In this document: piece after piece, positions 1 to 64,000 of the stretch
Position numbering within the stretch: position 1 is the first letter of the stretch
How the letters are laid out: each line of letters opens with the position of its first letter
Source of the DNA: Bigelowiella natans CCMP2755
Lineage: Eukaryota; Protista; Cercozoa
DNA: 64,000 nucleotides
Direction of reading: 5' to 3'
NCBI GenBank assembly: GCA_000320545.1
Contig: ADNK01000544.1
Span: 62,001-126,000 of the forward strand
Program-made: the position numbers and the translations under genes
Notes under the pieces: model-generated
Told to the model about the DNA's origin: nothing
Databases searched by the model: none
What the model saw: the letters and a program-made list of their open reading frames with translations, nothing else

Positions 1-3000
1 GTGCAACATCCCTTGCAACCTATCTTTTGCACTAGCGCTGATTCTAAGCCATTTAGATAGATTTATCATGCTTTGAGATAATCCTTTCAGCCTTCTTTCG
101 ACGGCAACCACTTTATTATCGATTCGGAGTTTAGTAGGTTCAAAGTGCGTTTCTAAAACACTTATTCCTTTCTGGAATTTCGAAATAGCATTTCTCTGCA
201 TCTCCAACCTTTCTTGAATTTCAGCATCCCTTGCTTCGGCTTCTACGGTGTCTTTCAACATGACATTTTCTTCTTGGCTCTTTTTACTCTCCAATATTTG
301 TACCTGTTTCAGCAGTTTTTTATTTGATGCGGCCATCACTTCAAGTTGCTCCGTTGCCGCTTGGTGTTCTTGTTGAACACGTTCAAGTTTTTCCTTCACC
401 TTCTCCGTCCCATTGATGTCACTTTTCATTTGGAGTTTCATCAACGATGAAGCACGCCTCATTCGTTCAATTTCTCCAGATTTCGCCTAGTGTATGATCA
501 TACATAGCATCATTAGAGTCATCTGTGCTTAAAGTTTTTAAAATTATTTGCGTGGAGTTTCTAAACGCATGTTGGAGCTTACTTTCAAAGCAGTTATCTG
601 TGCCTCATATTGAGAGCTGGTGGTACTTATTTTCTCTGTAAGAGTGTCTATTTTTTCCATGAGCGACTTGTGTTCGTTCTTTAATTTCGTTACTTGTACA
701 TCCACTTGCTTCTTAGCGAGGAGAACTGTCTCATACTTTTCGATATTGGCAGCTAGAGTCTTCGTCCTGTCTTCGAGTTGAACATTGATCTCATTTCGCG
801 AATCTATGAGTTTTCCGTTTTCCGTTTCCAATTTAGAATTTGCATTTTGCAAATTCAGGATTTCAAGCCTCTGACTTTCCTGAGTTTCACCAAGATTTTC
901 GTTCTGAGATTTGAGTTCAGAAATTTCCGCTTTTAACGCGGCCATGTTTTGTTCAAATTTCTCGCAATCTTGAAGATTAGTTTCCATGGAAATCTTAAGT
1001 TTGCGTTCCAACAGTTCTAGTTGCTTATGGGTCTCAGATTTTCCTTTACTGACAGCATCTTTGAGTTTCAACTCTTGCTTTGTTGCCACCAAATCTTTTG
1101 CAAGACGATTGCATTTCTCCTGTGCGATTTCGAATTTGTCGGTCTCTCTCTGCAATTGTGAAGCAAGAGAGTCTCTTGATGCTACGAGTTTCCCTATGGC
1201 ATCGACCTTTTCTTGAAATTCGGACTTCAAGCTCTTAAATTCTTCGCTCTTTTCAGATAGTCGTTCTTGGAGAGATTCCACTTCTCTGTCTGCAACCTCC
1301 GCATGAGTTTTGTAAGTTTGTGCCTTTGCAGAGTCGTCAACTCTCTGTTTTGCGATCGATTCTAGCTTGAGTTCCAAGGCCCCACATTTTTCTTTCTCGC
1401 AAACCAATGCCTCTCTCTCTAATTGTAAGGCTTTTTTGTACTCTTGATCTATTTTTTTCCTTTCTAAAAGTAATTGAGAATGTTTTTGAGAAGTTAATTT
1501 CTGCTCCATCCTTAAAGCTCTGACCAACTTACACGTTTGCTCCAAGCTATCGCTGAGAGTGTCGCCATCCTTAAATTGCTTCCCACAAAGGGATGTAACG
1601 TTCTCGGTAAATTTTTTTGTTTGGTTCATAAGTGCGCGCGTTTCAGCAGCAGAATCTTCAACCTGACATCTAAGGCTATCAATGGTCTCGTTGAGTGACG
1701 TGCGTTCGCTTTGAAGCTTCTCGAGTTTCAATTCAACTTGCTTGTTCGCTTCAACAATTTGCTCATACTTTTCAACCTTTGCAGCGAGGACATTTGACTT
1801 ATTTTCAAGCTTCGCTTTAAGAGTTTGGATTTCTTCTTTAAGTTTTTTTTCCACAGTCTTTAGATCTTCGTTTTCGGATTCTAGCCTAGTGTGCCTTTCC
1901 ATAATATCTTGGATGGCTAATTTTTGACGTTTATTCAGATAATCAACTTCTTGTCTTTGTGTCTTGAGAGTGGAAACCTTACTTTTTAATTCTGACATAC
2001 TCTTTTCAAAATTTTCGCGATCTTTCAGATTCGTTTCCAGTGAAATGTGCAATTTGCGATCTAACTTTTCTATTTGCCTCAGCGACTTGGAATGCTCGTT
2101 GGCAGTGGCGTTGGCTTCTACATCTTGCTGTCGAATCCGGTTCTCCAACGCGGCCACATCTCTGACAAGATCCTCGCGTTTTTTCCTTTCTTTTGCAACA
2201 TTGTCAGATTCTGTTTTCAACTGTAGAACAAGATGCTCCTTAGATTCCCCAAGATTTTTAATACTATCAACTTGTTTGTCGTACTCGGATTGCAAACGAT
2301 GGAGTTGCTGAGAGCTTTCCCGCAACTGCTCCTGGAGAGTCCCCACTTCTTTTTCTGCGTTCTCCATGCGAGTTCTATAAGTATCTACTTCAGAAGAAAT
2401 ATCGGCCTGGTTCTTTATCGCTGAATCATATTTGCATTTTAGAGTCTCAAAATTTGCCTTTTGGTGTTTCAAAGCATCTCTTTCGGTTTGCAAAGACTCT
2501 TTATACTCATGCTGTAATTTTCTCTTTTCAGAATTTGCCTTTGTTATTTTTTGGAAAGAAGAATCCCGCTCCATCTTAAGAGCTTTGACAAATTGACAAG
2601 CTTGCTCTACGCTTTCTTTTATGCTGTCGCCTATTTCTATTTCTTTCCCACAATGGATGGAAATTTTTCTGATAAATTGCGACGTGCGTTCTCTTGAAGC
2701 TCGGGCTCCAGCAGTAGCAATTTCTACTTGGCGTCTTTGGGCATCAAAATTTTCTTTCAGAGTCTTGTGCTCACTTCTCAGCTTTCCAAGTTCTGCTGCA
2801 ATCCGATTTTTTGCTATAATACTTGATTCGTATTTTTTTAAATTGGAAGCAATAGTATTTAATTTTTCATCGAGTTGTGTTCTTTGAGCTCGGACATTCC
2901 TCTGAAGATTCTCTTCTGAGATTCGAAGAGCTGTAATCTCTGATTCTAATTTCGTGTTTTTCTCATTTAAATCACTGACTTCCACTCTTTTACGCTCGTC

Positions 3001-5069
3001 CGTATCGAGCAGTTGTTGAATTTGTAGATTGAGATCGGCAATCTCTTGTTTAGACAGAGACATATTTCGTTCAAAACTTTCGCGATCTTTCAGAAGAGAT
3101 TTAATTTCGGACTCTAATTTCGTGTTTTTCTCATTTAAATCACTGACTTCCACTCTTTTACGCTCGTCCGTATCGAGCAGTTGTTGAATTTGCAGCTTGA
3201 GATCGGTGATCTCTTGTTTAGACAGAGACATATTTCGTTCAAAACTTTCGCGATCTTTCAGAAGAGATTTAATTTCGGACTCTAATTTCGTGTTTTTCTC
3301 ATTTAAATCACTGACTTCCACTCTTTTACGCTCGTCTGTATCGAGCAGTTGTTGAATTTGCAGCTTGAGATCGGTAATCTCTTGTTTAGACAGAGACATA
3401 TTTCTTTCAAAGCCTTCACGATCTTTCAGATTTGTTTCCACGGATACCTGAAATTTTCGATTCAGATCTTCAAGTTGCTTTTTCGTATCAGAGTAAACTC
3501 TTGCTGTTGCACTTGCAGCAGCAGCTCTTTGTTTCAAGTCCTCCTTCAGCACAATCAAATCTTCAGTCAGCCTTTCGCATTTCTCTTGTTGTACTTCCTT
3601 TATTTTCTTCTCGGATCGAAGCTGAGATTCGAGGTCTTCTTGAATGTTTGTGAGATTCGTAATGACTTTTGCTTTGCGTCCAATCTCGTCATCTTTTTTA
3701 CCAAGCTCGACAGCTTGCTCACTAATCATCTTTCGCTCGATTTCTACCTGAGCGGTAAGTGCTTCAACTTTTTCCAGTGAAATTTTCAGTTCCTCCGACA
3801 CTCTTAAAATTTTAAATTTCAGATGCACACTGTCTTTCAGTTTTCGGACCGCAGTCTTCAATTCAGCTTCTAGATCGGCAGCTTTTTGCTTGAAACTTGC
3901 AGCTGATCTGGCCTGAGCTTGCTTTTCCGTTTCATTTTGTAAAAGATTCATGTTTAAATCACTAATTTCTTTTCGGCGCATTTGGACCTCACTACCAAGT
4001 CGAACTACTTTGTCGTGAAGGTTATTTCGCTCTAGTTCTATCTGGGGATATTTCTCCAAGAATTCTTCGTTTCTCTTAATACTATCACGAAGTCTGGAAT
4101 TTGTATTTTGCAATTCAACTATGCTTCCACGAAGATCATTGCATTCTAATTCTACGTTTCCATATTTTTTCAACAACTTTCCTTTTCTCCTCATTGTATG
4201 ACGAAGCCCTGACACAATATTTTGCAATTTAAGGACCTCGCGATCTTGCTTTCCTAGCTTCCCTTGAAGTAATGCAACCTCTTCTGATTTCTGCTTTGTT
4301 GCCCAGTTTGAAGACTCGATTTCGCTTCTGCAATTCTCAAGTCTTGATTCTAGGATTGTTATTTCATCTTCCTTCGATTTTAGCATATGGGCGTATTGAT
4401 TCAATTGATCGGTAAGGCTTAAAATTGTTGCATTAAGGCCATGTACTTGTCTGCCTGGGACACGAGATGTATCATAGGATATTTCTTCTTCTGCTAAGGT
4501 TTCTGTTTCATCGAAATTCTCATCGGGTACATAAAGTTCCTGAGTAGATTTTGAATCTTGTTTTCTCGTGATCTCACGAAGATTCAACGTGTGCTCTTCC
4601 TCCATTTTACTTTTTCCTAATATAGCATTGATAAGCGAATCTACGACTGGATGGCTTTTACTTTGCTGGAGAGCCTCGATAGCCTCCTTCTGTTTCACGA
4701 GCCTCTGTTCACGTTCCGAAATTTGTTCAAAGTTCAACTTCATTTCCTTTCTCAAAGTTTCAATCTCTGACAACGTTCTTTGCTGTCTTGCTTTCTTCTT
4801 TATTGAGGAACTTTCTGCAACCATCTTCTCAGCAACGGTTTTCTCAGAAGGGGGTTTCGGATGAGGCAATTCTTGCTGAATTTGTTTCCTCTGTAGCTTC
4901 ACACTCATGGCAGCCATTTTATTATCTTTAGACTCAATAACCTCATTTTCCCCCTTTTGAGAGGCTTTCATTTCCGTTGAAGAAGCGGCAGGCTCCTCAT
5001 GGCTCGGCTATCGTAAGTTTGTACATATGAGCAACTCCTTTTCGCTCTCTCTCTCTCTCTCTCTCTCTA

Positions 5070-5153
<84 letters not shown>

Positions 5154-5803
5154 GCTATGCTTATGAGGGGAAGGGGAGACGGCGAGGAGGAGATAACAAG
5201 CAACATTTATTCATTTCGCAAAAGTTATTTCTGAAGATATGCGATATCTATTACATTTTGGCTGGATTTGCTATTCGTCAATGAAGTCGGGGCTGGTGTT
5301 GGGTTGTCAGCTAGATTCATATTTCTCAAGTTAAGTTTGGGCTTCATCTTCGTTTTCAGTTCCTATAAATTTAGTAAATAATTTGAGAACCCCGTATTCA
5401 TTCAAGTATTTTTTACAGGTACCTCGCATTTCTGCTGCAAGGCTTGTATCTTATGAGCAGTTTTATTAAGTGAACTGGGTAGTGCAGGCTGGGCTTTCCT
5501 CTTTGGTGTAACCAGGACGCTTCTCAAAGAATTCACACTGGAATTATCATCACCCAGTTCCCAAGAAGGTGTGCCTGGAGCCTCATGACTGCTTTTGTTT
5601 GGAGTCCTCGTCTCGATATTGTGTATGCGGTGGCTTTTCACTCCACCTCTCTTTGAACTTAGACGTTGAATTCTAACATCTATCTCATCCCCCCTCTTAG
5701 GCGTGCGAAAGTCAATTTTCCGCGGAAAAGGTGGTGACCTTGAATGACTTGGGGGTTCTTCTGGAATCGAAAATCCACGACTCGGGTCCTGGGCGTGTGC
5801 CAT
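1..5803 (-). CDS. Very large coiled-coil (myosin-tail/centrosomal-like) protein; 3' end runs off the window start
   Basis: Spliced exons at about 5803-5423, 5362-5255, 5007-583 (contains the 1475-aa ORF) and 486-<1, joined in frame by GT-AG introns. The protein is E/K/L/Q/S-rich with heptad periodicity and internal repeats. No specific orthologue recognised. Confidence 0.85.
2940..3430 (-). repeat. Coding tandem repeat, about 3 x 168 bp (56 aa, 8 heptads), near-identical copies
   Basis: LKDRE(S/G)FERNMSLSKQEI(T/A)DL(K/N)LQIQQLLDTDERKRVEVSDLNEKNTKLESEI occurs three times. 'cgatctttcagaagagatttaatttcggactc' recurs at 3083 and 3251, a period of 168. Confidence 0.95.
5045..5153. repeat. Compound intronic microsatellite (CT)n(TA)n(TG)n, representative of dozens in the window
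   Basis: Directly visible, inside the intron at about 5254-5008. Confidence 0.95.
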
Positions 5804-6550
5804 ATTGCCGCTACTCAGAATAGTTTACCGTTTTCTCTGTTCAATGAACACGAATAATTGTGAGACCGCATGCATGGGTGTAGATTAGGATTTTGGAATT
5901 TTTCGAAGCTCTCCTTAGTCTCTATCATTCTCTCTAGCTTTTGAGACAAGATAAAGTCCATAACACATAAATCCATGCTTGAATAATTCAGTCTACGTAC
6001 GATTTTTCGAAAATAATTCACTCAATCTCTGCACCCCCCCCCCTCTCTCTCTCACTCTCTATCTATCTCTCTTTCTCTCAAAAATGAACACCTTCACACA
6101 TATCCTTGCAGGTATGGGACCGCCACTGCACTCCCGGATGTAATGTTCTGTTTTACCATCTGCGACATATAAGTCCCAAAGACGCTATTGCAAATTCAAG
6201 AGTGTTAAATTTACATGTTGGAAATTGGCGCGCTTCTATTCTTTTTATTATCAGCTGGCGATTATTTGATGATTTTGGTGCAAACAGATGCATTATTGAT
6301 TAGCGACTTTCACCAAATCACTCCACATTGGCAAAAAGGATGAATTGGGGGAAATGTTTGGATATGAGTCGTTCAGGAGGCTGTCGCTCTGTATATTTTG
6401 AAGCTGTTTTCTTCTAAACAACATGTTCCTATTTTAGCCCTACTATTCCTTGGGTAACCGAAACACTGAAATACAACACACACGTGTCCAGAAACGCTTC
6501 ATCAGCCCGGATACAGTAGCCTCTCCTTCCCCGCTGCACTGGCCAGAATT

Positions 6551-8421
6551 ATGACAAGTGCCGGTGGAAACGAAGATGTGGACGCTCTCGATTCTCTGTT
6601 AGAATCACAGGTGATCGATCGATGATTTGTGTGAAAGGGCAAGTAGTAAAGTTGCAGCAATTATTATTTCCTCATCGAACTATCGGATAGTTCCGATATT
6701 ATTCCTCGAGAACAATAGATTTAGTGCCAATGTATTGTTTTACGGTGCATAGGCACTCTATTGAGGTCCTCACATCTTAACATTTCCAGGAATACAAGGA
6801 GCTTACAGAATCTCACAGATGTGTATTCGAATCCTTCGATTCGAGGACGGTGTGTTACAACTATCTTTGAACATCTCATTCGACAAATAATTTTTATTTT
6901 GCAACAGATGTGCCGAGACTATCCTCCTTTTTGGGAGCATGCGCATAAGAAGGTGAATAGTAAATGTGGGGTGCCATTTTGCATACTCTCCCTTAAGATC
7001 GATACCACCTCCTAAGATGCACTTGAAACCGTAATGCACCATTCCAACTTCCAGGCAATGTACAAAGGAGGAACATATATTTCGAATCGCAAGCGAGTCA
7101 ACTTCGTTGGTGGATGTCCTAAACAATACAAAGACTTTAAGTCTAAGATCACTTTCACAAGATGGCGTATGATGGAATTACCGAGATCTCTAAACTGCAA
7201 GCGCCCTCTCAAAACAGATTTAAGGCCCGACCTGTACTCTTATGTTCCAGAAGTAGCTACTGAGAATACAAAAGGCAACCTTGCTGAATTTTATGTCAAC
7301 TTCGCCGACGAAGATCTCTTTAGGTAAGAGAAAATTAAGAATCAGGAACGTTGAAAAGAATACTGGGCAAAAACTGAATTAGAAATAGCTTGGTACAGAA
7401 ATATTCGTAAAAACACACTTTTAAGCAAATCTGATGAGGAGTGACCAAATTTAAGTGCAAAATCTAATTGCAAATATATTTACTTATCATATTCCTGTAG
7501 GAACTACGGATCGAAAGCTTTCGATCAAGATGAAATAATGGTATAACTTCAGCTACCTTCTCGACGTACGTACTCTATGGAACTTCCATCTCACCTAAAT
7601 CTAACCTCAAAGGTATGCGAGCATCCAATTCTCGGAAGTTTGCGCGAAAAATTGATCGCACATCAGAGTGATGCCAGGCTTCTGAACTCATCGATGGTGG
7701 GTTCCATACGAAACTACGGATAACATCGCGGCAAGCTACATATTTCATTTCACAAAGAAGTGCTAAAGTTATACACAAACATATTAGTCCTGTTCAAAAG
7801 ATACGACTTCGTTTCCTCCCCTACTTCAGGTGACCACTCTCTCAGAAGAGCAGATAAAGCAAGAAACTGCATCTCCCGTGTGCGACACGCCTTGCATCAT
7901 ACTAGGAGCAGAACGCCATCTTAAGGCAGTGATATGATCGTGATGAAGATGACGATGATAATGATCATAACGATATAATGATGCTCACTACTTCGATGAT
8001 GCTCACTACCTCGATACTAATTAAGGGAAGCTAATTGTAAAGTATTTGAAAGTGTGTGTGGGATATTTACCTACAAGAGGGACACAAGATTGTTCTGATA
8101 TAATTCTAGTCTAATCACCATCCTCCTCCCCTAGATCCATACGATGCCAAGTAAGGAAAGAGGGATCTCAAAGGGATTATATGGCAAAGAATTTTGTAAC
8201 TTCTTCATGTTCCCATGTTGCCGCAATGGTATTTCACCAAAACCCCCCCCCCCCCCCCGCCCCCCCCACAGGCCTCGCTTCCAGATCTCAAGTACTATCA
8301 AATTGTGAGCAGGTGGAATAGGAAGAGGAGAAAGAAAACAATTATGATCGAAGAGGGCCTTCTTCATTACTTTTCAAAAGCAAAAACGTGTTTCTTTTCT
8401 CTCCATAGCCCCCCTTCCCCT

Positions 8422-8466
<45 letters not shown>

Positions 8467-8815
8467 CGCTCGCTCGCTCCCTGTCAACCGATGGGAGAGT
8501 GTGTGTGTGTGTGTGTGTAAAAGGGTGAGTGCAAGAGAAAAATGCCGATGTTTCGGTTCATTATTTCTTCAAAATTGGTTTGCAATTTAAGATTCGGACA
8601 TCGAGACGATCGAACATCATTTGTATGGCTACTGGGGTTACAGGGAGAGGGGTATTAAGTCTTAGCACCAAATACCACAAGCATCTTCTTGAGTGGCAGT
8701 TTCTCTGCCCTTACACTCCTCCTCTCCCCCGTTGAACATAAACCACCACAATTTATAACAGACCCCGAGTAGTATTAACAGTTAAACTTATAAATTGACA
8801 CCATAGGCTGCACGT

Positions 8816-8878
<63 letters not shown>

Positions 8879-9131
8879 CCATATTACTCACAAACATATA
8901 CGTTATAGGAATATTCTGTGGACGACATTAACCGATTGCTTCGTACTGCTTACACTGCGTTTAGAGCAGCCAAAGCATGCGCTATGGTATTAATAATAAC
9001 TCGAAAATTATTCTGACACAGTATTCAAGATACACGTACTTTTAATTAATTCTCATCCTGAAACAAATAGACAATGGACATTGCAAAGTCCCCTCCTGAT
9101 CCCAAGGCTGAAACAGGTTTTTGGCTCTTTA

Positions 9132-9202
<71 letters not shown>

Positions 9203-9591
9203 TGTGTGTGTAATACTCACTCGTGACGAAAGAAACACCATTTATCCTACTTCCCAATCTTTCACCTCAGGAGAAGGAAAAAAAATAACAATGAAACCCA
9301 GTTGTATATCTACAATCATCCATACTGGCTGCTGGGGCTGTGGTATATATATAATCTTGAAAAACGTATTGTAGATATACAACTACGACACCGTGGAACT
9401 GAGGATATAGTGTTGGGACCAAGTTTATGGCCATGTACCTGATTCTGAAAAATTAATATGGAAAATTAGGATCTTCTGGGGGCAACATCCAAGTCTCATG
9501 TCTTATCCAAACCCTTGCTGCAAGGTGAACGATTATTAACTATCTAATTGTCCTTGATACCATCTGTATTTCAAATTATTATCAGCAGCAG

Positions 9592-9636
<45 letters not shown>

Positions 9637-10365
9637 TGCTAAGATTTTTCGCTGATGTACGTACATCTTGCCATTATATGGTCTTGAATCTGATCGATAG
9701 GTGACTCCTAAGAACTTGCAACAAGCTTTGCAAGGCTATAAGCAGCTGTATGCTCTCACAGAGGTAATAGTTCTCACTTTTCCGTTATATAGAAGCACAC
9801 GGTACATATAAGATTGATTCACCTTATGTTCTAACTATCTATCTTGATGAATCTTTTTGTTGTTGTATATGTTGCGATCGGGTTGGATGGATCTTCCAGC
9901 GATGCAAGCTATATCCTCTATCTTCCTTGATAAAAACTATCCAAGCTCGCAAATACCCTTGGGGTGAAGATATAAACCACCTTCTTGCTGTTCTACTGCC
10001 GCTACGACTATTGCTATTGCTATTACCTCGTCAATACTGATAGCCCCGTGCAATTCACTGACTCCATCGTATTTTCAACTTACATTTCAGTGAATGCGCA
10101 CAGATACATACATACCACCTCCAATGTCTGCTACTACCGCAACCCATAGCAGCCTCATCAAAACTTCCGCCACACCCGCCACAACCAATCGGAAACCAAT
10201 CAAAATTATGGCTATTATTATTTCTACAACTACTACTACTACTACTGCTGCTACTATGGTACAGGCACCTCGCAAATAGCCCGTGAACCACTCATCAAAT
10301 CTCCTGTGAGAAACAAAAAATCCTTGACAGCTACAAGAGGTATGCACAAAGTAGATTATTATCAT

Positions 10366-10411
<46 letters not shown>

Positions 10412-12673
10412 TTTTAAAGCTCAATCACGTTAATTGTTCCATGATCTCTTGAATAATCTGTTCAATTTTGCTCCCCACCTTCTCCTCTCCTTCCGTCGTC
10501 AAATGACTATTTAAAGGAGGGAGGGACAAAAAAGAAGCACAGAGCATGGAGAATAAAGTTGGAGACAACAACATAAAGGCCAAAAGCATCGCAAAGGGCA
10601 TTCCCTATCAATCCCCCCCACCTGGGGCACCATTATCGCTCACATTAGAGGTTGCATCTAGTGCAAGGAACGACTGTTGTATTTAACAGAATTGTAGCAA
10701 CGTTTAAAACAAATGCAAGAGAAATATTATTTTAATTGTTTTGATCCATCTGTTCGTATCTACGCTTAGATATATGATGACGAGGAGGAGGACGACGAAG
10801 ATGACAAAATTAAGAAACAAGAGTCCCCTCAAGAAGAATCAATACCAGAAAAGAAAGGAAAATCTAAAAATAAAGAACCAACGGTAAGATGTGTCATGTG
10901 TGGTCATTATATTTGTTCAATTCGTCGTAAACGTTGGCTGCACTGTATTATTACTTCATTCATTGAAGCTATATTGTCTTGATTTGTGTCAATCTAGGAG
11001 GAGGAGCTGAAAGCCGCCGAGGAAGAAGCAAAGGCCAAAATCTTAGCAGAGAGAAAAGCTCGTCAGCAAGCAAGAATAGAGAAAGAGCGAAAGCGTCAGT
11101 TGCGATTAGCAAAGGGTCCGATTTTCTACTTTTTCAGGCCTGGATCATGGGTATACTTGCATATTCCTTGTCCAGAAAACGCTTTTATAGTTTGTTTCAT
11201 ATGAAGCACAAAAGCATCTTATCGTTAATTTTAGCTCTTTCACCTGATTATGCTACTTCTCGGTGTGCAAGAATTCTCTTAAAGTTTCTTCTCGATGCTG
11301 CAGTATTGATTTTGTGGCCTCCCTAATCATATTACGCGTTGTTGGCTACTGCAACGTTCTATTGTATCATTAGGCGTGCATATGGTCTCTCAGCACTTTC
11401 AAAGTGGGATCTCGTAGCTTTATCTGTGCTGGACAATATATGATGGCAGAAAAGGTCACTGATGAAACTCCCCAACAGAGAGGAAGCATTCTCTCTTTTC
11501 AATAAGTATACCCTCGTCCACTCTTTCTTGTACTGTAATATTATTAGCGCTACTATTTGTATTTGTTTGTTTTATGGTTGGGGACACTGGAGAAGTATGA
11601 TAAAACCCATTTATTTTTGGTCAAATGGCTTTAATAAGGCGCGACTATTTGGAGATAAGGACCGCATGCGGAAGATATTGAAACCAGGGGCTACTCCTGT
11701 AGAAATAAGACAAATTGGGTAATGTCTGTTTCACCACTTTGTCAATCATCCAAATGTAACCAACGTAATGTATTACGTGTATTGGCTGCAATGAGGTCAT
11801 CTTCGTCTAGCTAATCGTTGGTCCTCTCATTGATGCGAAATGTAATAGTAATTTAGCGTATTATTATTATTTAAAGTATTTCTTTGCCTCCTCCTTTTTA
11901 CCAGGCGTCACATCGCTAATGTTGATGCTAAAGTATGGGCTGCACAGATGGAACGAATAGCCATGGAGGTTTCTGCATGCACGCATAAACAAAAGCAGAC
12001 TCACGAATTTATTACTTTGAGTCTAACACGCCATATCATTCTTCCCATTACATCAATATCGATAACCTCAAATATGCGTTGCACGTTGCTCAGAGCCTTA
12101 TGGCAAAATTTGGACAAAGCTTGCACTTGAGAAACAAGTTACTTGCCACCAAAAATGCTGCTTTGGTGTATTCTTGTGTGGATGATGAAGTTTGGGGCAA
12201 CGGTCTCGATTTTCCCTATCAAGACGACCAGAGGTTGTATATATAATGAATATATATTATATGTGCACGCGTGTGTATTATGTGTGTGTTTTCTCCATTT
12301 CTCTAACTGGTAATTATAGCTTGTTTTAGTGATCATCATTGTTCACCTCCATCCAAAGCGAATCTTCCACTTTTGTAATATATCTACATTGACGACGCGC
12401 AATGTGGTTAAGATACTGTGTAGATATTTGATGACGATATAGTTGGTTGTATTTCTAATGATAATCATTATAAAAAGAGCGAAAGATCGGAAGCAATGGA
12501 GAGGAAAGAACACGTTAGGGAAGCTTCTCGAAACAGCCAGAGCCTGGACAAGGTATTACATATATATATATATATATATATATATAAACAACATATGTAA
12601 CTATTTATGAGACACAGCTATTTGAACGTGAGTGTTCTCGAGCTTAAGTTTGATTACGATTCTTCATACTATG

Positions 12674-12706
<33 letters not shown>

Positions 12707-12784
12707 TTGATGTAGTATTGTGTGTGCCGCAGGACGATGTCGTTGCCTGAAAGCGAAGGGGGGAGCACAGTCAAGGTGATACTT

Positions 12785-12822
<38 letters not shown>

Positions 12823-13817
12823 CAGCTTCAACCACCTCATTATACTTCTCATAAGCAAAGTAATAGGAGTTTCTCGAGATAGTACTGATATACGTGCGTT
12901 TGAAGGAAATGCAATTCTCATCATGTTGCATCTGAAACACGCCGTACCACAGGGTTTGGATGACCACTGGATTACGATGGATGAAATCATTGCCTTTTGC
13001 TTTCCAGAGGGTGGGTGTATAAGTGACAGATATAATATCCCTCTTACGATAACTCGTGTGGAACATTGGAGAAATAGTTGTGAGCTCATTTTTATAGGAG
13101 GTGCTTCTATGAATTGCTGCTGTGATTAGGCATTTTATTTCCTGACTCTGTGGATCGATTGTTCATGATATCTGAGCACGGCCCTCTATATCATCTGCAA
13201 ACACGCTTTTCATGCTTCTCTCAGGATACCGTGAGAGAGATGGAGGTATTATGATGATCAAATGGACCAGCTGTCGACGGATATTTAGAATATTCTCTTT
13301 AATTTTGCACCATTATGTGTGTGTGTGTGTGTGTGCGTGTGCGTGTGTGTGCTGATTGTACAAAATCCTTCGTTCGCTTGTTATCGTCGTCAAAGGCGTT
13401 AAGGAAGACAGATGCTTTTGCCAAAAAGTTGTTTGATGGGGCTCTCTTCAGCTATGATGTAAGAAAAGACAATATTCTTTACATTTATACCCGAAATAAA
13501 GAAGAAGGGTGGTTTGTAGGGGCGATGAGGATGAATTTTGATGTACACAATAAGCTTCAATTAAATCTTCGTTGGCCGTTATTTTAAAGGACATTAAAGA
13601 TCTCGATTGGGTTTCTGAGGCTGATAAGATCAAGGTGTGGGGTTATCCTGTAGGAGGCACAATACTATCCAGGCTACTTTATTATCACATAGTAGTAGTA
13701 GTAGTAGTCGTAGAAGTAGTGGTATTACGACGAGAGTTGTTGTAAGCGGGGGGCTGAGGGAGAAGACTTGGCAGTCGTGTGGGGTAGATATAAATTAAAA
13801 CACATCAATTTACCACA

Positions 13818-13867
<50 letters not shown>

Positions 13868-14250
13868 GTTGTGAAGACCCACTGCATATTTTCGGTTAGT
13901 CTCGAAAAGCAGTAGCCCTAAGGGGGGGGGCAAACAACAACGCACTCTTGGCTGATTCCGACATCAAAGCTCTAGCAAGTATTATTTTTCATTAAAGCGA
14001 GACCAAACTACGATTAGAAATTAGTTATTTGTTCCATCGTTTCTCACTAATTCCACCTTCTTACTCGTGATAAACTCTATATCATTACAGCATCTATGCT
14101 GTTCTATGATATATTACGCGTGTTTGAATGTCCGAAGACAATGCCACAGGTAGAATATACCTCTCACCGCCCAAGCTCATACGACAAATACTGATTACGA
14201 ATTAAATTGATAAAAACGTCAACCAATCATACGACGAGAAGACTACTTTC

Positions 14251-14291
<41 letters not shown>

Positions 14292-14596
14292 TCTTCCTTT
14301 TCCACCCATTGAATATCACAAACAAAAACTTTACAACAAAAATGAAATAGGATGAGCAGGAAGAATTTATTCGCTCAATCCCTAAAGAGAAGCGAAGGGT
14401 AAAAAAAAACAAAATAATTGAAGACTAGCACCATGATTAATCAAGAAGATGGAATTTTCTTGTTGTCAAGACACTTATTGATAATATCTGCTGGCGTTAT
14501 TTCCAACAATATACTCTGATTCGATCATCTCTCCCTCTATACACATACAAACACACACACACACACACATATGTTGATATTGATATGGCATTAAAA

Positions 14597-14634
<38 letters not shown>

Positions 14635-15025
14635 GACGTTGCCGGCCATCAGCGACCCAAAATGACGAAAGCGGAGATCACTTCAATTTTCCAATCAGGT
14701 CAGTACACTCTTGCATCTACAGAGTTTTGGTGTTAGTTTACTACATTTTGAATGAGTATGATTTTATCCTTTCTCTCCCCCCTCCTGCATTTGTGGTATC
14801 TCCTTCTACTTTCCTTTAACTATATAGTGCCTAAAGATTCGAAAGGAAAGATGCAATTTGAAGTGTTTAGACAAGTTGTGAGAGAGATCAGGATGGAATG
14901 GATTCAAAAGGTGTTACGAGGGTTATTGTGGTAGTGGTAGTGGTGGTAGTGCTCATGATGGTGATTCTAGCGGAGGGGAAGGACACTGTGTATCTCACGT
15001 CGTAACACGTAAGTTATTATGAATG

Positions 15026-15059
<34 letters not shown>

Positions 15060-15808
15060 CATAATACACGGCTGTGTTGTTTATTATCATGACAGATGAA
15101 GCAGATGTTCCCAGCAGTCAATGCGAAACGGAAACCAGTGCTATCCGGTACTACCATCGCCACGGATATTATTCTCACAATAAATAACACAAATGTACAT
15201 ATTTTATATAAATAGACAAGCATATGAAATAAAGTGCATTTACGTATCGCTGGTTTTAATTGTATTATTTCCTGTACCATAACTTAGGCCATAAATCATC
15301 GAATCTTGCAACGCGCTTGCTGGACAAAAAGGTATAGCATAAACTTCTAAATTTGATTCTCGAAAAGAAATATCTCCTCAACAAGCATTGTTGTTATTAT
15401 ATTTACTGACGTGATAGATTCCGGACACTTTGACGTGGACATTGACGGATAGGCTGATTCACAAAACGATGCACCAAGTCTGACTTACTAGTCTAATTAG
15501 CATGTTCTTCGGACTGAGAGATTCACGAATGCTGTGTAATAATTATTCTCCAATCAAATCAGATGACAGCACTTGAGGCTCATGGGGAAGGGGAGGCAGT
15601 AAAGCAAAATGTGTATCTAATGAGGAATGCTCTTCAAAACAGCGAAACTACATGGGATCAGTAATAGAAAGAGACAACACCATCCCAATTTTCTCTTATA
15701 TCCAGAATTATTAACGATGTTCTTATCAGGTATTGTTGCATTCGACAGTCTCAAACGAAGGCGTCATATGTCAAGAAAAGACGAGCAGACAAGGATCTCA
15801 ATCTGTGA
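6551..15808 (+). CDS. Multi-exon multidomain protein: N-terminal PARG-like (poly(ADP-ribose) glycohydrolase-type macrodomain), charged linker, NADAR (YbiA-like) domain, C-terminal region with a degenerate EF-hand-like segment
   Basis: PARG-like motifs from spliced exons: FYVNFADEDLFR|NYGSKAFDQDEIM|VCEHPILG, TPCIILGAER, GLYGKEF, SNIICMA, LLRTAYTAFRAA, IHTGCWGCG|SSGGN...IQTLAAR. NADAR motifs: PIFYFF, CAGQYMMAEK|ARLFGD, IG|RHIANVDAKVW, AKFGQSLHLRNKLLAT, DDEVWGNG, WRGKNTLGKLLE. The last exons end WDQYCCIRQ...DLNL* at 15808. Joins at about 9964-10264 and 12776-13225 are not fully resolved. Confidence 0.7.
6908..9963 (+). CDS. PARG-like catalytic domain (sub-feature)
   Basis: VNFA...QDE..V.EHP and TG.WGCG..GGN..Q.LAA match the PARG catalytic-fold signatures (canonical VDFAN..GGG..QEE and TGNWGCGAFGG). 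Confidence 0.75.
11114..12552 (+). CDS. NADAR / YbiA-like domain (sub-feature), six exons
   Basis: QYMMAEKARLFGD, AKFGQ...LL.T, D.VWG.G and W.G.N.LG..L are hallmark NADAR motifs. The exon phases join cleanly. Confidence 0.9.
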
Positions 15809-16698
15809 AAGCATAGTGTGATTGGTTGTAGCATGCATCTAAAGTATATTTAAGCAATGATGTCGGAATTGTCTCGACTGTGTATTAATTCACCGCTGCG
15901 CATGTTTGCCATCCTAGCATCGCAAGTATATATAACTAGATAACGTAATCAATGCATCTCGTAACACACAGGCACATGCGTGCATACAATTCAATGACGG
16001 CACAATGTACGTTGGCACCGACGATAAAAAATAATGATGATGATGTGTGCATGCACCGCACTCGATCTAGCACTGCTAGACTGAATCGCGATCGACATGC
16101 AAATGTGATGATTATGATTCACATGGTAGCCACAACAATGCCACATAATATGTTTTGTCGTTGTCATGCGTCCTACCTATGATTTAATAACAAGGTGGGT
16201 ATGCAACGCAGATTGTGCGCACGTACGTGCCTCTACAATACGCACATACGTGCGCAATACATGAGATGCTACGTATCGTAGCAATTTTACATGCTACACT
16301 GAAGCAGGAGTGCTCTGTGAATGATGCGCGCGCATGTGATTCATGTATACTATATGCGTGCGACGAGCGTGTTTTTTGCTAGGAACCGGGCAAACTTTTT
16401 TATTTTGCGAAGAAGAACCATATATGTCTCTCTCAAAACGTTAATCACATGCCAATACTGCATCAGTTTGACACTACTACATTGATGATTACACGCTTTG
16501 TCTATCTATTACTACTTGCCCATTTGTATGCGTGAGAACGCAAGTCAAATGTATGCACTTTGGTATGCGTATTAAGCACACGTACCATCAAAGACATATA
16601 AAAAACAGGTGTTATTATTGCTTGTTCTGAATCACACCGCCTCGATATAATCGCGCGAAACCGCCGAAATTTGGGTTCTATTTAGCAGCCGATCGATA

Positions 16699-17859
16699 TT
16701 ACCTGAAATAGGACTCATCGAATTCGTACTCTTCGTCTAATGCGTCCAGCAGCATTTGTTTCAAGCGGCCATTTGAGCGTAACTTTTTCAGCCCCATCCA
16801 ACTTTTAGGCCCATCCTGGCAACCACCAACGAAGTTACGACCGATCCAAATATTTGGCACGGACCTCTGGTTCGTTAGTAGTGCAAGATGATCCTGATGA
16901 TTAGATAAACTCAGACTAGATGACGATGACGACGACAATGATGATGATGATGATGAAAAATTTAGACAAAATAAGAGAAAAAATAGTGAATCTTAGAATG
17001 GAGGATTATGTGTAGTGATATCATGAAGACGATAGGAAGTGCGGCAACATGTTAGTGGACGAACAGTGCTCTGCAGGACACATAAACCGTACTGTATAGT
17101 GTACGTGTTTTCGATTGATAATTGTGTACCTTCATTTCTTCGTCCACTTCTATGACATCTGGATCGATTCCTCCCAACTCATTGGATAGAATTCGGAGTG
17201 CTTCCTTACAAAAAGGACCTTATTGAAGAAAATAAATAACTATCAGCAAAACGCAAGCTTGTTATTTCCAATATAATTTAGATGAGACTCCTACTACTCA
17301 CAGCGTGGATCTGAGAACACCACAACGGATGATCGGCAAGCTAGCTTGTACACTTCATCTGTCCTATTCCGTTTGCTACTATCGCCCCCACGAAGACGTG
17401 ACAGGACCAGACTGCTTGATGATCCAAGATGACTAAGATAGAAAGAAATCATCATCTATGTTCATCATTTTTTCCTTCCTGTTGCGATTAAAACGGTTGT
17501 AAACAAACCTACCTGCTGTGCCCTACTTCTTTCCTATCGCTGAGTGGATTTTGTAAGACGGACCGAAATCTAGGCTTTCTATTCGAATTATGAAGATTTT
17601 GGCAACGCCTTGGTTGATCCTGCAACTGAAGTGGTGACGGGGCAGCGAGCGAGTAGTATTGGGCGTGGAACGGATGCAGACGCTCAGTAGCTGAGGATGA
17701 TGATGATAACGCCGTATGGTAGATCATGATCCCTATCAAGATGATGCACCAAGACGCTAGGGAGGTCAAAACGACCCCATTCGAACTCCTCGTCATTGCT
17801 GTCCTTGCCACTGCTCTCTCGTCCTCAGCAAGTTGGTTCCATTCTTTTCGATTCCTCAT
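16699..17859 (-). CDS. Dithiol glutaredoxin (CPFC) with bipartite plastid-type targeting leader
   Basis: VVVFSDPRC|PFCKEA, with the first Cys codon split by an intron, plus QRSVPNIWIGRNFVGGCQDG. The N-terminus has a charged stretch, then hydrophobic VVLTSLASWCIILIGIMIY, then an S/R/P-rich transit-like peptide. Confidence 0.85.
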
Positions 17860-18106
17860 CGTCCTATTTCCTTCGTGCGACAACCATGTGACTGCACCGA
17901 TGACCGAAATTGTATTGTATTTGTATCATACTAAAAGTGCAGGGCGTTTATACAAGAAGACATTTACCGGTCTGAGAAATAAAGAAGAAGTGCGAGGGAG
18001 AAAGAATCAGCATCCAGTGGTGCATAACAAGCACACAGCAGGACAGACCACGTCGTCTACCCCAGTGCCACTTCGCATAGGACCTATGCGAGTTCCTAGA
18101 ATTTTA
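17860..18106. promoter_or_regulatory. Putative bidirectional promoter (about 250 bp between divergent glutaredoxin and ankyrin genes)
   Basis: Inferred only from divergent start codons; no specific motif identified. Confidence 0.5.
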
Positions 18107-19029
18107 ATGCCGCCTAAGCATGCGACCTTAAGATGGGTGTTACCGCTGCCGAGCCGGTTTGCCTCTGGCAAGTGTGCGGGCATATTTGGACCGAATGTAG
18201 TAGTAAGAAGAAGAGCCTACAGCAACGTGGTGAAGCAGCAGAAAGTAGCTTGCCGCCTTTCACGTGGTTACTTTTGGGGGGGGGTTGGACTAGTCATGGG
18301 CTATTCGTTGTGGACATTTCAAGCAAACCTCGAAGGCACATTAGTGGGAACTCTACTCCACTGCAGACCCCTTACAGCAAAGGTTGAGAAGCAAGAACAA
18401 GTAGTAATAGTTGTAGCAGTTTTAGTAGTTGCGATGGGATAATTGGGATATGTATTGAGAGCAATACGCTACTACAAAAATGATGTGTTTTATTCTAAAA
18501 CAGGCTGAAGAAAAGGATAACTGCCAAGAGAGCCATGATGCGATGATGCTGCAAATTCACCAGTGCATCCGGTTGAAGTCACATTTATAATGATAGGACT
18601 GCCTAATAAACAATAGAAGAAGAAACTCAAAAATATTGCACCACGCCCACTCAGTTGCTAAACTTTGATTATATCCCTTTCTTTGATGACGTATATCATA
18701 GGAGAGGAACCCTACGTAACCTAAAAAAGCTCGTTAGGGTGCATACCCAGACATCGGTAGTGCGACATAAACACTGACATGCTGAGTTGGACGGCAATAA
18801 AGTCGGACCCCACATCAACATTTAAAGTCGTATCACTAATCTTGTAGCGTTGTTCAACGTCGTAGGGAAAATGGGTGGATTCTTACGGAAGGACACCGAT
18901 AATGCTAGCTTCCATGTACAATAAGGTGGACGACGCCTTTAGATCGAAATCATACGCTATTCAACATATAAATCATGCGCCGCGTTATTATTAATACTAA
19001 TACCATTATGATTAATACCGCCCCACTAC

Positions 19030-19066
<37 letters not shown>

Positions 19067-21284
19067 TCACAGGGTCAGATGCTGCGATATCTGCTTACAG
19101 ACACTGACATAGGCATCAACGGTTACGAAATTTTCTCCTACAATTCAACAACAACAACTACATGCGAATGTATTTTGAAGGAATGAGAAGAGTATGCAAA
19201 CAGCAGCAAATTAGAAGAAATCTCCACAAGTGAGACAGTCTCGGTCTTGATTCCTTATTCGCTATCCTTCATTCTTCTGACTCAGAAAGGGACAACCATG
19301 GTTTGAGCGCGCTTCACTATTGCTGTGCGGAGGGAGGATCCAGCCCTGTGAAGGTGGGAAGGTGTAAGGGGGGGGGGGGAGGAGAATCGACTCCTATTGA
19401 TGGTTTTTGTAATGCGAGATTCGATCCACGGTGCTACATCTGCCTGCTTAAATCACTCGTTTCATACCATACCCCGCTTAAAACCCTCTTCTTCAGTGCC
19501 ACGAAGAAGTAATGTTAGTAAACAGAAACTTCTTAGTCTCTCAATTGTTTGTTTGTATTCTTATTATGTTTTGATGAAGATTGCTGTAGCTTTGATGAAA
19601 GCGGGGGCAGATCCGGTACTGCTACTTTCCCCCGCCCTTCTTCTCCTCCGCCTCCTCCTCCTCCTCCTTACAATCCTTGTTCCCACTAACACCAGCACTG
19701 ATTTTCTCATCATCGTCATTCTCATCGTCCTCCTCTTTCAACACACTACTACTCCTACTACTATTATCCAGTTGCAGGAAGATGACTATGGAATAACTCC
19801 CTTTCACAAAGGTAGGAAGGAAGCTACGTCATCACGTCATTATTACCTACACACATATCATACGACATTACCCTGAAAATAGAGGGTATAATTGGAATTG
19901 TTATTCGATTATTAATGTTTAGTCTCCTTGCATGTGATGTTACTACTACTTTGCAGCCGTAGCGTTCAATCAGCATCAAATCGTAAGGGAGATGCTCAAA
20001 CTTGGCGTGGACATCAATATTGCAACAGGTCTATTTTTGGCCGCCGCCTCCTCCTCCTCCTCCTCCTCCTCCTCCTCCTCCTCCTCTCCTCATCGTTATC
20101 GTCATCGTCATCATTACCTTGAAGCATATGTTGTAGCCAACATTACAACAACTCTTGTGTGCTATTATCATCGTGCATAAGACTTGCATTGAATAATTTT
20201 CACAGGACGACGGCTGAAAGGGAGTGAGAGCGGGAAATCATCATCCACATTGACTTTAGGGTAGTTGTTTGTTTGTTGTCTGCTGCAGTTTACCTATACA
20301 CATCGCATTCAGCACTCTTCTTCTTACACTCCCTTGCCGCACAGTATGTAATATCAAATCCTAGGTGTAGGTCACAGCGCTCCATCGTATGTATCATTTA
20401 AGCGATATAAAGATGATGATGATGATGATGATGATGATGATAATGACTGATAATGATGATGGCATCTTCCTCACTTTTCTTCCTCTCCAGAGACACAGCC
20501 TTGCATTTGGCTGCTCGAAAAGGAAATCAATTCATAACGAAGCAGGTGTTGCAGCATGCATGAGGAATAGGGTGGTGAGATATGGATGATGTCAATGGAA
20601 AATGATAAGAATGGGGATTTCGTTGTCCTTGCTTACTGACTCGCTCAAAAAAGCTCAGCATGGTGCGGTAGTAGCGGTGGTAGTACGGCTTCATGCGCGC
20701 AACCATCGATGGCATGAATCAAATATTACAATACTACGCATGTTGTTGGTAGTTGCTGGAGATGGGCGCGGATCCGAAGGCACAAAACGATGCGGGAGAC
20801 ACACCTCTTCATGACGCTGTACGGATGACTAAAAACGAAATCACTAAGGATCTTCTCCTGCAAGGAGCAGACCCAAACTTGGTATTACTACTCATTACAG
20901 AAGTCATCTTCGTCATCAGAGAGATGTTGTTGTTCTCTTGTTCTACTGATTGTGGATAGCTTCCAATGTAACAAATAATAGTGCAGCGTCTGGCAGTATA
21001 CGTACATGAAATCTTTTTTTGGGTAACATAGCCGTCATCGTCATTGGTTTTTCTTCTTATTATTATTCTTTAAATCATCGTATATTGAACACCTGCTTCT
21101 TCGAAATGTATTGTTGGTCGTTCAGAAAAACAATTGTGGTCGTGTCGCTGGGTCTGAATGCTCTGCCACATCGAGTCTGAGTTGCCTCAAGTGTCAGTAC
21201 TACATCGCCACAACAAAAGCTACTGTGTCTGCTGCTGCCGGGGCTTCTCCTGCTGGCGCTGCTGGCGCAAAGATGCAGATATGA
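18107..21284 (+). CDS. Ankyrin-repeat protein with Arg-rich N-terminal presequence and a TM segment (possibly mitochondrial)
   Basis: Ankyrin motifs across exons: DSYGRTPIMLAS, DNHGLSALHYCC, DDYGITPFHKAV, DTALHLAARKG, GADPKAQNDAGDTPLHDAV, GADPNL. Confidence 0.85.
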
Positions 21285-21816
21285 GCAACAGAAACTATAA
21301 TTATTAAGGAGAACATGATGGAATAAAATCATCCAGTAGTAAATCAAGTTGAAACAAAAATCGTAGCAGATAGAATGAGCGCTTCGAGATGTCTAGATAT
21401 TAGCTTTCAACAATCACCTTATTGCGATCTATTATACCGAAAGTAGGTTACAAACATGCCTTGAATTGAATCATTCATTGAAATCATATACGACTGCGAG
21501 TCTTAGCAACTCGCAGTTCATTAATCATCCTCACCGGCGAACGCCTGCTACTGAATACTGCAAAACAAAGTCACGATGCTGCGGTTGTGCATTGGCTGAT
21601 CGGCTAACTTAGCATCTGAGCTAGTGGGCGGCTCCATGCATTTCTGCCTGCACTGCATTCAACAAACAGGTCGATCATCAGCATCGCACTAGCTGCCGGC
21701 AATCACGTGTGCACATTAATGGCACCCCACATGCATACAGTACTATACGGCGGGTGGAATTGAAATGATACGCTTGTTTAATAGACACCATGGATCACGC
21801 TAGATATTGTTATTTG

Positions 21817-23512
21817 TTAGAGAGCTGTATCTTTCATCTCCGAGTAGTCAAATGGTGCTGAGTTGCCTTCACCAAGTTCTGCATATCGGCCTCCTGTGGA
21901 ACTAGCTGCAGCAGTGCCATGCTCTTCGTCTTTTCTTCGTGCTGGTTGCGAGTTGACAACGCGCTCATCATCTTGATTCGATAAACTGTTCAGCCAGAGC
22001 CGCACTCCGATGAACATAATGCTGACACCTGCAACGGCTGCACAGATAATCAAAACAATTATATCATAGTCTGCTACCCGGGTTTTGAAGTCATCTTGAT
22101 GTGTGGGTTGTGGAGTTGGTTGAGGAGCCGGCGGCAGCATATCGAATGCACATGATGGTTGGCATTGGTGCGGAGCTGTTAGAGACAGCTCGCATGGCAT
22201 GAAGGTGTGAGAAGCAGCCGGTTGATTGTCGGACTCCCACCAAGCCCACAGAGCATTTCTCAAGCTCGTATCATTCAGAACGTAGTGCATGTAGGGGCCT
22301 GCAGACTCTGCTGCGACATGTTCCAAGCAGGATTCGATAAATGCTCCGTTTCCATTTGCGGTAAATTTCGGAGATGAAGTTAAGTTTTGCTTGAAGATAG
22401 TGTACCACTTATTGAGATCTCTAACCTGGTTTGTCGTACATCTAGTGAAATCTAGCGTATCGTTAAGACACCCCCCTGCCAGCTCTGAGTCTTTAGCCCA
22501 GGCACGGAGTGCGTAGTGATCATATGCAGAGTTTATGACGAAGATGGGAACTGACACGTAACGATATGTGCTTGCCATACTCCAACACTCATACTTTGGG
22601 ATGTTATTCGTACACAAAGTTGTTATAACTGCGGCTTGGAAGGTCTTTGCGTAATCAAAGACTTGGTTTCCCAGAACAGATCCGGTGAGCTCTGGAATAC
22701 GGAGGAAAAAACCACTCACGGGAGCTGCTTTGAATTTTGGCACGTGGCTCAATATGTTACGGACATAGTCCGCATATAAAAAACATGCGACCCCTCCAGC
22801 TGAACCGCCTCCGAGGAGCACCTCAGTTGCAGTAGAAAGGTTTGGAGAAGTCTTTTCGTGAATGAGATGCTGAAAAACTGCCTCGACAATCGCCCGTCCC
22901 CGAAAATGAAGGTCAACCCCATTCACATTCAACGTGCCAGTGCGGTTACCAGTGAAGAAAAAACCATCACAATAGTTAATATGGACACGATGAAAGGATG
23001 AGAACCCCGGGTTGACTGTCGAGTTGCTGTCTAACATACCACTGAAAGAATACGTGTCTGGTATCAATGTACTGCTACCGAGATTTGTTGTGCTGCGATT
23101 CACACAAGCCTACATAGAGAAGAACCATGTAGAATTTTTATTTTATTGCACTACAAGATACAGATAGATGGCAATTTTACATCAGGAGTCGGACAGAATG
23201 CGCCTCCCATGAAGTAGATAACCCAGCTATTATTTGTTGCAGCTGTGCTGGCCGGGGAGTAATAATAACCTGATGTAAGATTGTTATATATAAATATACT
23301 GAAAACTTTATTGGATACCCTTAAAGTAGCCTTTCCTACTACTTACTTGGAAGAGATCCATCGAGGCAATAGGCTTTATACTGGTCTGCCAGTGCTTGCG
23401 GTAACACGGTCTTGTGGAACCCAGCAGCTACAACAACTGTATGAGGAGGAGCTAAAATGCTCAGGGAGAAGATGCAAATAAAAATATTTACAATCAAAGA
23501 ATCCCTGGGCAT
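21817..23512 (-). CDS. Pectin acetylesterase / Notum-family carboxylesterase, type I membrane protein
   Basis: Signal peptide, then AYCLDGS, WVIYFMGG, NPGF..FHRVHINYCDG, LHFRG, GGSAGG (nucleophile Ser), SAYD and SCLEH (triad). A Pro/Thr stalk, a TM helix and a cytosolic tail follow. Two short 5' introns and one ~1.29-kb exon. Confidence 0.92.
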
Positions 23513-24305
23513 CGTTGAACAATCAGTTATCGTTCTGTCGTCGGCAGTTTGGGGTGCGGCAACTTGAGCGAATATCTCTTGTGGTGCAATGCTCGAAGTC
23601 CTCGAAGAATTTTCTTAGAATTCACGGTCTTATTGGAAGTCTTTTTTGAAAAACGCCATCCATTCTGTGCCTAAAATTCCAAGAAAGAAGAAATATCCAG
23701 ATCCAGACTACCACGATCCGGTGTTTTATCCGAGCGCTACAAACAACTAACTACTGTTACAACACTCTGCACAACAGTTCAATGACGCATTCCAACAAAG
23801 TTTTCGCCAATATTTTACCGTTAAAACATCACTATCATGAAATACTTATTTGGGTCTATATCCTAAGAAAAATATGAGAACTAAAAAAAAAGATTTTTCT
23901 TGTAATTTAAATACACAAAGAATATCGTAGTAAAAATTTCTTACGAGTCAACCCTGAAATCATTGTTAAGATGAGGGCTGCTGTGGGAGGGGAGGGAGCC
24001 TCTTCGAGGAGGCCCTAACCAGAACATATTTAGAGCTTCGTCTCCAATTCATGCTAATTTCTGTCCACCCTCGTTGCGAGCCCCTGTGGTATCTCTAATG
24101 TAAGCACTTGTACATGCGTGTGACACACAAATAATTGTTGAGCATTTATTGGTAGCACCTCACGTTCTTCTAAACGGAACACCCCGTTAGGACGTCTTTC
24201 TTCCGTAGGTGGCGCTCTTCTCATACAATTGGCATCATCCTATCTACTAGCCTTTTGTTGTTTACCGATCTTCTCCCTCGCAAAAGCGATGATAGCAGCA
24301 AACAT

Positions 24306-25214
24306 ATGAAGCCGCTATCTTCGTCTGTTTCGGGTATGAATATTGACTCATCGACTTCGATAGACAGAGCCCAACCTCGTTGGCCAGAGCTTCCTCTTCT
24401 TACTCTAAAGGGTGGTGCAGCATCAGCAGCAACAACCCTCTCTGGTATACCAACTTGGCAAGGTAGTATTAGTAGTAGCAGCAGCAGTATTAGTAGTACT
24501 TGAAGAAAGAAAGCACGTACGTACTACCACCAACGACCACGACGACGTGGATCACAAGTTTTTCCTATCACATCACCTGCTGCATCGTAACTCTGTTTCC
24601 CTGGCTGGTTGACCTTCTCTAAAATTGCATGCCGATTCTAATATGAACACAAGTTGATGCTTTGCCTTGTCGTTCCTCCATGATAACAATAGGCCTTTTA
24701 AAGTGGAGTTTAGAGAACCAGAAACAATACGATCGTTATCTCAATAGGACAGCGGTTAAGAAGATAGACCCTGACGATCTGCGATTCCTCGAGGAGGTGA
24801 GTTTTTTTAAGCATTTATTTGTTATCTTGGTATTATTCTGCTGTTGGACCTTGTCGATTTATATCATTATAATTTGCAATCTGCTGCATCGGTATTATTT
24901 CAATTCAACCGATATAACCTAATGGATCGTTTTTGATGTAACACATAATTAGTTCATGGATTCTATGCACGTTGACGTGAAGCACGTGATCGAGAGTTGC
25001 CTCGTGTATTTGTCCCTCAACAACCGATTGAAGCCGCGCTTAAACGTCAGTGAAATTGATCCCCGAATCAAGATTTCAAAGGAGGAGGAGAACAACAAGT
25101 CCACAATACTGGTCTACTTACGGAGGAAAGAATGGGGATCTATCCGCTATCCGTTGCAAGCAATGCGAGTGCTGGTACTAGCACCTTGCATACATGTGTT
25201 AATGGTTATGAGTG

Positions 25215-25254
<40 letters not shown>

Positions 25255-26333
25255 GATTTCTTTCCTCCAACTAACCGCAATCAGATCAAGTAGTGACTTC
25301 TCAGCGAAATTCTGCATATATCAATAGCCACTCAATAATACATCTTATAGGAGCTTGCTTCAATTGTCAAATTTTCATGCAATTTAGACGGAGACGAATT
25401 TATGATTCGGGTGTATGGTTGCATGTGTATTTGTGAATATATAGGGCGATATGATCAGTTCAATAGACATGTCCATTGAGTTTATTAAACTAGGTGGTGA
25501 TGATGATGAGAGACAACAGAATGGGAGGTGAGGGGGGAGGGTGATGAGAAACATAGATGCTATAGAGTATTTTCAACACGTCAATCACCATTGCAGCAAA
25601 AACTGGATCAAAGAATGCACGGATATATACCTGAGGGGATATAGTTCTCTACTACTATACACGTATGTAGTAGACAGCTTTCTTCAACTTTCGTCATCAT
25701 CATATGTAGGAGGACTGAATGTCATGCACGCCTGGGTGATCGACGACGATGATGATGATGATGATGATGATTATCATCATCACGACGATGGAAAGAACAG
25801 CAGCAGCAGCAGCAGCACAAATCTACGACTAACAGTCGAAGCTCTTTCGGTAGGTAGCAGTATCATGCAGTATCATTAGTTTCAACAGAAAGAAGCACTC
25901 AATAGGAAGAGACAAACAAAATGATATCTCCCCTCCTCGCCCTCCTCCTCCAACTTCTTGCAGGTGATATCGAATGCATGTCAGAATAATCCGTTTGCAA
26001 GCCGTGCTGCCGTACAAATGGGTCTTGTGGAATCGCTCTGCGAAAAGCTACGGAGGATGATGGTTGTGGTTGAAAAGGGAAGAAGGCGAAGGATCCAGAA
26101 GGAGAACAAGTTGAGAACCACAAAGCAAACATTTGAACTGATGACGACAGACACTGTGGATGATAATATTGATGATCATGACGATGATGATGTTTTCAGA
26201 GACGATGAAAGAGGAATTAAACTGCGCGCGACAAGGCGCATTTTGCAATCACTCGTCGCTATCGCTCTCCATCATCCAGAAGCAACTCTAAGAATCATAA
26301 ATGTGTGTAATCCACCAATATATATTGTTGATT

Positions 26334-26370
<37 letters not shown>

Positions 26371-26874
26371 TGTGTGTGTGTGTGTGTGTGGGTGTGTTTT
26401 GTGGTTTTTCGATTGGACTTTCTCGAATGTTTTCCTTTGCTGCTGTCCTGACCTTCCTGTTGGTGCTGATGTATTTTCTCTCCCATCATGCATTATTATC
26501 CTCGATAACTTCTATCTTCTCATTGTATCTTTCCTTCAGTGCGGAGTACTAGCGCTACTTCAAGACTTGCTGAAGAAGGGTCAACCTCCCTCCCCAAATT
26601 CTTTAATTTACTCGAAAGAAGGAAGTTGCTCCATGTTTGTTCACTGCTGTGATAGCGATGTTGTTGAATCGAATACTAGGTGAAGGAGAAGGCGTATGGC
26701 AGACTGCTCTGCAACTAGTTTTTGTTATCTCATCTGAGATTAAGATCCCAGGCATTCCGCCATTACTTCTTGCCAACGGTGCGTGTAATGTAGTAGTGAG
26801 TAGCGTTGTGAAGATGGGGCCGGGTTGAGAAGGGTAGAGGAAGCAAAAAGGGAGAGAGGGTACAATGAAAGAAA

Positions 26875-26913
<39 letters not shown>

Positions 26914-27787
26914 TGAAAAGTGGAAATAGTTACCAAGGCATTCGTCTTTCGATTTCGTATTTACGATCGGACTCTCCTGGCGATGACTAGATATATGAAT
27001 TTATTCGTCGTCGTCGTCGTCGTCGTCATCATCATCATCATCATCATACAGGTTTTGCTCCTATTCTCGTGCAGCATGTGCAATCGAATGACACATCAGT
27101 CAGGCGAAACAGGTAGGACTTGGATTGTTGAATAAAAAAAAATGCGGGAATAGAGTGGTACATAGCTATCACCATCGTTATAGTAGAAGTAGTGCCTGCC
27201 CCATTGAAACATAATCTCTTCTTATTCCACGGATGCTATACATTATAAGTCTTGGAGCGTTGCTTAAGATTGCACAATACGGCGAGGATGAGTTGAGGAG
27301 TGTTCGAATGACGGGTGTGGCACAGGTAATTGTCCAGCTTGGTTTTCCAGAGATGTTGTTGTTGTTGTTGTTGTTGTTATTCTTCGCATAAAAGAGCTAT
27401 GACGTTACCGCACATAAAACTGCAAGTATTATCATGCTCATACATGCACATGTCATGTTTTTCTCATTCCGTGTGTGCGTGTTTGTTTGGTCGAGCAGAT
27501 AGTAGCAAGGCAGCAGCTTGAAGAACAAGATCACTCTCATATTGCTTCTAATGAAAAATCAGAATCGATGCAGTTGCTCGAAGTAAACCGAATAACAATA
27601 GCCAAAATCGCCCTCCTTTTTGACACAACACAACCTGCGATGATATATGGCGATTACGTGTGCGTTTTTGCATGTGTGTGTGTGTGTGTGTTACTTTCCC
27701 TCATTCAAACGTTTCCCACAGGTATTGCTGGAAAAATCCTCACGACAATTTGATCCAGCTACCAAGCAGGAATTTGTGATGTTGTGA
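24306..27787 (+). CDS. Hsp70 nucleotide-exchange factor HspBP1/Fes1-like (armadillo repeats)
   Basis: PTWQ|GLLKWSLENQ, DPDDLRFLEE|FMDSMHVD, DMISSIDMSIEFIKL|GGL, VISNACQNNPF. Confidence 0.8.
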
Positions 27788-28447
27788 TGTAAAATAGCAA
27801 TGCAGAAGCATCGAGCAGTAATAATAAATGTTCCGACTAGATCACATAAAATAAAGCGTGGTTCTGTCCGCAAATTCATATATGTGTAACGTTATTTATA
27901 TCTGTAGCTATTCTGCAATTACAACACGAGCAACACTAGAACATCTGATACACATGATCTCAACGTGCCATGCATACGTTATATATGATAAAACGCACCA
28001 CATCGCCTGATACATTCCATGAATAGATACTTAGAAACGCCAAGCGCCTTGCTGCATGTGCCATGGTACTGACATATGTACGCTAGTACGCATACGCTCT
28101 ATTCATCCTTAAAAAATCTCTGTCTCGATAGAACGTTTCGCACTGTAATTGTATGCTTAGGTCACGGCTGGCGCAGCTCGACATATATTTGCCGCATCCG
28201 CTTGTGAGCATGCGTGATTATGGCTTTGTGTGTACACGCCACATAATCCACGTGTCTTACGTTAGAGCTTCGCGTTTGTCTTATTACGCACATGCATATA
28301 CAAAATGTTGCGTACAGCCTTTTCTATGCATGTATCATACATGTGCTCTAGCACAGAAAACACTGATAACTGCTAAATACGCTGTGATAATCATGCGTAA
28401 GATATTGATCCAACATGTAGCACGTACTTCATCCCTTGGACTTCTTA

Positions 28448-28765
28448 CTAGAAAACATGGAATTCTGATGTGATAATCTTTGCTGTGTTGACCTTACTTT
28501 CGTCGCACGATTTCTCTGGTGCCACGAAGGTCATCGTGAATAGTTCTGCTGATGATGATGAGGATGAGGATAATGATGATGATGATGATGATGATGATGA
28601 TGGTAGACTTGAAGATGTGGTGCCAAAGGTCGGAGGTTGGTTTGAGCGCATTGGTGGCTGCTTCAATGCTGCCACGGACCATGTGTGAATTTGCATTTGG
28701 TTGGGTAGTGTTAGGATGTATTCGAAGTCGTAAGCCTCCTCACCCCCTAAGAAAGAATGAAAGGA

Positions 28766-28830
<65 letters not shown>

Positions 28831-28840
28831 ACAAAGTAGT

Positions 28841-28872
<32 letters not shown>

Positions 28873-31400
28873 ATATAGATTTACCAGGCCTCTTATTTGC
28901 TGCTATGATCTTTGCTTTTTTCCCCGAACCCTCTGGAGCAATAGTGGTTGACAGCAAACGCTCTAAGGCCTGATATCGTGAAATCCTTCATTATGATCAT
29001 GATTGTCATAAAAATCCATTACGTTCCAACGCAAAATCACAACAAGAAACCTGCTCTGGTTCTCCAAGAAGTACTTGTATGGAGGGCACCTAGGATCATC
29101 ATCACACACCGCACAAACCTTACACACCTTACATACACGCACAAACGCGCGCGGACGTGTTAAAGTGAGTGAGTGCGTGTGTGAGTGTGTGTGCGAGAGA
29201 GAATGAGAGAACCTTGCCAACTTTTTGCTTCACGACCGAAAGATTTTCGTACTTACGGATGATGACAAAAACGGCGAAATTAGGGTAAGATATAATCCCT
29301 TCAGAAGAGGAGGAGGGGGAGGGGGGAGAAGAGGAGGAGGAGGAGGAGGAGGAGGAGGAGGAGGACGCACAACATTGTAGCTGCTTGCAATAAATCATCC
29401 TTATTATCATCTTGATGATATTTTCTATTTCATTCAGTGCTCCTACTCTATCAACCTTCCCCCCCTTTGGAGGGCCAAATGCTGCATCTGGTATCAGGTT
29501 TCTGTCGCTCTTCCTCGCCTATTGAGGAGGCCAACACAACTTCAATGAGAATTATCTTCATTAGTGCTGCTACAATTGTCGGTGTTTTTTATTACTAGGA
29601 GGAGATCATCGACACCATCTTCAAATCGGGGTCTTGCGAAACGTGATTCAGCCTCTTTACGGTATGCCTTTTGCAGAAGGGAATGTCGCACAAATGAAGC
29701 AAATGTTAGCACCATTCTTGCTACTGCTACTAATTCAACGGCTACTACCTGCGCCTGAGCGACGGATTGATCAAACAACCAATTCTTAGGATACAAGACT
29801 ACGTATTCAGAGGTGTAATAACCACGAAGGCCGCCGACGGCATAAAGTTGATCAAGTTTAAGCGATCTTGATATCTACACAGATATGGACGAGGAAAATT
29901 ACGATGTGAGGAGGAGGAGAATAAGAGGTGAACGATACTATATTGGCAACGACAATAATGTTAGCAAATGATAAGATGATAAGCTGGCTGATATTCTTCA
30001 TGAATTCTGAAAGTGCCACCACCTGTGGGTTCGTGGAGAGCAAGGAATCAGTAATACCGACGAAGTTCCCTATCAGCGCAAGTGCAGATGCCGTTCCGAC
30101 CCCTAACGTAACCCTCCGCGGTGTAGTCCCAAGCCTATATGCTCTACCCAGTTAAATACTTACAGAGCAGTACGGCATGTGGTGCTTGCTACTAAGTGTG
30201 TCGTCATCATCCGCAGATGTACGAGGAAGCATGCTGGTTCATCACTATGCTTGCCAAATTGCTGCTTGAAAGGATATGATCTGTACGTACATCTTGAGGT
30301 CACGCTTTAGCTCTCCTGGTCGACCAAACACGTACGTCGCAGCATCCACATCTTCCTCCTGCAATGAGAGAGGAAATCAACGCCGCGCTAATGTCCATAC
30401 AACACGGAAATTACTCGACATTAACCTTCTTGCAGCCAATAGAACGAAGGCGACTGTTAGACCACCGCTTTGTATGAGCCAGCATTCGGATACTTGACAT
30501 TCCATTTCTCTGAGCTATAGAATTTGTTGGCGTTGACTTGATGCCTACGTATACCCCCAAAATAGAAGGCAGCAGCAGCAGCAGCAGCATCAGCAGCAGA
30601 TTTACATCATCGTGACTATGAGCTGCTGTGGACAATTGCTAGCATTGCGCAATAATCAGAGTAATTTTTCAAGTTCTTCAATATGTAGGCTGAAGAGTGT
30701 AATTCTCCGTTATATCAGTCGTTATCCATCGGTATCTTTCCGAACGCTAAACCATTATATGTTGACTATGGTATCATACACTTGCACGCTTAACCATTAT
30801 ATGTCGACTATGGTATTATACACTTGCACCCACCTTTCTGTCCACCATACATTATTAAATTGGATGGATCAGCTCTGTGTTGAACGAAGATGCCAGCATG
30901 CAGGAGTATAGTACAGACAGCTAGGACGCTGTAAGAGAAGAACCTACGACACAACGGGAGACGTAGTGAGATTACAATGGCTACCGCTGCTGCTGTTGTT
31001 TGTACAGATACTCAACTACCTCTTGTAATTGCGTCGACGAAAACAACAGATTGGTTGACTTCTCAGATTGGCTTGGAAACGGGGAAGCCTGCACAGCACG
31101 GATTGGGTGTTTGTACTCCCCATCTCCACCAAGCGCTGGTGTGGGTGGTGTACACGTCGTCAGCAGGTCAATTCTGGAGTGGATTCGTCGCATCGTCGGA
31201 ATTCCATTAGTCAGAAAAATAAGCTAAAAACATCTAAAATAAAAATCACCAACCTGACCATGATGATAGTAGTAGTAACGATTTAAGCAATACGACCACA
31301 ATAAAGTACGACAAGAACAGTAATTAGTAGGAGAAAAATAGAGCAGGAGGAGATCACTGATCAGATCAGGTTGTAACCGGAAAACAGTGATAAATGGCGA
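28448..31400 (-). CDS. PsbP-domain protein, PPD7-like (thylakoid lumen), with a long targeting leader; start approximate
   Basis: TPRRVTLGVGTASALALIGNFVGITDSLL, ARSLKLDQLYAVGGLRGY, VLYPKNWLFDQ, AAFGPP, ENLSVV, YDFEY..., ELFTMTFVAPE...IITSEFHVF*. These resemble plant PPD7 motifs as I recall them (ALGANFGGVTS.LL, LKLDVLYPI.G, F.YP..W..DQ, VAFGPPG). Confidence 0.75.
30744..30827. repeat. Intronic tandem duplication, 2 x 42 bp
   Basis: acgctaaaccattatatgttgactatggtatcatacacttgc followed by acgcttaaccattatatgtcgactatggtattatacacttgc. Confidence 0.95.
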
Positions 31401-31572
31401 TGATTTTACAGGTGCGACAACATAAAATACCTCATATTTTTAGGAACACATTTTGCCTGCCTGATGAACGATAGTCTCTGATATCAGCTCCCACCCCCCA
31501 ATCCCTCTCACTACCCTGAAGGCTCGCAACAAACGTCGATTTCAGAAGGATTTTCCTTCTTAATCAATAGGA

Positions 31573-32002
31573 ATGAATCCTGTTGAAACTCCATCCAGGA
31601 AAAATTTCAAGGGTAGCGGCTTAGATTTCTATTCCCCCCGATCAGCTTCTCAGACTCCATCGCATGGAGGAGGAGGACACCGAAGGAGATGGAAAAACAG
31701 TTCTCAGGCAATTGATTCGATGGTAAGTGATGAGAGATCACTGAAATTCGACTGAACCTTTTCTTCTCCACTTATTTTCAACAAATAGAATCCCTTGCAA
31801 ATAATAGGGGGAGTGGGAGGGGAGAGGGAGAGAGGAGTTTTTTGTTTCTTGTGACCAAACCTGCGACGATTCGGATTGGATCCGAAGTGGCGGGTAGATT
31901 TTCCACAATACAAACGACCGACGGCAAATTATATACTTTATCATCCCAATTTCTATATTGAAGAGTAAATAATGATCATTTTTCATAAATAATGTTGCAT
32001 CG

Positions 32003-32036
<34 letters not shown>

Positions 32037-33042
32037 GATTATCACCATCAGTCTCCCCTAAGCGTGGGAAGTATGGACGCTTCATTTGGTAGTAACAATG
32101 CGGATTTATAGTAGCAGCTTAAATAGTCCCATTCTTGAATTAAGTACTTCGTCTGCTGATTAAACACGAAGTTTGTGATCGATCTATCGATTTCAATGGG
32201 GTTGAGTGGTGGACGTCATATGAGGAGGAGGAGGGAATTGTGGGCAACGCATATTTCTGCTCATCCTTACGTAGAAGAGATTCGTCCAACAATTGCCTTA
32301 TATAGCTAAAAAGTTTTGTTGAAGAGAGAATCATTGAGTGTGCTTATGTTCAGAAATAACCACTTCCATACTAATATACAGACAATGGAAATAGCAGTGG
32401 GATGATAGACTCCAAAAGTTCTCATCGACGAGCTTCTACTTTATTTGGGAGGTGGGTAGCTTAAATTGTCCTTTTTTGAGGAGGAGGGAAAAAGTATAAA
32501 TTTGGATAAAAACAAGATCAAATGGCGTGTGATAGTGATAATGATAATGATGATGATGATGAAGATGGTGATAGTATATTTGTTCTCCACCATCAATCAG
32601 CCCTCAAATCCATCAAAGCTCTAAGGTTTGGGCCAAATTACCACTAGCACCACCAGTATCATCGCCCGCTACGCTACACGATTTAGGGGCTAATAATACG
32701 ATAAATTACGACAGACAGTGTTATATTGCTTAGCCATTATTACCAAACGACTCTCGTAGTACATTCATCAGTGGCCTTCTATTACAGTATAGGAGGCAGC
32801 AGCACTCCCTAGTTTCTCATGACGATTGTATATTGAGTGGTTGTCGAATGCTGTTGCAATCACGATGATGATGCATGTAGGAGGATCTTGATGTTCCAGC
32901 CTTCGTGATAGACAACGGGTAGTAGTATACACACACACACACAAACACAGACACACCTATCCATGTGATCATCTCGCTTTATTTCCTCTCTCCTGTAGGT
33001 CTGGATTTCTCAAAGCAGGGTACGGCACGGAAGATCGCCCGC

Positions 33043-33080
<38 letters not shown>

Positions 33081-34063
33081 AGGTTTGCTTATGATGGGAT
33101 ATGTAACAAGGAGGAGGGGGGCCACGACTAGTGGATATACATTGAATAGAACTGTTAGTTATGGTGCTCCGACGATAAACAATATTGCTAATGGGTGACA
33201 ACACGATGACCAGATCTATATAGCGGCTGTAGGGGAGGCGAAGTATAAGCGAGTAATCCTTGGCAGCAGAAGGTGTTGATGATACTACATCACAATTAGT
33301 AGCAATGAGTAGTCTTGAAATGACGGGAGAATGGTGGTCAAATTTGAAAATACAGCGTAGTCAGTCAATTGGGAGAGGGGGGAGGGTGGGTAAGTAGAAA
33401 ACAGCTGTGTTTGTACACTACTTACGTCCGCTCTAAATTAAATACAAAGCAGTAGTAGTAGTAATAGTAGTAGTAGTATTTAGATGACACAATAGAATAT
33501 TTGCTCTGCTACCACTACTACTACTACAACTACTACTACTACTATTCGCAACAGACTTGATAAGGTGATAGTCGGAACACAGCGGATAGGAAGGCTGAGG
33601 GGCGCTTTGAAGCTCTCATATCCTACAAATGCAGGCGTTGTGTCCAACTGGGAGCACGTGCAGAAGCTGTGGGAAAACGCATACGAAGAGCAAAGGGTGT
33701 TGTTCCATCATAAACAGCACAATCTCATCATCATTCACTACTCTCTAGTGTTTACCTACTCCTCTCTCTTGTTATGACAAAAGAGCCTCTCTTTTTTCAT
33801 AGCATAAGAGATACTTTACTATTTGTCAAAGAGATAACAATAACAACAACAACATTCTCATTAGTAGTAGTAGTAGTAGCAGCAGCAGCAGTAGTATATA
33901 TTGAACCCCATAGCAGCCATTGTTTGATGACATATACTGCATCAGGTCTCTCCTCGAAACCATCCTCTATTGATGACGGAGCAACCTCTTTGCCTTATGA
34001 AGCATCGAATCACCACTGCAGAGGTGAATACACAATCTATTCTAGCTCTATGACATACCACTG

Positions 34064-34102
<39 letters not shown>

Positions 34103-34963
34103 TTGCTGCTACTACCATCCATTGCTATCTGCAAGAAACCAAAGAAAGTTATACAATACAAGTCTGTATGTCTCTATTGTTCATTTCTTTGCATTTCACT
34201 ACTACACTTCGTTGTACGTCTAAATGTATATCATTTTTCTGCTATTTTGTTAACTATGGCTGTGGATTGGAAGATCCTTTATGAAACAATGGAGGTCCCG
34301 TCCATGTGTTTTCAACTTCCGCAGGTGGTAGAGTCGCCGCTGGTGTTTGCGAGGGGGGGGAGGGGGAGGAGGGGGGGGAGATGCATAGAACGCAGATACG
34401 TGTTCCCAAGCATGCTGCAAAGTGATGAAAGGCTGCTACCACTAGAAGGGACTTCATTTGACACCTCGAGAAATGAAGATTTATCAAATATCATGATGAC
34501 CATCCTCCTCCTCCTCCTCTTCCTAAGTCTTACACATGATCATCACCATATTTAAGATGAAATCGGCATTATGATGATCAATAGGTGCTAGGGCTGTACG
34601 CGGTTGGAAATACAACGGGTCTCATGGTTGACTCTGGAGACACTCTCTCTTCGGTACTAACGTTGCCTAAAGTATATTAGTAATACTAGTATATTAATTC
34701 TTCATCATCATCATCATCATCATCATCAACAACAACAACAACAATAGGCTGTACCAATCTTTGATGGGCGATATGATCCAAACACTGTATGTGTTACCAA
34801 TCTTGCTGGAAGAGACGTCACACAGTCAGCAGCCATATATCTATTATCTTCATTGTCTTAGTAGTACTAGTAGCAGTAGTAGTAGTAGCAGCAGCAGAAG
34901 GAGTAGTATGATCAGCATAACTCTCCACAATCCGTTATCCTCTCCACCACCACCACCACCACC

Positions 34964-34997
<34 letters not shown>

Positions 34998-35447
34998 TTC
35001 TCACCACTACTTCTACTACTACTACTGCCATGTCTATCCAACGGTAGATATTTAAGTCGTTTGCTGAGGCTGGCAGGGTGGAACATGACGTCCTCTTCTG
35101 AGATGGAGGTCGTACAACTGCTAATCCATTGCTACTACTACTACCCTATCATCACCAATTAAGTCTAATGAAAGGGAGGGAGAGAGAAGAATCAATGTTC
35201 ATATTTAGCACCTTATCTCGTGGAAACCTGACTAAACAGAGCCCCCCCCCCCTCCCATTTTCTTTCTTCCTCTTTGTTCAGGAAGTAAAACGAATAAAAC
35301 AAAAGCAGTGTGCCACGGCGTTCAATCTTGCATCTGCTCTGCGAGACTATGAAGATACAGGAATAGGTAGTAGAATAGTGGTTGTTGTTATTGTTAGGCA
35401 TTGCTACAAAGAGCATATACAAATTTATCATTTTAATTTGTGTTATG

Positions 35448-35484
<37 letters not shown>

Positions 35485-36929
35485 GCTGGTGATAGGGTAT
35501 AAGCTTCCAGACGGGAGAGTTATAAAAATTGGATTGGAGAAATTTGAGGCCCCAGAATTGATGTTCCAGGTTAGTGTTTTTTCTGCTGCTAGTAGTAGTA
35601 GTAGTAGTAGTAGCAGCAGCAGCACGCATAATGATGCTGCTCAACGAAACCAAACATCATCATCATCATCACGATCATACATAAACACCACTTTACACGG
35701 GTAGTAGAATAGTACAGCAAACTGCAAACGGGTTCTGTCGCATGAAATACGCAGATTAGTGATGACACATGTGTTGTTTCTCCTCCTCTCCTTCTCCTCC
35801 TCCTATTTGTAGCCATCGTTAATGGGAAAGGAAAATCCTGGAATTCACGAGCTAGTATGTAACGCGATTAGCAAGGTAATATAGGGAGTCATTAGCGAAC
35901 TAATGTCGCAGTTATGATCGACCAATAGCATAGCGGTCATAGTAGCGTATTTCTCTTTACGAGATTGATTTTTAAAGGTAATTTTTTACTCTTTCCCACG
36001 ATATTTTCCCGTACATTTGCATGCACATTATGGTGAGCTGTCTACATCATCGTTCATTGTTGCTATTTTGTATTGCACAGTGTAAAACGGAGCACCGACG
36101 TCACATCGCGCGGCAAGTTATCCTCACAGGTCTTTAGTCGTCCTATCATCGTCAATTGAACATAAGAGTGAATAGTTATTTATGCCTTTACGCAGTACTT
36201 GTTGATATTCTTCCTGAATTCCAAAGTTTGCTCGAAACTACCTTCGATAGGAGGCAACACTACCTTTAAAGGCTTTGAATATCGTCTAATGACGTCTGTG
36301 AAAAAATTGCGAAAAATATCAGGGTGAGCTGCATGAAGGAAGAATTGAAAGACTCACATCATTATTCTTATTTGGTGTGAGGAGGAAGAGAAGAGAAGAA
36401 GGGAAGAGATGGGAGTTCCAATTTCTTGTCTTAAGTTCTTTTTTTGGGACCCGCATGAAAAACTACAAAAAATGATTGAAATGCAATATATTACCATTAT
36501 AGCTAATCTGTCAAGCGCTGCTTCCTCTGTATTATTCAGAATGACATTCAAGGCACCAGAACGGCGTGTTGAGCTAGCATGGGCAGGAGGTGCAGTTTTA
36601 AGCACCCTCAGTCTCTTCAAAGGTGATGCTGTCGTTTTGCTGTGGCGGATACGCTGCTGCTGTAAAATATTGATAATGCTCATGCTAGCATGTGGGTGGT
36701 AATATCCCAACCCCAATCATAACACGAATTTGGACTCAATAGCTGCAGCCACTACTGCTTCGGCCACTGCCATAATTATTTAATAATAAACCTTGAAATA
36801 TTCCGCATCATCTCCTGTCGATTGGTTTGGACAGGAATGTGTACGACTAAGGAGGAATTTCTGGAGTACGGAGCACAAGTATACTATAAGAAGAGAGCAC
36901 AGGATGGTGTAACAGAGGCGCTTGTGTAG
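31573..36929 (+). CDS. Divergent actin-related protein (closest in appearance to Arp1/centractin-type) with a Ser-rich N-terminal extension
   Basis: AFVIDNG|SGFLKAGY, LRGALKLSYP..GVVSNWE, HPLLMTEQPL, LYAVGNTTGLMVDSGD, LAGRDVT, YKLPDGRVIKIGLEKFEAPELMFQ|PSLMG, GGNTTFKGF..RL, APERR...AWAGGAVL, TKEEFLEYG. Confidence 0.88.
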
Positions 36930-37831
36930 CAGCCAAAGCCCACTCATCATTCACTTGTTAACAATGTATTTAAGACCACAACGAAGCATCGCAGGCTATC
37001 GCGTACAGCTCAGAAGTCGCGTCCGTCCGTGCTTTCACACTTCACATGGTGAAGCTCTACTGTCAATTGCCGCGGTTTTGCACGCGCGCATCTTTGTGAC
37101 TGTCATGATTGCATCATCAATGTCATTGTGTTGTGTCATCATGTGACGCGTCATTCATGCACTGGATTGGGCGCTTGCATGTGATTCGTTCATGCGTCGC
37201 TGGAATCAAACTCTCAGCGCAAGCCATGTCTCAGTGACCTAGATTGCTAGAGAGAGCATTGTCTGAACTAATGGACAAATGGGTGTGCATTGCACCATCC
37301 ACTAGCATTCCAGCATTGTGCATGTCATGCGACAGAACAGAACAGGAAGAATGCATTGCCAGAATGCATTGCTTGTGAACTAAATGTAGCACAACGCCTA
37401 CATACGCCGCGCAGGTGATGTGACAATTGCGAAATGATGTAAAAATGACTAGCACGTACTAGCGTAGCCATTACGACTGCCATAGGGAATGTCATCAATC
37501 TAGCGTACGGCAACTAGCTATCGAGCGTGCTAGCGTGTGTGTGCAGTACAACTCAGCAGTTTATGTCTGCCGTTCACGATCGAACTTCTGTCTGCACTGC
37601 CTCTTTAGTTACTACGATGTGTATTAACCGAATGTAATTTGCAATGTAGTAGGAATATTTTTTGCTGCATTATTACTGACACTAAAAGCACTGTTGGCAT
37701 GTACTGTAAGTCATACATGGCTAGATGGTCCATTCATGCAACAGTCTTCGTACTTTGTTATCCACCTCATTTGCACATCTTGAGATGAGCCTCCTCTTCC
37801 TGAATGTGCAGCAATGCTTAACATGCAGTCG

Positions 37832-37886
<55 letters not shown>

Positions 37887-37976
37887 GAGGGAGAGGCGTC
37901 TACTAGAAGCTTTTACATGCAGTCTAACTACTGCTCGTGAGTATATCGTATGGCTGCCACCTTGCCTAGGACTGCT

Positions 37977-39763
37977 TTAGATGATGTCATCTTCGTCAAA
38001 CCCTCGACGTCCAGGAGCTCGAAAATGGTCAGGATCGGGTGTCATTCTGTGCTCGCCATCACGAGGGCATAAACAATTTTGAAAAAGGGCAGCAGCACAG
38101 TAGAAGCATTTAAAGTTGTAGGAGCTCGAAAATAATGATATACATTACTACAATCAAAAAGAAGAGAAGAAATGTCTATCTTTAGCTCCCCCTCATATCT
38201 ATCGCATACTACTACTAGGTTATGTGTTAATATCTTGCGTGTCGTCGTCGTCGTCGTCGTCATGAACTACCCGCTGCCTCCCCCAAACGGTCCAAAGGGA
38301 TCGAATCGTGCTCCCGGTATTCGTCCAGGGTTCCGAGGCCTTTCCGATAATATAGTAGTAGTAGTAGTAGTAGAGATTAGTAAATGCAGCGATAAATGAA
38401 CACACGCAAACTTTTGCACACACACACACACACAAACACTCACAGGGAGACAAACACAGTTTCGTTGGCGTTGATGAGGTTCATGAATAGTTTCCTCCTC
38501 CTCCAAGCATCTTGCTGCTATTCCTACTACTCCTACTACTACTACTACTACTTACCTTCGTGGAGGGATAGCCCCAAGTCCCGAGCCAAAACCTGGGTGT
38601 CTGGGCCCCACCAGCATGCCGTTGTCAGGACTATTTATCATCAACAGCAGATTTAAGACAGGATGACGATGATCATGATGAAGATGACCAGCGAATATTT
38701 CATATCTGTAATGTTATTCTTAGTTCTTGCCAGTACAAACAGATAATGCGATTATTCTCCGCATTATCCGCCTCCTTTCTTTCCTCTCTCACATCAGTCG
38801 TCTCATCAAGATCGTCGTTGTAGTATTATCTACTTTCATTTTATTTTACTCTCGCCCCCTTCCCTAGTGAATCCCCTCCTCCTCATCCCCTCTTCTTTTC
38901 TTCTCTCTCTTTCCGTCTTACGCGAAGGGATTGAAGCCCCTTCTCGGATTATTGGGTCGCATGCCTGAAGGCTGGTTTGGATTGAATCGTGGGCGGGGGG
39001 GGGCATGACTTGATGCGAAGGGATTTGGCCTTTCAACTCGACTAGCACCCTGAGGTTTGGTAACCTTCTCCTTGTCCTTTTTATTTCCTTCCCCCTCCTC
39101 CTCCTTCCCCTTTGAATCAACCTCCATAGCTCCACGTGTAGTGTTGTCATCTGTGGCAGCGGATTTCAGCCTGAGGGATTGGAAGGTTGTTTCACAGCAA
39201 GAATGGTGTCGGGAGGGTAATATTTTTACGACAACTTTTGACATTTTAGTAATGATGATGTTGATGATACTGAAGAAGATTGAGGACGGGAATCAAGATT
39301 ATAATTACTACGACTATGGAAGATTGTTCAATATGATTCACGTAGCTATTTCACGACCCTAGCAGTGGCTTGAGGAGAGAATTGTTTAAGTCTTTCATCA
39401 GCGACGGAAGGTCTACGAATAATTCCTTCGGATTCCAACCACTACTCCTCAGCATTTTATTCAAAGCACCTTGTGATTGATCTACAATCTTATCTCGAAC
39501 CACCAGTGTGATATGATTGAGACTGTTCTCTGAAGTTTTGGTATTCTTCATTTCCTCATCATTTGCTGCGTAAACCATCAGGTTTGGACCGACGCGGATC
39601 ATTTTCACCGTGAATGAGGTCGGCAACGTCTGTTCTTGCTGCTGTTCTTTCTTGTTTTTTGTTTGGTAGCGAAATAAATAGCCCTCTTTCGATTCATTCC
39701 ATCCTTTGGGGCAAGCTGGGAGTGGGTCTATAAGAAGAAGAAGATGTGTGTGCGTTCAGGCTC

Positions 39764-39809
<46 letters not shown>

Positions 39810-40064
39810 CACACAAACACACACAAAAGTCTATACACATATGTGGGTTTGGGAGGCAAAGTGTGTGAATGTGTGATAACCGAGGAAGTCATTATTTTCA
39901 CCTTTTCCGCTGTCATGTTCTGAGAGACCGATACAAACCATGTTCGAAGCCAGGAAAGATAAATGTATTGTGAAGGCCAATGCATCATGTGCATCTCTTA
40001 TCTCAGGTTTAAGCTTAGTCAGGAGCGAAGGGATTTCGCCTAAAGCTCCTTCCTCGGTCGACAT
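37977..40064 (-). CDS. PSMF1: Proteasome inhibitor PI31 (PSMF1)-like
   Basis: N-terminal FP domain (DAHDALAFTIH, PKGWNE..Y.FRY) and a Pro/Gly-rich C-terminus with IPGARFDPFGP and PDPDHF. Confidence 0.88.
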
Positions 40065-40464
40065 CGTTAAATGTGTGTACCACGACTGCAAAATGAACGT
40101 GTTTAATAACATCATTTTAATTCACTTCCCATTTAGTCAAACATACCTCCCCCAAATTTCTCTTCCTCTTGAAAACCTGCCTTGAGTAGGTGAATGTCAA
40201 TGTTGTACTCGTCGCCGGTGACGTACGAATACTGTGTTCGGAAAGACAATCTGCAAGAAATTCATCCCCAACATTCCCATCACGGAATTTTTATTATGTT
40301 CAAAATGCAGAGGATTTATCTCGGAAATTAAATGAAGATGATGACGCAAATTATAATTGACATATCTTTTGTTTAACAGGTACCTGGCTAGAGTTTTTTG
40401 TAGTCGGAATCCAGATATTTTTGGGTTCCGACGACTAGTTCACGTAACAAGAACGACAAAATAA
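40065..40464. promoter_or_regulatory. Putative bidirectional promoter between PI31 and TTC29-like genes
   Basis: Short gap between divergent genes, free of microsatellites. Confidence 0.45.
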
Positions 40465-45512
<5,048 letters not shown>

Positions 45513-45672
45513 ATGCACTTTTGATTTGGATCTTGGTCATTAATTGTTCAATGAGACCACATTTATGCAAGGAACGCACAAGGATTTTCATCATCGCATG
45601 CTGTAGGTGCATTGCTGTTCGCTCCTTGCACGTCACTACACGGTGTGCAGATGCGCATTCATCTCACGTGCC

Positions 45673-45717
<45 letters not shown>

Positions 45718-46721
45718 TGTGAGACGGATGCAATGATGCATGAAGTGATCAAATGTTTTCAATGGTCATCCCAATGTGACCATGGTGGCATGCAAACCAG
45801 CGACTATAGCTGCTGCATGCGTCATGACCATGCCCGCCTGCATTTCATTTCCCTACTGTCCGCGTGCATGGCACGCGCGTAGATGAATGCGAGCGCGACT
45901 TAGAACTACCATGGCACATCGCATGCTGTGCGTTAGAGTCTATATGCTACATATAACCGTGTATGCGCGTGCAACACACATGCACTAATGTTTTCATGTG
46001 TGTCTTTTTTGTGTACATCTTAGCTTTCATTATTACACATGTACCACTGATCTATATACTACATTTTGTCCTTGACGAATGTGAATGGTTAGAGCCTAGA
46101 GGCTACAACGTGCATTCAGCATGCTAGCATGCGGTTTTCGAACTGGCACAATGACGCATCGTGTCAACATCAATGCTCAGACGCTACTAGACTAGCTAAC
46201 AAGAAAATGCGTCACAAAGGTGTAGACATTTGCGCACAACGTCTGAATGTCCGATCCACATGAGCACAATGTCGTGTTCATGGTCGATCATGCACGCAGC
46301 AACAAACATGCATAGATTTCTGCGCGCCTGATCGAATGCGGACTTTAGAATTTAGATGTAGCTCTTATCTGTGATGAATTGTGCTAGGTGCGTGTGATGA
46401 GGACAACGATTCCAGTCTCCTGCAACCTACTTTTACAGATCATGTGACTGCATGGTGTGTTACAAATTTGCACAAATATTTGTAGCTCTTGGCGAGCACG
46501 CTATGCACTGCATGTGCGTTAGGTGTAATCGATGCGATGCTTTCGCTTATTGACGTGTCAGCTATAAATAGCATTACTCAAAGCATGACTCGTTGAGTTT
46601 GCGTACTTTACTTTATCTATCCGTAGATTTCATAAAATTCTTATGGCTATTACTTATGCACGCTGTACAGATGCACATTGTAAGAACATTTGTAAAGCAT
46701 CACCGGAACATAGCACTCTTA

Positions 46722-47437
46722 TTAGGAAATTGGATCATCCCAAACACTTATTGAGTTCTTTGACAGCGTATAGAGCTTTCCACCATTATATGCTATGTCG
46801 AGAAGCTCATCCCCATCGCACCCAAATAGCTTCCGTTGCTGGTAACTTTCCTCGTAGTTCGGGGGCCCTACCTTCCAAATCAAAATCCCATCATCAGCTA
46901 TGCAGTAAACTTTGTCACCGACCAGTATCATTTTTCGCAGGTACGATGGCGACATGCCCAACAATTTGTAGTCACTCGACTTAATTCTCGCGCTACGAGC
47001 GTACCTATAAGAACATCAACAACGATAAATAGTAATAATGACAGCAGTGACAAAAGAACGGTGAGAAAAATAAGCAGCAAGAAATCGGAGGTGAACGAAG
47101 AAAACCGTCTGTGCGTACGTACATAGTGGATAATACAAGTATGAGCGAATAGCTGCCGATTCACTATGATTTTGCCGGGATGGGGACAACTTATATTCTA
47201 CAAAAAAACACCATTCGTGGCACGAAGGAAAGCTGAAAAGATGACAGTACATGACAACGAATTAGTGAGTCCACTGATATATCATATACATTTCTCTTGT
47301 CTTTGTCTGTGGTTTGATGGGCGTTGTGACGATTATCGACTTGGCAGAGGGGACCTCCTTAACCTCGGCCTTACACACGGCGTGAATATGACACGTTGAT
47401 GTTAGCTTCTTGGGGATGAAATGATGGCTGCCTTTGG

Positions 47438-47469
<32 letters not shown>

Positions 47470-47542
47470 TCACCATGGTTGTGATCTACAACCATAGCTC
47501 TTATCGGTACCCCTGAAAATCATCATCATCATCGCATTATCA

Positions 47543-47575
<33 letters not shown>

Positions 47576-48290
47576 ACATCATCATTATCATCATCGTCTT
47601 CGTTGATGATGCAGATCTGAAGATTGTGTACTTATAAAGCTGAGAAGCTTTGTTGTCATATATCGTTTCAAGCATACTCTTAGATGCTCTTCTTCATGAG
47701 TCGTGGACGCAACCAAATTTTCCAATAGCCAATAGCGACATCACTATCATCATCATTTCCCCGCCTCTTGCCACTATTTCTCCTCCCCGTCCTACTACAA
47801 GCAGTAGTACCTATGATTTGGTGATGATGAAGTTCCGTGTTTGTAGATTTCTCATCCATGCGGATGACAAGAATAGAGCCGTTTCGAGTTGCGACGGCTA
47901 CGAGGTCCTTGGCCACCTGATGTAGTAGTTAGTAACAAACTTGAGCATGCTATTTATGATTGTTGGCAGCATGCATACAAGACGATAATCAAATTCGTTA
48001 AGGCCTGTTATAAGGCTACTCATGTGACTGCTCAATATTGCTGCTGGTGCTGTTTTCGCACTCACTTCTAAAACATTGTGATGAACCACTTCCAGCTTGA
48101 ATGATAACAATGACACTACTGCTTCTTCTTCTTCTTCTTCTACTACTATTATTACGACGACTACTACCATTTTGATGTCTGTAATGATGTCTTCCTCACT
48201 GTCTAGTCCAGCAGTAACGGAGTGCTTTACGAGCTCTTTCCCCGTACTCTTCTTGTGTACCGAGAGTATAGATCTACCAAAGCAACAATA

Positions 48291-48322
<32 letters not shown>

Positions 48323-49693
48323 AATGGTGATGAGGTTAAGTAGCAATTAACACATAAAAACACGCCCACCTCCACCGTAGTAATAATATGTATGCATCAT
48401 CCTTATCCACCACCGCGCACGCGCGCGCGCGCACACACACACACACACACTTTTATACCTGCTGGAGCACACAACCCTGCATTTTCCCATGAAACTTGGT
48501 GCAAGATGTGAGACAGGCTGGGTGAAGGGACGAAACGATTTCAGCTGTGTAAAGACCTTGTCTTTGATGTTGATCGTGGAGATGAGCCCATCTTGAAAGC
48601 CTATGGCTAGGACTGGTTGATCTCCTCCCATTTGTGCCATAGCACTCACGCCGACACTTTCACCAGATGGATGAATAGCAAGCACTGAAGGGTTATCATC
48701 CTCCTCCCCATCCTCCTCTTGACTACTACTACTACCATCCTTTTTCCTTCTCCGCCTTTCTTCTCCGCCGCCTCCTCCTCCTTTGTTGCTGTTGCGACTT
48801 GAAGACCATGTGAGGAGGCACCCTGCACTAGTTCCAGCAGCAATCTTGGAAGCATTGCAGTTGAACAGGGCGCAAAAGCATGATATCTTATGCTCATCAG
48901 CATCGAAGTATAACTTATCTTTCCTCCGTAGAGCTCCATCTACAACTTCCTCAGGAATGTCATACCGCTTCATTATCGTCGTTGTTGATGGCACCTTGTT
49001 GTTCTCCCTCTTCTTTGGTATTAACACCTTACTACTACTACCATTATTACTGCTATTTTCTTCTTCTGGCAAAGCGTCTCTTTCTTTCTCATCTCCATTT
49101 CTTTCAACTCCTTCTCCCCCCCCTGCTCTGTTCGCCCCACCGTTGCCAACATCATCGTTCTCGGCTTTCTCTCCATCGTAGCTACTATCTTGCAGCGCAG
49201 AGAACGGGAATTTTGCCTTTAAGGCAGCACCAGTAGCACCACCATCATCATCTTCAGCTCTCAATTCAACCACAGCCATCTTTATCTTTCCCCTCGTCGC
49301 AACACGGGCGATGCAGCCCGATTCGCCTATGAAGCGCTTGTTTTTCTGGCTACCGCTAACGATGACGACCTTTTGCCCCTTAGAGAACGTCACAAATTTG
49401 TCTGCTCGAGCAGCATCGATGCCGTAGTCAGCTGCAAGTCCAACATCGCCTGATGATGATGAAGATGACGAGATTTGATCACAGTCAATCATGATGTAAC
49501 TAACGTGGAATCTCCTCTCCCTCTTTAACTACTACTTACTACTGTTGGTGGTGAAATCCACCCTACCTACCTATCTATCTACCTACCTTTGAGGTCCCAC
49601 AGGTCATCCGCCATCCATTCTTCAAATTGCTCAACTAAATCGTCTGGCACCATGGCGTCGTAGTGTACCTTTTTATTTTCATCATCATTATTC

Positions 49694-49729
<36 letters not shown>

Positions 49730-52700
49730 GTGCTATGGTATAAGAAGAAGATTGGCAGCTCTGAATTTAATATGCAAAAACCGATGATTGATAACCAACC
49801 GAATAGTAGCTGTGTCGCAACAAAGAGAAGGCAGTCATCATTATCACCGGAAGAAAAAATATAGGAAGACAAAAGAAGGAAAGAAGAAGAAAAAGAAGGG
49901 GAGAAACCGATAATGGAGTGTCATCATCATCATCATCCTCATACCAAAATACAACCTTTTTGCCATCGTGAGTTAAATAGCCGTATTCATGAACAAGCCA
50001 TGCCTTCGTGATATCATCTTCTGGCGTGTTTCGAGGAAGAAGAGCTTTGATCTTGTCGCGTTTTCTCTCGTCCAAGAGTAGACCTTTCCTCAGAGTAGCA
50101 GTGTATGATGGTGCTGTATTACTATTATCGTCACCACTCCTTGTGCTGCCACCATCACCGCCTTTGGTAGGCTCGTAATGTATTGTTGTAGGAGCCATAA
50201 CAACGTGGGTACTACTTGATGATACTGCACGATGATGATGATGGTGATGATTATGATGATGGTCACACAACAACAACAGCACACAACAGCACACAACAGC
50301 ACACAATAACAACAACAGCAACAAGAAGCAAAATCAGAAGCATCAATCAGGACGACGACGATGACGATGATCACCGCTTTGTTAGATAAGATGAGAGAAG
50401 AATATACTATGAATACAATTATTATCGTCAACAAGTCAAGATTAAGAAAAGAGAAGCTTGTGCCGTCGTGAATTGTTTGGAATAGAATAAGAAGAGGGAG
50501 GAGTACACCGAATCAACACACATACACACACACAACACAGCCACACAAACGTGGGGGGGGGGGAAGGAGGAGAATGAAAGAGAAGGAAATTCATGTGGAG
50601 GTCGGATTACGTCTATTTCGTGGTTCCGACCCTGGATCTCCCCTGGTCGGTTTGAGAATCTCGCTCCCCTCCCCCCTTTCCAGCTCCCGCATTACAAGCA
50701 GATAACTCCTCCCCCTCCAGCTCCTCCGCATTGGGGGGGGGGGGGGAGAGAGAGAGGAGGGCAGTGAGTGTGAAAATTGATGTTGTTATTCTATTAGGTA
50801 AGATAGAATTCCAAAGGAACATCACACAACCATCACCATCATCATCATCACAGAAAAATCCTATTATGTTGTAGAAACGCTGCAAAAGCACGCATAAACT
50901 GCACATTATGAAGGAGAAGGAAAGGATGTTAGACACAGGGTTGCTCACTACTTACATTGTAGCATCAGTGGTTACTATCTCCCCACCGCCGTCTGCCTGT
51001 TTTTTGCTTCTATTTTTCTTCTTCCCCCCTCCTATCCTCGGCCCACCTTTGACTATATAATTGCTGTCGTATTCACCAGACCGAAGAACTTTGTTTTCAT
51101 CATCGTCCACATCAGCATTATCATTCGGTTGTGCTCTCCATTCCTTATCGTCATCATCCTGGTCATCATCAGAGAATCTACTGCGACTCTCCATTCGTAT
51201 CATCATCCCTTTTCCATCGGAGGATACCCGTGCCTGAAATGATGATGTCGATGATGTCGATGATATGATGATGATGATTATGATGATGGTGGTGGGCAAT
51301 CAGAACGCTATCAATAAATCGATCCGTACAAACGTGTGACTACCTTTAAATCATCATTTCTTTTGGTAAATTTAGCAGCTTTACTTGTTGCAGATGTTGG
51401 CTTGGGATTATCATATTGAACGCGATTGTTCTCCGTCAGTTCTATTCCTAAAGATGTCGGTGATATAATGATGATGAGAATGATGAGAATGATGATGCAA
51501 TACAAGCACTCACTCATCACGAGATCCAAGGACATAAAGAGGCCCCCTTTTTTATCATCTCTACTACTGCTGCAGCAGCTGATGGTGCTGCTGCTGATAA
51601 CGATGATGATAATGATGACAATACCGTCCTTTGATGATGCGATCGCCCCTTCTACTACAACCATTACTACTACTACTACTACCACTACTACTACTTTTAC
51701 TACTACTACTTTTACTACTACTACTACTACCGTATGAAGATCCAAATTCAACACCGATTCTAGCCATCTTCCACCAATGTTCCATTGTCATGAAGTTGCG
51801 GAGGAATATTTCACTCTTCTCATTCTCCTCCTCCGTTTCGTCGAGGGGTGGCTGCAGGAGTGAGTCGATGATATCCTTATCTAAATGGTGCATGCAGTAC
51901 CCGAAATAGTGCAAAACCCACTCTTTCTCTTGCAAGTAACACGCCTTGAATGATAAGAGAAAGCAGTCGCGACTAGTCAACTTAAAGGTGGGGATGATTA
52001 CGGTGATGATGACGATGGTGATGATACGGATGGCTATGGTGATAAGTCGAAGCAATTAATAATAATGTCTTTGGTCAGTTGTCAAAGATCAGAAGAACAC
52101 TATGAGAAAGCAATCATGTGTATTGAAACCTACCTCATGCCCATTCACGACTTAGCAATAATTGCATACGATAAATAATTGTTTTTTCCTTTTTCTTTTT
52201 CTTTTTTTCCTCTTCTGCTGCTTCTATATTTACTACCACTACTACACTCATCCTACCGCTCTATAGATGTCGTCGTTTAGTAGTAACCCTTCGGGAACAA
52301 CGCAGCTGTTACCAAATGTTGTTATTGTTATTGTTATTGTTGTTGTTGTTGTTGTTGTTGTTATGTATTATTCTGATTCAGATTATTGCATATGATAGCT
52401 TACGCATTGTTAACAGAATCAAACGTAGACACAGGATATCACATCATCGCAAACAATACATTATTGGATCATAGGAAGTAGTAGTACTCGAATAAGAGAA
52501 CAGCAAAGAAAATGGCTTTGTTAGGACGTGCACGCACATAAGAAGCTGCTCTAAGATGGCATGGAAAGCAGTGGCAATACTGCTGCTACTACTACTACTA
52601 CTACTACTGCTACTACCTGACCGTCTGAGAGTTCCCTACCATAATCTTTATCTTAATTCTACTATGCACGATGTGTGTGTAGTGAGTACGGCGCAGGACA

Positions 52701-52884
52701 GAGCGACGTTGCTGGTCAGAAAGCGTAACATTTCTTAAGTAGCGAGTGGATTTATCCCTGGAAGTCTCCTGCACCCATCCTTTGCTACACTGCAACCATC
52801 GTCCGTTTGGAGGGCCAATCACATGAATCATGTCCTTGTGATGGTACCTAGAATGGCAATGACCACGACGATAACAACGATGAC

Positions 52885-52915
<31 letters not shown>

Positions 52916-53544
52916 AGAACAAGGAAACGATAACAACATTTATCATTCATGATGCTGCTGTTGCTTTTGCAGCTGAAAATAACTTGAAGTTCTTGAAGCT
53001 GTTATGGTTGTTACTATTACTATCTATACAATATAGTAGTTGTCACTCAAATTTTTAGTGACAACTCTTTCTCTTATATTAGAGGGGATACATATATATA
53101 TATATATATATATATATTAATATTTATACGCATTATATAATCGTATGTAGCTGCTACTTACATATCAAGACGCTTTCTTGCAGATTTCTTCTTCGTTGAG
53201 TAGACAATAACACCCTTTGGATGGATCACTTGCATCACTGCCACAGTGTTTGATGATGATGACGACGACTGTCCCGCTGCTGCAAAAAGCCTAGTGCTGA
53301 TGATTCTATCCTTCTCCCCATTCGTTAGTGCGCGCGTGTACTTTCGCTGCTTTGTGCCTTCTGGAAGCTTTACCTCACCTAAGACCGAGTCGCTCCAGCA
53401 TGCTCTCCTTAGAGCCTGTAGCGGCAAAAATATATACATAGCGAAGTTACTTTTCAGTCCTTCGTGAAAATAATTGATTTCATAATGATGATGATGATGA
53501 TGATGATGATGATAATGATGATGATAATTAGATAGCCTTTACAC

Positions 53545-53580
<36 letters not shown>

Positions 53581-53591
53581 ATATTTTACAT

Positions 53592-53628
<37 letters not shown>

Positions 53629-55768
53629 AGATACAGACATAGCAGCAGCAGAAGCAGCAAATACCCCTTCAACTGCTACTACCTACCTCTTTGCTAAAGC
53701 GTGCAGAGTAGTCAAAGAGCGTCGTGACGGGGGGAAGTGCTTGTCCTCCTCCCCCCTTCTTTGTTGTCGTCGTCAAACCGTACATTTCCATGAGATCAGG
53801 GCCTTTGATGCCCTTCTTCCTCCACACATGCACGGATAAATGCCTATGTTATGCGATGATTTACGACACAACGACGACGACGACGCAATGAATGGAATCA
53901 TGATATATGATGATAAGGTTTTTGAAGCTTCCCATCTACCCCTCCTCCCCCAGGAGCGAGACAACAACAACAACAACAACAACAGCAGCAGCAGCATCAT
54001 CACATCGTCGTACAGCACTACTTGTTGTTGTATCAGCATCATCATCATTATCATCCAGTACATACCTCCCGAGGGCCTGCCTTACACTCTGCGAGAACAC
54101 TCCATCTGCCACGGTCTGAAGATGTTTGATGTGGTAAGGAATTGCCTCCGATGTTTGTGTAGAGTAGAACAAGACAGAATAAGCATACAATACATGCATT
54201 TATTATTATTATTATTATCATTATTATTATTATTATTATGGATAACCTTTGTTGTGTTGTGTGTGAGATACAGCCATTCATGACAAAGCCACTGTTTCTC
54301 CGATATTGGCGGGTATGCTTCAAGGCCCAGAAACTCATCTGTGAGCAGAAAGCCTTTGGGAATGGACACCTTGTCTTTTAGGGTGAGACTGAGATTCTTG
54401 GTAAGAACGTGGGAATAAGCATTCTTATGTTCCCTCATGCCTCGCTCGATGTTGCGGATTCTGAGCCTCTCGCTCCTGTGGGAGGGATGGTTGTGAGGAC
54501 TTAGATTCGGAATGAAGGAGGAGAGAACAAAGATACCACCTCATTTTTAATGTAATCATAGACTAATTTCCCCTTCTAATACAAAGACGAGATCATACTT
54601 TATTTTGTTTAGGCATTGCATCTCTCCTCCTCCTCCTTCATCATCATCATCATCATCTTCTTCTTCTTCCTCTTCTCCACCTCATCTCCTCACTCACCTG
54701 GTCAATTGCCTCACATATTTGAGAGTGACATGCTGCGACCCCCCCCCTCCTCCTTGTTTGCTGCTGTTTAAAATTGCGGCAGCTGCTTGTTTCCTCTTGG
54801 CATCGTCCTTATTGCTTTCGTATATGGAAAGATTAGCCGATCGACTCACCACAGGGAACATGTAAAGTGCATTCGCCACGATATATGACGACGATGGCGA
54901 CGATGGCGATGATGATGATGATTTGGGTGTTCTCCTCAGACGGGGGCTGCTGCTAGAGAAGGCTGGATCATCGTCGTAGCATTCATTGCTGCCTCCTGCG
55001 ATTTCACAATCAATGCCCAGTGATGCTTTATTATAATATCATTTTGTGATGATGATGATGATGATGGTGATGTTGTTGTTTGCGCGAGAAGATGTCAAAG
55101 TTAGGGCAAGGATGATCTGATTTGCTGCTGCTGCTGCTGCTGGGATATGAAGGTGGGTTGCATGATGATAGAGCAACACCTGATTGTTCCTCCTTTCCCT
55201 CTTCTTCTTCTTCTTCTTCCTTCTCCTCACCCTCCCCACCTCCACATCGACTAATTCTCTTGAAGAACAGAAGTGCCTTGAGTACATCACGAGCAAGTAG
55301 CATGAGAGGCGTTTGGATTTGATGCTTGCTGATGGTGGTGGCTGCTCCAAGGCCTCCTCCTTTCACTGATACTAATTTCGGTTGAAGAATCTGAAGAAGT
55401 GAAAAGCGGGAGGTGAGAGCAATGAAGATATAGAACATATACATTTTGCAGCAGCAGCAGCTGTAGCAGCGATTCTGATGATGAAACAATATGTAGTCCG
55501 AACTACTTCTTTTGATTGTTTATCTACTACTAGAGGCACACCTTCAGACATGCTGAGATGAGCGTGTTACCGGATACATTACAGGCCATTTCAGCACCAC
55601 CGCTCTCAATGAACGAGGTTTGCTTCAACTAAGAAGAGACAGATCACCGTCAGCTTACTCGGTGAAAGTATTGCATAGTAGGAACGTCAAAGGGAGGATG
55701 TTTGCATGGAGAACTAATGTTAAGTAAAGGAGACTATCCCATCTCTCCAAATGATGCGACAATGATGG

Positions 55769-55802
<34 letters not shown>

Positions 55803-56033
55803 ACTTATCCTCAATATTGACCATGGAAATCAGAAATTATGATTGCTTCGACTATGTTTTCGGTAAGTACGGGGCTGTTAAGGAAACACAGGCATACCCC
55901 CCCTTTAAATTATTAAATTAATAAATAGAATCCTACTACCTTCAAGGTGAAGAGATCAGTAGCCGTGAGGAAATGGGCAAAGTGTGGGACAATCATGTTG
56001 CTCTTGAACATCTTGTGGTATCTTATTGAGTTG

Positions 56034-56100
<67 letters not shown>

Positions 56101-59100
56101 AAGTAAAGAAATACAACGACAGTCTTTCTTCGGGTGTTTGCGTATTCTTTCCTCATTCGTCATCATCATCGTCATCGTCGTCTCCTTTTCAAAGGGCGAC
56201 GAAACTATTCACTGCTACCACTATTGCCACCATTACTTCTACTACTACTATTGCTGGCTGCCTATGGCCACTTACTCGATGATTACGTGAGAAATGATAA
56301 TCCAAGAAGGTGCTGAATCAAAGCTTCTATCTACTTCCTCTACGTTAACAAGGGCATGATGCGGCTCGCAAAAGTATGCAAAGTCCATCTGGTGACGATA
56401 TAATGGCCTTATATGACCTCGGCACCAAGGCACGTATCCGCCGTTGTTGTCGTTATCATCATCATCATCATCCTATAAATATGAAGTTATAGAACACAGT
56501 GATAAATACGATAAGTGAATGAATAAATAAACAAATGCTTCAATGAATAAATGCGTATACGAATGGCAGGGGTAGTGGTCTCCTTTGTATTATCTAAAGT
56601 AAGTAGCACTGGCACGAGAATGATGATAGTAACTGCTATTTGTTCATGATAAGTCGTGGTATATCTTAAGCATACACTACTGCACCTTCCTTCTGTCGCG
56701 TCTTCTCAAAGTGAGCAGCGGCTTTGCTAGCATCTGCAGAGCATTGAACGTCATTTCGAAAGAGATTTGCTTGCCATGGAGGGCCGGATAAAAGGTGACG
56801 TGAAACTCAACGTCATTATCTGCCGTGTATTCCACCTATTGAGATAAGAGGAGGGGGAGGAGGAGGAACAAAGAGAAAACCACAGTAGCAGCAAACATAA
56901 CATCATGCTTTGATAAACAAGACTTCGGTGTCTAAATCATGTAAAGTATACATCTCATTACTATTATTACTATGTCCCCTGCTTTCGTCTTCGTCAAACA
57001 TCTATCTACAAGAACATATAAAGTAAAATTTATTGACCTGAAGAGAGCCGTTGGCACTACTTCGTAGCTGATGCTGAACCTCCTCGGTGACATCACGCTT
57101 TACACGAGTCTGACCGATGGATGAAACAACCTCTGCTTTGATGATCTCGTGGACATTCGTCAAGATATGCGTGCTATCCAGCGAAAGCACCTACATTGAG
57201 CAGCAAGGAAAAGAACAATAAAATGCTGAGGCTAGCCCTTATCATATGGCATTTGTCCTCCTCCTACCCCCCCCCTCCCCATTCAAGGTCAACCTCAGTG
57301 CTAATTCCTTGATTTTGAATAGAGGGCCCATAGGAAGGTGGGGATGCTCCGTCTGCCTCAAATAAGGGAAACGACGAGTCTAACACGTCAATAGGTGGGT
57401 TGTACGTGAATCTGATAGTGGTAGTAGTAGTAGTAGTAGTAGTAGTAGTAACAGCAGTAAGCAGTATCAGTAAGGATTTGGATCACAATTTATTATTATT
57501 ATCATGATGGCGATGATGATAATAATGGCACGAAGGAAGAAGAAAAACAAGAAAAAGTGAAAGAGAACCTCAGTCGATGCTTTTCGAAGACACGCACATC
57601 AGGCAACCTATAATTACGCAACGACGATGATTGATTGCAGAGACTATTTTCTTCACAGAAGAAGTAGTAGTAGTAGTAGTAGTAGTATTTCAAAGAGTCA
57701 ATGATAATACATACCCTTGCCATGATGAGACTAGCATCCTCAGCGCCTTATGCACAGGATGGAGGTTTTTGTTGATGGTGTACAGTGAAACTCCTCCTGC
57801 CATAAGAAGTTGCTCCAAAGTGGCCTTGCTGTGGATGATTGTGGTAATGCGGGAGGGGAGGGAAGGGAAGAGAAGAAGGGTAACTAGAAATTAAATAAAA
57901 GTCGCACAAACTGTGATTTGGCACTCCTGATTCTCATCATCATCATCATCATCATCATCATCACCATCATCATCTTATACATAACCACACAAATGGTTGG
58001 GTAATAACCTTGTACATATAATTTCTGGCTCTGCGTTATGCTCCTCTTCCCCTCCCTCCACATCACTACCGCTCCGCAATATTATTTCTAAGTCAAACAC
58101 GTTCGTCGGTGCGTCCACCCCCCCCATGTCTTCTGCTGTGTTGCTAAGAAGGAAGCTCCAGGGGATATGGCATTTGAAGCTTGTGCGATCGCGCTTTCCG
58201 TTACGGACTTCGGCGAATATATGAGGAAGCTTTATCATCCCTTTTTCTTCTTCATTATCACTATCGTCATTTGCCTTGGAAAACTACATTAAGGCAATAT
58301 GCACAGGCGATATGCATTAGGGCCTCCCTCCTTCTCTCTCTCTCTCTCTCTCTCTCTTTATATATACATATCTAATATGTGTGTATTTTGGGCACATGTG
58401 TTTTGTAAAACGACTCCTTTAACTCACTGTTGGACACATACCTATCCGACTTTCACTACCGCTATTAATGCTATAGCTACTAGTGCTGCTACAGCAGATG
58501 CCAAGTCAAAAATTTGCAGCACAACCTTCAACTCATACTTGCCCGTTGTGCTTAAATCGAGCACTTCAACGTTCAGAACAAGGAATTCGGAGCTGACACC
58601 TTTAAGTGTACTATTTTGACCTCCCATCCGGAAATACCTGCCACAGGAGATCATATACTTGTTCCTCACAGAAAGATAGGTTAACACTACACACAAACAG
58701 GGAGAGAGGCAGCCAAGGCGTCCATCGGCTTTCCAAGAACATGCGATTCCTATAATCATCCTCGCAACATGCTATTTTCTCTCATATCGTCGTTCATCTA
58801 CGAACCCAGTGCGGTCATCCTCCACATCGTCAGATGGCGCTGAAAATTTGGGGTTTATCATACGAATGTCTTCGGGTTTCACAGTGTGCATAGAACCATC
58901 TTTGAACTGGATCTGATGGTGGATGATGAATGGGACTTCTTAACACATATTTCATAATTTATTTGTCTACTTATTTGTGTAATATTACTATTAATGATTC
59001 GGCTCACAAGTCAGATATTTATTCCCCGAAAGATATGAAGAGTGAAGGAAAGTATATTTTCCTCCTGCCCATATTATGAGCGATGGTTCTTGAGATTCCT

Positions 59101-59400
59101 CTCCTGTCCCTCACACCTTGCTTAACCATAGGGTTAGTTGTTATACCTTGTACAGTTGTTGTTGTTGTTGTTGAGAACTGCTCCCGAAGAAGTTGAAAAG
59201 ACTACCACTCCTAATATTGTGTGCAACCGACGACTAATTTAAACCAGGTTGTTGTGCATACTCTCAAGTGCTATTGTGACTAGGCCCATAGTCGTGAATG
59301 CTCACGACGAGATTGCCATTGTCGTAGAATGTGTTGATAAAGGGGGTGCATATCTGCACAAATTGTGTGAATTTTGCGCATATGTAGATGCTAACATATA

Positions 59401-59480
<80 letters not shown>

Positions 59481-59824
59481 TATAATATGTTTATATATTA
59501 TTGGCATCGATGGAACAATTTGAACCAACCTATACTACATCTAGACATACGCATCACACAGAGAGGAGCATCCACATAGGAGTGTATAATACCCTTGTCC
59601 TTCTTTGCCCTCTTCCACTGTATCAACGACAGCAGCAAAGTAGAACTTTCCATCACTTGGGTGCCGTGCAAGAACCACCTAGGATGATGATCAAATAGGG
59701 GGATTCTGTGAAAATCACGCGAGGAAGCCTAGTTCAATTATAACTCTACCTGATTCTTCTTCGGCTTTTGCTTAGAGTTTACAAGAGCCGTATTTGGCAT
59801 CGTTGGCTGAGTAGCTGCAGACAT
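46722..59824 (-). CDS. Large multi-exon protein of unknown function: N-terminal Tudor-like domain, possible C2-like region, low-complexity middle, C-terminal WD40/beta-propeller; could be more than one gene
   Basis: Tudor-like VVLARHPSDGKFYFAAVV...IQFKDGSMHTVKPEDIR. WD40-like KIAAGTSAGCLLTW, VLAIGFQDGLISTINI, LVAVATRNGSILVI, IADDGILIWK, LYTLSKNSISVWD. The exon chain is consistently on the minus strand with no intergenic-type sequence, but several joins are unresolved. Confidence 0.6.
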
Positions 59825-60361
59825 AGTCAATTACAAAACAGCTTCCGGACATGAAATATGTGTCAACTCTATCCCCAAAAGCAGACTGAATTATACAGCC
59901 CCGTTAATTCTCCAAGCACGTATTATAGCGTGGGAGATAGCCAATAGTATCACCCCCATTGCAACCTTCCCCGACTATTGTTCTCTAGTCTCCCCTCACT
60001 TCCCAACACACATTCTCCTCCCCCAGCCGCAGCATTACCACAACGATGATACTGAAGACTACTTTGATTTCCAACGTCCTTTTCCTGGCCGTTGAGTTCC
60101 AAGAACAACAAAATGGGACCCAATTTTGTGTACTTTTACCCTTTTTCGATTGCTGCAGAGGTAAGTTTGTACGGCGACTCCCTTCGGAAATGCTCCAACA
60201 TCTTCTGAATCCAAAATAGCGACTGTGTTCAAATTCAAAAACGGCATGCAATTCTACACAAAACAAAGCCTTCGTTCTCCTTTTGTGATGTTCTCTCATG
60301 TCTCATGTTCTTGCTGTGTTCGTCCTGGTATTAGCATGAAATAGAAAGAATTGCGACATTT

Positions 60362-61301
60362 GTGCTGTCGCAAATCCTTTTGCCCTTATTTTTGTTTGCA
60401 GTTGTAAATTATTTCGAATCCCCGATATTAGCACCGTTAGTGGCTGGCAGTGCCCTCTGCGACCATCAGTCCTTCTTCTTCTCTTGCATACATACTCGAC
60501 GAGACGACGACGACGACGGCTCATTCAAGAAACGCATTGTTTCCCGCGCTTGTCTGTTGATCAGTTTTCCAGTGCATCATTCTCATGACTTGTGCAGGCA
60601 CTGCTGCCCGCTTAATGTGCGTGCTCTCCCTCGCACTTGCGGTCATCGTCGTACGTGGTGAAGGGGATCGACAAGCAGACTACAATGGATCAAAGGGGGG
60701 GTGGTTGTTTGGTCGGGTCTTCGAAAGACGATTCCGTCGTCATGGAAGGTTCATGCTGAAAACGCGATACCTGTACGCATGCTATGTGCTGTAGACAGTT
60801 CCTTTCTCACGAGCAGTCGCCTATCTAACTGGGTATAGGTCCCGTCAAGGCCCCAGAACCGAAGGAGCTCAGGGTGATGCAGAAGGAAATTGAGATTCTA
60901 AGGAGACTGCAGAAGGAGAGCCGCTTTGACATCATCAGACTTCACCACAGAATTTTGGAGCTGGAGGATAACATCCAGTATAAAATTGAGCTCAGGCCAA
61001 TAAAATTGGCTAAGACTCTTGGATATCTCATTGCGACAAATCCCAGAATTTCGTTTTTAGCTGGTACATTCCAAAAATGACCACATATTCAAATTTTGTT
61101 GCATGCATACTGCTGAACAACTTTTTGCTATTTTTCACAGGAATGGGTATCAGCATCGCTCTTATGTCACGTAGAGGATTAGATCACAATAGAAATAAAA
61201 GAAATGGCACACAGGCGTTGCAGCCACCACAGAAGAATAATGCGACAAAACCAACGGAGAACCTTCTCAAAGGAATAGATGAGCTGGCAAAAGGCACATG
61301 A
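60362..61301 (+). CDS. Small spliced hypothetical protein with a coiled-coil segment and a hydrophobic (TM-like) segment; 5' structure uncertain
   Basis: Exons ...DDSVVME|GPVKAPEPKELRVMQKEIEILRRLQKE...NPRISFLA|GMGISIALMSRR...AKGT* joined by GT-AG introns. Confidence 0.5.
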
Positions 61302-61947
61302 TTAGTAACGGCTCAAATATACAGAAAAGTTGATGTTTAAACTTAAAGCATTTAGAAATATGTGTTTATCCTTTTTACGTACAGTTGTGTGGATATGCTG
61401 TCAATCGCAGTACGTACGTAGCGGTCGCAAGGATATAAGGCACAGCATATAGACATGACAATAGTCATGTATCGGATTGATGTACGATACAAGCTAATAT
61501 GCGGTTAAGATTCATCAATGGCGATACGCTCTTAACATTGTACATATTAACGCGCGACGATACGATAATAGGAATGCTAAAAAAGTTACAACTGCAATTA
61601 CCAATCTACGATAAATAATCCCGCAGATGCGCGTGCAATGATGGCAATTTGACGTGCCATGTACTAGATTAGCCTGATGAAGTTGCATGGGTCTTCTCAA
61701 TTTCCATATTTTACTTAACCCTTTGTTCGATAGTGAATCGATTGAAGTGTCCCAGGAAGCCGACTGCCTAGCAAACAGCTAATACTGATAATAGAATATT
61801 AGAACCAGAATGTGTAGACGTGTTTGTGCAGCAAAGCTGTGCGCTTATTGAGAGGTGCGACAAATTTATTTGTTCATGTTGATTAGTGAAATTTCTTATT
61901 CTCATCATTAATAATTATCAAAGTAGTTATCATGCACATTTATACGC

Positions 61948-62916
61948 CTAGGCGTTGGCGGTGTCTTCTTTATCGTCCGATTTTGCGTCAGCAAATACTT
62001 TACTCTCGTCGTCATGATCCTTGTTGTCCATTATTTCATTCGTGCTATCCAATGCTTCACTCTCATTATTATCTTTTGGTCTTCGAACAGACAGTGAGGG
62101 AGATGCTACAGGAGCCAGCCCCTTTAAGCTACTATTATCACTTTCCTTTGGAATTGTAGACTTCGGAGACTTGTTCTGGTAGAAACACTTGCGCCACTAC
62201 GTACAAGCATACACACACATACACATACACACATACACACGCACGGGAAAGGAATCATGAACAATGTATATAACACCAATGATACTACTGCTACTACTAC
62301 TCATTGTAGAGATTTTGACGGAAGGAGAGGGGTAGTTCTCTCACCCAACGATAAGGAAACATAGATTGTTATCGAATTAATAAAGAGTAGAAGTAGATTT
62401 TGTGATACATGGTCCATGTCTTTTTGCAGCATCAGCAACATCAGCTACAAATGCAACAGTAGTGTCAAATATATATTTGCAGTCATCATTCCACACTCAC
62501 TCATCATTGTTTAGTGAATTGTCATTGCGATAGAGAATAAGAAATTATCTTGCGATTGATGCAACATCTTACTCGCTAACTGAATTTGTTGGTATTTGAA
62601 CATCATCATTTCTTATCATCATAGCAGGTTGTGACAATATAATCTTTTACCACAGAAGCTGGCACTTTGTATAGACCAATGTTCATGCCAGGTTTAACCC
62701 CTTTCGCCCGATCAATCTATTGTTATTTATATTAATAGTAGGATAACAGCGTGATATTGGAAATCGAGCATAGGGTGATAAAGATGCTAGGAGTGGCGGG
62801 GATTATGATAATAATGGTGATGATGGCGGTGATCATGGATTTAGCATCGGATGCGTGTAAATACATATGGAGACAGATAGACAAAGTAAAAGAGCACACA
62901 CAATCACACACACACT

Positions 62917-62951
<35 letters not shown>

Positions 62952-64000
62952 GAATATATAATATTGTATGCATGCGCGAGTTTGTAAGTATTGCCTGCTT
63001 CGATTATATTCTTTTATTCATTCTCATCTAGTAGTTGTAGTAGTAGTAGTAGTAGTATCACCAGAGCTGCGACATCAGATAGAGACGTTGGGGGACCTCC
63101 AGGTGGAGGGAATAAAGCACCATACTTTTTCTCAAAGTATCGCTTTTGCGTTCTTATTCAAGGGGAGGGGGGGAGAGAAATCATAAACTATTCGTGCGAG
63201 TGAAGTGCCGTAAATGGGAAACCAAGCGTTGATTTTCATCAATTAGTGAGTCGACTTCTGTGCGAGGAGAATCTCGTTATTCATTATAGCAGTAGTATTA
63301 GTAGTAGTAGTAGTAGTGGTAGTATTTGAGTGGCAGCAGCATGGTTTTGGTTGATACCCGTGCAAAGCACGTTGTAGAAAATAGTGAATGAAGAAGTCTG
63401 ATCATCAATAGTAGAGCGTTGAACATAATTTCTTGTCATCATGGAAAGGCTGCATGCAACAAAACACCAAATCTGGTGAAATATCCTTGGAATAAATCGC
63501 CGATTTATCGTACCAGTTGATTCATTGTACCAGCTAAAGTGAGGATGCTATATCGTAGCTCAAATGAAAAGGAATGGGGAATAGGATATGCACGAGTTTA
63601 TTTCACATCCGCTCCTCCTTTTCTCTCTCATCACCATAATCACCATCATCATCACCATTATCTTAATCGTTTGCATCAGCCAATGATACCAGTAACAAGC
63701 CCATTGAATGCTTGACTGATGAGTCCCGTCCACACCCACGACGTATCTTCACATAGTGAGAAATAGAAAGTAAGAAATAGAGCAGCAAGAGAAACGCAGC
63801 CCCCCGTCCAAACGTTGGTTATCCAATTAAAGGGCTCGCACACAGTTGTAGTAGATTTGACGACGTTGATGACATATCATATCAACGTAAGTGTATTTTC
63901 AAGATAAGGTTGCTATCATACATCATACATTAGCAATCGTGTATGTGTATGAGCATGTGTGTGTGTGTGTGTGTGTGTGTGTTTGTGTGAGTAATACCGA
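61948..64000 (-). CDS. 3' part of an unidentified multi-exon gene that begins beyond the window end
   Basis: Open terminal exon WRKCFYQNKSPK...DDKEDTANA* (stop at 61948). Plausible upstream exons include RYFEKKYGALFPPPGGPPTSLSDVAAL and IDRAKGVKPGMNIGLYKVPASV. Confidence 0.55.

What the first reader, a model, noticed from the sequence alone, without database searches (positions are those of the whole stretch)
6551..12552. Apparent fusion of a PARG-like hydrolase and a NADAR domain: a candidate dual ADP-ribose eraser/reader
Seen in sequence: manual splicing gives a PARG-like domain (VNFAD..QDE..V.EHP; TGCWGCGSSGGN), then a charged or low-complexity linker, then a clear NADAR domain on the same strand. 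No 3'UTR- or promoter-type sequence lies between them. Established: PARG macrodomains hydrolyse poly/mono-ADP-ribose. NADARs are a structurally unrelated fold that includes DarT1 antitoxins removing ADP-ribose from guanine in DNA, and YbiA N-glycosidases. Inference: one intron-rich eukaryotic protein combining both would be an ADP-ribosylation reversal module, possibly for nucleic-acid ADP-ribosylation or defence. I am not aware of a described example.
Basis: partly seen in the sequence, partly recalled or inferred. Interest (0 to 1): 0.85.

Follow-up and report, generated by a model that had tools for sequence, protein, structure and literature searches.

The report
One gene fusing PARG-like and NADAR
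In the alga Bigelowiella natans, one 41-exon gene encodes a protein that joins a PARG-type ADP-ribose hydrolase domain, a NADAR domain lacking both catalytic glutamates, and a third conserved domain; this links two unrelated ADP-ribose-removing families in a combination I found nowhere in the papers searched.

Summary
Spliced RNA contigs from three studies cross the region. One 3268-nt contig runs from the 5' UTR through the PARG-like exons, the linker and the NADAR exons.

The joints give one open frame. Extended with a near-identical database protein, it makes 41 exons (ATG 6551, stop 15806-15808) and 1038 aa. One 33-nt coding exon seen in RNA is missing from the assembly.

Two other eukaryote assemblies carry the same three-domain protein as a single intronless ORF. 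The public gene model (Bigna1 69777) starts at internal Met447 and hides the fusion.

The N-terminal domain has a PARG fold: Z 17-19.5, and Pfam PARG_cat_C above cut-off on orthologues. It belongs to a mostly bacterial subfamily with an invariant QDE in place of GGG...QEE.

The NADAR domain scores 116 bits, but both catalytic glutamates are replaced (E43 to G, E125 to Y) in all three sequences checked.

Most likely this is an active PARG-type eraser tethered to a non-catalytic ADP-ribose-binding NADAR. In two bacterial loci the PARG-like gene sits in an NrtR-headed ADP-ribose cluster, one with NADAR. It is a new variant of known kinds, of moderate interest. The scan also noted the glutamate substitutions on this window.

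The parts
6551..15808 (+). Coding span of the whole gene: 41 exons (one is not in the assembly), 1038 aa, ATG 6551, stop TGA 15806-15808. Transcript contig lengths imply about 117 nt of 5' UTR (from about 6434) and at least 34 nt of 3' UTR.
   Evidence: Splice joints and contig pieces. Frame check. Downstream exons mapped with the near-identical protein P0011. Length bookkeeping: 117 + 3117 + 34 = 3268.
6551..9963 (+). PARG-like macrodomain, aa 1 to about 410. Exons: 6551-6610, 6790-6849, 6908-6952, 7055-7323, 7501-7540, 7613-7696, 7830-7925, 8135-8195, 8272-8312, 8592-8651, 8909-8986, 9071-9116, 9271-9342, 9470-9524, [33-nt exon missing from the assembly], 9700-9763, 9900-9963.
   Evidence: Joints. 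Family-profile hits exon by exon. Orthologues pass Pfam PARG_cat_C. PARG fold of orthologue P0005:1-420.
7055..7696 (+). Catalytic-loop region over three exons: VNFAD (7055-7323), NYGSKAFDQDEIM (7501-7540), VCEHPILGSLREK (7613-7696). It has the same spacing as canonical F-A-N...GGG...QEE...PE, but GGG is absent and QEE is QDE.
   Evidence: N, F, Q, D, E, E, H and P are invariant in the 38 family members of A1.
9271..9524 (+). Diphosphate-binding loop motif HTGCWGCG|SSGGNIQVSCLIQTLAA, split by the intron 9343-9469.
   Evidence: aligns to TGNWGCGAFGGD of the genome's canonical PARGs. (profile matches solved PARGs at E 2e-12).
9525..9699 (+). Intron-like gap holding a (TC)n microsatellite. A 33-nt coding exon (encoding ..RLAGIEQLVFHS..) seen in RNA contigs of three studies should lie here, but it is absent from the window and from the whole assembly.
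   Evidence: table 5c. (no match with up to 3 and 2 mismatches). The encoded peptide matches orthologues (RLAGVSHLVFHA and RLAGINQLVYHA).
7926..8134 (+). The one non-GT intron, GC..AG.
   Evidence: joint 7923>8133, two ambiguous letters..
9964..10264 (+). Intron between the PARG-like part and the linker. It is spliced out in the main form. Low-depth unspliced contigs (9958-10293) show a minor retained-intron form that would stop at 10038-10040.
   Evidence: records 2 and 6, depth 8.7 and 9.5 against 89 and 41.5. Frame reading.
10265..11100 (+). Linker, aa about 410-555, in exons 10265-10339, 10517-10650, 10770-10883 and the start of 10998-11150. It contains PPPGAP, an acidic run, a Lys-rich run and a coiled-coil-like EEELKAAEEEAKAK..KERKRQLR. 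Most of it is an insertion specific to this species. ATG 10546 (Met447) is where the public model Bigna1 69777 starts.
   Evidence: Orthologues P0005 and P0006 pass from PPPGAP..LE to the NADAR domain within about 10 residues.
11101..12552 (+). NADAR domain, aa about 555-713, in exons 10998-11150 (end), 11374-11454, 11639-11718, 11905-11968, 12094-12233 and 12478-12552. CAGQYMMAEK carries the E43-equivalent as G and keeps K50. LVYSCVDDEVWGNG carries the E125-equivalent as Y and keeps D130 and W133.
   Evidence: Pfam NADAR: 35.7 bits on the single exon 12094-12233 and 116 bits on P0011. Residue mapping to 8BAU and YbiA, with residue roles from PMC11543638.
12733..15808 (+). Third, C-terminal conserved domain, about 320 aa in 15 exons: 12733-12775, 12953-13010, 13130-13245, 13396-13458, 13590-13634, 13900-13978, 14091-14149, 14351-14398, 14653-14698, 14828-14910, 15096-15147, 15288-15331, 15418-15477, 15563-15660, 15730-15808. 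It is helical and only weakly EF-hand-like.
   Evidence: tblastn of P0005 and P0006. Exact mapping of P0011. 56% identity and many invariant columns across three species. Weak EF-hand leads only.

Best explanation
The window is Bigelowiella natans nuclear DNA. Positions 6551-15808 (+) hold one gene of 41 exons for a 1038-aa three-domain protein.

(1) The N-terminal domain has a PARG fold. It belongs to a distinct subfamily whose other members are mostly about 330-aa stand-alone bacterial or metagenomic proteins. The family keeps, as invariant residues, an NF(A/S)D strand, a Q-D-E helix start at the position of canonical Q-E-E, an EHP turn and the TGxWGCGxxGG diphosphate loop. I therefore infer an active ADP-ribosyl glycohydrolase whose substrate is not known.

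(2) After a charged, species-specific linker comes a YbiA-type NADAR domain. The phosphate- and ribose-binding residues K50, R79, W89, D130 and W133 (P. nicotianae numbering) are kept. Both glutamates that hold the distal ribose are replaced (E43 to G, E125 to Y), and the same holds in both full-length orthologues. I infer that it no longer cleaves N-glycosidic ADP-ribose bonds. It more likely acts as an ADP-ribose or ADP-ribosylated-substrate binding module that brings the PARG-type domain to its substrate.

(3) A conserved helical C-terminal domain of unknown role may be a degenerate EF-hand module.

Shown: one mRNA, one frame, conserved architecture, the fold, and the residue states. Inferred: activity of the PARG-like domain, loss of activity of the NADAR domain, and a substrate in the area of free or nucleic-acid-linked ADP-ribose. 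The substrate inference rests on bacterial loci where the PARG-like gene lies with NrtR, KptA/Tpt1, ARH, Macro, NADAR, NAPRTase or RtcA/RtcB.
For: **One transcript.** X5 record 9 is a single 3268-nt contig with pieces on both sides of the junction (7053-7923 and 10515-12231). Its internal length, 650 nt between 7923 and 10515, equals the sum of the exons exactly. In X1 the two half-contigs overlap at 10264-10293.

**One frame.** The frame is open from ATG 6551 through all joints to 15808.

**Conserved architecture.** P0005/P0010 (920 aa) and P0006 (826 aa) are single intronless ORFs in two NCBI eukaryote assemblies. Both carry PARG_cat_C at 36-37 bits (cut-off 26.3) and NADAR at 98-108 bits. 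The four fusion proteins form one clade with SH-aLRT 100.

**Fold.** The model has pLDDT 84.8. All of the top 49 Foldseek hits are PARGs (E 5e-10). VIA Z is 19.5-16.7 for PARGs against about 12 for generic macrodomains.

**Conserved active-site-like residues.** Shown.

**NADAR residue mapping.** Shown, with residue roles from PMC11543638. The stand-alone NADAR paralogue on contig C2878 keeps both glutamates.

**Bacterial contexts.**

**Single locus in the genome.**
Against: - No biochemical data exist for any member.
- The fold and Pfam tests were run on orthologues about 50-57% identical, not on the window's own joined protein, which has no reference.
- The first catalytic glutamate of canonical PARG is Asp here and the GGG loop is absent, so activity or specificity may differ or be lost.
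- The E125-equivalent position varies between active NADAR subfamilies (Glu, Asp, His). E88A in E. coli C7 NADAR had only a minor effect in vitro (PMC11543638). Loss of NADAR activity is therefore not proven.
- Three of seven bacterial contexts show no ADP-ribose genes.
- The Logan runs are only guessed to be RNA, although their GT..AG joints argue for RNA. The one certain RNA-seq run (X21) laid only 20 reads and no countable joint.
- A minor unspliced form across 9964-10264 exists.
Confidence: 0.6

Rival explanations
1. These are two separate genes, as in the public annotation. One would be a PARG-like gene ending near 10.0-10.3 kb. The other would be a NADAR-plus-C-terminal-domain gene starting at Met447 (ATG 10546). 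The spanning contigs would then be read-through or assembly chimeras.
For: The JGI model Bigna1 69777 (P0012) and P0011 start at MENKVGD. Low-depth unspliced contigs cover 9958-10293. X1 assembles the two halves as separate contigs at different depths, 89 against 132.
Against: The X1 halves overlap by k-1 at 10264-10293. They are broken only where the low-depth unspliced branch joins. X5 gives one contig. The depth ratio reverses in X13 (41.5 against 24-33). The frame stays open across four junction exons. Orthologues have the same order in single intronless ORFs. The linker motif PPPGAP..TLE, which lies upstream of the NADAR domain, is conserved in those ORFs.
Confidence: 0.05
2. It is a true dual eraser. 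Both domains would be catalytically active, with the NADAR domain using non-canonical residues (for example the conserved Tyr, or D130) to cleave a base-linked or other ADP-ribose bond. The two activities would be complementary, as reported separately for PARG (2'-OH RNA ADPr, PAR) and NADAR (guanine ADPr).
For: The NADAR domain is well conserved: 116 bits, with the WGNGLDFPYQDD block identical in three species. The catalytic position differs among active subfamilies (Glu, Asp, His; PMC11125620). PARG and NADAR have complementary nucleic-acid activities (PMC11833690).
Against: Both ribose-coordinating glutamates are missing, and Y84, D86 and R93 are also changed. Substitutions at the E125-equivalent position abolished activity in the tested enzyme (PMC11543638). 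The genome keeps a separate NADAR with both glutamates.
Confidence: 0.2
3. It is a non-enzymatic scaffold or reader. Both ADP-ribose domains would be pseudo-enzymes that only bind ADP-ribose or PAR, with the output coming from the C-terminal domain.
For: The canonical PARG signature GGG-X-QEE is not met. The NADAR glutamates are lost. A large conserved third domain exists.
Against: QDE, EHP and the diphosphate loop are invariant across 38 family members, including stand-alone bacterial proteins that sit among ADP-ribose hydrolase genes. That pattern is expected of an enzyme. The key second Glu of QEE is retained.
Confidence: 0.12

Closest known systems
Canonical eukaryotic PARG (human, mouse, Tetrahymena; Pfam PF05028; PDB 4B1H, 4EPQ)
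   Same: The fold is the same over about 273 residues (Z 17-19.5, rmsd about 3 A). The TGxWGCGxxGG diphosphate loop is shared. The strand-loop-helix arrangement has the same spacing from F-A-[ND] to Q-x-E and to the following Pro. The second Glu of QEE is kept.
   Different: There is no GGG. QEE is QDE and FAN is FAD. Sequence similarity is detectable only in the C-terminal half. The nearest relatives are about 330-aa bacterial or metagenomic proteins, not eukaryotic PARGs. B. natans has separate canonical PARG loci on four other contigs.
Bacterial-type PARG (DUF2263, PF10021; T. curvata 3SIG, D. radiodurans 5ZDB)
   Same: It has a PARG-type macrodomain (Z 15.7-16.9). In two bacterial loci a PF10021 gene lies in the same cluster as the PARG-like family.
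   Different: It is a different Pfam family. It is shorter, lacks the N-terminal extension, and has the GGG..QEE signature.
YbiA-type NADAR (P. nicotianae NADAR 8BAU; E. coli YbiA 2B3W)
   Same: It has a clear NADAR domain (116 bits). The best solved match is 8BAU (E 1.5e-13). K50, R79, W89, D130, W133 and the C-terminal GKNxLG..L..R motif are kept.
   Different: E43 is G and E125 is Y. In addition Y84 is V, D86 is A and R93 is M. The domain is embedded in a 1038-aa multidomain protein rather than standing alone.
DarTG1 (DarT1 toxin with a BC4488-type NADAR antitoxin)
   Same: It contains a NADAR domain from an ADP-ribose reversal family.
   Different: There is no Asp or Glu at the catalytic position. 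A search for DarT in the genome found nothing, but its control was silent. This is a eukaryotic nuclear gene, not an operon.
NrtR-headed ADP-ribose/NAD gene clusters in Verrucomicrobia-like bacteria (L019, L024), and the NADAR, Macro, KptA and Nudix associations predicted by de Souza and Aravind (cited in PMC9503650)
   Same: The same PARG-like subfamily lies beside NADAR, ARH, Macro, KptA/Tpt1, PARG_cat_microb, NAPRTase and PncA-like genes. The eukaryotic fusion joins two members of such a neighbourhood in one chain.
   Different: In bacteria these are separate genes, and the neighbouring NADAR is canonical (188.9 bits). The fusion and the third domain were seen only in eukaryotes.

Membership tests
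PARG (PF05028 / canonical PARG) | PARG-type macrodomain fold | tested here: met
   Tested on orthologue P0005:1-420, which is 45-55% identical to the window protein. Model pLDDT 84.8. Foldseek: top 49 hits all PARGs, E 5e-10. VIA: Z 19.5 (4epq) and 17-18 (human and mouse) over about 273 residues. The window's own joined protein was not folded because it has no reference.
PARG (PF05028 / canonical PARG) | Pfam PARG_cat_C score above the gathering cut-off | tested here: inconclusive
   Met for orthologues P0001, P0005, P0006 and P0034 (36-38 bits against 26.3). Single exons of the window give no Pfam hit. A profile of the subfamily hits the window's exons (53.8 bits for 7016-7324, eleven colinear hits).
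PARG (PF05028 / canonical PARG) | Catalytic signature GGG-X6-8-QEE | tested here: not met
   The window has FADEDLFRNYGSKAFDQDEIM. There is no GGG and QEE is QDE. The same holds in all 38 family members. The second Glu is present.
PARG (PF05028 / canonical PARG) | Diphosphate-binding loop TGNWGCGAFGGD | tested here: met
   HTGCWGCGSSGGN at 9271-9342 and 9470-9524. It aligns to the canonical PARGs of the same genome and to solved PARGs.
PARG (PF05028 / canonical PARG) | Hydrolysis of poly(ADP-ribose) | not testable with these tools
   Needs an enzyme assay.
NADAR (PF08719) | Pfam NADAR score above the gathering cut-off | tested here: met
   The exon translation window:11989-12243 scores 35.7 bits against 35.1. 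P0011, which differs from the window's protein by 2 residues, scores 116 bits, E 2.6e-33.
NADAR (PF08719) | Catalytic and ribose-coordinating residues E43, K50 and E125 (P. nicotianae numbering; E88, K95 and D171 in E. coli C7) | tested here: not met
   E43 is G, K50 is kept, E125 is Y. The same holds in P0005 and P0006. The paralogue on C2878 keeps both Glu.
NADAR (PF08719) | Guanine-ADPr (or other N-glycoside) hydrolysis | not testable with these tools
   Needs an enzyme assay.
DarTG1 antitoxin-type NADAR | Genetic link to a DarT1 ADP-ribosyltransferase | tested here: inconclusive
   No PF14487 match in the 91-Mb assembly. The control genomes also gave nothing, so the search has no shown power. 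No ART gene was sought in the flanks.
EF-hand (for the C-terminal domain) | Pfam EF-hand score above cut-off, or a confident EF-hand fold | tested here: not met
   EF-hand_7 scores 17.1 bits against 30. The model has pLDDT 55. The best Foldseek E is 0.3, although most weak hits are EF-hand proteins. Atlas feature scores are about 0.8.

The most novel reading that the evidence does not exclude
This may be a conserved eukaryotic protein in which a catalytically dead NADAR has become an ADP-ribose (or ADP-ribosylated nucleic acid) reader. It would be the first NADAR pseudo-enzyme or reader, and the first physical coupling of the macrodomain and NADAR eraser superfamilies. The pairing would descend from a bacterial NrtR-regulated ADP-ribose-processing and RNA-repair neighbourhood.
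Probability: 0.3. Interest if true: 0.7.

Novelty: new variant of a known kind. Interest (0 to 1): 0.55.

Why it matters
The physiological role of eukaryotic NADARs is stated to be unknown (PMC11125620). PARG-type and NADAR enzymes were recently shown to reverse different nucleic-acid ADP-ribose marks (PMC11833690).

A natural, conserved fusion of the two folds, backed by gene neighbourhood in bacteria, suggests that they act in one pathway. It also gives a concrete protein to test.

The fusion defines a PARG subfamily (QDE, no GGG) whose activity is unexplored. It offers a candidate non-catalytic NADAR.

On the practical side, it corrects the B. natans annotation: the gene model is split or truncated, and one coding exon is missing from the assembly.

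Tried and rejected
- **Pfam on single exons of the PARG-like part.** No hits. The exons are too short, so this says nothing against homology.
- **phmmer of two exons against PDB.** Only noise and low-complexity hits.
- **tblastn and phmmer of the genome's canonical PARG and NADAR paralogues against the region.** Only the TGxWGCG and NADAR motifs align, so the gene is not a recent paralogue.
- **hhalign of the family profile against the genome's canonical PARG.** Only the C-terminal half aligns (95% probability). The catalytic-loop correspondence therefore rests on spacing and the fold match, not on a residue-level structural alignment.
- **The 33-nt RNA-only exon.** Not found in the window or the genome.
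- **The representative search.** It gave one spurious repeat protein, P0002, which I discarded.
- **C-terminal domain.** The AlphaFold model is poor (pLDDT 55), Foldseek gave nothing significant, and Atlas features scored about 0.8. No fold is assigned.
- **Identity of assemblies GCA_014466315.1 and GCA_014466275.1.** Not resolved. There was no paper hit, and cluster look-ups carry no names.
A PF01661 search gave no hit on the NADAR contig C2878. I did not pursue it further.
- **DarT search.** No match, but the control was silent.
- **Joined protein.** The joined 1038-aa protein has no reference, so it was not sent to any database, family, fold or paper tool. It was used only inside local scripts on the window's own file, for the frame check, a local hmmsearch with the A1 profile, and the tree.

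Full report
**What is there**

The region is intron-rich eukaryotic DNA with (TC)n, (CA)n and (TA)n microsatellites in the introns. Pfam recognises one of them, 11989-12243, as NADAR (35.7 bits, cut-off 35.1). Pfam finds nothing in the short PARG-like fragments. A genome-wide PARG_cat_C search hits four other contigs but not this window.

**One transcript**

About a quarter of the words of 6551-12552 are held by contig sets of seven studies of one organism. That share is what a spliced mRNA would give. I laid four runs on 6610-12609.

- All fifteen listed joints are GT..AG, apart from one GC..AG and one with extra letters between its sides.
- In run X5 a single 3268-nt contig has pieces at 7053-7923 and at 10515-12231.
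- The 650 contig letters between 7923 and 10515 equal the summed exon lengths exactly.
- In run X1 the 5' and 3' halves are separate contigs that overlap at 10264-10293. They break only where a low-depth (8.7 against 89-132) unspliced branch covering 9979-10293 joins.
- The certain RNA-seq run X21 laid only 20 reads.

The runs are only guessed to be RNA, but the canonical splice joints argue for it.

**One frame**

Joining the exons in a local script gives an open frame from ATG 6551 (in-frame stop at 6467-6469) through the junction exons 9900-9963, 10265-10339 and 10517-10650 into the NADAR exons.

The 33 letters that all three contig sets carry between 9524 and 9700 are absent from the window and from the whole assembly. 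They encode ..RLAGIEQLVFHS.., which matches the orthologues. A real coding exon has therefore been lost from the assembly, probably at the (TC)n repeat.

**Identity and true extent**

The 89-aa exon 7055-7321 was searched by reference against 1.84 billion representatives. It found P0001 (Lotharella globosa, 57% identical) and two bacterial-type relatives.

Searches seeded with P0001 and then P0005 found four further proteins:
- P0005 (920 aa) and P0006 (826 aa), both with PF05028 and PF08719.
- P0012, which is jgi/Bigna1/69777.
- P0011.

P0012 is identical to my translation from Met447 (ATG 10546). P0011 differs by two residues. The window is therefore Bigelowiella natans, and the public model starts inside the gene.

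P0005, P0006 and P0011 continue about 320 aa beyond the NADAR domain. These residues map to 15 further exons, up to a TGA at 15806-15808. Position 12552 is a splice donor, not the gene's end. The full product has 1038 aa in 41 exons. A 117-nt 5' UTR, a 3117-nt CDS and 34 nt of 3' UTR add up to the 3268-nt contig length.

**Conservation of the architecture**

P0010 (same cluster as P0005) and P0006 are single intronless ORFs in gene-dense contigs of two NCBI eukaryote assemblies, GCA_014466315.1 and GCA_014466275.1. I could not name these assemblies.

Both proteins pass Pfam for NADAR (108 and 98 bits) and for PARG_cat_C (36.4 and 37.3 bits, cut-off 26.3). Their linker is short. The acidic, Lys-rich, coiled-coil stretch in the window is an insertion specific to this species.

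In a quick maximum-likelihood tree the four fusion proteins form one clade (SH-aLRT 100). That clade is sister to another eukaryotic protein, P0034. The remaining 34 rows are metagenomic or bacterial. The root was placed at the midpoint for drawing only, and the careful tree search did not finish.

**The PARG-like domain**

P0005:1-420 finds 64 relatives, nearly all 305-350 aa, and all carry PF05028. One of them is named as Prosthecobacter.

In an alignment of 38 members the invariant residues include N139, F140, Q156, D157, E158, E163, H164, P165, T318, G319, W321, G322, G324 and G328.

The profile matches solved PARGs at E 2e-12, but only over its C-terminal half. hhalign against the genome's own canonical PARG behaves the same way.

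An AlphaFold model made with this alignment has pLDDT 84.8 and pTM 0.86. All of Foldseek's top 49 PDB hits are PARGs. VIA-align gives the following:
- Z 19.5 to Tetrahymena PARG.
- Z 17-18 to human and mouse PARG, with model residues 33-394 on human 619-953 at about 3 A.
- Z 16.9 to T. curvata PARG.
- Z about 12 to ordinary macrodomains.

The motif FAD-x13-QDE-x4-EHP has nearly the same spacing as canonical motifs such as FSSN-x14-QEE-x6-PE in the genome's own PARG. The GGG is missing and the first Glu is Asp.

The family profile, which excludes the window, places its eleven best window hits colinearly on + strand ORFs between 6725 and 10037. It finds only this locus in the genome at E 5e-13.

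**The NADAR domain**

P0011 scores 116 bits. Its best solved relatives are P. nicotianae NADAR 8BAU (E 1.5e-13) and E. coli YbiA.

The chain numbering of 8BAU is the paper's numbering plus two. I checked this on ten named residues. Using it with the residue roles from PMC11543638 gives:

| Residue (P. nicotianae) | State in the window |
|---|---|
| E43 | G |
| K50 | kept |
| K75 | R |
| R79 | kept |
| Y84 | V |
| D86 | A |
| W89 | kept |
| R93 | M |
| E125 | Y |
| D130 | kept |
| W133 | kept |

P0005 (CAGQYLM, LVYAS) and P0006 (CAGQYIM, FVYSS) show the same G and Y. The stand-alone NADAR paralogue on contig C2878 keeps both glutamates (CCEQY, IIAEAS).

This agrees with the scan's separate note on this window, s1-739207. 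Loss of canonical catalysis is an inference. The E125-equivalent position is Glu, Asp or His in active subfamilies, and E88A was only mildly defective in vitro.

**The third domain**

It is 56% identical across three species, with many invariant columns. The model is poor (pLDDT 55).

Three leads all point towards a degenerate EF-hand-like module, but none is significant:
- Atlas features score about 0.8.
- Foldseek E values are 0.3-1.5, with most hits being EF-hand proteins.
- Pfam EF-hand_7 scores 17 bits against a cut-off of 30.

**Functional context**

I looked at seven bacterial or metagenomic loci that carry the stand-alone PARG-like gene.

- One Prosthecobacter locus reads NrtR, PARG_cat_microb, NADAR (188.9 bits), ARH, PARG-like, ARH, DUF1152, KptA/Tpt1, an unassigned gene, Macro, two unassigned genes, NAPRTase.
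- A second reads NrtR, PARG_cat_microb, PARG-like, KptA, two unassigned genes, ARH, ARH, NAPRTase, isochorismatase.
- A third has the gene next to RtcA and RtcB.
- A fourth has a sub-threshold gp30.3/NADAR-like neighbour.
- Three show nothing related.

This supports a role in processing ADP-ribose derivatives linked to NAD salvage or RNA repair. It also shows the PARG-like and NADAR pairing as separate neighbouring genes in at least one bacterium. It does not support a DarT1 link. The DarT search found nothing, but its control was silent.

**Literature**

Full-text searches for NADAR with PARG found no report of such a fusion.
- The 2014 survey of PAR systems that included B. natans lists PARGs with extra domains but none with NADAR.
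- PMC11833690 shows that PARGs and NADARs reverse different RNA ADP-ribose marks.
- PMC9503650 notes co-occurrence of Macro and NADAR in DNA viruses.

**Verdict**

The PARG fold is confirmed on an orthologue (about 0.95).

The best mechanistic reading is an active, non-canonical PARG-type hydrolase tethered to a NADAR that binds but does not cleave, plus an unknown third module. I put this whole statement at 0.6. It is a new domain architecture built from known families: a new variant of known kinds, of moderate interest.

**Limits**

The joined protein has no reference, so it was not sent to any search or fold tool. Fold and Pfam tests used database orthologues by id. The joined sequence was used only in local scripts.

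Noticed in passing
window 9525-9699: A 33-nt coding exon is present in RNA contigs of three studies. It is absent from the window and from the whole 91-Mb assembly. The gap holds a (TC)n microsatellite, so this is a likely assembly collapse or deletion.
   Followed up: yes
window 10546 onward (P0012 = jgi/Bigna1/69777; P0011): The public B. natans gene model starts at internal Met447. In P0012 it also reads through several introns (for example 12553-12950) and skips the exon 15418-15477. The PARG-like half had no model in the protein collections searched.
   Followed up: yes
window 7926-8134: One GC..AG intron among about 39 GT..AG introns of the gene.
   Followed up: partly
window 9958-10293: Low-depth unspliced contigs lie across the intron between the PARG-like part and the linker, at about 10-23% of the spliced depth. 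This retained-intron form would end the frame at 10038-10040 and give a PARG-like-only product.
   Followed up: partly
G000 contigs C564:49910-50449, C2351:9997-10665, C478:46203-47764, C3094:38950-40330 (L001-L008): Four other loci match canonical PARG_cat_C. The one on C564 has a GSGCGQEE signature. B. natans therefore has canonical PARGs besides the fusion.
   Followed up: partly
G000 C2878:5846-6570 (L009): A stand-alone NADAR paralogue (71.6 bits) keeps both catalytic glutamates. An earlier scan note (s1-716076) reports a NADAR plus TARG1-like macrodomain pair elsewhere in this genome.
   Followed up: partly
L019:1970-11032 (Prosthecobacter sp., GCA_044222565.1) and L024:3482-10542: These are NrtR-headed clusters that pack PARG_cat_microb, NADAR, two ARH genes, the PARG-like gene, DUF1152, KptA/Tpt1, Macro, NAPRTase and isochorismatase. 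They form dense ADP-ribose and NAD-salvage gene sets that may merit their own study.
   Followed up: partly
L017 and L018 (GCA_014466315.1, GCA_014466275.1): Two unnamed, gene-dense, apparently intron-poor eukaryote assemblies carry the three-domain gene as one ORF. The organisms were not identified.
   Followed up: partly
window 12644-13089, minus strand: Two mechanical ORFs of 140-141 aa lie on the minus strand and overlap the introns and exons of the gene's C-terminal part. They run through (TA)n and poly-His or poly-Ile repeats and are probably not genes.
   Followed up: no
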